A stretch of 46,301 bases of DNA, from assembly GCA_964515615.1 (NCBI GenBank), contig CAZEVI010000002.1:1-46301 (forward strand). Direction: 5' to 3'. Source of the stretch: an uncultured Candidatus Saccharibacteria bacterium. Its GTDB lineage: Bacteria > Patescibacteriota > UBA1384 > XYA2-FULL-43-10 > CAINNR01. Position numbers and translations under genes: made by a program. Positions within the stretch are counted from its first letter, which is position 1. Each line of letters opens with the position of its first letter. This document shows, in pieces, positions 1 through 46,301 of this stretch. The notes below the pieces were generated by a model. It saw nothing but the letters and a program-made list of their open reading frames with translations. It did no database searches and had not been told where the DNA came from.

Positions 1-74
1 GGACAGCCGTCGCCGTAAAAAAGAATAATTTGATCTGCTGATTGGCTTTCCTCCGTTACCGTTTCGTTTATTGG

Positions 75-134
75 AATAATACAAATCGGGGACGCTCCCA
101 AATAATACAAATCGGGGACGCTCCCAATACAAAG
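75..134. repeat. Tandem 26-bp direct repeat: 2 full copies (75-100, 101-126) plus a partial third, each carrying GGGGACGCTCCC
   Basis: AATAATACAAATCGGGGACGCTCCCA read twice back to back, followed by ATACAAAG. Confidence 0.9.
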
Positions 135-175
135 CTATATTTGCAATAAGAGCCGTTTTGTCATAGAATTTAGTT

Positions 176-692
176 ATGCCAAGACACCCAAGGTTTCTTC
201 CGCCTGATAACTATTATCACATTATGAATCGTGGCAATAATCACATGCCGATTTTTGCTTGTGTAGAAGATTATCAATTCTATTTAAATTTTTTTGCTTG
301 GCTTAAAATTGAGCATCCTTTTGAGCTCTATCATTATTGCTTAATGGCAACTCATATTCACTTGTTAGTTAAGATTAATAAAAACTCCGATTTTTCTAAT
401 TTTTCAAAACGATTAAATTTATGTTACTCCTCATATTTTAAAAGAAATTATGGTACGTTGGGGGCATTTTTAGCAGGGAAGATTCAAAAGTCAATTAATA
501 AGTGATGGCGCATATTTTATTCAGTGTGGCAAATACATCGAGTTAAACCCTGTTAATGCTGGAATAACGGAGTTGCCGGAAAAATATCCTTGGTCAAGTT
601 GTCGATATTACTCCATGGGTGAAGAAAACAGTCTTTTAACTGAAGATATTTTTTATCAAGATTTGGGCGTTGATTTAAATAAAGGGAAGTGA
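176..692 (+). pseudogene. IS200/IS605-type Y1 (RAYT-like) transposase, disrupted
   Basis: N-terminal ORF 176-505 has YHIMNRGN and HIHLLV motifs. The C-terminal half (GHF*QGRFKSQLISDGAYFIQCGKYIELNPVNAG...YPWSS) continues in another frame to TGA 690-692. It needs a frameshift near 455-462 and reads TAG (471-473) where the conserved Trp of HLWQGRF is expected. Confidence 0.7.
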
Positions 693-848
693 AATTGTAA
701 GGATTTGATGATAGAGATGTATGTTGTCGAAGAAATAGATAAGGATGATGTTGGTCGTGCTTGGAAGTAAAGTATATTTACAATTCCAATAGGAAGGCAA
801 AATACCATGAAATAAACAAAAATAGTTCTTATCGCAAAAGATGTACTT

Positions 849-963
849 AATTGGGGAGCGTCCCCAACATCACCAACATCACAACCCAACATCACAACAC
901 CCAACATCACAACATCACATAATTGGGGAGCGTCCCCAACACCCAACATCACACCAACATCAC
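849..963. repeat. Two copies of AATTGGGGAGCGTCCCCAACA (849-869, 921-941; 7-bp stem TTGGGGA/TCCCCAA, loop GCG) interleaved with 7 copies of octamer AACATCAC
   Basis: Direct reading. The core GGGAGCGTCCCC is the reverse complement of the core in the 75-126 repeats. Confidence 0.9.
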
Positions 964-978
964 GTCCCCCCAGCGTCA

Positions 979-1007
979 TTGTTTTTTTGCTCTGAGCGTG
1001 ATATAAT
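979..1007 (+). promoter_or_regulatory. Sigma70-like promoter for infB (TTGTTT-N17-TATAAT with TGn extension)
   Basis: -35 at 979-984, TG at 999-1000, -10 at 1002-1007, only 8 nt before the infB ATG. Confidence 0.45.
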
Positions 1008-1015
1008 TAAAAGCG

Positions 1016-2875
1016 ATGGCATTTAAAAAACGAAAACTCTCAAAGAAAGAAACCAAAGCTGCGGCAAAATTGCCAGCTTTTGTTGAACGCGATACAACAG
1101 ATATTGCCGATACCACGCCAAAAGCCAAAAAGAAAACTTATCTTCCCGAGGTTGTTTCGGTTAAGGATTTTGCTGACATTTCCGGACTTCCGGTAACCGA
1201 AATCATTGGTCAACTTATAAAAAATGGTGTTCTGGCAAATATAAATGAGAACATTGATTTTGAAACCGCGCAAATAGTTGGCGATGATTTTGGATTAGAA
1301 GTTTTGCCAAAAGATGCTCAAACTGAGGAATTTTCTGAAAAGGCGCAAGTATCGGACTCCAAAACCCTGGAAACCCGACCGCCGGTAGTTTCGATAATGG
1401 GTCATGTTGATCACGGCAAAACTTCGCTTTTGGATAAAATCCGCGAAACTCACGTCGCCGCCGGCGAATCGGGTGGAATTACCCAGCATATTTCCGCTTA
1501 TGAAATTGACATTCCTGACTCTGAAGATAAATCAAAAAAAAGATCGATTACATTTATTGATACTCCCGGCCACTCAGCTTTTTCAGCCATGCGTTCTCAC
1601 GGTGCTTCAATTGCCGATATTGTTATATTAATAGTAGCCGCCGATGATGGTGTAATGCCTCAGACAAAAGAAGTTATTGAGCAATCCAAGTTACAGAATG
1701 TACCGATTATTGTCGCAATTAACAAAACAGATTTGCCAAATGCCGATGTGATGAAAATTCGCCAACAACTTTCTGAATATGAGTTGATCGGCGAAGATTG
1801 GGGTGGAAAAACCACTATTATTGAAATTTCCGCCAAAACCGGCATTGGTGTTGATCAACTTTTGGAGATGATTCTTTTACAAGCCGATTTGATGGATTTA
1901 AAAGCCGACCCAAGAGTTCCAGCAACCGGAATTGTAATTGAATCGCACATTCATAAAGGAGCTGGTGCTTTGGCTGTAATTTTGATTGAAAACGGAAGTT
2001 TAAAAATTGGTGATTCGGTGGCTATTGGTCCGGTATACGGCAAAGTCCGAATTTTAGAAAACTGGATGGGGCAATCAATATCCGTTGCCGGTCCAAGCAC
2101 GCCGGTTCGAGTTGCCGGTTTGAAATCTCTGCCGAATTTTGCCGAGCGGTTGGTGGCGTTCGAGTCGGAGAAAGAAGCAAAAACTGCTGCAAAGAATTTT
2201 TCCGAAAGAAATATTACGCGTCGCTATATTGCAAAATCGGTCAGCAAGGGCGATTCCGATATTGTCGAATTAAATTTAATAGTAAAATCTGATGTCGCTG
2301 GATCGCTGGAAGCGATCAAAAAAACACTTTCCGAAATTTCCAATCCCGGGCTTAAAATAAAAATTATTTCAGAAGGTGTTGGTCCGGTCTCTGAGTCCGA
2401 TGCCGCCATGGCAGCTGCAACCGGTGCCCTAATTTTAGCTTTTAGAATTGCAATTTCGCTACCGGCAAAGAAAATTATCGACAAAGAAAAAATTCAAGCA
2501 ATTGAATATCAAGTAATTTATGAACTGGTTGACGATGTCAAACGAATTTTGGAAAAGATGTTGCCACCGATTATTAAAGAAAATGAAATCGGAAAGGGCA
2601 AAATTCTGGTTGAGTTTCGCAATAATAAAAAAGGCGTGGTAATTGGTTTTCGTGTCGATGAAGGAGAATTTCGAGTCGGTGAAATGGTCAAGGTTATTTC
2701 AAATAGCGAAGAAATTTGGCGCGGAAAGATTAACTCTCTTCGTCGAGAAAAGGATCAGGTTTCTTCAATCTCCTCTGGCACAGAAGCCGGAATCGGTTTG
2801 GATGCCGGCGCAAAATATTCAGTTGGCGATAAAATAGTTGCCTTTAGCATTGAAGAAATTCCGCAAAAATTATAA
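1016..2875 (+). CDS. infB: Translation initiation factor IF-2
   Basis: 619-aa ORF; G-domain motifs [18 protein letters not shown]; IF2-type C-terminal domains; TAA stop. Confidence 0.95.
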   Translation: MAFKKRKLSKKETKAAAKLPAFVERDTTDIADTTPKAKKKTYLPEVVSVKDFADISGLPVTEIIGQLIKNGVLANINENIDFETAQIVGDDFGLEVLPKDAQTEEFSEKAQVSDSKTLETRPPVVSIMGHVDHGKTSLLDKIRETHVAAGESGGITQHISAYEIDIPDSEDKSKKRSITFIDTPGHSAFSAMRSHGASIADIVILIVAADDGVMPQTKEVIEQSKLQNVPIIVAINKTDLPNADVMKIRQQLSEYELIGEDWGGKTTIIEISAKTGIGVDQLLEMILLQADLMDLKADPRVPATGIVIESHIHKGAGALAVILIENGSLKIGDSVAIGPVYGKVRILENWMGQSISVAGPSTPVRVAGLKSLPNFAERLVAFESEKEAKTAAKNFSERNITRRYIAKSVSKGDSDIVELNLIVKSDVAGSLEAIKKTLSEISNPGLKIKIISEGVGPVSESDAAMAAATGALILAFRIAISLPAKKIIDKEKIQAIEYQVIYELVDDVKRILEKMLPPIIKENEIGKGKILVEFRNNKKGVVIGFRVDEGEFRVGEMVKVISNSEEIWRGKINSLRREKDQVSSISSGTEAGIGLDAGAKYSVGDKIVAFSIEEIPQKL

Positions 2876-3041
2876 AAATATTTTTTTGGTTAGAACAATT
2901 GAAGTAGAAATCATTTACCGTAAACGAAAAATCATTGCAAAACACGTTTAAATGAAAAATTTATCAATCAAAAATTTATAACAAAGCAAATTATTGTTAA
3001 AATTATTGTTATAATGGTTATAGCTAAAAGGAGAGGGGAAT

Positions 3042-3914
3042 TTGTTAGTGATTGCATCACAACTTACGTCCGTCTGGGGTAAAATTGTTTATTTCCTTTT
3101 AGGGTTGCGAGTCAATTTTGCGCCGACTGTTTTTATCGACATTGCAATTGTCGCTTTTTTGTTTTATTGGATTTATCTGTTTTTGCGCGAAACTCGGGCT
3201 TTGCGAATTCTATATGGTTTTCTAATTCTAGTTTTGGCAATGTTAATTGCTAAAATATTCAATCTGATATTACTTAATTTTTTATTACGCTATTTAACAA
3301 CAGCATTAATTGTTGCAATTCCAATAGTTTTTCAGCCGGAATTGCGACAGGTTTTGGAAAAGATTGGTCGGCCACGGTTCTGGACTGACATTCAATTAAC
3401 TCGCGACAATTTCTCTAATTTGCTTAATGAAATTGTACTGGCCACCGAGCAATTTTCAAAACAAAAAGTCGGCGCTTTAATTATTATCCAACGATCTACC
3501 GGACTTCGAGAATATATCGAAAATGGTATTCGAATTGATGCAAAAGTTTCTGCCGGACTTTTAAATTCCATTTTCTTTCCAAAATCTCCGCTTCACGATG
3601 GCGCCGTAATTATAATCGGCCGGCGAATTTTGTCAGCTTCGTCAATATTGCCAGTTGCCGAAATTGATGCCGGCAGAAATTTGGGAACTCGGCATCGAGC
3701 GGCAATTGGCGTGACTCAAGTTTCCGATGCGGTTGCTGTTGTCGTATCCGAAGAAACCGGCTCAATATCCATTGCCGTTAGCGGCGAATTGGAGCGAAGA
3801 ATTACCTCTGACCGATTACGAAGCCGATTGTATCGGCTACTGCGAAAAAATGTTAAACCCCCATCAAGAAAATTATTTTTCTGGCCGCTTAAGAAAAAAG
3901 AGGAAGATAAATGA
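3042..3914 (+). CDS. cdaA: Diadenylate cyclase CdaA (DisA_N/DAC domain, membrane anchored)
   Basis: Hydrophobic N-terminus, then HDGAVII, RHRAAIG, VVSEETGSISIA; SD AAGGAGAGGGG before the TTG/GTG start; stop overlaps the next ATG (ATGA). Confidence 0.9.
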   Translation: MLVIASQLTSVWGKIVYFLLGLRVNFAPTVFIDIAIVAFLFYWIYLFLRETRALRILYGFLILVLAMLIAKIFNLILLNFLLRYLTTALIVAIPIVFQPELRQVLEKIGRPRFWTDIQLTRDNFSNLLNEIVLATEQFSKQKVGALIIIQRSTGLREYIENGIRIDAKVSAGLLNSIFFPKSPLHDGAVIIIGRRILSASSILPVAEIDAGRNLGTRHRAAIGVTQVSDAVAVVVSEETGSISIAVSGELERRITSDRLRSRLYRLLRKNVKPPSRKLFFWPLKKKEEDK

Positions 3915-5116
3915 AATTTTTGAAATTCATCACCAATAACTGGCCGATAAAATTATTGGCAGTTTTCGCTGCACTAGGATTATGGGCTTATGCCGCTTCG
4001 GTCAAAATTTCCGTTGCCACATTTCCAAATGATATTCCAATAAAAGCGCTAAATCTAACGCCCGGTTTTGTGGCGATTTTCGATCAAGATACGGTAAAAA
4101 TCAGCATTTCAGCCGCGTCGGACACATGGAATCAACTATCAACTGATTCATTTTCCGCATACATAGATTTAAACGGTTATTCTGTCGGAACCTACCAAAT
4201 ACCGATCAACATCACCACTTCTGTATCCGGTGTTTTAATTATCTCTCGTGATCCGTTAAATGCGACGGTTACAATTGAGCCATCAATTTCCAAAGATGTT
4301 TCAGTAGTTGCTAAAATTTCCGGTGAAGCGGCAGAAAATATGATTGTCAGCAACGCCGTGTTTGATCCACAAACCGTTCGAGTAACCGGTCCGAAATCAG
4401 CAATTGATAGTTTAAGCCAAGCGACAGCAGAAATAATTTTATCCGGTGAAAGTAGTGATTTTAGTAATTCGGTTACCGTTTCTGCCTTAAACCAATCCGG
4501 CGGCGAGATACAAAATGTATATTTCGCTCCAATGAAGGTGATGGCCGAGGTAAAAATTGTTTCAGCCGGAAATGTTAAAAATCTTGGCATTTCAGTTGAC
4601 ACAAAGGGGTCTCCGGCCGATGGATTTTACATTTCCTCAATCTCAACAAATCCGGCGACAATTTCGGTTGTTGGCGCAGCTAATTCTGTTCGGAATTTAA
4701 ACACAATATCAACAGTTCCAATTGATATTACTAATTTGAGTCAAACCCTTTCTGGAACTTATGCTCTGATTTTTCCGCTTGGCGTTCAATCAAATGGCAC
4801 TAATAAAGTATCTGTAACTATCACCGTCAGTAATCAGACCATAAATCGAACACTTTCAATTCCGATAAAAACCCCAAATATTCCGAGTGGTTTGTCCGTC
4901 TCTTCAATTACACCGCCAACTGTTCTGACCACTGTTTCCGGCCCGATCAATACCATTAACAGTATCGGCATCAGCGATATTTCACTATCGATTGATCTTT
5001 CGACGGCTGTTTCCGGCAATCATGATCATAAAATTTCTTCCGACGATTTTACTCTGTCGGATAACATTAAATTAATCAATTTTACCCCATCTACTGTTAC
5101 TATTTCGTTAAAGTGA
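3911..5116 (+). CDS. cdaR: YbbR-domain regulator of CdaA (CdaR)
   Basis: N-terminal TM segment followed by repeated beta-rich YbbR-like modules; translationally coupled to cdaA. Confidence 0.8.
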   Translation: MKFLKFITNNWPIKLLAVFAALGLWAYAASVKISVATFPNDIPIKALNLTPGFVAIFDQDTVKISISAASDTWNQLSTDSFSAYIDLNGYSVGTYQIPINITTSVSGVLIISRDPLNATVTIEPSISKDVSVVAKISGEAAENMIVSNAVFDPQTVRVTGPKSAIDSLSQATAEIILSGESSDFSNSVTVSALNQSGGEIQNVYFAPMKVMAEVKIVSAGNVKNLGISVDTKGSPADGFYISSISTNPATISVVGAANSVRNLNTISTVPIDITNLSQTLSGTYALIFPLGVQSNGTNKVSVTITVSNQTINRTLSIPIKTPNIPSGLSVSSITPPTVLTTVSGPINTINSIGISDISLSIDLSTAVSGNHDHKISSDDFTLSDNIKLINFTPSTVTISLK

Positions 5117-5150
5117 ACCAAATAAATTTCATTCAAAACTAAAAAAGTCC

Positions 5151-5179
5151 TTGACAAGTTTTTATATGGTTGATAAACT
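5151..5179 (+). promoter_or_regulatory. Sigma70-like promoter (TTGACA-N17-TAAACT, TGn extended)
   Basis: TTGACA 5151-5156, TG 5171-5172, TAAACT 5174-5179, upstream of the LysM-CHAP gene. Confidence 0.55.
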
Positions 5180-5271
5180 CACTGTTGTCTATAAAATCGT
5201 CAAATAAATTTTAGCTTCTCTTAATTAACTTAATTTATATTTGGCGAAGGTCAAGGAGGACCATTATAGCC

Positions 5272-6402
5272 TTGTTTTCGAACGATGAACCTCCGCTTAC
5301 AACGGAGAAATCCAAAATAAAAAAAACGGGGAAAAACTCTCTGCAAGCCAAGCTAACAAAACTTGCAAAGACAGCAAAAATTAAAAACCATTTTAAACTT
5401 TTCAATCAATTCTTAGCTTTCTGGTCACTTGGCATAAATTATGCAATGCTGGCCAAGGTTGCTGTAAATGCAACAAACAGAATTAAATCAGCCAAGAATT
5501 TTATAGTTGAGCAACGATTAGTGCCACATTTTCTAATTGTCGCATTTGGGTTGCTTGTTGCGCTGTGTAACGTTTTGGTTGCTCGCGGTGCCAATAATTT
5601 ATATGACCTAATTCCGGCTGATCCCTCGAGCCAAATTGCCATTGCTACCTCAATTTCAAAATATACACCATTAATTTCGAATGGCTCAGTCGCTGTCGAA
5701 CAAGCAGTGTCTAAGACGGCCGACCCAAATAGCGGAGTTTTTATCGCCACAGCTAAACTGACCTCAACTGAAGTTACCACCCCAGATCCGAAGCCGGCGA
5801 CCCAAGAATCAGCCGGCCCGCGCGAAAAAAATATCTATTATACTGTTCAAGGTGGAGATACTCTCTCCGGTTTGAGTATGCGTTTTAACGTTAAAATTAG
5901 CTCGCTGCAATTTGCCAATAATTTGTCAAATATCGATATGATTCGCCCGGGTGATAACTTGAAAATTCCGCCGGATGGATGGGAACCGAGCGCATCACAG
6001 GTTGCCGCTGCTAATGCCAAAAAGAAAACTAGTACCTTGACTGGCACAAGTAAAAGTTCAAACGGAATTGTTGTCAATTTAAAATCCGGTAGTAAATCAA
6101 ATGGTTATCCGTATGGATATTGTACTTATTATGTCGCTGCTCGTAGGGCAGTCCCGACAAGTTGGGGAAATGCCGGTCAATGGCTTTACAGCGCTCAACG
6201 CGCGGGATACGCAACCGGACGAGCACCAGTTTCCGGCGCAATTATGGTCACTCGTGAATCATGGTGGGGGCATGTTGCCTTTGTCGAATCGGTTTCCGGC
6301 GGTTCGTTTACAGTTTCCGAGATGAATTATGCAGGTTGGGGTGTTGTTTCACACAGAACTATATCAGTCGGGAGTGGTGTTATTAAAGGATTTATATATT
6401 AA
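5272..6402 (+). CDS. Membrane-anchored LysM + CHAP peptidoglycan hydrolase
   Basis: TM segment; LysM motif YTVQGGDTLSGLSMRFNV...IRPGDNLKIP; CHAP C-terminus with GYCTYYVA (Cys) and WGHVAFVE (His); SD AAGGAGGA, TTG start. Confidence 0.85.
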   Translation: MFSNDEPPLTTEKSKIKKTGKNSLQAKLTKLAKTAKIKNHFKLFNQFLAFWSLGINYAMLAKVAVNATNRIKSAKNFIVEQRLVPHFLIVAFGLLVALCNVLVARGANNLYDLIPADPSSQIAIATSISKYTPLISNGSVAVEQAVSKTADPNSGVFIATAKLTSTEVTTPDPKPATQESAGPREKNIYYTVQGGDTLSGLSMRFNVKISSLQFANNLSNIDMIRPGDNLKIPPDGWEPSASQVAAANAKKKTSTLTGTSKSSNGIVVNLKSGSKSNGYPYGYCTYYVAARRAVPTSWGNAGQWLYSAQRAGYATGRAPVSGAIMVTRESWWGHVAFVESVSGGSFTVSEMNYAGWGVVSHRTISVGSGVIKGFIY

Positions 6403-6474
6403 ATTTTGCAATCGTGATATGCACTTGATTCAAGCAGAAAATCCCTGCAATACTTTTTTATATTAAAAAAATAT

Positions 6475-6514
6475 TTTGACCGATTTGTTAGCATGTGCGC
6501 AAAAATCGGTCAAA
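6475..6514. repeat. 12-bp perfect inverted repeat TTTGACCGATTT / AAATCGGTCAAA with a 16-nt spacer
   Basis: Read directly. Lies about 70 nt after the CHAP gene stop, with no clear T-tract on the + strand. Confidence 0.8.
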
Positions 6515-6597
6515 TTAATATTAGGAAATAATAAAGTTCAGAAAATCGTATTGGGAAGAGAACCGTCCCCATATTTACATATTTACTTTTTTGTTTT

Positions 6598-6618
6598 AAA
6601 AAACCGCCAAATCGGCGG
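6598..6618 (-). terminator. Rho-independent terminator of minus-strand gene 6650-7060
   Basis: Hairpin CCGCC-AAATC-GGCGG (6604-6618), followed on the minus strand by a T-run (plus-strand A-run 6598-6603). Confidence 0.65.
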
Positions 6619-6649
6619 ATTGGTGTGAAAGTAATTCAGTTTGAGAACT

Positions 6650-7060
6650 TTAGTGAGAATCATCGTTTATGGCAATCGATGCTTTTGCTGCCTGTGTCGC
6701 TAGATTTTGGGCTGCTATTTTTTCGTTTGATGTGCGATTTAAAATATAATCGACAACCCGTTGGTGATGACCCCAGATTGCCAGTTCGATTTTTGCATCA
6801 AACTTACAGGGACAAGCAAAAACAATCTGTTGTTGGGAGAAAGTAAACCAAGGGATTGAATATTGATGAATTACATACTTGTCCGGATGCAAATTGATTT
6901 TTTGTTTGAGTTCTTCGAAATATTCAGATATTTTCGAAATGTGTATTCTTTTACATGCTGTACATACAATCAATCCCACTGGATCCTCAGACATTGCTTC
7001 GAAAAATTCCGGAGTGACTTTGTCGCCTTCTCCGGCGAAAACTGGAAATTTCTGGTTCAT
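6650..7060 (-). CDS. Hypothetical protein, 136 aa, with CxxC and CPC cysteine pairs
   Basis: The internal ATG at 7060 has SD AAGGAG (7069-7074), so the longer track ORF start at 7126 is unlikely. Own terminator. No family recognised. Confidence 0.6.
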   Translation of the reverse strand: MNQKFPVFAGEGDKVTPEFFEAMSEDPVGLIVCTACKRIHISKISEYFEELKQKINLHPDKYVIHQYSIPWFTFSQQQIVFACPCKFDAKIELAIWGHHQRVVDYILNRTSNEKIAAQNLATQAAKASIAINDDSH

Positions 7061-7159
7061 GCTATCAACTCCTTTGACACGGTTTAACAACGATGCAAAT
7101 ATAGCAGTATTAAATACAGTTGTCAAAATAAAGATATTTATATTTTTTAGTAAATACTT

Positions 7160-7188
7160 TTCAAACTGTCAATTTCATGATTTAATAC
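7160..7188 (+). promoter_or_regulatory. Possible promoter for obg (TTCAAA-N17-TAATAC), 6 nt before the ATG
   Basis: Hexamers read in an AT-rich spacer; no SD before the obg ATG. Confidence 0.3.
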
Positions 7189-7194
7189 AAGTTA

Positions 7195-8163
7195 ATGACG
7201 GATGAGGTAATAATTCGAGTTAAAGCAGGAAAAGGCGGCGACGGAGCCGTTTCTTTTCTGCGCCAAAAATATCGACCAAAAGGCGGACCGGATGGTGGCG
7301 ACGGCGGTAATGGCGGTAGTATTATTTTCGTTGTAGACAATAATGTGAACACTCTAACTTTTTTTGATAGCCGCAAGTCTTTTAAGGCTGAGGATGGCGA
7401 AAATGGTACAGGCAAAAATATGCATGGCAAAGAAGCAGCGGATTTAACCCTTCTAGTCCCACAAGGCACAACTATTTCCGAAGATGGAAAAATAATTATT
7501 GACATGACAAAAGTCGGTCAATCTTTTGTGGCAATACGCGGTGGTAACGGTGGTTGGGGAAATCAGCATTTTGCCTCATCGATCAAACAAAAACCGCAGT
7601 GGTCAAAACTTGGGCTTCCGGGTGAAGAAAAAGAACTAAAGTTGGAGTTAAAATTGATCGCCGATGTCGGAATTGTCGGCTTGCCAAACGCCGGAAAATC
7701 AACACTTTTGTCGGTAATTTCCAATGCTCGGCCAAAAATTGCTGAATATCCGTTTACCACATTAGAGCCGAATTTGGGCGTCGTAAAAATATTTGATAAG
7801 GAATTCATCTTTGCCGACATTCCCGGGCTGATTTCCGGCGCGTCAGTTGGTCGAGGATTGGGAGATAAATTTCTAAAACACATTGAAAGAACAAAAGAGC
7901 TTCTGCTTATCATTTCGGCTGAGTCCGATGATCCGCTAGGGGATTATCGTGTTTTGCTGAAAGAGCTAAATGATTACTCGAAAATCTTAGCAAAAAAAAG
8001 AATCGTGGTGGCGATTTCAAAAGCTGAGATTATTGATGAGAAAAAAAAGAAAATTATCAGAAAGAATTTCAAGAAGGTTAAAATTACTCCAATATTTTTT
8101 TCGGCAGCAACCAATACAAATATTGACGGGTTACTGGAAGTTCTTTTTAAGCTACTCCAATAA
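7195..8163 (+). CDS. obg: GTPase Obg/CgtA
   Basis: Glycine-rich Obg fold (GKGGDGAVSF, GGPDGGDGGNGG); G-domain GLPNAGKST, DIPG. Confidence 0.95.
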   Translation: MTDEVIIRVKAGKGGDGAVSFLRQKYRPKGGPDGGDGGNGGSIIFVVDNNVNTLTFFDSRKSFKAEDGENGTGKNMHGKEAADLTLLVPQGTTISEDGKIIIDMTKVGQSFVAIRGGNGGWGNQHFASSIKQKPQWSKLGLPGEEKELKLELKLIADVGIVGLPNAGKSTLLSVISNARPKIAEYPFTTLEPNLGVVKIFDKEFIFADIPGLISGASVGRGLGDKFLKHIERTKELLLIISAESDDPLGDYRVLLKELNDYSKILAKKRIVVAISKAEIIDEKKKKIIRKNFKKVKITPIFFSAATNTNIDGLLEVLFKLLQ

Positions 8164-8352
8164 TTGTCGAAATATCGGTAATAAATATGGTATTAAAATT
8201 TTTAAATAATTTCCTATCGATAAATGGTGCTCGGTAATTTCTGCACACGTGCGTAAAAATCAGCTAAAATGTATTGATGAACAAATTCATGCAGGAAAAC
8301 ATCAAGATCTGAAAATAACGTTCAAAAGAAAATCGTCCCCTTGACTCGGTTG

Positions 8353-8380
8353 TTGACAAGATTAATCATCCGTGTATAAT
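8353..8380 (+). promoter_or_regulatory. Sigma70-like promoter P1 upstream of rpoB (TTGACA-N16-TATAAT)
   Basis: TTGACA 8353-8358, TATAAT 8375-8380. Confidence 0.5.
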
Positions 8381-8469
8381 TGTAAGTGTACTAAAAAATA
8401 AATGCAGAGGAATTTCTGCGTGGACAACGGATTTTTAAAAGGAGGAATATTTACTGCCAACTGGAGGGG

Positions 8470-8498
8470 TTGACAAATTTTTTGATGTTTGATAATAT
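8470..8498 (+). promoter_or_regulatory. Sigma70-like promoter P2 upstream of rpoB (TTGACA-N17-TAATAT)
   Basis: TTGACA 8470-8475, TAATAT 8493-8498. Confidence 0.5.
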
Positions 8499-8670
8499 TA
8501 ATTTGTAGAAAATAACCAAATTGTTAATGAGTTCTATCACATCGTAAAAGGGATTGGTTTTTAAGTGCCCAACAAAGGGCAAGTTTTTTGTGTTGGTAAA
8601 ACGAAATATTTAATTTATATCTAATTAGCCCGAAAATGGCTAAATAGAACTATATAAAAAGGAGAGATTA

Positions 8671-11600
8671 ATGGCAGTAAAAACCGAGCTGAGAAATGAA
8701 CGACTTTCAGCGAAAAAAGACCCTGTTGCCGCACCGCTTCCAAACCTAATTGAGGTGCAGACAAAATCATACGACTGGTTTTTCTCCGAGGGATTGCGGG
8801 AATTATTTGATGAAATTTCGCCAATCGACGATTTCACCGGCGAAGTGATGTCGCTATCGTTCGGCGATTACCAACTTGGCGAACCGAAAGTTAGTGAGGC
8901 AGTGGCCAGAGATAAAAATTTGACCTACAAGTCTCCGTTAAAAGTTCGGATCTCTCTTTTGAATAAAAAAACCGATGAAATTAAAGAAGCCGATGTTTTT
9001 ATTGGTGATTTTCCAATTATGACCCACAGGGGAACATTCATTATCAATGGCGTCGAACGGGTTATTGTTTCGCAAATTGTTCGCTCCTATGGCGTTCTTT
9101 TTACTGCCAACGAAGTCTCGGGCAGAAAACTTTTTGGCGCCAAAATTATTCCGTCTCGCGGTGCTTGGCTGGAGATTGAAACTGATCTTAAAAATGTGAT
9201 CTCAGTCAAAATTGATCGTAAACGACGAATTCCGGTAACTACTTTTTTACGGGCTTTGGGTATTAGCAGCGACGAGGAAATTAAAGCACTTTTCGCCGAT
9301 GTTGACACTGATGATGAAAATCACTACATTGAGGCAACAATCAAAAAAGATTCGGCCAAAAATTATGAAGAAGGACTGGTTGAAACATATAAAAAAATTC
9401 GGCCGGGTGATTTGGCAACAGTTGAAAGTGCCAAGTCTTTTATTGAAGCAATGTTTTTTAATCTTAAACGCTATGACATTGGTCGTGTTGGCCGATACAA
9501 AATTAATGCCCGTCTGAAAGTTGATACTGAAAATATTCCGGAAAATCGCGTTCTTCTAAAAGAAGATTTCATAAATATTATTCGCGAGGTTATTGAGTTA
9601 AACAATAACCCATTGGCCGAGCCGGACGATACTGACAGTTTGAAAAACCGCCGAATTAGAGCGGTTGGCGAACTAATTCAAGGTCGTGTTCGAGTTGGGC
9701 TTTTGAGAATTGAAAGAATTGTTAAAGATCGAATGAGTATATACGAGCCCGAAGATGCAACCCCGGCGCAATTAATTAATTCACGCCCAATTGTTGCCGC
9801 ACTTCAGGAATTTTTTGCATCCTCGCAAATGTCGCAATTTATGAATCAAACCAATCCGCTTTCTGAGCTCGAACACAAACGAACTCTTTCAGCTACCGGC
9901 CCCGGGGGACTTTCGCGTGAACGTGCCGGTTTTGAAGTTCGCGATGTTCATACTACCCACTATGGCCGTATCTGCCCGATTGAAACACCAGAAGGACCCA
10001 ACATTGGTTTGGTCGGCTATTTAGCATCATATGCGAAAATTAATGATTATGGTTTTATTGAGACTCCGTATCGAAAAGTTATCAGTGAAAATGGAAAACC
10101 AAAAGTTACCAACGACGTCGTCTATTTAGACGCATCAAAAGAAGAAAACACCACTATCGCTCCGGCCTCGGTTGAGGTTGATGAAAACGATTATATTAAA
10201 GATAAGAAAGTTATTGTTCGACATGGCGGAGAGCCGACAATCGCTGATGCTTCAACTGTTGAATATATGGACGTTTCTCCAAAACAGATTATTTCTGTTA
10301 CCGCCGCACTAATTCCATTTATTGAGCATGATGATGCTGCTCGTGCGTTGATGGGTGCCAATATGCAACGTCAGGCTGTCCCGTTGATTGCACCGCAATC
10401 AGCAATTGTCGGTACCGGTATGGAAAGTGCCGCCGCCAGGGATTCCGGCCAAATCATTTTAGCTCAAGTTGCCGGAAAAGTTACTCATGTGTCGTCAAAT
10501 CTGATTCGCGTAGAAGAATCAGACAAAAAAGTCCGTGATTATGTACTTTCCAAATTTGTTCGTTCAAATCAGGGAACGGTAATTAACCACGCTCCTCGAG
10601 TTGATGTTGGTGATTCCGTTCATCAAGGAGATCTTTTGGCTGATGGCTCAGCAACTCAAGACGGTGAAATTGCTCTTGGTAGAAATTTGAAAGTTGCTTT
10701 TATGTCTTGGGGCGGCGGAAACTACGAAGATGCTATCATCATCTCGTCAAAACTGGTCAAAGAGCATGTTCTTTCGTCAATTCATATTGAAAAATATATT
10801 TTGGAAGTCCGCGATACTAAACTCGGACCTGAAATTTTAACCCGCGATATTCCGAACGTTTCCGAAGAAGCGCTATCGAACCTCGATGAAAACGGCATAA
10901 TCCGCGTTGGTGCTGAGATAACCTCCGGCGACATTTTGGTTGGTAAAATTTCCCCCAAAGGAGAAACCGAACTTTCAGCTGAAGAAAAATTACTCCGAGC
11001 AATCTTTGGTGAAAAAGCCAAAGATGTTCGTGATTCAAGTTTGCGACTACCCCACGGAGAACGTGGAAAAATTGTTGAGGTCAAAATTTTCTCTCGTGAA
11101 TCCGGTGATGAGCTTCCGGCCGGTGTTTACCAAATGGTCGAAGTTTCTGTTGCTCAACTACGAAAAATTTCCGTTGGCGATAAGCTTGCCGGCCGGCATG
11201 GTAACAAAGGTGTTATCTCAACAATTTTACCGGAAGAAGATATGCCGTTTTTGCCCGATGGTACTCCAGTTGACATCATTCTGAATCCGCTGGGTGTTCC
11301 TTCTCGAATGAATATTGGCCAGCTGTTTGAAACTCATTTAGGCTGGGCAATGGACGAACAAAGTCGAAAGGTCGCCTCGGCGGCACTTGACGGTGTTAAA
11401 CTTGATGAAATTCGTCAGGAACTGAAAAAATCCGGTTTGCCGGAAGATGGGAAAATTCAGCTCTACGATGGCAAAACCGGCGAACCTTTTGATCACAGAA
11501 CCGTCGTTGGAATCATATATATAATGAAACTTTCCCATTTGGTAGATGATAAAATGCATGCACGGTCAATTGGTCCTTACTCAATGATTACCCAGCAGCC

Positions 11601-12021
11601 CCTTGGTGGTAAAGCTCAGTTTGGCGGTCAAAGATTTGGCGAAATGGAAGTTTGGGCAATTGAAGCTTACGGCGCGGCAAATATTCTACAAGAACTTCTA
11701 ACAATTAAATCCGATGATGTTATCGGCCGTAGTCGAGCCTACGAATCAATTATCAAAGGTGAACCGATTCAAAACCCGACAATTCCCGAGGCATTTAATC
11801 TGTTAATCAAAGAGATGCAAGCGCTGGGAATTAAAGTCGAGTTAGTTGCCGACGAAAATGTTGTTAAAGCTTCCCCTGAATTTGATGAAAAAGTTGTTGC
11901 ACGTTTGCCGGAGGCCGAAAAAGAATTGGATGAAGAAATTGATGAAAAGTTAACCGAATTGGTAGCCGAGCAAGTTTCCGAAGACGAAGACATTGTTTCA
12001 GATGAAGTCGATGACGAGTAA
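8671..12021 (+). CDS. rpoB: DNA-directed RNA polymerase subunit beta
   Basis: 1116-aa uninterrupted ORF; [13 protein letters not shown] and other beta-subunit blocks; SD AAAGGAGAG; acidic C-terminal tail. Confidence 0.97.
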
Positions 12022-12080
12022 CAATTATCTAATATCAATCTGGATAATATTGAGCTAAATAATTATTTTAAGGAGTATAT

Positions 12081-15000
12081 ATGCCAAATTTAGAAGTCAA
12101 AGATGCGGTCAACGTTTTGGACTTCAAATCGATGCGGATTTCTGTTGCATCGCCGGAAGATATTCTCTCGTGGTCGCACGGAGAGGTACTAAAACCGGAA
12201 ACAATCAATTACCGAACCCAAAAACCGGAAAGAGACGGCCTTTTTGCGGAAAACATTTTTGGCCCGACTCGAGACTGGGAATGTTATTGTGGTAAATATC
12301 GCAAAGTCCGCTACTCCGGAGTTGTTTGCGATAAATGCGGCGTGGAAGTTACCAAATCATCGGTGCGCCGAATTCGAATGGGACATATTGATCTGGTTGT
12401 CCCGATTGCTCACATTTGGTATGTTCGGAGCGTTCCGTGCATAATGGGACAAATTCTCGATCTTTCATCGTCCGATTTGGAAAAAGTGATCTATTTTGCC
12501 AGTTTTGTAGTTGTTGATGTCAATGAAAATCTTCGACAAGAAACTCTAAATCGGATCGAGGAGGAATTTACCAATCTCAAAGAGGAAAAAATTTCCTCTG
12601 CCGACGCTACCGTTTCTCAAGCATCAAAAGATATCTCCACCGAGGAGATCAATGCCGCTTATAAAACAGCCAAACAGGAATTGGAAACACTGAAAATCGG
12701 TAATATTATTTCTGAGCGTGAATATTATAATTTATCCCACCGTTACAGCAATTTAGTTCGAGTTGGAATTGGCGCCGAAGCGATTTTGGAACTTCTGGAA
12801 AAAATTGATTTGGATGCCGAAATCAAAAAACTCGAAGATGAAGCCACATCAATCGTCGGAATTCAGAAACGAAAAATTATCAAAAGAATTCGAACGCTTC
12901 AAGGATTAAAAGCTGCCAATTTGAAACCTGATTGGCTGGTGCTTCGTCGGTTGCCGGTTATCCCGCCAGACCTTCGTCCAATGGTTCAGCTGGATGGCGG
13001 TCGTTTTGCAGCTTCAGATTTAAATGATTTGTATCGTCGAGTAATTAATAGAAATAATCGCCTGAAAAGACTGATCAATCAGGGTGCACCGGAAGTCATC
13101 TGCCGAAATGAGAAAAGAATGCTTCAGGAAGCAGTCGATGCTCTAATTGATAATTCTGCTCGTCGCGGCCGTGCAACCACCACTGCCAACAATCGCCGAA
13201 AACTGAAATCACTTTCTGATATGCTTCGTGGCAAACAGGGCCGATTTCGACAAAATCTTTTGGGTAAAAGAGTTGACTATTCCGGTCGTTCGGTTATTGT
13301 AGTTGGTCCGGAGTTAAAACTTCATCAGTGCGGTTTGCCGAAAGTTATGGCGATTGAGCTTTTTAAGCCGTTTGTTATTGGTCGCTTAATTTCTGAAGGG
13401 TATGTTCACAATGTCAAAAATGCGACACGCTTAATTGATAAAAATGAACCATTTGTTTGGGATATTCTTGAAGATATTACCAAAGATTCCTATATTCTCT
13501 TGAACCGTGCGCCGACACTCCACCGTTTAGGAATTCAAGCTTTTCAACCGGTTTTAATTGAAGGCAAAGCAATCAAAATTCACCCATTGGTTTGTCCGGC
13601 TTTCAATGCTGACTTCGATGGTGACCAAATGGCTGTTCATCTTCCGCTGTCAGTCGAAGCTCAACGTGAGGCAAGTGAGATTATGCTTTCTCGCAAAAAT
13701 CTATTAAAGCCTTCATCCGGCGAACCGGTTATTTCACCAACTCTTGATATGATTTTAGGCTGCTATTTTTTGACCACTCTCGGTGATGGTCGAAAAGGCG
13801 AAGGTAAAGTTTTTGCTTCCAAAAACGAATCACTGCTGGCATATGATTCAAAAATTGTTGATTTGAAAGCCAAGATTAAAGTAAAAATTGATGGTCAAAT
13901 TTTGGAAACATCTGTCGGACGAATTATCTTTAATGGTATTATCCCCGAGGAGCTTGGTTTTAGAAATCAAGATTTTGACAAAGTCAGTATTGCAAAACTA
14001 ATTGCTGAGTCTTCCAAAAAAGCCGGTCTAGACCGAACGGCTTCTTTTGTCGACAACATTAAAGAACTTGGATTTGAATATTCACAAATGTCGGGAATCA
14101 CCTTTTCAGCTTTTGATATTCAAGTTCCGCCGCAAAAAGCAGCAATTTTGGCAAATGCTGAAAGCCAATTGGAAGTTATCAACCAACAATATCGCCGCGG
14201 TCTTATCACTGAAGACGAAAGATATGCCAAAACGGTCGAAATCTGGATGAATGCTCAAGGTGAACTTCAAGGCGCAATGTTAGCGAATTTTGATAAAGAT
14301 AACGATATTAATATTATCCGGACTTCTGGTGCTCAGGGAAAAGTTTCACAGTTAAATCAGCTGGCCGGTATGAAAGGACTTGTTGCCGATCCGACAGGAA
14401 ATATTATCGAGCTACCAATAAAATCAAACTTCAAAGAAGGTTTGTCGGTTTTTGAATATTTTGTCTCCTCTCACGGTTCGAGAAAAGGCCGAGCAGATAC
14501 CGCACTTCGAACATCGGAAGCCGGATATTTAACACGGCGACTGGTTGATGTTTCACAGGACACGGTCGTTACTGGAAACGATTGCGGAACTGAAAATGGC
14601 GTGGTGATCGATAAAGATTTTTATGAATCAATTAATGACGACTGGACGAAACATTTAATCAGCCGAGTGTTAAATAAAGAAACAGCCGGATTCCCGAGAA
14701 ACACAATGATTGATATTTCTACTTTGGAAAAAATTGTTGCTTCCGGAATTAAGCAAGTTGAAATTCGCTCTCTTTTAACCTGTGAGCAACATTGGGGTAT
14801 CTGCCAACTTTGTTATGGTGAAGACCTATCAACCGGGAATTTGGTTGAAATTGGCTCGGCGGTTGGAATTGTCGCCGCACAGGCTATTGGCGAGCCGGGT
14901 ACACAGTTGACCATGCGAACTTTCCACACCGGTGGTGCGGCTGGAATTGACATTACCTCCGGTTTGCCGCGAGTCGGTGAACTTTTTGAAGCTCGGACTC

Positions 15001-15833
15001 CGCGGTCGATCGCAATTATGTCGGAGATTGACGGCAAAGTCGGCATTCGAAAAGAGAAGAACAAAAATATTATCTCAGTAGTCGGTCGCGGACACAAAGA
15101 AAGTAGCTATCAAATTCCCGAAGGTTATAAACTGGCTGTTAAAAATGGCGAACTTGTCAAATCGAAACAAATTATCGCCGCTTTGGCAGAGGAAAATGGT
15201 CAGCCAATCCGTTCAAAATCAGCCGGTGCTGTTGCAATCAACAACGATGAAGTGAAAATTGTTACCAAAGGAAAAACCGTTAAAGAGTACGTTGTTTCGG
15301 AGATGGTTGGATTAAAAATTATGGACGGCGACGAAATTAAAAAAGGCCAAGTTTTGACCGAAGGTCATGTCGATTTGCAATCATCTAGAGAACTTGCCGG
15401 CAAAGATTTTACTCAACGCTACATTATGACTGAAGTTCAGAAAATTTATGCTTCACAGGGACAGGACATTAACGATAAGCATTTGGAGGTAATTGTTCGC
15501 AAAATGAGTTCCAAAGCTCGTATTGTTGAGCCCGGCGACAGCGATTATCTCGAGGGTTCAATTTATGACATTAGCGCAATTAAAATTAAGAATAATCAAT
15601 TGACAGCTAGCAGAAAAAAACCGATCGAATATACGGAAGTTATAATGGCGATTACCAGAGTTGCTTTGAAAACTGAAAGTTTTCTCTCGGCTGCCTCATT
15701 CATGGAAACGACATCAATTCTCATTAACGCCGCTATTACCGGAGCGACTGACAATCTGCACGGCTTGAAAGAAAATGTTATTATCGGCCGTTTAATTCCA
15801 GCTGGTACCGGTTATCGCGAAATTGAAAGGTAG
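12081..15833 (+). CDS. rpoC: DNA-directed RNA polymerase subunit beta-prime
   Basis: 1250-aa ORF; catalytic NADFDGDQM; N-terminal Zn cysteines CYCGKY...CDKCG; SD AAGGAG. Confidence 0.97.
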   Translation: MPNLEVKDAVNVLDFKSMRISVASPEDILSWSHGEVLKPETINYRTQKPERDGLFAENIFGPTRDWECYCGKYRKVRYSGVVCDKCGVEVTKSSVRRIRMGHIDLVVPIAHIWYVRSVPCIMGQILDLSSSDLEKVIYFASFVVVDVNENLRQETLNRIEEEFTNLKEEKISSADATVSQASKDISTEEINAAYKTAKQELETLKIGNIISEREYYNLSHRYSNLVRVGIGAEAILELLEKIDLDAEIKKLEDEATSIVGIQKRKIIKRIRTLQGLKAANLKPDWLVLRRLPVIPPDLRPMVQLDGGRFAASDLNDLYRRVINRNNRLKRLINQGAPEVICRNEKRMLQEAVDALIDNSARRGRATTTANNRRKLKSLSDMLRGKQGRFRQNLLGKRVDYSGRSVIVVGPELKLHQCGLPKVMAIELFKPFVIGRLISEGYVHNVKNATRLIDKNEPFVWDILEDITKDSYILLNRAPTLHRLGIQAFQPVLIEGKAIKIHPLVCPAFNADFDGDQMAVHLPLSVEAQREASEIMLSRKNLLKPSSGEPVISPTLDMILGCYFLTTLGDGRKGEGKVFASKNESLLAYDSKIVDLKAKIKVKIDGQILETSVGRIIFNGIIPEELGFRNQDFDKVSIAKLIAESSKKAGLDRTASFVDNIKELGFEYSQMSGITFSAFDIQVPPQKAAILANAESQLEVINQQYRRGLITEDERYAKTVEIWMNAQGELQGAMLANFDKDNDINIIRTSGAQGKVSQLNQLAGMKGLVADPTGNIIELPIKSNFKEGLSVFEYFVSSHGSRKGRADTALRTSEAGYLTRRLVDVSQDTVVTGNDCGTENGVVIDKDFYESINDDWTKHLISRVLNKETAGFPRNTMIDISTLEKIVASGIKQVEIRSLLTCEQHWGICQLCYGEDLSTGNLVEIGSAVGIVAAQAIGEPGTQLTMRTFHTGGAAGIDITSGLPRVGELFEARTPRSIAIMSEIDGKVGIRKEKNKNIISVVGRGHKESSYQIPEGYKLAVKNGELVKSKQIIAALAEENGQPIRSKSAGAVAINNDEVKIVTKGKTVKEYVVSEMVGLKIMDGDEIKKGQVLTEGHVDLQSSRELAGKDFTQRYIMTEVQKIYASQGQDINDKHLEVIVRKMSSKARIVEPGDSDYLEGSIYDISAIKIKNNQLTASRKKPIEYTEVIMAITRVALKTESFLSAASFMETTSILINAAITGATDNLHGLKENVIIGRLIPAGTGYREIER

Positions 15834-15849
15834 GGTCTGCTCTTTACAT

Positions 15850-15878
15850 CTTGATCTTTTTTTGCAATAATGATAAAG
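15850..15878 (+). promoter_or_regulatory. Sigma70-like promoter for rpsL (TTGATC-N17-TAAAGT, TGn extended)
   Basis: TTGATC 15850-15855, TG 15870-15871, TAAAGT 15873-15878. Confidence 0.45.
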
Positions 15879-15933
15879 TCGGAAAACAAACAGTAAATTA
15901 TAGATTATCAATTTAAATAAACTGGAGTTAGTT

Positions 15934-16353
15934 TTGCCAACAATAAATCAATTAGTCAGACACGGCCGGAAAAAACCGGTTAACAAATCAAAAACAACAG
16001 CGCTGAAACGCGGTTTCAATTTTTTGAAAAATCGTCCTGTTGAGATTAAAAAAGGCTGCCCGCAAAAACGGGGAGTTTGTGTTAAAGTTTCGACAATGAC
16101 ACCCAAAAAACCAAATTCAGCCTTGCGAAAATTTGCCCGTGTCAGATTGACTAATGGCATGGAAGTTAACGCCTACATCGGCGGCGAAGGCCACACATTG
16201 CAGGAACACTCGGTGGTAATACTTCGCGGCGGACGAGTGAAAGATTTACCGGGTATGCGTTACCACATTATTCGCGGTAAGCTCGATTTGGCCGGGGTCA
16301 AAGACCGCAAACAAGGTCGCAGCAAATATGGATTGAAGAAAGGCAAAGAGTAG
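15934..16353 (+). CDS. rpsL: 30S ribosomal protein S12
   Basis: [12 protein letters not shown]-terminus, [10 protein letters not shown] motif; TTG start. Confidence 0.97.
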
Positions 16354-16479
16354 AAAATTACAAATTTCAAATATCTAATTTCAAATAAAACGTCAAACGA
16401 ACCAATTTCAAATGACAAAAAATGATTAGATATTTGATAATTTGGATTAATTTAGAAATTAGGGATTAGAAATTGATTT

Positions 16480-16956
16480 ATGTCCAGAGGTCATCAAAAA
16501 CTTAAAAATCATCAACTTAAACCAGATCGAAAATATGGCAGTGTTTTGGTAACCAAATTTACCAACTACATAATGCAATGCGGCAAAAAAACTGTTGCTG
16601 AAAATATAATTTATTCAGCGCTGAAGAACTCATCAAAGAAACTGGGTGCTGAACCGCTAGATGTTTTAGAACGAATGATTAAAAATGTTGGCCCACTTTT
16701 GGAAGTTAAAGCCAAGCGAATCGGTGGCGCCAACTATCAGATCCCAATGGAGGTGAATCGTGAGCGAAAAGAAACTTTAACTCTTCGTTGGGTGCTTTCT
16801 GCCGCCAAGTCGCGAAAGGGCGCTCCAATGGCCGAAAAACTATCCCTTGAATTAATTGACGCCTGTAATAATACCGGTGCCGCTGTTAAGAAGAAAGAAG
16901 ACACTCACCGGATGGCTGAAGCAAACAAAGCCTTCGCCCACTTTGCTCGATTATAA
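16480..16956 (+). CDS. rpsG: 30S ribosomal protein S7
   Basis: 158 aa; S7 blocks (PDRKYGS, GGANYQIPMEV, AFAHFA). Confidence 0.97.
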   Translation: MSRGHQKLKNHQLKPDRKYGSVLVTKFTNYIMQCGKKTVAENIIYSALKNSSKKLGAEPLDVLERMIKNVGPLLEVKAKRIGGANYQIPMEVNRERKETLTLRWVLSAAKSRKGAPMAEKLSLELIDACNNTGAAVKKKEDTHRMAEANKAFAHFARL

Positions 16957-17021
16957 TCAACTGTCATCAACTTGCTGTGGCTTGAACGACAAAGCCTTCG
17001 CCCACTTTGCTCGATTATAAT
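16925..17021 (+). repeat. 33-bp perfect direct repeat (16925-16957 and 16989-17021) duplicating the rpsG 3' end including its TAA
   Basis: ACAAAGCCTTCGCCCACTTTGCTCGATTATAAT read twice, 31 bp apart. Confidence 0.95.
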
Positions 17022-17053
17022 TTTTTGAAAAAATAATATATTTCAGATTAGTT

Positions 17054-17100
17054 AATTACTGATTTGGCGCGATCGCGCCAAATCAGTAATTTTTTATTTG
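17054..17100 (+). terminator. Strong rho-independent terminator after rpsG: 38-bp perfect palindrome plus T-run
   Basis: AATTACTGATTTGGCGCGA/TCGCGCCAAATCAGTAATT (17054-17091), followed by TTTTATTT. Confidence 0.8.
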
Positions 17101-17271
17101 CCGAAGAATTGTCAGGTGGGGTAAATACAAAAAACATTTGTTTTGAAATGATCGCGCGCAACTTGCAGTTGCCACTTGAAAGTTATTTTCTTCTGGATTC
17201 AATAATTTACAAATCTTTGTCGGCCATTCAGTATTGGGATCAATAATTAAAATTCTTTTTGGAGTTGGCAT
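17083..17271 (-). CDS. Small hypothetical ORF (62 aa) whose stop lies inside the palindromic terminator
   Basis: SD AAGGAG (17281-17286) 9 nt before ATG 17271; own promoter; TGA stop within the palindrome arm. Confidence 0.4.
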   Translation of the reverse strand: MPTPKRILIIDPNTEWPTKICKLLNPEENNFQVATASCARSFQNKCFLYLPHLTILRQIKNY

Positions 17272-17308
17272 TGAAACCATCTCCTTTTCTTATTTTGTAC
17301 TCACAACG

Positions 17309-17337
17309 AATATATCACGAAAAGAAATTGTTTGCAA
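17309..17337 (-). promoter_or_regulatory. Sigma70-like promoter on the minus strand (TTGCAA-N17-TATATT)
   Basis: TTGCAA at 17332-17337; TATATT = plus-strand AATATA 17309-17314. Confidence 0.45.
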
Positions 17338-17395
17338 TAGATATTTATTGCTTGAATGTGAATATTGTTGGTCAGAACTACCACATTGTATGTAA

Positions 17396-17421
17396 TAAAA
17401 AACCCAACTTTGAGGTTGGGT
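17396..17421 (-). terminator. Rho-independent terminator of the interrupted island gene
   Basis: ACCCAAC-TTTGAG-GTTGGGT (17402-17421) with a minus-strand T-run (plus-strand A-run 17397-17401), 8 nt after the TAG at 17430-17432. Confidence 0.7.
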
Positions 17422-17432
17422 GTGTGGCTCTA

Positions 17433-18388
17433 TTTGGTTCGTGGCCAAATATCGGAATCGTCAAATCTGATTGCGCCTTTTGCCCCTGGGTTTATCCCCA
17501 AATCTTCGACAAGTTCGATGAAAGGTCCCCAAGTCATGCCTATTAATTTTGTCGTATAGACTTTGCGACTTTCCCATGGACCCAGCGCAATTGAGTGGAT
17601 GATCTTGCAAGCACCTAGACCAAATCTCCAGCTTTGAAAAAGTCCTGCGGACGCTTTGTTACTTTGGGTCCTATTTTCTCTGGTGGGCTAGATATTTGAT
17701 GAAAATAAGAGAAAAGGTTAGGGTGTAATTGAATTACCATCGTGTTGTTATTAATACTTTCAGAAATTTCCGTAGTCCCGTGCATGGAATTTAAATTTGC
17801 TGCATAAAATAATCTCACATCACGGTTGAAATCAAAACCCTCGGCTTTTTCATGAGAGTAAATTTGACCATCGATATCGTATTTTGAACGTTTCTGATAA
17901 ATATTGGCTTTGTGGCCGTCACCATCTAATTTTCTAGAATCATTTTGATCAGGCACGATGAAGAATCCATTTTCGGGCAAATCTGAAAAAGATACTGGCA
18001 ATGTTGGAAAATTTGGGAGTTCATTTCCAATAATTTCAATCCAATCAATTATGCGTGAGATGTCCATTAGCGAAAACAAATGGATAATAGTATCATCAAT
18101 CCTAATGACAATAGTATCATCTGAAAATTCAATGCTTTGGACTGCTGCATCCCCAGCGGTAAAGGGCGAATAGGCCGAATATTTGTCGCTCTTAACGGTG
18201 TCTCAAAGAGTGTCGATATTATCCAACTGCTCCATTGTTAATGTGCGACCAGCAGGAAGTTTCCGATAAATCTCAGTGCCAGTTTTGGTTCTGTTCGCAT
18301 TAAATTCGTTACCAACTTTGTTATCACTTCGGAAAACAATAAAGTAAGCCCCAAAGGGCAAATCAGCAAATGTCTGCAGTTTTCCCAT
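17433..18388 (-). pseudogene. Two-module hypothetical gene interrupted by an in-frame TGA (18203-18205) and a -1 frameshift (between 17615 and 17687)
   Basis: Track ORFs 18203-18397 and 17615-18079 share one frame, and that frame stays open between them except for one TGA. A third open frame (…GLFQSWRFGLGACKIIHSIALGPWESRKVYTTKLIGMTWGPFIELVEDLGINPGAKGAIRFDDSDIWPRTK*) has no start codon and ends just before the terminator. SD AAGGTG precedes ATG 18388. Confidence 0.6.
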
Positions 18389-18425
18389 CAGGATCACCTT
18401 GCGTTTATGATGTGCTCTAAAAAAG

Positions 18426-18454
18426 AATATACCAGCAAATTTTTACAAAAACAA
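18426..18454 (-). promoter_or_regulatory. Sigma70-like promoter of the island gene (TTGTTT-N17-TATATT, TGn extended)
   Basis: Plus-strand AAACAA 18449-18454 and AATATA 18426-18431; back-to-back with the fusA promoter. Confidence 0.45.
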
Positions 18455-18470
18455 GGAAAATATTTTTTGT

Positions 18471-18500
18471 TTGACATTGAGTGAATATTTATGCTATAAA
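18471..18500 (+). promoter_or_regulatory. Sigma70-like promoter for fusA (TTGACA-N18-TATAAA)
   Basis: TTGACA 18471-18476, TATAAA 18495-18500. Confidence 0.5.
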
Positions 18501-18659
18501 TAGTCAAGAGGGAATTTTTTGTTTTTGACGAGAAGCCAAAAATAAAAGACGAAATCCGGATGTCAAATTCAAAAATTTGTCAATGATTAAATATCAAATG
18601 ACAAAAATTAGACAGTTGGAAATTTTATTAGATATTTAAAATTAGAAATTTTACCTATT

Positions 18660-20735
18660 ATGCCCAGAGATTATTCACTTGAGAAAACCAGAAACATTGG
18701 AATTGCCGCTCACATTGATGCCGGAAAAACTACCGTTACCGAGCGGATTCTTTACTATACCGGTAAAAAGCATAAAATCGGTGAAGTTCATGAGGGTGCG
18801 GCAGAGATGGATTGGATGGAACAAGAAAAAGAGCGAGGGATTACCATTACTTCCGCCGCCACAACCTGTTTTTGGAAAGATACTCGAATTAACATTATCG
18901 ATACTCCTGGCCACGTTGATTTTACCGTCGAAGTCGAGCGGTCAATGCGTGTTCTTGATGGCGCTGTTGTCGTATTTGATGGTAAAAACGGCGTCGAACC
19001 TCAATCGGAAACGGTTTGGCGACAAGCCGACAAATACAGCGTTCCTCGAATTTGTTTTGTCAATAAACTTGATGCAATTGCCGGCGATTTTTATATGAGC
19101 TTTAATTCAATTATTGATCGTTTGCGAGCCAACGCTGTCGCAATGCAACTGCCAATTGGCAAAGAAAGCGATCTATGCGGTGTAGTAGATTTGATGGATC
19201 AAAAAGCCTATATTTATTCAACAGATGATTTGGGCAAAACTTACGAAATTCAAGATGTTCCAGAAGATATGAAAACCGATGTTAAGAAATGGCGCGCCGA
19301 AATGATTGAGAAAATTGTTGAAACTGATGATACGTTATTGGAAAAATATTTGCTTGGCGAAGAGCCGACAGTTTCTGAACTAAAAGCAGCCACCAGAGTG
19401 GCAACAATTGCCGGAAAGCTTTATCCGGTTTTTGCCGGCACCGCACTGAAAAATAAGGGGATCCAACCGTTGCTTGATGCCGCAGTTGATTATCTACCTT
19501 CTCCACTCGATGTCCCGGCTCCGAAAGCTACTATGGTTGGATCAGACGAAGAAATTGAAATAAAAGTTGATGATAATGGGCCTTTTGTGTCGTTAGCATT
19601 TAAAATTGCCGCTGATCCGTTTGTTGGCAAATTGACCTTTTTCCGAGTTTATTCCGGCAAATTATCATCTGGAAGCTATGTTACCAATACCAGATCGGGA
19701 GAAAAAGAACGAGTCGGCCGAATTTTGCGGATGCACGCCAATCATCGTGAAGATGTAACCGAGGTTTATTCCGGTGAAATTGCGGCCGCTGTCGGATTAA
19801 AAGCCACTATCACCGGTGATACTCTTTGCGAAGTTGGTCAAAAATATATTCTCGAACAAATTACATTTCCAGAACCGGTTATTTCAATCGCGATCGAACC
19901 GAAAACCAAAGCCGATCAGGAAAAAATGGGTATTGCCCTCCAGAGATTATCCGAGGAAGACCCAACTTTTTGTGTTCATACCGATGTCGATTCTGGTCAA
20001 ACTATCATTGAAGGAATGGGCGAATTACATTTGGAGATCATAGTCGATCGAATGAAACGCGAATTTAAAGTTGAGGCCAATATTGGCGCCCCACAAGTTG
20101 CTTACAAAGAGACAATTCGTGATTCTGTCGAACAGGAAGGAAAGTATATTCGACAATCCGGCGGTCGCGGCCAATACGGTCATGTATACTTGAAAATTGA
20201 ACCTAACGAAGAGGGTGCCGGTTTTGAATTTGTTAACAAAATTGTCGGCGGTGCTATTCCAAAAGAGTATATTCCAGCTGTTGAACAAGGTGTTAAAGAG
20301 GCAATGGGTAAAGGTGTTATCGCTGGCTATCCGGTTGTCGATACAAAGGTTACACTTTTTGATGGCACATACCACGAGGTCGATTCATCGGAGATGGCTT
20401 TCAAAATTGCGGCATCAGGGGCGTTTCAAGAAGGGTTTAAAAAAGCCAAGCCGGTAATACTTGAACCAATTATGAAGGTAGAAGTTACCATCCCCGAAGA
20501 ATATACTGGGGATGTTGTTGGCGATTTGAATTCTCGCCGTGGCCAAATTGGCGATATGATCGATCGTGCCGGGGCCAAAGTCATTGACTGCCAAGTCCCC
20601 TTGGCATCGATGTTTGGCTACGCCACAACACTGCGCAGTATGACACAAGGCCGAGGCAACTATTCTATGGAATTCGATCACTACGCTGAAGTTCCAAACA
20701 ATGTTGCGGCACAGATAATTGAAGGTAAAAAATAA
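18660..20735 (+). CDS. fusA: Elongation factor G
   Basis: 691 aa; [21 protein letters not shown]; EF-G domains IV/V. Confidence 0.97.
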
Positions 20736-20827
20736 TATTAGCTTTACATAAATTGAACAAATTAGCCGATAAAATTCGTCTGAAAATGGTTGATTTAGCT
20801 AAACTCAAAAGTTAGTTACCGGAACTG

Positions 20828-20856
20828 TTGACATTGAAAAAAATTTAGGTTACAAT
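20828..20856 (+). promoter_or_regulatory. Sigma70-like promoter for tuf (TTGACA-N17-TACAAT)
   Basis: TTGACA 20828-20833, TACAAT 20851-20856. Confidence 0.55.
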
Positions 20857-20964
20857 TAGATTGTAGAAAATAATGATAAAAATATACAAAACACAGGGGA
20901 ATGGGCACAGATTATCTTGTGTCGATTTAATATGTTGGAAGTGAATAAATAAGAAGGAGAAAAA

Positions 20965-22143
20965 ATGGCTGCTGAAAAATTTGAAAGAAACAAGCCGCAT
21001 GTAAATGTTGGCACAATCGGACACGTTGACCACGGGAAAACCACTTTAACCGCGGCCATCACTACCGTTCTTGCAAAAGAGGGTAAAGCTGAGGCAAGAA
21101 AATTTGATGAAATTGACAACGCTCCAGAAGAGAAAGAGCGCGGAATTACTATTGCCACATCTCATCAAGAGTACGAAACAGACAAACGCCACTACGCACA
21201 CATCGACTGCCCAGGCCACGCTGATTATGTCAAAAACATGATCATCGGTGCCGCGCAAATGGATGGTGCTATTTTGGTTGTTTCTGCCGCAGACGGTCCA
21301 ATGCCACAAACTCGTGAGCATATTCTTTTGGCCAAGCAGGTTGGAGTTCCTAAAATTGTCGTTTATCTTAACAAAACCGATATGGTCGATGACCCGGAAC
21401 TTATTGATTTGGTCGAAATGGAAATTCGCGAACTTTTAAACAAATATGAATTTGATGGCGATAACACTCCAATTGTGCGCGGTTCGGCTCTTAAAGCGCT
21501 CGAAGGTGATCCAGAAGCTGAAAAATCAATTCATGAACTAATGGATGCTATTGATTCTTGGATTCCTGAACCGGCTCGCGATATTGACAAGCCTTTCCTT
21601 ATGCCGATTGAAGACGTTTTCTCAATCAAAGGACGCGGGACCGTTGCTACCGGTCGTGTTGCTCGTGGTATTGTCAAGGTTAATGAAGAGGTTGAAATTG
21701 TTGGAATTAGAAAAACTCAAAAAACCGTTGTTACCGGCGTTGAAATGTTTAGAAAAATGCTTGATCAAGGACAGGCCGGTGATAATATTGGCGTGCTACT
21801 GCGAGGTGTTGAAAGAGAAGATATTGAGCGTGGTCAAGTTTTGGCCAAGCCGAGGACTGTTACACCACACACTGAATTCGAGGCGCAAATTTATGTTTTG
21901 ACCAAAGAAGAAGGTGGACGACACACTCCTTTCACCAAAGGATATAAACCGCAATTTTATATTGGCACAACCGATGTAACCGGTGAAGTTGAATTTGAAG
22001 GTGAAATGGTTATGCCCGGCGACGAAGTCAATATTAAAGTTAAGCTAATCGTTCCAATCGCTTTGGAAGAAAACCAAAGATTCGCTATTCGTGAAGGCGG
22101 GAAAACTGTTGGAGCCGGTGTTGTAACAAAAGTTATCAAATAA
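20965..22143 (+). CDS. tuf: Elongation factor Tu
   Basis: 392 aa; [22 protein letters not shown]; SD AAGGAG. Confidence 0.98.
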
Positions 22144-22170
22144 TAATATTTACTGAAATTAGCATTTAAG

Positions 22171-22497
22171 ATGGCTACAGCAAAAGATACAATTAAACAG
22201 AAAATCCGAATTAAGCTTAAAGCTTACGATTATCGAATTATCGATAAATCGGCTGCCGAAATTATTGCTACCGCCGTTCGTTCCGGCGCAAAAGTAATTG
22301 GTCCGATTCCACTTCCAACTGACACTTCAAAAATGACGGTCATTAAAGCGACTAATGTTTTCAAAAACTCTCGTGAACAGTTCGAAATGAGAGTTCACAA
22401 GCGTTTGATTGATGTTATAAATCCGACTTCAAAAACAATTGATTCGCTAATGTCCCTTGACCTCCCTGCCGGTGTGGATATTGAGATCAAAATGTAA
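22171..22497 (+). CDS. rpsJ: 30S ribosomal protein S10
   Basis: 108 aa; IRIKLKAYD..., typical S10 length and blocks. Confidence 0.95.
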
Positions 22498-22593
22498 TTG
22501 CAGTTTTTGGTCGTGGACAACTAGAAATAAATCTAAAAATATTGCAATTTTAGATTCTTTACCACAAACACGTACGGAATTTGCGGAAATCGG

Positions 22594-22622
22594 TTGCAAG
22601 AATTAATAATTTTTGATAAGAT
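22594..22622 (+). promoter_or_regulatory. Sigma70-like promoter inside the rpsJ-rplC spacer (TTGCAA-N17-TAAGAT, TGn extended)
   Basis: TTGCAA 22594-22599, TG 22614-22615, TAAGAT 22617-22622. Confidence 0.4.
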
Positions 22623-22760
22623 ACTTTTGATAAACTGTTTCGAATGTTCGGGACAGCTATCAGCAGTAAAAAGCCAAGATAACATCTCGCCAACGGCGGA
22701 AGGTTCATGGCTATTTATTATTGCACATTTGGTTAAATAAGCTTGTCTGACAAATTACTT

Positions 22761-23318
22761 ATGAAAATTCTTGTTGCCAAAAAGTTAAAAATGACCCGCA
22801 TCTTCACTGAAGATGGAATTGCACGTGCAGTAACGGCAGTTGAGGCTAAACAGTCGGAAATTACAGAAATTGTTTCAGAGGAAAAACATGGCTATGCCGC
22901 AATTAAAGTTAAAACTGCTAATCGAAAAAAAAATAAATTTTCCGAATTTCGATCGGAAAATGGTGAAAACAATTTGAAAGTTGGCGACAAAATTTCCGTT
23001 TTGTCATTTAATGCCGGAGATGTTGTTACAATTGTTGGAACTAGCAAAGGGAAAGGGTTTGCCGGAACGATTAAACGATATAATTTTGTTCAAGGGCCAA
23101 AATCTCACGGATCAAACCAGCAACGGCGCGTCGGTTCAATCGGTGCAGGCTATCCTCAACATGTTATTAAAGGTCAACGAATGCCTGGGCATATGGGGAA
23201 TGAGAAAATTACCGTCAAAAATCTCCAAGTTGTCGATGTTGATAGTAAAAGAAACATAATGTTGATTGCCGGCGCAATTCCCGGACCAAACGGTAGCGAG
23301 ATAAAAATCATTGGCTAA
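22761..23318 (+). CDS. rplC: 50S ribosomal protein L3
   Basis: KKLKMTRIFTEDG, FAGTIKRYNF, GPKSHGS. ATG 22761 preferred over track TTG 22743 by alignment to typical L3 N-termini. Confidence 0.9.
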   Translation: MKILVAKKLKMTRIFTEDGIARAVTAVEAKQSEITEIVSEEKHGYAAIKVKTANRKKNKFSEFRSENGENNLKVGDKISVLSFNAGDVVTIVGTSKGKGFAGTIKRYNFVQGPKSHGSNQQRRVGSIGAGYPQHVIKGQRMPGHMGNEKITVKNLQVVDVDSKRNIMLIAGAIPGPNGSEIKIIG

Positions 23319-23321
23319 ATT

Positions 23322-24038
23322 ATGAAAATTCAATTTTACAAAAAAAACGGCGAAAAAAGCGAATTGGTAGAATATCCCAAGAATCTAGTTTCTGAAGTTT
23401 TGGAAGCCAGATTGTTGGAGTATTTACGAATTATTCGTAATAATGCCAGAACAAGTAACGCACACACCAAAGACCGAAGCCAAGTTTCCGGCGGTGGTGC
23501 TAAACCATGGCGGCAAAAAGGAACTGGTCGTGCGAGAGCTGGCTCAAACAGAAGTCCAATTTGGACCGGCGGCGGAGTAACTTTTGGGCCAACAAATAAC
23601 AAAAATTACTCGGGTAAATTGAACAAAAAAGAGAAAAAAGCCGCCCTTTTGGGCATTCTATATTCAAAAGTCAGCGACAAAATCGCTATTGGTATTTCCG
23701 ATTTAAAACTTTCAACGCCAAAAACCAAAGAAGCATCGTCTGCACTGTCAAATTTACCGATTTCCGGAAAAACCACCATTTTTTTGGCCAAAGATGATTT
23801 CAATAGTGAAAAATCTTTTCGCAACATACCATATGTTTTTTTAGCAAAAGCCAATAAGATCAACCCGATTTCGCTTTTATCTTCCGACAGTGTCATATTT
23901 ACCAAAGAGTCGCTGGCCGAGCTGGAAAAAAATTTTTCCGCTGGTAATAAATCCGAAGGTATGGCAAAATTAACAAAGCTACCAACAAAAACCGAGAAAT
24001 TAACGGACAATAAAACAGCAAAGAAAGAAAATGAATAA
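23322..24038 (+). CDS. rplD: 50S ribosomal protein L4
   Basis: [33 protein letters not shown]; C-terminal extension. Confidence 0.95.
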
Positions 24039-24408
24039 TTTGAAAATCAAAAAGCCGATAATTTCCGAAAAAAGTTTCGTTTTAGCTAGCGAAGGTGTTT
24101 ATGTGTTTTTGGTTGAAAATAACGCCAATAAAAATACCGTGGCAACACAAGTTCACAAAATGTACAAAGTGGATGTTGTGAGCGTTAATATTATCAATAT
24201 TCTCGGCAAGGTTAAAAAAACCGGTCGAAAAATCGGCAAACGAAGCGATATCAAAAAAGCTTTGGTAAAAGTTAAAAAAGGCCAAAAAATAGCCATCTTC
24301 GAGGAAGAAGCTAAAAAAGCCGATAAAAAACCGGAAAAGTCAGATGGTAAAGATGCAAAATTAAAAGAAAAACCCGAAGAAAAGCCAAAAAAAGAAACCA
24401 AGTTATAA
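24031..24408 (+). CDS. rplW: 50S ribosomal protein L23 (Lys-rich C-terminal extension)
   Basis: KPIISEKS N-terminus, position between rplD and rplB. Confidence 0.9.
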
Positions 24409-24427
24409 TCTAATCACAAAAATAATA

Positions 24428-25252
24428 ATGGCAATAAAAGTTTTAAAACCAAATATTAATTCACAGCGTAGCAGAAGTTATGTTGATTTTTCAGATACCG
24501 ACAAGTACAGTGAAAAAAAATCCTTGCGGAAAATCAATAAAAAAAGCGCTGGCAGAAATAATAGCGGAAAAATTACTTTGGCCCATCGTGGCGGTGGTTC
24601 AAAGCGGTTTTACCGAATTGTTAATTTCAGTCAACTGTTAGATTCAGCAAAAATTGTCGCTATTGAATATGATCCAAATCGTTCAGCGAATATTGCTTTA
24701 ATCGAATATCCTAACGGAAAATTTGATTATATTCTCGCATCCGATAAGGCCAAAGTTGGCAGTAGCGTTCATTGTGACGAAAAAACCTCAGTTAAAAATG
24801 GGAATCGGATGCCGCTAAAAAATATCCCTATTGGCACAGCAATTTATAATATCGAAATTCTGCCGAATCAGGGCGGGAAATTCTGCCGAAGCGCCGGAAA
24901 TTCAGCATCACTTTTATCGATCGATGGCCAAATTGCTCAAATTAAGCTTCCTTCCTCAGAAGTTCGTCGTGTTTCATCCGAATGTTTTGCCTCTATCGGC
25001 AGCGTCGGAAACTCCGATCATATGAATATCTCAATCGGTTGTGCCGGTCGGACACGTCATCTGGGAATTCGCCCGACAGTTCGCGGAAAAGCTAAAAATC
25101 CTTGCGATCACCCGCATGGTGGCGGTGAAGGTGGCACTTCAATCGGTTTGAAATATCCAAAAACTCCTTGGGGGCTTCCGACTCTTGGTTTTCGAACCAG
25201 AAATCGCAAGAAAAAAACCCAGAAGCAAATTATTAAACGCAGGAGTAAATAA
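24428..25252 (+). CDS. rplB: 50S ribosomal protein L2
   Basis: [21 protein letters not shown]. Confidence 0.97.
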
Positions 25253-25545
25253 TGTCGAGGTCGTTAAAAAAAGGTCCATATATTGATGAACGGCTTTTAA
25301 AAAAAATAGTCGAGTCAAAAAAATCCGATAAACGGATAATAGTTAAAACGTGGGCCAGAAGTTGTGCCATTTCGCCGGAAATGGTCGGTGCAACTATTGG
25401 TGTTCACAACGGCCGCGAACACACGCCGGTTTTGATTGTCGAAGATATGATTGGTCACAAATTGGGTGAATTTTCGCCAACCAGAAAATTCCGTCGCCAC
25501 GGAGGGAAAATGGCCAAGGATCAAGAAACGGAAGAGAAGAAATAA
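25252..25545 (+). CDS. rpsS: 30S ribosomal protein S19
   Basis: [24 protein letters not shown]. Confidence 0.97.
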
Positions 25546-25582
25546 TTTTAAATTCTAGTATCAAATTTCTAAACAAATCAAA

Positions 25583-25984
25583 ATGGAAGTTAATGTCAAA
25601 AGTAAATATCTGCGAATTTCACCCCGAAAACTTCGGTTGTCGGTAAATTTTGCTCGTGGCATGAATGTTACCGAGGCGCAGGCTAAATTGAAATTTCAGA
25701 GAAATAAAGGGTCAAGAATGGTCGCCGATTTGCTTAAAAATGCCATATCAATAATCAAAGAATCAGAAATTAGTCCCGAATCCTTTGTTATTTCTTCAAT
25801 TACCTGTTCCGATGGTCCTCGATTGAAACGAGGCGTTCCGGTTTCCAAAGGAAAAATGGCGACAATTACTAAAAGACAAAGCCATCTAGCATTAACATTA
25901 TCGGAAAAACCAGATCAAGAATCCGCGCAAGATTTAAAAAAAGAAAAAACCACCATTAAGGAGAAAAATGGGACAAAAAGTTAA
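25583..25984 (+). CDS. rplV: 50S ribosomal protein L22
   Basis: YLRISPRKLRL, operon position. Confidence 0.93.
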   Translation: MEVNVKSKYLRISPRKLRLSVNFARGMNVTEAQAKLKFQRNKGSRMVADLLKNAISIIKESEISPESFVISSITCSDGPRLKRGVPVSKGKMATITKRQSHLALTLSEKPDQESAQDLKKEKTTIKEKNGTKS

Positions 25985-26627
25985 TCCGACAAGCTGGAGA
26001 ATGAAAATTAACGAGACATGGAAATCCCGTTGGTTTGGTGGTGCCAAATATACCGATATGTTGCACGAAGATTTGGCGATAAGGAAACACCTAAATTCCG
26101 AGTATAAATCAGCAGCAATTTCTCGAATTGATATTAGTCGAGACGCCAATAAGGTTGCTGTAACAATTAAAACTGCCAGACCGGGTGTTATTATCGGTCG
26201 TGGTGGTTCCGGAGCGGAAAAAATCAAAGCCGGCGTTGAAAAACTGATTCACGGCAATAAGGTAAAAATTAATATTGAAGAAGTTAGAAATTCCGATGGC
26301 AATGCTTCTGTGGTTGCTCAAAATATTGCTGCCCAAATTGAAAAACGAATGCCTTATCGTCGAGCAATGAAGCAAGCTATTGAAAAAGCTGAGCAGAGCG
26401 GGGTAAAAGGAATTAAAGTTCAGGTTTCCGGTCGTCTTAACGGAGCAGAAATTGCCAGAAGTGAAAAATCAATCATTGGACTTGTGCCACTCTCAACACT
26501 TAAAAGTCAAATCGATTACGCCTATATTCCTGCTCATACTACCTACGGAATCATCGGAATAAAAGTTTGGATTTACAAAGGCGATTCGGAAAGCGTTGAT
26601 TTTACTCAGCCGGAAAGTAATAAATAA
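25968..26627 (+). CDS. rpsC: 30S ribosomal protein S3
   Basis: MGQKVNPTSWR, KH-domain block GVIIGRGG. Confidence 0.97.
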   Translation: MGQKVNPTSWRMKINETWKSRWFGGAKYTDMLHEDLAIRKHLNSEYKSAAISRIDISRDANKVAVTIKTARPGVIIGRGGSGAEKIKAGVEKLIHGNKVKINIEEVRNSDGNASVVAQNIAAQIEKRMPYRRAMKQAIEKAEQSGVKGIKVQVSGRLNGAEIARSEKSIIGLVPLSTLKSQIDYAYIPAHTTYGIIGIKVWIYKGDSESVDFTQPESNK

Positions 26628-26636
26628 AGGACGACA

Positions 26637-27044
26637 ATGCTGTTACCGAAAAAAATGAAACATCGAAAGCATCATCGGGGAAGATTGCCGGGCAATGCCA
26701 CGCGCGGTTTTGATATTAACTTTGGATCATTTGCATTAAAAACCTTGGATCGCGGCTGGATTTCGGCCAGAGAAATTGAGGCGGCTCGTCGAGCAATGAC
26801 CAGATATGTTAAACGTGGCGGCCAAATTTGGATTCGAATTTTCCCTGATAAACCGGTAACCTTAACTTCCGCGGAAACACCAATGGGTTCGGGAAAAGGC
26901 GCAGTTGACCACTTTGTAGCGACTGTCAAACCCGGCAATATCCTATTTGAAATGGATGGGGTTGAGGTAAATGTCGCCAAAGAAGCAATGCGGCTGGCAG
27001 CTCATAAATTGAGCGTTAAAACAAAATTTTTAGTCAAAGAATAA
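26637..27044 (+). CDS. rplP: 50S ribosomal protein L16
   Basis: [16 protein letters not shown]. Confidence 0.97.
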
Positions 27045-27051
27045 GGGTAAT

Positions 27052-27261
27052 ATGAAGCGTAAAGAAAGAGTTAATAAAATCAAATCGATGAAAAAAGCCG
27101 ATCTTCAAAAAGAGCGTGTCACTTTGATTGAACAAATTTTTTCTTTGCGTGTTGATATTGCTAACCACAAAACAAAAGGGATTCATAAAATCAAGCAATA
27201 CAAACATGATATCGCCCGAATTAACACACAATTAACAATTCATGAGGAAAACAATGTCTAA
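27052..27261 (+). CDS. rpmC: 50S ribosomal protein L29
   Basis: 69 aa helical protein between rplP and rpsQ. Confidence 0.88.
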   Translation: MKRKERVNKIKSMKKADLQKERVTLIEQIFSLRVDIANHKTKGIHKIKQYKHDIARINTQLTIHEENNV

Positions 27262-27529
27262 ACCCAAAATAGAAAACAAAATTGCAAAATCTTCAAACGG
27301 CAAAATTCTGACCGGAATTGTTGTCTCAACAAAAATGAAGAAAACTGTTGTTGTTGATATTGAAAGATCAAAGATTCACCGTTTGTACGGTAAAAGCTAC
27401 AGAATCAATAATCGGATAAAAGCCAGAAATGATTTTAATGATATTTCCGTTGGCGATTCGGTAACAATTTTCGAATGTAAACCGTTTTCAAAAACAGTTA
27501 GTTTTAAAGTTGATAAAGGAAACAAATGA
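27254..27529 (+). CDS. rpsQ: 30S ribosomal protein S17
   Basis: [20 protein letters not shown]; ATG 27254 has SD GAGGA 6 nt upstream (track start 27242 also possible); TGA stop overlaps the rplN ATG. Confidence 0.92.
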
Positions 27530-27891
27530 TTCAGCCCTGTTCACAACTTATTGTTGCCGATAACAGTGGCGCTCGTGTTATTGAGTGCATCACGACTCTT
27601 TTTAATACCAAAAAAGACAAAGCAATGATTGGCTCAGTAATTTCAGCGTCTGTAAAAATTGCCACTCCAAGAGCCGGAGTTAAAAAGAAAGAAGTTGTTC
27701 GAGCGGTTATTGTTCGACAACGAGCACCATTTCAACGTCCGGATGGATCAACAATTTCCTTTTCTGAAAATGCCGCGGTGATCATTGATAAAGATGGAAA
27801 TCCACGGGCAACTCGTGTTTTTGGACCAATCCCCCGCGAACTTCGAAAAGAATTTATGAAGATTATTTCTCTGGCACCGGAAGTTGTATAA
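27526..27891 (+). CDS. rplN: 50S ribosomal protein L14
   Basis: [16 protein letters not shown]. Confidence 0.97.
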
Positions 27892-27926
27892 TTTGCCAAG
27901 TTATATAAAATTATCAATTTAAAAAT

Positions 27927-28256
27927 ATGAAAATTAAGAAAAATGACAACGTAGCAATTTTAACAGGTAAAGACCGCGGAAAGACAGGTATAGTTGAGGC
28001 TGTCTTTCCAAAGGAAAACAAGGTTGTTGTTGCCGGCGTTGCTGTGTATAAAAAAAGTGTCAAGCCGACAAGACAAACTCCCAAGGGTGGGATTATTGAT
28101 GTTAATGCAAAAATTAATGTTAGCAATGTAGCGATTGTATGCCCAAGTTGTTCAAAAATCAGTCGAATCGGATACGGTTTTTTCGGAAATAAAAAAGATC
28201 AGAAAATTCGAATTTGTAAAAAATGTCATGGCAGTTTAGAAGTTGAGGTTAAATAA
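27927..28256 (+). CDS. rplX: 50S ribosomal protein L24 (four-Cys C-terminal variant)
   Basis: KKNDNVAILTGKDRGKTG KOW motif; C-terminal CPSC...CKKC. Confidence 0.92.
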   Translation: MKIKKNDNVAILTGKDRGKTGIVEAVFPKENKVVVAGVAVYKKSVKPTRQTPKGGIIDVNAKINVSNVAIVCPSCSKISRIGYGFFGNKKDQKIRICKKCHGSLEVEVK

Positions 28257-28837
28257 TGTCAAACTTAAAAGAACAATTTAATAAACAGATCAGAAAAGAT
28301 TTGAAAACTAAACTTCAATTGAAGAACAATTTTCAAGTTCCGGAAATTAAAAAAATTGTCATTAACGCTGGATTAGGAGAAGCCAAAGACTCCAAAGAGG
28401 TTTTAGAAGATGCAATTTCAGCAATCGGCCAGATTAGCGGTCAAAAACCGAGAGTTAATAAATCAAAAAAATCAATTGCCGGATTCAAGCTTCGGGAAGG
28501 TCAAATAGTTGGTGCTTCTGTTACACTTCGTGGTCAAAGAATGTACGATTTCTTGGAAAAATTAGTTAAAATTTCCCTGCCGGCGATTCGTGATTTTCGC
28601 GGTTTGAGCAGCAAAAGTTTTGACCAATTCGGAAATTTTTCGCTTGGGATTTCTGACCACACAATTTTTCCGGAGATAAAATATGACAACGCCAAAAATC
28701 CAATCAGTATGCAAGTAAATGTCAATATTACTGCTAAGGATCAAAATGAGGGCAAAGTGCTTTTAGAAGCATTTGGCTTTCCTTTTGAAAAAAGAGCAAG
28801 TGTTCCAAACTTAAATTCCGGAGAAGAAAATGGCTAA
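28256..28837 (+). CDS. rplE: 50S ribosomal protein L5
   Basis: L5 blocks ([24 protein letters not shown]). Confidence 0.96.
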
Positions 28838-29015
28838 AAAATCACAAATTGTCAGATCAAAAAGAAAACCGAAATTTTCGAGTCGCATCGTCAGACGCTG
28901 TCGGGTTTGTGGACGACGACGTGGGTATTATCGAAAATTTCAAATATGCCGTATCTGTTTGCGAGAGTTAGTTGGGCGGGGAGAGGTTCCCGGAGTAACC
29001 AAATCCAGCTGGTAG
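28830..29015 (+). CDS. rpsN: 30S ribosomal protein S14 type Z (zinc-binding)
   Basis: 61 aa; [20 protein letters not shown]. Confidence 0.95.
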
Positions 29016-29080
29016 ATAAATAAAAGTTAATGAGATTATGCATCAGTTTATAAAATATTCAATCAATTTATAAGGAAATT

Positions 29081-29458
29081 ATGGATCCTATTGCAGACAT
29101 GTTTGCAACAATTAGAAATAATATGGTAGCCGGTAACGACCGAGCAATTGTTCGATATTCAAAAGTTAAGATGGCGATTCTAGAACTTTTGAAAAAGAGA
29201 CAAATTGTTACCAATTTTAGCGAATCAAACGAAACCGGTCGGAAAAATATTGAAATTATTCTCAATAATCGCCGCACATCTTGCCACATAAAAAGAATTT
29301 CTAAACCTGGCCACAGAGTGTTTGTTAAATCAAAAGACATTCGTTCACCACTTGCCGGATTAGGATTTGTAATTATCTCAACGCCAAAAGGAGTCATTAC
29401 TGGAACTGAGGCTAGAAAAATTGGTGTTGGCGGCGAATTAATTTGTGAGGTCTGGTAG
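29081..29458 (+). CDS. rpsH: 30S ribosomal protein S8
   Basis: MDPIADMFATIRN; C-terminal GGELICEVW. Confidence 0.96.
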   Translation: MDPIADMFATIRNNMVAGNDRAIVRYSKVKMAILELLKKRQIVTNFSESNETGRKNIEIILNNRRTSCHIKRISKPGHRVFVKSKDIRSPLAGLGFVIISTPKGVITGTEARKIGVGGELICEVW

Positions 29459-29506
29459 AAAATGCAAAATGCAAAGTTAAAAATTAATAATGGCAGAAAG
29501 TGCTCC

Positions 29507-29537
29507 GTGCTCGGACTATCAGATAGTACAGCCGCAC
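29507..29537 (+). other. Nested hairpin in the unusually long rpsH-rplF spacer
   Basis: GTGC-tc-GG ACTAT cag ATAGT acag CC GCAC read by eye. Confidence 0.4.
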
Positions 29538-29588
29538 AATTGCTTCCAGCATTATTAGCTACGTATCATTCATTTTAAATTATTTATT

Positions 29589-30134
29589 ATGTCGAGAGTT
29601 GGAAATAAAATTATCAATGTTCCCGAAGGTGTGATTGTCTCAACCAGTGGCAATGTTTTTTCGGTTAGCGGACCGAAAGGTAGCCAAGAATTTCAAATAC
29701 CCGAAGGAGTATGCGCTGAAATTCACGATCGACAAATTTCCGTAAAAAGATCAAGTAACACCAAGGGGCAGCGATCTTTGCATGGGACTTCAGCCAGAAT
29801 AATCACCAACATAATCACTGGTTTGACAGAAGGATTTTCCAGAAAACTCGACTACAAGGGTGTTGGTTTTACTGTTAATGTTGAGGACAATAAATTGTCT
29901 ATGCGTTTGGGTTATTCACACCCCATAGTTTTAGAAATTCCAGAAGATTTAACTGTCAGCGTTGTAAAAAATACGATTATCGTTGAAGGTTCGGACAAAG
30001 AAAAAGTTGGATTATTTGCAGCTAAAATTCGCGATACCAAAAAACCGGAAGTTTATAAAGGTAAAGGAATTAAATATCACGAAGAAATTATTAAGAAGAA
30101 AGCCGGGAAAGCCGCTCAAACTGCATCATCATAA
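29589..30134 (+). CDS. rplF: 50S ribosomal protein L6
   Basis: MSRVGNKIINVPEGV, two-domain L6 length. Confidence 0.96.
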   Translation: MSRVGNKIINVPEGVIVSTSGNVFSVSGPKGSQEFQIPEGVCAEIHDRQISVKRSSNTKGQRSLHGTSARIITNIITGLTEGFSRKLDYKGVGFTVNVEDNKLSMRLGYSHPIVLEIPEDLTVSVVKNTIIVEGSDKEKVGLFAAKIRDTKKPEVYKGKGIKYHEEIIKKKAGKAAQTASS

Positions 30135-30144
30135 AAAGAATATT

Positions 30145-30471
30145 ATGACCAAAAATATCAATCGAAAATATAAAGTTTCCAATAAAATTAAAGCCGTTTC
30201 AAAAAAACCACGGCTGGTGGTTTTTCGATCCAACAAAGAAATTTATGCTCAAATTGTCGACATCGATGGCAAAATTTTGGCATCTGCTAGCAGTTTGAAG
30301 ACCAGTGGCAAAAATAAAACCTTGGCGGCAAAAGACGTCGGCGTGTATTTAGCTGAGCAAGCAAAATCCAAAAAAATAACTGATATTGTTTTTGATCGAC
30401 GATGTTATAAATATCATGGACGAGTAGCTGCTTTGGCTGAAGGTGCCAGATCAGCTGGATTAAATTTTTAA
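30145..30471 (+). CDS. rplR: 50S ribosomal protein L18
   Basis: PRLVVFRSNKEIYAQIVD, RCYKYHGRVAALAEGAR. ATG 30145 chosen because the track start 29983 would overlap rplF. Confidence 0.94.
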   Translation: MTKNINRKYKVSNKIKAVSKKPRLVVFRSNKEIYAQIVDIDGKILASASSLKTSGKNKTLAAKDVGVYLAEQAKSKKITDIVFDRRCYKYHGRVAALAEGARSAGLNF

Positions 30472-30481
30472 GGAGAAAAAA

Positions 30482-31099
30482 GTGATCAATAAAACCAGAA
30501 AAGAACGAAAAAACAAGGAGCAAAACTCTTCCGAATATGAAGAGCGAGTTGTTGAAATTTCTCGAGTCTCTCGAGTTGTTAAAGGTGGTCGGCGAATTCG
30601 TTTTCGCGTTCTAGTGGTTATCGGTGATCGCAACGGAAAGATTGGTTATGGCATTGCCAAAGGCAACGAAATTGCAGTCGCCGTTAAAAAAGCAAAAAAC
30701 TCAGCGAAAAAGAAAATGATTCAGGTTCCGGTTATTGATGACACAATTCCATATGAGGTAACGCAGGATTTTGGCAGTTCGAAAATTTTTCTTAAACCGG
30801 CTTCGCAAGGTACGTCAATTGTCGCCGGCGGTGTGGTTCGGGTAATTGCTGAACTGGCTGGAATTAAAAATCTTCTTTCAAAAACTATCGGTAGTGCTAA
30901 TAAAGTTAACAATGTAAAGACTGTGTTTTTAGCATTGGCAAATTTTGATCCTGAAAAAGTAGAAATTGTTAAAAACAGATTTGAAAAACAAAGTGCTCTA
31001 CTTTCTGCCAAAACTTCGCTGGAAAAACCTGTCGGTGAGACAGAAAAAGTCAATATTAACAAAAGCAAAATTGATAAATTGCCCGTCGAAACCGGATAA
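30482..31099 (+). CDS. rpsE: 30S ribosomal protein S5 (C-terminal extension)
   Basis: VSRVVKGGRRIRFRVLVVIGDRNGKIGYGIAK; SD AAGGAG, GTG start. Confidence 0.95.
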   Translation: MINKTRKERKNKEQNSSEYEERVVEISRVSRVVKGGRRIRFRVLVVIGDRNGKIGYGIAKGNEIAVAVKKAKNSAKKKMIQVPVIDDTIPYEVTQDFGSSKIFLKPASQGTSIVAGGVVRVIAELAGIKNLLSKTIGSANKVNNVKTVFLALANFDPEKVEIVKNRFEKQSALLSAKTSLEKPVGETEKVNINKSKIDKLPVETG

Positions 31100-31131
31100 A
31101 CTGTTCAAAGCTAATTGTTTAAATATTTATT

Positions 31132-31602
31132 ATGAAACAACATCAATTAAAAAAAAATCAAGTAAATAAAAGCAAAAAACGTGTTGGTCGAGGAATTTCT
31201 GCCGGCGGTGGCAAAACTGCCGGCCGAGGTACCAAAGGACAACGATCGCGTGCGGGTTTTAATTTACCGAAAAAATTTGAAGGCGGCCAAACACCGCTGG
31301 CAATGCGGTTGCACAAATTAAAAGGTTTCAAAAGCCCAAAGAATGACCTAGTGGAAATTTCGCTTGATTGCATTTCAAAACATTTTAAAAATGGCGAAAT
31401 GGTTACTTTAGAAGCATTACAGGAAAAACGAATTGTCAATAAAGAAAAACAAGCCAAAATTTTAAACTCCGGCGAACTAAAAATTTCAATTAAAATCGGC
31501 AACAATGTCAGAGCATCCAAATCAGTTTTGGAACTTATAAGTAAAACAAATAACGCCGTCGAAAATAAAAAAGATACTAGCCCCTCTTCAAAATTAAAAT
31601 AA
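31132..31602 (+). CDS. rplO: 50S ribosomal protein L15
   Basis: KRVGRGISAGGGKTAGRGTKGQ. Confidence 0.95.
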   Translation: MKQHQLKKNQVNKSKKRVGRGISAGGGKTAGRGTKGQRSRAGFNLPKKFEGGQTPLAMRLHKLKGFKSPKNDLVEISLDCISKHFKNGEMVTLEALQEKRIVNKEKQAKILNSGELKISIKIGNNVRASKSVLELISKTNNAVENKKDTSPSSKLK

Positions 31603-31634
31603 TATTAATTGCTAATTGTAAATATTTTCCAAAA

Positions 31635-31670
31635 GCTGACCAAAATATTATTTTTGCGTCAGTTTTTTTT
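31635..31670 (+). terminator. Weak-stem, long-T-tract terminator after rplO
   Basis: GCTGAC...GTCAGT (5-6 bp stem, 17-nt loop), followed by T8 (31663-31670). Confidence 0.4.
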
Positions 31671-31719
31671 GATTGTCAAATAATTCAACATTGTTGTATT
31701 TTTAATTACCTAAAAATTA

Positions 31720-31748
31720 TTGTACATCAGATAAATTTATGCTAAAAT
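31720..31748 (+). promoter_or_regulatory. Sigma70-like promoter for secY (TTGTAC-N17-TAAAAT, TGn extended)
   Basis: TTGTAC 31720-31725, TG 31740-31741, TAAAAT 31743-31748. Confidence 0.45.
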
Positions 31749-31784
31749 TAATGCAGATTAAAAAGCTATTCTTTCGCATAATTT

Positions 31785-33059
31785 ATGAATACATTGTCAA
31801 AAATTTGGGAATATAAAGATTTACGTAATAAAGTTTTGGTGGTTGCCGGACTTTTAGTATTGACTCGTATTGTTGCCCACATCCCTTTGCCGGGCGTAAA
31901 TCTTTCTGAACTCCAAGCATTTTTTAGCCAAAATCAAATTTTCGGGCTTTTAAATATGTTTTCCGGCGGAACCATGAGCTCGTTTTCCATTGCCTTAATG
32001 GGTGTTGGACCGTATATTACATCATCAATTGTTTTTCAACTTTTGACAATGATTGTCCCAAAATTAGAAGAGATGCAAAAAGAGGGCGAAGCCGGACGAA
32101 ATAAAATTAATCAATGGACGAGAATTCTAACCGTACCATTGGCGATTATTCAAGGTTATAGCATGCTCTATCTGCTGCATTCACAAGGAATTATCCCGTC
32201 TTGGACTTTGTATCAATTAATAATTATGTTAATTTCAATCACCGCCGGCACAATGGTTTTAATGTGGATCGGTGAAATTATTACCGAGAAGGGAATCGGC
32301 AATGGTTTATCATTAATAATTTCGGTTGGTATTTTGGCTCAATTGCCAACATCAATTCGAAATACTGCATCGTTAATTTCTGTTGCCGACACAACTAAAA
32401 TCCTTGAATTGATACTGTTGGTTCTAATCATTGTGCTAACTGTTGGTGTTATTGTTTTAATTACCGAGGGCCAGCGGAATATTCCCGTTTCCTACGCTCG
32501 TAAATCTCGTGGTTTTCATTCATATTCAAGTTTAAATACTTTTTTGCCGATTCGTGTTAACACTGCCGGCGTCATTCCGATAATTTTCGCAATGAGTTTG
32601 ATGATTATTCCCGGAGTTGTCGGTAAATTTTTAGAAAGCGCCGCCTCTGCGTGGATTGCTCGCGCTGCCACTACAACTGTTAATTTGTTCAATAACAATT
32701 TGTTTTACGGTAGTTTATATTTCCTATTGGTGGTTGCTTTTACCTATTTTTATACTGCCGTTGTTTTTAAACCCGATCAAATTGCCGAAAATCTTCAAAA
32801 ACAGGGTGGGTTTATCCCCGGTATTCGGCCCGGCAATGAAACGGTTAGATTTTTAAGCAATATTATTGTTCGGATAACATTAACTTCATCAATCTTTTTG
32901 GGATTGGTCGCGGTTTTACCGTACATTATGCAAGCAGTTACCAATATCAATACTTTGGTAATCGGCGGTACTGGAATTCTAATTGTCGTTTCGGTAACGA
33001 TTGAGACTATGAATCAATTGCAAGCTCAGCTAACAATGCACACTTACGAAAATTATTAA
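31785..33059 (+). CDS. secY: Preprotein translocase subunit SecY
   Basis: 424 aa, about 10 TM segments; LPGVN, GGTMSSFSIALMGVGPYITSSI. Confidence 0.96.
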   Translation: MNTLSKIWEYKDLRNKVLVVAGLLVLTRIVAHIPLPGVNLSELQAFFSQNQIFGLLNMFSGGTMSSFSIALMGVGPYITSSIVFQLLTMIVPKLEEMQKEGEAGRNKINQWTRILTVPLAIIQGYSMLYLLHSQGIIPSWTLYQLIIMLISITAGTMVLMWIGEIITEKGIGNGLSLIISVGILAQLPTSIRNTASLISVADTTKILELILLVLIIVLTVGVIVLITEGQRNIPVSYARKSRGFHSYSSLNTFLPIRVNTAGVIPIIFAMSLMIIPGVVGKFLESAASAWIARAATTTVNLFNNNLFYGSLYFLLVVAFTYFYTAVVFKPDQIAENLQKQGGFIPGIRPGNETVRFLSNIIVRITLTSSIFLGLVAVLPYIMQAVTNINTLVIGGTGILIVVSVTIETMNQLQAQLTMHTYENY

Positions 33060-33088
33060 ATTAATAAGATAATTAAGGTGATTTTCAA

Positions 33089-33733
33089 ATGGAAAAACCA
33101 CAAGTGATTATTCTACTCGGTGGGCCTGCATCGGGAAAGGGGACACAGGCCAAAATTTTAGCCGAAGATATTGGCTATAAATATTTTGGTACCGGCGATT
33201 TGTTGCGCGGCGAAGCTGAGCGTGGAACAGAGCTAGGCAAGAAGTTTGCCAAATTGATGGATGCCGGGGAGCTGGTTCCGGATGAATTTACTGATCCGTT
33301 AGTTCTGACAAAATTGAACGAATTAAAAAATTTGGGTGTTGTTCTTGACGGTTATCCTCGAAATTTGGAGCAGGCGGCAACTTTGCAAAGTGTATTTCCG
33401 GACGAAAACTTTTTAGTTTTAAATATTATCGTTTCGGAAAAATCACTTTTAAAACGAATGTCTTCACGCCGGATTTGTGACAAATGTGGGAAAATTATTA
33501 CTGTCAAAAATGATGAAAAAATTTGTGACTTCTGTGGCGGAAATTTTATACAACGTGTAGACGACAGTCCAAAAATTCTCGAAAAAAGAATTAAAACATA
33601 TAATACGCGAACGGCTCCGATCATTGCTTATTACCGCGAACAAGATAAAGTAAAAGACATCGACGGCGAACCGCCTATTAAAGAAGTAACCAAAGAGATT
33701 CAAAAAGCAGTCAAGGGCAAGCTAACAGATTAA
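33089..33733 (+). CDS. adk: Adenylate kinase (zinc-lid type)
   Basis: P-loop GGPASGKGTQA; lid CDKCGK...CDFCGG. Confidence 0.95.
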   Translation: MEKPQVIILLGGPASGKGTQAKILAEDIGYKYFGTGDLLRGEAERGTELGKKFAKLMDAGELVPDEFTDPLVLTKLNELKNLGVVLDGYPRNLEQAATLQSVFPDENFLVLNIIVSEKSLLKRMSSRRICDKCGKIITVKNDEKICDFCGGNFIQRVDDSPKILEKRIKTYNTRTAPIIAYYREQDKVKDIDGEPPIKEVTKEIQKAVKGKLTD

Positions 33734-33802
33734 TGTTTTTTAGCCAAAAATTTATTTTCGTTGCCAAAATCCAATTCATATATTATTAAGTTTTAAAGCT
33801 AA

Positions 33803-34564
33803 ATGGATATTTTAACCAAAGAACAACTAATTGATTTCCGAATTTCCGGTAAAATTCTGGCAATAGCTCTTTCTGAAGTTCAAAACTACATCAAGCCGGG
33901 AATCACAACTATGTCTCTTGACGAAATTGCCGAAAGAAGTTTGCGTCGTCAAGGAGCGATTCCTTCTTTTAAAAACTATAAAACAGGTGATGCCCCGCGC
34001 TATCCGGCTGCTCTTTGTGTTTCGATTAATGACGAGCTGGTTCACGGAATTCCTTCGGGGGGGAAATTTTTAAAAAATGGTGATATTGTCTCTTTGGATT
34101 TAGGTGCTAATTATCAGGGAACTTTTACTGATATGGCAGCCACTTTCCCCGTTGGTAAAATTTCCGCCAGAGATAGGAGGTTAATTGATATTACTCGAAA
34201 TGTTTTGCATGAAGCAATAAAATTTTTGAAACCGGGGATGAAAACTGGAGACTTAGGAAATTTTATTGAAAGTTACGTTTCTAAAAACGGTTTAGCAGTC
34301 ATCCGCGATTTCGTTGGCCATGGTATAGGTTTAGCACCACATACTGATCCGCAAGTCCCAAATTTTGGCCAACAAAAGACTGGCGTTGCTCTTTGCGAAG
34401 GGATGGCAATTGCTATTGAACCGATGGTGGTAAAAGGTAATATTGATGTTAAAATTGATCGCGATGGCTGGACTGTTCGTATGGCTCACGGCCAACGCTC
34501 GGCCCATTTCGAACATACGGTTTTAATTGGTAAATCCGGAGCAAAGATTATAACAAAAATATAA
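33803..34564 (+). CDS. map: Methionine aminopeptidase type I
   Basis: Metal-ligand blocks (VSLDLGA, FTDMAAT, GHGIG, IEPM, FEHT). Confidence 0.95.
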   Translation: MDILTKEQLIDFRISGKILAIALSEVQNYIKPGITTMSLDEIAERSLRRQGAIPSFKNYKTGDAPRYPAALCVSINDELVHGIPSGGKFLKNGDIVSLDLGANYQGTFTDMAATFPVGKISARDRRLIDITRNVLHEAIKFLKPGMKTGDLGNFIESYVSKNGLAVIRDFVGHGIGLAPHTDPQVPNFGQQKTGVALCEGMAIAIEPMVVKGNIDVKIDRDGWTVRMAHGQRSAHFEHTVLIGKSGAKIITKI

Positions 34565-34601
34565 AATTAATATATTTTTCATCAAAAAATATTTAATATT
34601 T

Positions 34602-35030
34602 ATGCCAGAATCACAAACAGAAGTAATCGGTCAGATCGGCCCAGAACCAAATAAAACATTGGCCTTTTTGGAATCGGAACACAAAAAACTAACTCAACAA
34701 TATTCTAATAATAGGTTTTTGGCCAACGAAGTTGCCAAATTGTTGATGGAAGATGGTCTTGCTCCACATATTGAAATGGTCTATGAAGTGCGTGATGATC
34801 AAGTTGTATTATTTTTACCACAAATTTATGAAGGCAAAATGTCGCCTTGGCATGCACACTTCGTATGCTGTACCGAAAACCAAGCATTTGATCCGATTTT
34901 GGGTTATCCAATCAATAAAGAAAACTATACAAAAGAACTATTTGGCCAAGAGATTGAGATGAAGGTCAGTGTTCCGGCTGAAGATATGGACAAATATTCA
35001 GGGAATTTCGATCCTTCTGTTAAGCGATAA
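34602..35030 (+). CDS. Hypothetical protein, 142 aa
   Basis: Non-repetitive ORF (…SPWHAHFVCCTENQAFDPILG…); no SD seen; no family recognised. Confidence 0.5.
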   Translation: MPESQTEVIGQIGPEPNKTLAFLESEHKKLTQQYSNNRFLANEVAKLLMEDGLAPHIEMVYEVRDDQVVLFLPQIYEGKMSPWHAHFVCCTENQAFDPILGYPINKENYTKELFGQEIEMKVSVPAEDMDKYSGNFDPSVKR

Positions 35031-35063
35031 TATCAAAAACAATTTATTAAAATATTTTGGACT

Positions 35064-35087
35064 AAAAAACGCCGCTGATTTGTGGCG
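35064..35087 (-). terminator. Terminator of the minus-strand lipoprotein gene
   Basis: CGCCGC-TGATTT-GTGGCG (one G-U pair) with a minus-strand T-run (plus-strand A6 35064-35069). Confidence 0.45.
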
Positions 35088-35202
35088 CTAGGGTTAATTT
35101 TGTCAATAGAATCCCTAACACTTTGACGAGTTTATCGAATCAATGACGGCATTTAGATAATGTCTAAGGCTCGCCGAATCATTGTAGCTTAGTTTCCCAA
35201 GG

Positions 35203-35595
35203 CTAATTATTTCGAAAAAGAACATCATCTTTGTCATAAAAATTAATTAAACATCTCTGCGACTGAAACAATTGTTGATCAAAATATAACTCCGAGCGGC
35301 ATGCCCCATCCGGTATTAGCTTCTTCCCGTCTTCGAAACAAGTGATAACTAAAAGTCCTTTCTGAGATGGATTTTCGAAATATAATTGGAACAGTCCTTT
35401 TCGAAGCTCAAACCCATATTTGTCAATCCGAATTGTTGAGTTAAAAAAATGGAAAAGCCCATCTTTTTCAACAATGTATCCATGACTTTCCATTACCGAA
35501 ACAAGTGATTCTTGCAAATTATCTTCCGGAATATCGCAGCCAATTACCAATGAAATAAAAAATACAACGTAAATCACAACAAGAAGCTTTTTCAT
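35203..35595 (-). CDS. Putative lipoprotein, 130 aa
   Basis: MKKLLVVIYVVFFISLVIGC signal peptide with lipobox-like VIGC; SD AGGGAGA before ATG 35595 (track start 35625 less likely). Confidence 0.65.
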   Translation of the reverse strand: MKKLLVVIYVVFFISLVIGCDIPEDNLQESLVSVMESHGYIVEKDGLFHFFNSTIRIDKYGFELRKGLFQLYFENPSQKGLLVITCFEDGKKLIPDGACRSELYFDQQLFQSQRCLINFYDKDDVLFRNN

Positions 35596-35677
35596 GGCTT
35601 CTCCCTTTATGTGATCTTTTCTCATATAATATATATCATAAAAAAAATAAAAAAACCAAATGGTATATACTTACCGG

Positions 35678-35706
35678 TGTACTTATTTTGAATAATGTGA
35701 TATAAA
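35678..35706 (+). promoter_or_regulatory. Extended -10 promoter for the small Cys-rich ORF (TGnTATAAA)
   Basis: TG 35698-35699, TATAAA 35701-35706; weak -35 TGTACT 35678-35683. Confidence 0.35.
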
Positions 35707-35745
35707 ATAGATAGTAAAAAATCATTCCCATCAAGGAGGGGAAGC

Positions 35746-35928
35746 ATGAAAAAGACACTGTTGGGTTGTTTTTCCCACCCAACTATTGAACAAATCAGAA
35801 GATTCCAAATTAATAATTTACTGGTAAAATTCTTAAACTTTCGGATCTTTTTACACATGTGTTTCTGTTCCAAATGTATTCAAATTGCCGATGACATTTA
35901 TTACTATCAATCGTCTTGCGATGACTGA
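35746..35928 (+). CDS. Small Cys-rich protein, 60 aa
   Basis: Strong SD AAGGAGGG (35733-35740) 5 nt before the ATG; five Cys including CFCSKC; immediately followed by a strong terminator. Confidence 0.65.
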   Translation: MKKTLLGCFSHPTIEQIRRFQINNLLVKFLNFRIFLHMCFCSKCIQIADDIYYYQSSCDD

Positions 35929-35944
35929 TATTCTGACAATTTTT

Positions 35945-35968
35945 ACCCGCCACTTTTGGCGGGTTTTA
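35945..35968 (+). terminator. Rho-independent terminator of the small Cys-rich ORF
   Basis: ACCCGCC-ACTTTT-GGCGGGT followed by TTTT. Confidence 0.8.
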
Positions 35969-35972
35969 AATT

Positions 35973-35993
35973 AAAAAGCACCAGTTGTGGTGC
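35973..35993 (-). terminator. Rho-independent terminator of minus-strand gene 36006-36401
   Basis: GCACCA-GTTG-TGGTGC with a minus-strand T-run (plus-strand A5 35973-35977). Confidence 0.65.
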
Positions 35994-36005
35994 CCATAAA
36001 GTCTC

Positions 36006-36401
36006 TCAGTTCTCTCGCTTGCTAACTATTCTAACAGAACGAACCTCAAGCATTCGACTTAAAAGTCTGACCATACTGCCATTTGCGCCGATCCAAAATG
36101 GCTCATCTATTTTTGGAACTTCCAGGTGTGCCGAACCGTCCATTCCAATTTCTAATTTATTGCTGCCTAGCAAATTTTGAATAAAGTCAGTGAACCCAAG
36201 TTTTGATCTATGAACATACCAGCATTTATTTGTGCGCAAATTTGCGACCAGCATATATTCTTTTCGTTGATCTTGGTTCATGCTATCAACATCACTTAAT
36301 TTATTTGATATTTCCTGCTGACTGCATTTCCAAAACGAAGGCATGCCACATTCAGGATCGAAATATTTTTCAATGTCACCCCTAGTGCGAATTTTATTCA
36401 A
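36006..36401 (-). CDS. Hypothetical protein, 131 aa
   Basis: SD AAGGAGG (36410-36416) 8 nt before TTG start 36401; own terminator; no family recognised. Confidence 0.65.
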   Translation of the reverse strand: MNKIRTRGDIEKYFDPECGMPSFWKCSQQEISNKLSDVDSMNQDQRKEYMLVANLRTNKCWYVHRSKLGFTDFIQNLLGSNKLEIGMDGSAHLEVPKIDEPFWIGANGSMVRLLSRMLEVRSVRIVSKREN

Positions 36402-36713
36402 GACAAGTGCCTCCTTTCTCGATCATTGTCGCTTCTTTTCTTATAGCACAGTTTTAGATGTTAATCAATGAATTTTGGGCTTATAAACAAAATTTTGATC
36501 TGCATATTGGTGTTTTACTTATTGTAAATGACAAATTAAACACTCTAATTTTTGAACATCTTTTTATCAATCATCTCGTAGGTTTTCGCAAAACTAGGTT
36601 TGGCATTTAACTGGTCTTTTTTTTATTTATTCAATATAATATGATAGGTGAAATAATTGATTTTAACCATTTATTAAAAAAATGATCAAAAAAATTAAAA
36701 AGAGCAATGATCA

Positions 36714-37100
36714 ATGGCAAAAATCCTTTCAAAAGATATTTTTGAAATTACTTGTGATGCCGGCACTAAACTGCCTTTTGATAATTTGTATCATAATCTG
36801 AAAGAAAGGGGGATTTATCGCTGTATCGCTTGCAAATTATCGCTATTTTCCTCTGCCGATAAATTTGATTCTGGCACCGGTTGGCCAAGCTTTTCAAAAG
36901 CGATTATTGACGATCATATTAATATTAAAACTGACACAAGTCACGGTATGATCAGAACCGAAACAATTTGCGGCCGTTGTCAATCCCATTTGGGACATGT
37001 TTTCAACGACTGACCGACTCCAACCGGAAAAAGATTTTGCATGAATTCGGCTGCCCTAATTTTACAACCAAAAGGCAATTTAGATGATTTTTGTGATTAG
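36714..37100 (+). pseudogene. msrB: Methionine-R-sulfoxide reductase MsrB with in-frame TGA at 37011-37013
   Basis: CIAC...GTGWPSF...[14 protein letters not shown][TGA][15 protein letters not shown]. The TGA replaces the Gly of the conserved DGP, and the frame with the catalytic Cys stays open to TAG 37098-37100. Confidence 0.75.
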
Positions 37101-37225
37101 TGATATTTCTATTTGGATAAATTTTATCATTAACATATCATTTTCATTACAATATTTTTCGTCTCTAAATGCTAATTAGTGGTATTTTGCTATGATATAG
37201 TTGTAAATATTTAACAGGGAGAAAA

Positions 37226-37441
37226 ATGTCAAAAAGTAAAGGAATGCTTGGTGGGGGAGTTTATGGATTGGCCTTCGTTGGGGCTTTGGTCTATTTTATC
37301 CAACACGCGACTACATTGTGGATGGGAGTTTTAGGAATTCTAAAAGCCATTGTCTGGCCGGCAATGATAATTTACAAAGTTCTTGGTCTTTTAGGGCTTT
37401 TAAAATATTATTTTTTAGTACTAAATTTCTCAACTGTATAA
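37226..37441 (+). CDS. Small membrane protein, 71 aa, two predicted TM helices
   Basis: SD GGGAGA before the ATG; hydrophobic GLAFVGALVYFI and ILKAIVWPAMIIY segments; 3' end overlaps the AMMECR1 gene convergently. Confidence 0.55.
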   Translation: MSKSKGMLGGGVYGLAFVGALVYFIQHATTLWMGVLGILKAIVWPAMIIYKVLGLLGLLKYYFLVLNFSTV

Positions 37442-37965
37442 GTTTTTATTTTACAGTTATTTTTCCAATCGTAAAAATTAAGTCCGGCCTTATTGCAAAG
37501 TGCCGAGAGAAAATCCGTCGGATTGGCAAGATCCTGCCAAACTTGAGGTAGAAAAGTTGCGCTACGACTGTTTTTTTCGATAATCACTCCGGGCTTATTT
37601 TTTGATATAAATGACAGTAAATCCGATTCATCTTGATAATTTTGAATTTGTATTTTTCCTATAACTGATATTTCAATATCAACTTTTTCAAATTCTTCTG
37701 CTGTTAGCGGTAAAAACCGCGGATCGGAAAAAGCCGCCGAAAGAGCATTTTCAATTACATCTTGATAAAGCGGTTGGCAGGGTTTTAAGTGGCCAACACA
37801 ACCACGAAGTTTGCTATTAATCTCCAAAGTCACAAAAACGGCACCATGGTTTTTTAGTTCTAATGGAATTTTATTTGCATCGATTACAAATTTTTTGCCG
37901 GAAAACTTGGTTTTAATGGTTTCCCTCGCCAAACCGAGCAAAAAAAACCGATTATCTCGTTTCAT
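37408..37965 (-). CDS. AMMECR1-domain protein (AmmeMemoRadiSam protein A-like)
   Basis: LRGCVGH, DPRFLPL, ATFLPQVW, LCNKAGL. Confidence 0.88.
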   Translation of the reverse strand: MKRDNRFFLLGLARETIKTKFSGKKFVIDANKIPLELKNHGAVFVTLEINSKLRGCVGHLKPCQPLYQDVIENALSAAFSDPRFLPLTAEEFEKVDIEISVIGKIQIQNYQDESDLLSFISKNKPGVIIEKNSRSATFLPQVWQDLANPTDFLSALCNKAGLNFYDWKNNCKIKTYTVEKFSTKK

Positions 37966-37996
37966 AAAATATAATTAGTTACGCGGCTTTGGTGTT

Positions 37997-38542
37997 TTAA
38001 GCATTCCAAAGTCTTTCTTTAACATTTTCAGCAATGACACCAATTTGTTTTGGCGTCTTGACTTTGGTGGAATGGCCAATATAATTGGAAGCTTGAAGAA
38101 CAAGCTCATTGCATGATTTTAGAACTCCCATTTGATAAGGAGTAAGCCCGTCTGTTTGTGCTTTAAATTTTCTACAAATTTCTCTCCAATGCATAGGAAT
38201 ATCGGAGTTGTCTCGACGTGAATATTCAAAAAGTAAACCTTCATTCCCAATAAAATGCTGAATAGTAGCATTAAGTTGCTTTAGATCTTGGTCAGTTTGT
38301 TGTTCTTCAACTAGCTGTTCAAGTGTTTGGCCATTTTGAAGTTTTTGGAAAATCTCCTGACCGCGATGAAAAGTATCAGATAAAAATCTGTCGTGGAAGC
38401 CAATTTCATCCTCAACTTGAGAGTGTAATGAAGTTAAACCGAGAATAAATTGTTGAAAATCCGGATTGTTCAGAATTTCCGACTCTTGTGGCGTCAACAA
38501 AAAAGTATTGTTTGGCTCGGCCTCAAATTTATGTAAAACCAT
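37997..38542 (-). CDS. Hypothetical protein, 181 aa, inside the AmmeMemoRadiSam-type operon
   Basis: SD AGGAGG before the ATG; acidic, probably helical; no motif recognised. Confidence 0.7.
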   Translation of the reverse strand: MVLHKFEAEPNNTFLLTPQESEILNNPDFQQFILGLTSLHSQVEDEIGFHDRFLSDTFHRGQEIFQKLQNGQTLEQLVEEQQTDQDLKQLNATIQHFIGNEGLLFEYSRRDNSDIPMHWREICRKFKAQTDGLTPYQMGVLKSCNELVLQASNYIGHSTKVKTPKQIGVIAENVKERLWNA

Positions 38543-38567
38543 TTTTCCTCCTAAATTTTAATAATAT

Positions 38568-39173
38568 TTATATTAATTTAGCTACCAAATAACCGACGCC
38601 AAATGGAGCTTCGTACGAAAGGATTTTCGATTTGAGCTTGCTATTTTCGCCGAACAGAAGTCCGAAAGTAAAAGCAAATGATCGCATACCGCAATCAGCA
38701 GCAAAAGGGTATTTTTTGTCTAGCCTAAGAATTTCTTCGACATTTTTCCTCATTAGTAAGTCAGAAAACTCTTTGTCAAATTTCGGTCCATCGGGATGAA
38801 AACCATATGGGCCGTCGGGGGTTAAAACGTGTGATAAATCGCCAGAAGCAATAATAGCGAATGATTTCTTTTGGTCAAGTTTTTTGGCAAATTTCTCACC
38901 TTTCAAAAAATACGAATTAACTGAATCTTCTCCACAAAGAAATTGATGAATTTTGCCAGAAAAATTTTTAGCAATAAAAAATAGCGGCACGTTAAAACCC
39001 CAGTCGCGGTGTGGCGAGCTAATGATAATCTCATCAATATTTAGTTTTGCGAAATCTTCGCCGAGTTGATTTAGAGAACGTATGGTATTTTCGATTTGTT
39101 GATGATCACTGACAGTTCCGATATCTGGCAACAAAATCGGAGCATGTGGCGAGATTACGGCAAATTTAATCAT
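38568..39173 (-). CDS. LigB/Memo-fold (class III extradiol dioxygenase-like) protein, candidate AmmeMemoRadiSam protein B
   Basis: SPHAP, SSPH, GDLSH His motifs; C-terminal CG...APFGVGY. ATG 39173 lies 1 nt after the rSAM stop (track TTG 39185 also possible). Confidence 0.65.
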   Translation of the reverse strand: MIKFAVISPHAPILLPDIGTVSDHQQIENTIRSLNQLGEDFAKLNIDEIIISSPHRDWGFNVPLFFIAKNFSGKIHQFLCGEDSVNSYFLKGEKFAKKLDQKKSFAIIASGDLSHVLTPDGPYGFHPDGPKFDKEFSDLLMRKNVEEILRLDKKYPFAADCGMRSFAFTFGLLFGENSKLKSKILSYEAPFGVGYLVAKLI

Positions 39174-39174
39174 C

Positions 39175-40191
39175 TTAACTTTCAAATATTTTTAAATTGC
39201 ATTCCGGACAATGTCCAGCTTTTGACTGTTTTACTACATTATATCCTAATCGAGAAATAACTAAAGTTTTGCATTTAGGGCAATAAGTGTTGTCAAATTT
39301 GGGGTTGAAAAGATTGCCGAGATAAACGTATTTTAAGCCCCGATCAATTGCGATTTGACGGATTTTTTCTAGTGTTGCCATCCGTGTTTCCGGCAAATGC
39401 TTTAATTTCCATGAAATTTCAGGTGAAAATGCGCTAATATGCCAAGGAGTTTCCGGCCCAAGTGTAGTGAATATAAAATCCGCCAGCTTGGCAAGCATTT
39501 CTTCATTATCAGAACGAGTCGGGATGACCAATGTTGTAACTTCCAAATGAATGCCACGTTTAGAAAATTTTGTACAATTTTTTAAAACCGGAGCAATTTT
39601 AGCGCCGCAATTTTGCTGATAGAAAACATTATCAAAAGATTTTAGATCAATATTAATAGCATCAAGATAGGGAACAATTTTAGTAATTACATCGTTTGAC
39701 ATATAGCCGTTGGAGACCCAAACATTTTTTAAACCGGCTTTTTTGGCCAATCTCATTGTATCGAGTGCAAATTCAACCCAAATTGTTGGCTCGTTGTAAG
39801 TGTAAGCAATAGACAAACAGTTTTCGTTTTTTGCCCGACTTACAATCTCCGCCGGTAAAAGCGACAATCCAAAATCAACTGATTTTTGATCTGCTCCAGA
39901 AATCTGGGAGATATTGTAGTTTTGACAATTTTGGCAATGGAAATTACAACCCAAAGTTCCAACAGAAAACGCTACGCTTCCGGGGAGAAAATGATAAAAA
40001 GGTTTTTTTTCGATTGGGTCCACATTGGCGGCAACAACTTTTCCATATGTAAGCAATTGCAATTGACCATCAATGTTTTGTCTGACTCCGCAGATTCCAA
40101 TTTTGCCGACGATAATTTTGCAAAAATGATTGCACGCCTGGCACTGAACTTTTTTATTATCCAATTTTTTATAAAAAGCCGTTTTTTTCAC
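39175..40191 (-). CDS. Radical SAM enzyme, AmmeMemoRadiSam-type
   Basis: CNFHCQNC (CxxxCxxC); N-terminal CQACNHFC...C; C-terminal CPKC...CPEC. GTG 40191 has SD AAGGAGA (40198-40204), preferred over track start 40239. Confidence 0.85.
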   Translation of the reverse strand: MKKTAFYKKLDNKKVQCQACNHFCKIIVGKIGICGVRQNIDGQLQLLTYGKVVAANVDPIEKKPFYHFLPGSVAFSVGTLGCNFHCQNCQNYNISQISGADQKSVDFGLSLLPAEIVSRAKNENCLSIAYTYNEPTIWVEFALDTMRLAKKAGLKNVWVSNGYMSNDVITKIVPYLDAINIDLKSFDNVFYQQNCGAKIAPVLKNCTKFSKRGIHLEVTTLVIPTRSDNEEMLAKLADFIFTTLGPETPWHISAFSPEISWKLKHLPETRMATLEKIRQIAIDRGLKYVYLGNLFNPKFDNTYCPKCKTLVISRLGYNVVKQSKAGHCPECNLKIFES

Positions 40192-40210
40192 TTGTCGTCT
40201 CCTTGCAATC

Positions 40211-40239
40211 ATAATATAACTAAAATCGAATTCAATCAA
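40211..40239 (-). promoter_or_regulatory. Possible promoter of the rSAM operon (TTGATT-N17-TATTAT)
   Basis: Plus-strand AATCAA 40234-40239 and ATAATA 40211-40216; AT-rich context. Confidence 0.3.
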
Positions 40240-40318
40240 TCAATGTTAGAAAAGTGGAATCGACATTATCGAAAAGCTAATAATGTAGTACTGTAAAAGA
40301 TATTTTTGGCAAAAAGTG

Positions 40319-40347
40319 TTGACTATTTATTTTTTTTATGCTAGAAT
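40319..40347 (+). promoter_or_regulatory. Sigma70-like promoter for infA (TTGACT-N17-TAGAAT, TGn extended)
   Basis: TTGACT 40319-40324, TG 40339-40340, TAGAAT 40342-40347; 8 nt before ATG 40356. Confidence 0.5.
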
Positions 40348-40355
40348 TAAAGTCA

Positions 40356-40589
40356 ATGGTAGAACATGAAGTTATAAACGTTGAAGGCACGGTTGAAGAG
40401 TCTTTGCCAAATTCAACCTTTATTGTTAAATTAACGTCGGGACAGACAATTATTGCTTATCTCTCGGGTAGAATGAAGAAGAATTCGATTAAAGTTACCA
40501 CCGGAGATAAAGTTCAAGTTGAACTCACCCCATACGATTTAACCAAAGGCAGAATTACAGTCAGAGAAAATCCTTCCCGTCGGCAATAG
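40356..40589 (+). CDS. infA: Translation initiation factor IF-1
   Basis: [21 protein letters not shown]...[32 protein letters not shown] 40356 chosen because track ATG 40338 lies upstream of the -10 box. Confidence 0.9.
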
Positions 40590-40649
40590 TAAAAAGGATA
40601 TTTTCTGTTTTTTTGTTTGCTTTGTTTTTATTGGCATTAAATTTGTTTT

Positions 40650-40796
40650 ATGAAAGTTAGACCGTCAGTCAAAAAAATTTGCAGTCGATGCAAAATTGTC
40701 ATTCGAAAAAAGAAAAACAGTTCGACATCTGCCACTCTGCATCGAACAATTTTTTGTATCTGCTCCAACCCTAAACATAAACAACGACAAGGATAA
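40650..40796 (+). CDS. rpmJ: 50S ribosomal protein L36 (48 aa, with internal insertion)
   Basis: [17 protein letters not shown]...[11 protein letters not shown] translated by hand; below the ORF-track length cutoff. Confidence 0.9.
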
Positions 40797-40798
40797 TT

Positions 40799-41185
40799 AT
40801 GGTTAGAATTTCTGGGATTGACATTCCAAATGACAAACGAATTGAAATCGCTCTAACCTATGTTTTTGGTATTGGCTTAACTTCCAGCAAAAAAATTCTC
40901 TCGGCGACAAAAATTGATCCAAACATTCGCGCCAATAAACTTTCTGCCGATGATCTGGAAAAAATCCGCCAAATTATCAACAAAGATTATCAAATTGAGG
41001 GCGACTTAAAAACCGTTGTCTCACAAAATATCAAACGGCTGAAAGAGATCGGAACTTATCGAGGCACGCGACATTCGCGCGGTTTACCGGTTCGTGGTCA
41101 ACAAACCCAAACCAATGCCCGCACAAAACGCGGCAAAAAAGTAACTGTCGGTTCTGGTCGTAAAAAAGCTGCTGAAAAAACATAA
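40799..41185 (+). CDS. rpsM: 30S ribosomal protein S13
   Basis: MVRISGIDIPNDKR, YRGTRHSRGLPVRGQ. Confidence 0.96.
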   Translation: MVRISGIDIPNDKRIEIALTYVFGIGLTSSKKILSATKIDPNIRANKLSADDLEKIRQIINKDYQIEGDLKTVVSQNIKRLKEIGTYRGTRHSRGLPVRGQQTQTNARTKRGKKVTVGSGRKKAAEKT

Positions 41186-41217
41186 TATTGATATTAATTT
41201 TTAACGATTTTATATAA

Positions 41218-41613
41218 ATGGTGAGCAAAACAAACAAAACAAGCAAAAAGAAAAAAAAATTACAACCGGTAGTCAGCGGTAATGTTTATATTCAATCATC
41301 TTTCAATAACACCATTGTAACCGTTACCGACGAAAAGGGTGGAGTTATTGCATGGGCATCAGCCGGTTCAATTGGTTTTAAAGGATCGAAAAAATCGACC
41401 CCTTACGCCGCTTCTTTGGCAGCATCGGCCGCAATTGAAAAAGCCAAACTTCGAGGTTTGCGAAAATCAAGCATTTATATTTCCGGTGTCGGTTCCGGTC
41501 GCGATTCAGCAATTCGGGCATTTCATTCGGCGAATATTGATGTTGACAAAATTGTCGATGTAACCCCAATGGCCCACAACGGCTGCCGGCGTAAAAAAAC
41601 CCGTCGTGTCTAA
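41218..41613 (+). CDS. rpsK: 30S ribosomal protein S11
   Basis: NNTIVTVTDEKGGVIAWASAG, TPMAHNGCRRKKTRRV. Confidence 0.96.
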   Translation: MVSKTNKTSKKKKKLQPVVSGNVYIQSSFNNTIVTVTDEKGGVIAWASAGSIGFKGSKKSTPYAASLAASAAIEKAKLRGLRKSSIYISGVGSGRDSAIRAFHSANIDVDKIVDVTPMAHNGCRRKKTRRV

Positions 41614-41707
41614 TTCCAGAAATTTTGTTAACGAAAAACCCTGTTAAAATAAGTACATAATTACAGTTTTTCATCACTAACCACTAAAAATAAATATTGA
41701 GAACAAT

Positions 41708-42301
41708 ATGAATCATGGATGTCGAAAATGTAGAAGAGAGGGAGTCAAACTTTTCCTAAAAGGTGATAAGTGTTTTTCGCCGAAGTGTCCGGTATCAACT
41801 CGTCCTTTCCCACCCGGCCAACATGGCCCAAATTTTTTTAGTAAACTTTCAGAATTCGGCAAACAACTTCGGGAAAAACAGAAAGTCAAAAAAGTTTATG
41901 GCATCAATGAAACTCAACTGAAAAATTATTATGACAAAGCTTCGAAAAAAATCGGTGATACTAGCGAAAACCTAGTTCAATTGCTTGAAAGCCGTCTTGA
42001 TTCGATTATCTATCGTTTAGCAATTGCCCCTTCGCGATCGACTGTTCGTCAAATGGTCAGCCACCGTTATTTTCGAGTCGGCAAACGAATCGTCAATATC
42101 GCTTCGCACGTTATTACACCAAAAGACGAAATTAGCCTCAATGATAAAAAAAAGGTTTCCTTAAACAACAAAACCAACCTGCCGTCATGGATTTCTGTCG
42201 ACGCCAAAACTTCAATTATTAAACTGAAAAATCTTCCCAATAAAGATGAAATCGACTTGCCATTTGATATTAATTTAGTTATAGAATATTATTCACGATA
42301 A
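41708..42301 (+). CDS. rpsD: 30S ribosomal protein S4 (N-terminal Cys cluster)
   Basis: CRKCRREG...CFSPKC, PPGQHG, S4 RNA-binding domain. Confidence 0.95.
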   Translation: MNHGCRKCRREGVKLFLKGDKCFSPKCPVSTRPFPPGQHGPNFFSKLSEFGKQLREKQKVKKVYGINETQLKNYYDKASKKIGDTSENLVQLLESRLDSIIYRLAIAPSRSTVRQMVSHRYFRVGKRIVNIASHVITPKDEISLNDKKKVSLNNKTNLPSWISVDAKTSIIKLKNLPNKDEIDLPFDINLVIEYYSR

Positions 42302-42354
42302 ATATACGCCGGTATTTTTACTCTGTAAATTCCGGCCGAAATAAAGGAGAGAAT

Positions 42355-43299
42355 ATGATTCCTGAAAATGAGATTCCAAAAATTTTAGAAAAGCCGGTTA
42401 ATGAAAATCAATCAATTTTCGTTATCGAGCCTCTTTTGCCTGGTTACGGAGTTACTATGGGAAATGCTTTGCGGCGAGTTCTTTTGTCTTCACTTCCAGG
42501 TACAGCAATTAGCTCAATCAAAATTGACGGTGCTGCCCATGAATTTTCAGCAATTCCTCATGTCAAGGAAGATATGATTGAAATTATTATGAATTTGCGA
42601 AAGATTAATTTCAAATCATATTCCGATGAACCAATTACTGCCAACTTGACTGCCAAAGGACCAAAAGTTATAACTGCTGCTGATTTTAAGCTGCCATCCG
42701 ACGTTGAAGTATTAAACCCAGATCAATATGTTGCCACTTTGGATAAAAGTGCCAATTTTGATTTGGAAGTTGTTCTCGAACAAGGTCGCGGTTTTCGGCC
42801 AACCGAAGATCGGAAAATTGACAAAAGCGATATTGGCCGAATTTCAATCGACAGTGTTTTTTCTCCAGTTAAACTAATCAATTTCAAAGTTGAGAATACT
42901 CGAGTTGGTCAAATGACCAACTTCGATAAAATTGAACTCGACATTACAACCAATGGTTCAATTTCCCCGCGTGATGCTTTAACAGTTGCCAGTAAAATTT
43001 TAGTTCATCATTTCAATTATATTGCCGAAGGCAAACCTTACACCGGCGAAGAAAAAGCAGTAATTGATGAAGCGCTAAATGAATCCGAAGTAAACGTTGT
43101 TGGGTCTTCAATCGACGACATTGATCCAAAAACCAAAGTTAATGGTTTGAATTTGTCAATTCGAACAATCAATGCTCTGGTTAACTCCGGAATTAAGACC
43201 GTTGCCGGCCTAAAAAGATTGTCTGATTTAAAATTGTCAGAAGTCAAAGGTTTGGGCAAAAAAGGATTTGATGAAATTCGCGAACTTTTAGGAAGATAA
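42355..43299 (+). CDS. rpoA: DNA-directed RNA polymerase subunit alpha
   Basis: GNALRRVLLSSLPG; C-terminal domain LSIRTINAL...GLGKKGFDEI. Confidence 0.96.
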   Translation: MIPENEIPKILEKPVNENQSIFVIEPLLPGYGVTMGNALRRVLLSSLPGTAISSIKIDGAAHEFSAIPHVKEDMIEIIMNLRKINFKSYSDEPITANLTAKGPKVITAADFKLPSDVEVLNPDQYVATLDKSANFDLEVVLEQGRGFRPTEDRKIDKSDIGRISIDSVFSPVKLINFKVENTRVGQMTNFDKIELDITTNGSISPRDALTVASKILVHHFNYIAEGKPYTGEEKAVIDEALNESEVNVVGSSIDDIDPKTKVNGLNLSIRTINALVNSGIKTVAGLKRLSDLKLSEVKGLGKKGFDEIRELLGR

Positions 43300-43302
43300 A
43301 TT

Positions 43303-43830
43303 ATGTCCAGAAAATTGGGAAGAAAAATTGGTCACCGAAAATCACTAATGCGCAATTTAACTGCGTCGCTAGTTTTGTATGAAAAAGTAGAAACTACCGA
43401 AGCCAAGGCAAAAGAATTAAAATCGGCAGCCGAAATAATCATTGGCATCGGGAAAAAACAAGATTTGTCATCCTATCGAAAACTTCTTGCCTATTTCTAC
43501 GACAAAAACGCTGCTAAAAAAACCTTTAATGAACTTTCAAAAAGATATATCGATCGCCAATCGGGATTTGTAAAGAGTTATCACATCGGCTATCGATTAG
43601 GGGATAATTCGAAAATGATTCGTTTGGAATTAGTGGATCGAAAAGTCTTTGTTGCCCAAAAAGAAGATAAAGTTATAAAACCGGTTAAAGAAAAAATGGA
43701 AAAACTAAAAGTTGACAAAAAAGTATTGAAAGCTGAAAAGAAATTGGAAAAACTTTCAGCGACTATTCAAAAGGGCGGAGTTATTACATCTGTCCGTTCA
43801 AAATCAACTAGAAAAACCGGAGAGAAATAA
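43303..43830 (+). CDS. rplQ: 50S ribosomal protein L17 (Lys-rich extension)
   Basis: LGRKIGHRKSLMRNL, ETTEAKAKEL. Confidence 0.94.
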   Translation: MSRKLGRKIGHRKSLMRNLTASLVLYEKVETTEAKAKELKSAAEIIIGIGKKQDLSSYRKLLAYFYDKNAAKKTFNELSKRYIDRQSGFVKSYHIGYRLGDNSKMIRLELVDRKVFVAQKEDKVIKPVKEKMEKLKVDKKVLKAEKKLEKLSATIQKGGVITSVRSKSTRKTGEK

Positions 43831-44240
43831 TGAATTCCAACACAAAAAAATATTATCTAATAGATGCCAGCAAAAAACCTCTTGGACGAATTGCCACTCA
43901 AGCGGCAGTTTTGTTAACCGGAAAGAACGATCCTAACTATGCGCCGAATGTCATTGCCAATCAGATTGTTGTCGTTATCAACAGTGATAAACTTTATTTA
44001 ACCGGTAATAAAGAACTTTCCAAAAGATATTATCGGCACTCCGGATATCCGGGTGGAATTAAAGAAACTCAGTTTGCCGATCTGAAAAAAACCGATTCAA
44101 CAGAAATAATTAAAAAAGCCGTTCGCGGAATGATCCCCGCCAATCGTTTGCAAAGTGAGGTTTTGAAACATCTATCAATCTTTAAAGGTGGAAAACACTC
44201 ATTTGATAAAGTTAAATTTGAAGAGGAAAATAATGGCTAA
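43830..44240 (+). CDS. rplM: 50S ribosomal protein L13
   Basis: YLIDASKKPLGRIATQAA, YYRHSGYPGG. Confidence 0.95.
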   Translation: MNSNTKKYYLIDASKKPLGRIATQAAVLLTGKNDPNYAPNVIANQIVVVINSDKLYLTGNKELSKRYYRHSGYPGGIKETQFADLKKTDSTEIIKKAVRGMIPANRLQSEVLKHLSIFKGGKHSFDKVKFEEENNG

Positions 44241-44610
44241 TAAATCCCAATATTATTATGGCACCGGTCGACGGAAAACTGCCTCTGCCCGAGTTCGAAT
44301 TTTTGCCGGAAACGGTAAATCAACTATTAACGACAAAGATGTAATTTTGCCGGAAACGGTTACCGAGCCATTAAAAATGGTTGGTAAACTCGAGTCAATG
44401 GATATCTCAGTCAAAGTCAAAGGCGGTGGCAAAAACGGTCAATTTGAAGCAATCCGCCACGGGATTTCCAGAGCGTTAGTCGAGATGAACTCAGATTTTC
44501 GTCCAACTCTGAAAAAAGCTGGATTTCTTACTCGAGATTCACGAGAAGTTGAGCGAAAAAAACCGGGACTGAAAAAAGCTCGTCGGGCGCCACAATGGAG
44601 CAAGCGTTAG
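44233..44610 (+). CDS. rpsI: 30S ribosomal protein S9
   Basis: YYYGTGRRKTASARV, C-terminal KKARRAPQWSKR. ATG 44233 chosen because track start 44188 would overlap rplM. Confidence 0.95.
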   Translation: MANKSQYYYGTGRRKTASARVRIFAGNGKSTINDKDVILPETVTEPLKMVGKLESMDISVKVKGGGKNGQFEAIRHGISRALVEMNSDFRPTLKKAGFLTRDSREVERKKPGLKKARRAPQWSKR

Positions 44611-44665
44611 TGTTGGTATGATAATATATGAAATAGTATGATAATGTCATAATTCGTCTCAATTT

Positions 44666-44980
44666 ATGTCAAAACGCATTGACAAAATTAATGAACTGAT
44701 AAAACAAGAGCTTTCCAAAGCTTTTGTTTTTGATTTTCCCGGTGAGATTATTACTGTAAATTTTATTCATACCAATAGTGATCTATCTCTCTCTAAAATT
44801 TATCTTTCGGTTACATCTGAACATCAATCAGTCTATAATAACTTACAAAAAAAATCCGGTGAGTATCGAAAATTTCTAGCGTCAGAACTAACTCTACGCA
44901 AAATGCCAAAAATTAAAATAATTAAAGACGAAATGAAATCGCAAATTGAACATATTGAAAATATTATTGAAAAGTTTTGA
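44666..44980 (+). CDS. rbfA: Ribosome-binding factor A
   Basis: RIDKINELIKQELS N-terminus, about 100 aa, TGA stop. Confidence 0.85.
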   Translation: MSKRIDKINELIKQELSKAFVFDFPGEIITVNFIHTNSDLSLSKIYLSVTSEHQSVYNNLQKKSGEYRKFLASELTLRKMPKIKIIKDEMKSQIEHIENIIEKF

Positions 44981-45052
44981 ACGATAAGTTTTTAGCTTAT
45001 TTTTTAAGGACAATTTCAATTTATCTAAGAAACTAATTTTTGAAAAACATTT

Positions 45053-45076
45053 AAAAAACCACCAACTATGGTGGTT
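45053..45076 (-). terminator. Rho-independent terminator of the histidine phosphatase (pseudo)gene
   Basis: AACCACC-AACTAT-GGTGGTT (45057-45076) with a minus-strand T-run. Confidence 0.65.
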
Positions 45077-45095
45077 TATGTGTAAATATTCGAAA

Positions 45096-45890
45096 TCAAA
45101 TTTCTTTCTCAACAATCTCCAATAATTCTTCTGAGCTGTAACGTTTTCTTTCGATAGCTTCCCATAAGCAATTGCAAGAATGGCCAAGATCCCAAGGAAC
45201 AATTGATCTAACATAGCGCAAGTAATCGCATTGTTCACCATTTTGCGGATCAACTTTTGACAGATGAATTATCTGGCAATTAACTGGATTTAGCAGATAA
45301 CCCCACTTTTCTTGATTGTCCTTCCAATCATGAAATGTTCCCAAGTCATTAAACATTCGAATAATTGATTCGACAATTTCCCCATGGCAAACGACAATTA
45401 CATTTTTGTCATTTGATCGAATTATTGGATCATACATCTCGCGAATTCGAAGCATCGCATCATAAATTGATTCGCCATCTGGGGGCGCCCAAACCAATCA
45501 ACTGGCAGCTTTTGCTTTATTCATTTCATCAGTTCTTGACAAATATTCCGTCAATAAAGGAACACAATTCCAAGTTCCCCAATCACGTTCGCGAACTTGA
45601 AAAAATATTCGCCAAAAATTTTCTAAGGCATAAGGCAAGGACAGCGCTACCGCATGAATTGCCTGCAGATAAAGAGAACAATATCCGAAATCGAATTCAA
45701 TTCCCAATGATGATAATGTAAGACTAACAGATTGCGCTTACGAAATGCCGAGTTCAGTTAACTCCATCTTCCAGTTTGGGATCCCGTAATATTTTTTTGG
45801 AACGTCATTACCATTGCGATATTGATGCAAAATCCAATTCATCAAACTTTCGCCATGTCGAACCAATACCAAATTTCTCAGTTCACTCAC
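45096..45890 (-). pseudogene. Histidine phosphatase (phosphoglycerate mutase-like) family gene with two in-frame stops
   Basis: One reading frame from GTG 45890: LVLVRHGES...LTELGIS[TAA 45738-45740]AQ...AAS[TGA 45498-45500]LVWAPPDGES...VVCHGEI. The TAA sits at the Gln of the conserved G-x-x-Q-A. Confidence 0.75.
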
Positions 45891-46114
45891 TTTTATCACC
45901 CCTTTTAATATCTCATTCTTTTAGAATATACTGCAAATTTACACAACAGTCAACGATCTTCAACCCTTTTTTGCCACTATTTGCGAATTGTTTTTGGAGA
46001 TCAAAAATGATAAGCTTAATTTATAAACTTTCACGGTACAAATAGAGGTTTTTGCCGCAAATCAATATTCCTGTTCATTTGAAAAAATAATAATTGATTA
46101 TGAAAAACACTTTT

Positions 46115-46143
46115 TTGACATCAAGCTTGCAAAGTTATAAATT
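46115..46143 (+). promoter_or_regulatory. Sigma70-like promoter facing the right window edge (TTGACA-N17-TAAATT)
   Basis: TTGACA 46115-46120, TAAATT 46138-46143; no ORF follows within the window. Confidence 0.3.
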
Positions 46144-46301
46144 AAAGGTGATCACTAATATTAAAAAACATTTAAATAATTATAAATTTTAATATCTCTA
46201 ATATTTTAATCCTCTTAGGTTTTTTGACTGCGCAATATTTGCTTGTTTACTTTAAAATTATCCTTTTTAATAGAAAAAATATTAAAGAGACAATTATTGC
46301 A

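Follow-up and report, generated by a model that had tools for sequence, protein, structure and literature searches.

Ordinary bacterial pseudogenes, genes decoded by −1 frameshifting such as dnaX and those of IS elements, the reassigned stop codons of CPR bacteria (code 25, in Gracilibacteria/Absconditabacteria) or of code 4 and, at the level of protein fold, the chromo-barrel/Tudor/Agenet domains of the 'Royal family' (e.g. MSL3) are the described systems closest to the interrupted gene, here called X, that lies in the 46,301-nt stretch of DNA analysed in this study (the window). With ordinary pseudogenes X shares stop codons created by point mutation and a lost base, as judged against intact orthologues in the same position, lesions that are fixed in the population, and neighbouring accessory genes that are shrinking or gone; it differs from them in nothing essential and would simply be young, with its signals intact. 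A-AAG is a slip-prone motif, slippage of Lys-tRNA being known from E. coli frameshifting, and X resembles dnaX and the IS elements in having A-AAG at its frame junction and a downstream frame devoid of a start; however, it lacks a tandem slippery heptamer, the shift is not conserved in its orthologues, and two stop codons stand upstream of the junction. The in-frame TGA of X, and its translation as Trp by gene callers, recall stop reassignment, but here ~12,000 codons of neighbouring genes are free of in-frame TGA, TGA terminates 5 of 45 genes, and the orthologue of X has Leu at the TGA position. To the 'Royal family' domains, the C-terminal domain of X is similar in its predicted barrel fold, yet it has no sequence-profile match in Pfam, NCBIfam or PDB. 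Our main reading, to which we assign a probability of roughly 90%, is that X, a copy of a rare and lineage-restricted accessory gene of Berkelbacteria-like CPR bacteria, became a pseudogene only recently. On this reading, the locus displays ordinary gene decay and not recoding.

The window has a G+C content of ~39%, and the stretch is present in many groundwater and aquifer metagenome runs; no RNA run was found among those containing it. Its genes follow the order rpoB (8671-12021), rpoC (12081-15833), rpsL (15934-16353) and rpsG (16480-16956) and, beyond a 1.7-kb gap, fusA (18660-20735), tuf, rpsJ and ribosomal protein genes. Within the gap between rpsG and fusA, X lies on the minus strand, in antisense orientation relative to the str operon, and extends from an ATG at 18388 to its original stop codon, TAG 17432-17430. 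The features to which we refer in the following are:

18394..18400, minus strand: Shine-Dalgarno (SD)-like AAGGTGA, 5 nt before the ATG (read from the sequence)
17430..18388, minus strand: probable pseudogene X, remains of a gene of ~320 codons (tblastn with P0003, E 1e-106)
18062..18379, minus strand: module 1, about residues 4-109 (TFADLPFGAYFIV...EIYRK...VIRI...LFSLMD; hhalign)
18203..18205, minus strand: lesion 1, TGA in frame as codon 62, within a variable loop of module 1 (Leu62, TTA, in L001)
17681..17998, minus strand: module 2, about residues 131-236 (SFSDLPENGFFIV...NIYQK...VIQL...LFSYFHQ; hhalign)
17615..17617, minus strand: lesion 2, in-frame TAG in place of the GDxVW Trp, C-terminal domain (alignment and codon comparison)
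17561..17566, minus strand: lesion 3, frame junction GCAAAG, which lacks one base in comparison with the orthologues (tblastn segments abut at 17564)
17433..17564, minus strand: last 44 codons of X, shifted out of frame (KVYTTKLIGMTWGPFIELVEDLGINPGAKGAIRFDDSDIWPRTK) and more conserved in the family than any other part (68% identical to P0003 residues 279-322)
17402..17421, minus strand: intrinsic-terminator-like hairpin and T-run, 8 nt past the original stop (terminator scan)
17083..17280, minus strand: ORF of 62-65 codons downstream of X, possible receiver remnant (same position and orientation as the receivers of L001 and L014)

The frame opened by the ATG at 18388 runs for 61 codons to the TGA and then for another 195 codons to the TAG at 17617-17615, and a second minus-strand frame is open from 17687 to the TAG at 17430-17432 without a usable start. 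Inspection of the sequence revealed neither an SD motif nor a plausible start before the downstream pieces of X. The sequence-only reading that preceded our analysis had described a minus-strand frame from 18388 broken by TGA 18203-18205 and ending at TAG 17615-17617, an SD motif in front of it (the AAGGTGA at 18400-18394), a second part lacking both SD and start, and a startless second frame whose stop lies 8 nt before a terminator (17421-17402), all of which was borne out. The intact promoter of the sequence-only reading comes down to resemblance to the consensus: further upstream, a scan returned a promoter-like TTGACA-16-TATTTT at 18566-18539, and a TGG-TATATT extended −10-like site was recognised by eye nearer to the start of X.

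The nature of the interruptions became apparent from the comparison with intact homologues. A protein search with the read-through translation of X led to P0003, an uninterrupted protein of 322 aa that is 56% identical over its full length. In tblastn alignments of P0003 to the window, residues 1-278 matched positions 18388-17564 in a single frame passing through both TGA and TAG (58% identity), and residues 279-322 matched positions 17564-17433 in the neighbouring frame (68% identity). The TAG stands in place of a Trp that all five homologues aligned here have in common and that is encoded by TGG in both L001 and L014, the two Berkelbacteria-type contigs that carry an intact X. As frame 0 continues to be homologous for 17 codons past the TAG (VLARSSTQLRWVHGKVA in the window versus ILLRSSDSLRWLPATIA in the orthologue), this stop codon constitutes a separate, third lesion. 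At the frame junction, the codons read GCA AAC GTT TAT in L001, GCA AGT GTC TTC in L014 and GCA AAG TCT ATA in the window. Each lesion is thus one single-base event away from the codon state of the orthologue (TTA, TGG and a full codon, respectively). The 44 codons that have been thrown out of frame include the columns GPFI..ED..G...R.D..IWPR, which are invariant in the family. The tblastn alignments with the intact orthologue led us to revise the sequence-only reading in two respects: it had counted two interruptions where there are three (TGA, TAG and one-base loss), and it had located the frame change in the 17615-17687 overlap, with its T5/A5 run at 17637-17641, whereas the real switch occurs at ~17564.

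The intact versions of X comprise 322 aa in L001 (2417-3385) and 332 aa in L014 (6001-6999), and both are free of stops and frame changes at the three lesion sites. The homologue search and the inspection of orthologues proposed in the sequence-only reading have hence been carried out, with the outcome that X is uninterrupted at the same locus in two related genomes; orthologues in the form of separate short genes were not found, and the short database entries are either parts of this broken gene or products of gene calling with code 4 on short contigs. The gene order in L001 is rpoC, rpsL, rpsG, a 179-aa gene, two receiver-like genes, X, a 274-aa gene and fusA; in L014 it is rpoC, rpsL, rpsG, a receiver gene (161 aa), X, a 181-aa gene, fusA and tuf. 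In both contigs, X runs antisense to the str genes, and the gene that follows it in the same orientation codes for a CheY-like receiver; the receiver genes match Pfam Response_reg with E values of 5e-7 (L001) and 2e-6 (L014), and the extra island genes of 179, 274 and 181 aa have no Pfam match. The content of the rpsG-fusA island differs among the three genomes (L001 1471-4979, L014 5244-7569). In the window it consists of the broken X and a stub only, and the four L001 island genes other than X lack counterparts there. Housekeeping proteins are 84-93% identical among the three genomes and X is 46-60% identical, from which we conclude that X evolves fast.

The stub, an ORF of 62-65 codons, shows weak similarity to the receivers (KRILIIDPNTEW versus KKILVVDDEVRW, E 0.004; profile E 0.02-0.03). 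The likeness is confined to the first strand, KRILIIDPN, the ORF ending before the region of the phospho-acceptor Asp would be complete, and a Pfam search of the 62-65-aa product gave no match to Response_reg. Judged from its sequence and position, the ORF may be the truncated remnant of a CheY-like receiver gene.

Taken together, X carries in this population three independent single-nucleotide lesions, a TGA, a TAG and a one-base loss. Translation from the SD and ATG would then end after 61 residues, inside module 1, and a functional X product would not be made. The inactivation would be young, with SD, start, original stop and terminator still recognisable; a young age would explain why these signals, and ~60% identity to the nearest orthologue, have survived. 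The accessory island appears to have shrunk together with X, possibly leaving the receiver stub behind while the other island genes of the relatives vanished, and because the rest of the island has shrunk as well, the locus would be in the process of being lost by ordinary reductive decay. As a counterpoint, the promoter-like, SD and terminator signals have all been kept in X, without a large deletion, and transcription of X and synthesis of the 61-aa product might still take place. The sequence-only reading had left the choice between a freshly inactivated gene and a recoded one; the former option is supported by the uninterrupted syntenic orthologues in conjunction with lesions that are real in independent assemblies. 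In this sense, X illustrates, cleanly and on a small scale, how a CPR genome is losing a gene from an accessory island that splits the str operon.

The reality of the lesions deserves comment, since low coverage per run (word depth ~4-10) and the position of one lesion next to a short A run could be taken to mean that the true X is intact and that the stops and the indel are artefacts of assembly or consensus calling. The short contigs L005-L009, five in number and derived from other samples and other assemblers (JGI, ENA, Logan), align to the gap without any indel, and the five SNPs that set them apart from the window over 1.7 kb all lie outside the lesions; a contig from another metagenome (L015) shares the TAG and the frame break with the window and stops short of the TGA; and Logan contigs of eight runs display no insertions or deletions, with alternative letters only at 17932 and 17610. 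At the level of assembled contigs, which hide minority alleles and here represent a word depth of ~4-10 per run, the six other contigs and the contigs of the eight runs are thus identical to the window at every lesion covered, yet differ elsewhere by genuine SNPs, and two of the three lesions are substitutions. Lesions that recur identically in independent assemblies are not consensus errors of one assembly, so the six contigs and the contigs of eight runs rule out for practical purposes the artefact that the sequence-only reading had put forward as an alternative, and we regard its probability as negligible. Provided that the lesions are real, full-length X might still be produced by programmed recoding, that is, by read-through of UGA and UAG combined with a −1 slip at A-AAG (17561-17564). 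A slip of Lys-tRNA from AAG to AAA would restore an orthologue-like ...VAK-VYTT..., and the expression signals, the original stop and the terminator have all been kept, but this would demand that a single gene undergo three independent low-efficiency events, both orthologues are uninterrupted at all three sites, and a TAG at the position of an orthologue TGG Trp codon is the signature of a plain point mutation. The 45 confident ORFs of the window, ~12,000 codons including rpoB, rpoC, fusA and tuf, contain no in-frame stop, which indicates that the standard code holds; an in-frame TGA is likewise absent from the conserved genes of the window (rpoB, rpoC, fusA, tuf and the ribosomal protein genes), where an alternative code (TGA as Trp or Gly) or selenocysteine would lead one to expect it to recur. 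The 45 ORFs end with TAA (36), TGA (5) or TAG (4), making TGA and TAG ordinary stops in the neighbours of X, and no tRNA gene, hence no suppressor tRNA, was found within the window. Furthermore, the junction (C GCA AAG) lacks a tandem X XXY YYZ heptamer and offers a single-site A-AAG only, and any one-base loss in an A run leaves behind an A-AAG-like motif. With three lesions, uninterrupted orthologues and TGA and TAG serving as ordinary stops, the second option of the sequence-only reading, UGA read-through plus −1 slippage, is unsupported, and we consider recoding of X very improbable.

It is also conceivable that X has become a split gene, with the 61-aa N-terminal piece and/or an internal ORF of 150-154 aa (17615-18079, module 2 only) being made and useful. 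Both the 150-aa and the 61-aa ORF are called as genes in several public sources, the upstream expression signals of X are intact, and module 2 is complete within the 150-aa ORF. Nevertheless, the internal ATG/TTG is not preceded by an SD, the 61-aa piece amounts to only about half of module 1, and every intact family member, whether of the one- or two-module type, keeps the C-terminal domain, the lone apparent exception, P0014, looking broken as well. In addition, three of the four population SNPs inside the 150-aa ORF alter the protein. On balance, useful products of a split X appear improbable. The public 257-aa proteins P0002, P0006 and P0008 (contigs L005-L009) translate only if TGA is read as Trp, and all of them end at the TAG; these entries are evidently annotation artefacts caused by gene calling with another code (code 4) on short contigs. 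Annotation of the locus should read one pseudogene rather than two or three hypothetical proteins.

With X regarded as a pseudogene, the substitution patterns can be considered. Population SNPs in X are non-synonymous in 3-4 cases and synonymous in one, versus 1 non-synonymous and 4 synonymous in rpoC, rpsL, rpsG and fusA, a difference whose direction agrees with relaxed constraint but which is not significant with ~10 sites; the amino-acid replacements in X are K→E, L→F and I→V and, immediately past the TAG, L→H. In a three-taxon count, X had 37 unique amino-acid changes in the window versus 17 in L001 (binomial p 0.009). The same count for housekeeping genes yielded 124 versus 88, a ratio not different from that of X (Fisher p 0.21). 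We had entertained the relative-rate excess as a sign of relaxed constraint and dropped it, since it is indistinguishable from the lineage effect seen in the housekeeping genes. There is consequently no independent sign of long relaxed constraint, and the absence of a rate excess in X beyond that of the housekeeping genes fits a recent inactivation. A metagenome scan re-found only the lineage of the window itself and no closer relative with an intact X.

Before its inactivation, X would have encoded a protein of the same layout as its intact orthologues. The ancestral protein of ~320 aa comprises two tandem homologous modules of ~105 aa each, followed by a C-terminal small beta-barrel domain of ~80 aa. 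Comparison of hhalign profiles for modules 1 and 2, to which single-module relatives had been added, gave a probability of 97.6% (E 3e-12) over 102 columns. This substantiates the tandem homologous modules noted in the sequence-only reading, but not its view that the TGA separates them: with module 1 covering residues ~4-109 and the TGA at codon 62, the stop codon halves module 1 instead of lying between the modules. Among 1.84 billion clustered proteins, phmmer identified six family representatives; these include P0012, which corresponds to the 61-aa N-terminal piece of X in the window. The set did not grow when a profile was searched against 5.8 billion proteins. P0010 (196 aa), P0011 (185 aa) and P0013 (244 aa) consist of one module plus the C-terminal domain; two modules plus the C-terminal domain are present in L001, L014 and the window. 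Outside Berkelbacteria, the family gene is found in a different neighbourhood. Scans of the X pieces and of the intact homologues with Pfam, PHROGs, NCBIfam and PADLOC returned nothing meaningful. P0014 (137 aa, L012 280-693) matches the start of the L014 X with its first 129 residues before diverging and reaching a stop; it probably stems from a close relative of L014 in which the copy is frameshifted or has been misassembled, so that a broken copy may exist in a second lineage. The intact members worth studying are those of L001 and L014 together with P0010, P0011 and P0013, representing a very rare and uncharacterised family.

As to the function of intact X, structure prediction gives some hints. 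The AlphaFold model of a full-length orthologue is poor (mean pLDDT 59.7), and the Foldseek search based on it was uninformative. The C-terminal 81 residues alone were modelled with a pLDDT of 83.5 as a small beta-barrel of four to five strands; the sequence of this domain follows the pattern GDxVW...W.ATI..V. By probability, the leading Foldseek matches of the domain were chromo-barrel, Tudor and Agenet domains, with MSL3 first (probability 0.97-0.98, TM 0.55-0.60), followed by AGDP3, SAWADEE and Tip60, at E values of 0.1 or higher, and no Foldseek match of the C-terminal domain had an E value below 0.1; when a profile of the domain was compared with PDB sequences, the matches did not rise above chance level. 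The chromo-barrel/Tudor likeness of the model weakly suggests a resemblance in fold, as opposed to family membership. In Berkelbacteria-type loci, X is paired with the CheY-like receiver and inserted in antisense orientation into the rpsL-rpsG-fusA-tuf operon, which to our knowledge is otherwise universal. On this basis one might tentatively picture intact X as a cytoplasmic partner or output of the adjacent receiver that binds a macromolecule via its barrel domain. The more far-reaching idea that the intact family represents unannotated proteins built of one or two copies of a new ~105-aa module and a chromo-barrel/Tudor-like domain, serving as a signalling output on the transcription/translation machinery encoded around them, with the window displaying a recent loss, is in our view rather unlikely.

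Some minor sequence features of the region may be mentioned. The 3' end of rpsG, including its stop codon, is present as a perfect 33-bp direct duplication (16925-16957 and 16989-17021, with 31 bp in between) that is absent from the orthologous loci of L001 and L014; it may be the scar of a rearrangement or deletion that trimmed the island on the rpsG side. Beyond rpsG, a perfect 38-bp palindrome (19-nt arms, no loop) with a T-run, terminator-like in appearance, extends from 17054 to 17091 of the window, and one of its arms supplies the TGA stop of the minus-strand ORF of 62-65 codons. Within module 1, a 15-nt near-repeat (GATAATAGTATCATC / GACAATAGTATCATC, 24 nt apart; window 18083-18121) encodes DDTIVIRIDDTII, which in the protein amounts to a small internal duplication.

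Follow-up and report, generated by a model that had tools for sequence, protein, structure and literature searches.

Compact bacterial operons of familiar enzymes may carry an orphan gene that is either a new component of the encoded system or a passenger, and this question is raised by a four-gene locus of an uncultured Candidatus Saccharibacteria bacterium. The locus lies at 37408-40239 of the window (the whole stretch of DNA analysed, 46,301 nucleotides), where four genes follow one another on the minus strand in the order radical SAM (rSAM), LigB-like, orf181 and AMMECR1. The original prediction read them as an AmmeMemoRadiSam-type operon in which the 181-aa product of orf181 would be a lineage-specific fourth component. 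Conservation of AMMECR1 and Memo extends from bacteria to humans, and both are tied to human disease; to our knowledge, a biochemical function has been established for neither protein, and the same holds for the substrate of AmmeMemoRadiSam. Burroughs and colleagues are said to have suggested, in a 2019 JBC paper, nucleotide-base or isoprenoid modification for Memo-AMMECR1 systems. No functional study of a prokaryotic AMMECR1/Memo/rSAM system was found in the literature searched.

The four genes and the three-gene core

The features of the locus are as follows.

40192..40337, either strand: divergent intergenic region between rSAM and infA, 146 nt, with promoter-like hexamers on both strands
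39175..40191, minus strand: predicted radical SAM enzyme of the AMMECR1/Memo/rSAM system (TIGR04337, PF04055)
38568-39185, minus strand: ORF of the LigB-like gene, with the ATG at 39173
38568..39173, minus strand: compact LigB/Memo-superfamily protein, 201 aa, predicted class III extradiol dioxygenase fold (PF02900, AF2 and Foldseek)
37966..38567, minus strand: 602-nt segment from the LigB-like stop to the AMMECR1 start, made up of orf181 and spacers of 25 nt and 31 nt
38547..38552, minus strand: AGGAGG, the Shine-Dalgarno sequence that precedes the orf181 ATG by 4 nt
37997..38542, minus strand: orf181, orphan, 181 aa, acidic, predicted all-helical (ORF, codon usage)
37408..37965, minus strand: AMMECR1-family protein (AmmeMemoRadiSam system protein A), 185 aa (TIGR04335, PF01871)

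The co-directional arrangement with tight junctions was recovered as originally described, with every ORF in its place, and the rSAM stop codon (TAA, 39177-39175) is followed by a single G and then by the LigB-like ATG (39173-39171), which is the 1-nt separation noted earlier. The motifs reported earlier can likewise all be read in the translations (CNFHCQNC, CQACNHFC, CPKC...CPEC, SPHAP, SSPH, GDLSH, FGVGY, LRGCVGH, DPRF, ATFLPQVW, and LCNKAGL).

The rSAM protein scores 332 bits on TIGR04337 (cutoff 220), where residues 20-351 of the maximal ORF cover profile positions 1-329 of 349, and 63.6 bits on PF04055 (cutoff 29.5), with CNFHCQNC as the CxxxCxxC motif. Its scores as a glycyl-radical enzyme activase all fall below the cutoffs for PflA (53.7 bits, cutoff 231.75), YjjW (60, cutoff 250.2) and NrdG2 (38.4, cutoff 131.15), and a closer kinship with PflA/NrdG-type activases, which would have spoken against the assignment, was thus not found (332 bits versus 54-60 bits for PflA/YjjW). 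The maximal ORF (39175-40239, 354 aa) opens with TTG 40239, which is an unlikely start; the most likely one, judged from the sequence, is GTG 40191, which has AAGGAG 7 nt upstream and gives a protein of 338 aa, the length called in two related loci (L008 and L009), and the alternative is ATG 40212, which gives 345 aa as called on L010. The last gene of the cluster was correctly predicted to encode an AMMECR1-family protein, with 194.6 bits on TIGR04335 (cutoff 99; profile positions 3-175 of 175) and 153.8 bits on PF01871.

In NCBIfam, AmmeMemoRadiSam consists of protein A (TIGR04335), protein B (TIGR04336) and a radical SAM protein (TIGR04337), and Memo-AMMECR1 systems were treated by Burroughs et al. 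(2019, as cited in PMC7159879). The predicted AmmeMemoRadiSam type was borne out, since the rSAM (332 bits) and AMMECR1 (195 bits) proteins of the window both exceed the curated cutoffs; in addition, the three core genes are clustered, co-directional and tightly spaced, and the middle enzyme comes from the same LigB/Memo (PCAD-Memo) superfamily. By sequence, the core is an AMMECR1/Memo-like/rSAM trio of a kind common in CPR bacteria (Patescibacteria). It differs from AmmeMemoRadiSam in that its B protein is a minimised LigB-type protein of 201 aa that stays below TIGR04336, and in that an orphan gene, orf181, separates B from A. The same three domains occur in LigB/Memo-AMMECR1 fusions of Firmicutes (L072, 469 aa, followed by an rSAM gene), where the N-terminal domain of L072 is 33-34% identical to the LigB-like protein; in these fusions, however, B and A are joined and the order is B-A-rSAM, whereas the window has separate genes in the order rSAM-B-(orf181)-A. 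From family knowledge, the rSAM enzyme would cleave SAM reductively, and the resulting 5'-deoxyadenosyl radical would take a hydrogen from the substrate, while AMMECR1 (through the conserved cysteine of LRGCVGH) and the His/His/Asp/His-Cys/Glu metal site of the LigB-like protein may serve binding and then a redox or hydrolytic step.

A LigB-type protein in the place of Memo

The LigB-like protein scores 69.3 bits on PF02900 (cutoff 26.3), with no match at E <= 0.1 on either TIGR04336 (cutoff 26) or PF01875 (Memo). Among its homologues, P0003 likewise has no match on TIGR04336 and P0052 reaches 17.6 bits, and two more distant ones, given as 38-44% identical to it, exceed the cutoff (L063 with 28.6 bits and the L072 fusion with 31.7 bits); the protein is therefore regarded as a divergent peripheral relative rather than a scored member of that family. 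Weak precomputed PF01875 matches are listed for some of its homologues. The AF2 model (pLDDT 95) has TK2203 of Thermococcus kodakarensis (5hee) as its best Foldseek match (TM 0.79), with TM values of 0.76-0.80 to 5hee, 8iq8, 7txy and 3vsh, and Memo (TM 0.61-0.65) falls below the LigB-type enzymes. TK2203, deposited in the PDB as 'Putative uncharacterized protein, TK2203 protein' of the LigB family, is also the best sequence match (E 1.2e-7, family profile), and both proteins have a GPYG(F/Y) segment after the SxDxxH motif; TK2203 is nonetheless longer (262 aa, about 60 residues more), and the identity in the structural alignment is about 15%. The family includes at least 4,881 protein clusters of about 200 aa, here mostly from CPR bacteria, in which H10, H55, D57, D112, H115 and C161 are invariant and E188 is near-invariant. 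The gene product is thus LigB-type by HMM and, in its model, by fold, with a predicted enzyme role, and it stands in place of the Memo 'B' protein; of the earlier description as a LigB/Memo-like protein of about 200 aa, the short LigB/Memo-superfamily protein stands and the Memo type does not.

Genomic setting

The cluster had been placed between map and infA, and the infA side of this claim is accurate, with infA diverging from rSAM across the 146-nt region, whose promoter-like hexamers on each strand are consensus matches only. The map gene, however, ends at 34564 and does not adjoin the cluster; about 2.8 kb lies between them, with three unannotated ORFs, msrB with an in-frame TGA and a small membrane ORF. 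Genetic code 25 was ruled out as an explanation of the msrB TGA because TGA is the stop codon of five other genes in the window. Slightly lower GC (0.337-0.346) and further orphan ORFs characterize the 35-38 kb region. No Rfam match that would point to a hidden RNA gene was found in 34500-40800. In none of 91 related loci does the cluster lie in a ribosomal cluster or have infA, map, rpsM or adk within 4-5 kb (0/91 in both cases), and the translation-linked role that had been proposed from the ribosomal setting is thus not supported.

Evidence that orf181 is coding

Several lines of sequence evidence indicate that orf181 is a real coding ORF. A stop-free run of at least 181 codons arose in 0 of 5,000 shuffles of the 602-nt segment (maximum 148), the codon log-likelihood is higher in frame 0 (-3.90) than off-frame (-4.33 and -4.53), and GC by codon position follows the order GC1 > GC2 > GC3 of the host genes, from which its codon usage and GC content are indistinguishable. 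Its AGGAGG is one of two full AGGAGG sites upstream of the 42 window genes examined, and the ORF is unbroken in seven other population contigs. The earlier account of an acidic protein with a Shine-Dalgarno sequence and no recognised motif was accurate (pI 5.3, no family match).

Relatives and structure of orf181

Apart from its own 99%-identical cluster, no homologue of orf181 was found in a word-indexed search of 5.8 billion protein clusters, and a full HMMER scan of 1.84 billion representatives returned nothing beyond the same population cluster. Similarly, no match was obtained in Pfam, NCBIfam, PHROGs or PADLOC, among PDB sequences, in the viral sets (IMG/VR, and GenBank phages by tblastn), in the 91 related loci (tblastn and phmmer --max) or elsewhere in the window. 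A phmmer match to a eukaryotic ankyrin-repeat protein (P0122, summed E 3.5e-5) was set aside as a product of repeat inflation, its single stretches scoring 21-27 bits with 31% identity over 42 residues, and Pfam Ank gave no match. A decayed duplicate of the LigB-like gene (hhalign probability 0.5%) was also discarded. The single-sequence AF2 model has eight helices at pLDDT 50, and for this low-confidence model the best Foldseek match has E 0.45 and TM 0.35, with nothing below E 0.4. No glycyl-radical-type or peptide-substrate motif was seen on reading the sequence. To judge by these searches, orf181 occurs nowhere beyond its own species-level lineage.

The LigB-AMMECR1 junction in relatives

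The ten nearest relatives sampled (L003-L007, L013-L015, L093 and L094), whose LigB-like proteins are 59–64% identical to that of the window, all have a contiguous rSAM-LigB-AMMECR1 trio, and none has a gene at the LigB-AMMECR1 junction. The distance from the LigB-like stop to the AMMECR1 start is 5-48 nt in nine of them, including eight with 5-15 nt, and the remaining junction (L094) is a non-coding, hairpin-rich, MITE-like stretch of 134 nt. Synteny of the 181-aa gene with AMMECR1/Memo genes, on which the idea of a fourth component had been staked, was thus found in no related genome. Wider gaps of 320-2,600 nt occur in 24 of 54 related loci in which both genes were detected, and in more distant CPR lineages the sequences place varied, unrelated cargo at the same junction, including a PP1-like phosphatase, RlmN, TruB, GlnA and, in L097, a ParE/HigB-like toxin with an AP endonuclease; the junction is accordingly considered insertion-prone. 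The interval also holds A2, a conserved unannotated family of about 100 aa (at least 6,000 clusters), in other CPR lineages, where expanded clusters of the form rSAM-LigB-[cargo]-A2-[cargo]-AMMECR1 (L019-L045, L095-L098) resemble the window in carrying extra genes, a small unannotated protein among them, in the same interval. These clusters differ in that A2 is absent from the window and unrelated to orf181 (hhalign probability 0.1%), and their AMMECR1 proteins are 24-31% identical to that of the window. An inositol-1-phosphate synthase gene is a repeated neighbour of these clusters in other CPR lineages.

Variation within the population

Eight population sequences contain seven SNP sites in the 546 nt of orf181 (five nonsynonymous and two synonymous), with no frameshift or stop, and six in the 2,181 nt of the three core genes. 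The SNP density of orf181 is therefore 4.7-fold that of its neighbours (Fisher p = 0.007, small counts), and this higher density, together with a pN/pS of about 0.65, is counted as relaxed constraint, with few SNPs to judge from.

Passenger or component

With a probability of roughly 70%, the locus is a three-gene CPR rSAM/LigB-like/AMMECR1 operon with a lineage-restricted insert, and orf181 is a passenger. The 602-nt segment would have been gained at the LigB-AMMECR1 junction by a single species-level lineage, and genomes labelled Moranbacteria are among the nearest relatives sampled for it. The gene would be transcribed with the operon and translated, and would be a passenger, either young or quick to evolve, that the pathway could do without even if it had an accessory role, and that has no catalytic or substrate part in it. 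It evolves fast and has no relatives anywhere in the searches, and it is therefore probably a passenger rather than a new system component. Against this reading, the strong ribosome-binding site, tight spacing and intact ORF would also fit a functional operon member; moreover, A2 in other CPR lineages shows that a genuine accessory can sit in this interval, the SNP counts are small and the sampled genomes include none between about 65% and 99% LigB identity.

The lineage-specific fourth component originally proposed, be it a substrate, scaffold, adaptor or regulator, is an unlikely reading of orf181. It accords with the co-directional position inside the operon between short spacers, with a ribosome-binding site that is the strongest of the four genes, with the finding of no terminator-like site in either intergenic junction and with the intactness of the gene in every population contig. 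In other CPR clades, A2 shows a consistent linkage to this interval, and the fusion of the LigB-like and AMMECR1 domains in Firmicutes would, on this argument, put anything between them at the heart of the system. A component of the system is nevertheless hard to reconcile with the missing homologues, with ten nearest relatives that keep the core trio and leave the slot without a gene, with the lack of kinship to A2 and of a suitable motif, with the raised SNP density and the 5:2 ratio of nonsynonymous to synonymous changes, and with cargo that elsewhere at the junction consists mostly of unrelated housekeeping or toxin genes. Somewhat less probable still is a genuine partner that evolves rapidly, as one among several small, non-homologous proteins (A2 included) that CPR bacteria would place in this interval to adapt, regulate or deliver the substrate. 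It is improbable that orf181 came from a mobile element or phage, be it as cargo or as a remnant, with an anti-defence or addiction-type gene as one example: the MITE-like insert of L094 and the toxin of L097 attest to an insertion-prone junction, orf181, in contrast to its neighbours, is equipped with a ribosome-binding site of its own, and the lower GC and orphan ORFs of the 35-38 kb region point the same way, but the phage and defence sets gave no match, no terminal direct or inverted repeats of note flank the segment at 37966..38567, no integrase or transposase lies near orf181, and its codon usage and GC match those of host genes. Most improbable of all is a non-functional, decaying or never-translated ORF, which the lack of homologues, the low model confidence, the pN/pS and the raised polymorphism would suit; a 181-codon open frame in 36% GC DNA that no shuffle reproduced, coding-type codon bias, an AGGAGG at proper spacing and eight sequences kept open despite seven SNPs all speak against it.

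Had a minimal CPR genome contained a conserved additional partner, it might have hinted at the AMMECR1/Memo substrate. Since orf181 is not conserved, the locus is another compact CPR example of the system and offers no way into its function. A more useful lead emerges from the census: the A2 family of about 100 aa and the inositol-1-phosphate synthase gene, both repeatedly associated with such clusters across other CPR lineages.

Organization of the operon and its three core proteins

The operon and its surroundings in the window comprise the following features.

Features of the window between adk and rpsM, in window order
33089: adk
33803–34564: map
34602–36401: three unannotated ORFs (142, 140 and 131 aa)
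36714–37100, plus strand: msrB, with an in-frame TGA at 37011–37013
37226–37441, plus strand: hydrophobic 71-aa ORF (small membrane ORF), converging on AMMECR1 with 3′ ends overlapping by 34 nt (37408–37441)
37408–40239, minus strand: operon of rSAM, gene 2, orf181 and AMMECR1
40338: infA, followed by rpsM

The four co-directional minus-strand ORFs are present exactly as originally predicted, with all quoted motifs found in the translations, the rSAM stop (TAA, 39177–39175) one base from the ATG of gene 2 (39173–39171), and AGGAGG preceding the ATG of orf181 by 4 nt. The gene 2–orf181 and orf181–AMMECR1 spacers (25 and 31 nt) hold no terminator-like sites, two such sites within the rSAM and LigB-like coding sequences are no more numerous than in shuffles, and co-transcription is plausible. 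No Rfam family was found in the region around the operon. The rSAM start is probably GTG 40191, 7 nt after AAGGAG, giving the 338-aa protein that gene callers also report on the identical contigs L008 and L009; ATG 40212, the start of the 345-aa call on L010, is an alternative, and TTG 40239, the maximal-ORF start, is unlikely.

The rSAM protein scores 332 bits on TIGR04337, the AmmeMemoRadiSam radical SAM enzyme model (cutoff 220), against just 54–60 bits on PflA/YjjW-type activase models (cutoffs 230–250), and it is therefore of the AmmeMemoRadiSam type; the better activase score that would have counted against the original prediction is not seen. The last gene is likewise confirmed as AMMECR1 (TIGR04335, 194.6 bits, cutoff 99; PF01871, 153.8 bits). 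On the CPR contig L097 (1–1670), the called product of the cluster's rSAM gene is no shorter than 822 aa and matches both intein-splicing (PF14890) and LAGLIDADG models; it is an intein-bearing member of this family.

Gene 2 matches Pfam LigB (PF02900) at 69 bits and neither the Memo (PF01875) nor the TIGR04336 profile. Its AlphaFold2 model, built from a 29-sequence alignment, is confident (pLDDT 95) and lies closest to LigB-family TK2203 (5hee; TM 0.79), followed by LigB-type extradiol dioxygenases, with Memo lower (TM 0.61–0.65). The family is large (at least 4,881 clusters), with aligned members of about 200–212 aa in which H10, H55, D57, D112, H115 and C161 are invariant and E188 nearly so; CPR bacteria account for most of the members seen here that are named or lie on long contigs, and some bear the NCBI name 'class III extradiol dioxygenase subunit B-like domain-containing protein'. 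Since gene 2 lacks a TIGR04336 match and distant homologues just pass its cutoff of 26 (28.6 bits in Trichococcus locus L063; 31.7 bits in Firmicutes locus L072), gene 2 is not a scored member but a minimised relative on the periphery of the system's 'B' proteins. In L072 (3977–5386), unlike the window, a single 469-aa protein joins the LigB/Memo-like domain to AMMECR1 (TIGR04335, 132 bits), and the rSAM gene follows; such fusions also occur in L073, L079, L080 and L083 and tie together, in Rosetta-stone fashion, the two proteins that orf181 parts in the window. In Trichococcus patagoniensis (L063:3094–5888), metK (SAM synthetase), and not AMMECR1, comes immediately after the rSAM and LigB-like genes.

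Genomic setting

The original prediction took the position between map and infA as a hint of a translation-linked role, which the related loci do not bear out: infA, map, rpsM or adk occurs within 4–5 kb of the cluster in none of 91, where the neighbors include AbiEii, Fic, MazE and M23 peptidase genes. The ribosomal-supercluster position is thus peculiar to this lineage and is no argument for such a role. The 142-, 140- and 131-aa ORFs, where GC dips slightly (0.337–0.346), have no match in Pfam, PHROG or PADLOC. They and the operon make up a non-ribosomal block of roughly 5.7 kb between map and infA that none of the related loci shows.

The msrB TGA sits exactly at the MsrB consensus Gly (GHVFND[TGA]PTPTGKRFCMNS...), and the frame runs on past it, including the catalytic RFCMNS cysteine, to a stop at 37098–37100; the gene is called at 99 aa on L008 and L009 too. 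Genetic code 25 is excluded because TGA is the normal stop in five other window genes, and the codon is either a read-through site or a nonsense mutation that makes msrB a pseudogene. The hydrophobic ORF is called as 58 aa on identical contigs, and a 37-aa stretch of it has a 57%-identical match near the cluster in related locus L066.

orf181 is a real gene without detectable relatives

Shuffling the 602-nt segment 5,000 times never produced a 181-codon open frame (longest, 148), codon usage is host-like in frame 0 (−3.90 vs. −4.33 and −4.53 off-frame), GC1 > GC2 > GC3 as in host genes, and the frame is intact in seven other contigs from the same population; orf181 is a real gene. Across eight sequences of this population, 7 of its 546 nt vary (5 nonsynonymous, 2 synonymous; pN/pS about 0.65), against 6 of 2,181 nt in the three core genes together, a 4.7-fold higher density (Fisher p = 0.007). 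The counts are small but suggest that orf181 is less constrained than its neighbors.

No match to orf181 was found in Pfam, NCBIfam, PHROGs, PADLOC, PDB, IMG/VR, GenBank phages or the 4,255 stop-to-stop ORFs that the 91 related loci contain. A search of 5.8 billion clusters returned just its own cluster (99% identical), and scanning 1.84 billion representatives exhaustively with HMMER yielded one further hit, to a eukaryotic ankyrin-repeat protein, rejected because about 17 repeats of 21–27 bits each inflate its E-value. The single-sequence AF2 model is all-helical and of low confidence (pLDDT 50), and its Foldseek matches are meaningless.

The LigB/AMMECR1 junction in related genomes

All ten nearest relatives sampled (L003–L007, L013–L015, L093 and L094; LigB-like proteins 59–64% identical), which include genomes labelled Candidatus Moranbacteria (P0022 in L007; L014), carry rSAM–LigB–AMMECR1, and none has a gene at the LigB/AMMECR1 junction; sampled genomes with LigB identity between about 65% and 99% were none. 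The spacer is AT-rich and 5–48 nt long in nine (5–15 nt in eight), and L094 (1532–1665; LigB-like 64% identical) has, at the very junction that holds orf181 in the window, a non-coding insert of 134 nt that is rich in GC and in hairpins, making this a recurrent insertion site. In more distant CPR lineages (LigB 48–58% identical, AMMECR1 merely 24–31%), the gap is 320–2,600 nt in 24 of 54 loci with both genes detected, and its cargo is heterogeneous, including PP1-like metallophosphatase, RlmN, TruB, glutamine synthetase, methyltransferases, membrane proteins and, in L097, a ParE/HigB-like toxin with an AP endonuclease. The junction is insertion-tolerant across CPR, and its occupancy is therefore no evidence of partnership.

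A recurrent unannotated family of about 100 aa (A2; at least 6,000 clusters; motifs YPRFHLY, NLHLDQKRPxY, AHAGEYEG and EAERIK), without matches in Pfam, NCBIfam or PDB, lies in the LigB (or rSAM–LigB)-to-AMMECR1 interval in nine census loci and in all four independently chosen long contigs, many hosts being Paceibacteria/Nealsonbacteria-type genomes.

A2 and myo-inositol-1-phosphate synthase genes in related loci
A2, census loci: L019:4618–4917; L030:4650–4964; L034:2273–2569; L038:6026–6400; L039:5812–6105; L045:4708–5013; L028:5378–5683; L021:6568–6867; L081:4764–5054
A2, long contigs: L095–L098 at 4001–4330
Synthase: L095 from about 8301 (locus end); L096 from about 7879; L097 from about 7249; L098:5040–6134

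A2 is a candidate for a real accessory of these systems and demonstrates that this interval can accommodate a true one. It is absent from the window, and orf181 is ruled out as a relative (hhalign probability 0.1%). A myo-inositol-1-phosphate synthase gene (PF01658) adjoins the expanded rSAM–LigB–...–AMMECR1 cluster in each of L095–L098, the four loci inspected, which hints at a link with inositol-phosphate or lipid head-group metabolism. L095 additionally carries a CDP-alcohol phosphatidyltransferase.

Interpretation

The core trio is already known, its arrangement recurring in thousands of metagenomic contigs, and orf181 is the part assignable to no known family. On the best reading (probability about 0.7), the known three-gene system is present here in the form common among CPR, and a junction prone to insertions has received a lineage-restricted orphan, orf181, which is most likely expressed with the operon and dispensable for the pathway. 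The original prediction had made orf181 a lineage-specific fourth component, to be recognized by synteny in related genomes; judged in that way, orf181 does not qualify as a conserved partner, given the gene-free junctions of the ten nearest relatives and the lack of any homologue found, and although A2 occupies the same interval, a true fourth component is unlikely. Mobile-element or phage cargo is more doubtful still: the ParE/HigB-like toxin at this junction in L097 speaks for it, and the lack of terminal repeats flanking the insert and of any phage match speaks against it. A non-functional ORF, favored by the elevated variation and opposed by the shuffles and the host-like codon usage, is the least probable of these.

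By analogy with the families, the radical SAM enzyme would start the reaction by hydrogen abstraction, and AMMECR1 and the LigB-like metal site would next act on its substrate. Burroughs and colleagues reportedly proposed nucleotide-base or isoprenoid modification for these systems. That work (Burroughs et al., 2019) is cited in PMC7159879. Better leads than orf181 to AMMECR1/Memo function are A2, the inositol-1-phosphate synthase gene of L095–L098 and the Firmicutes LigB–AMMECR1 fusion.
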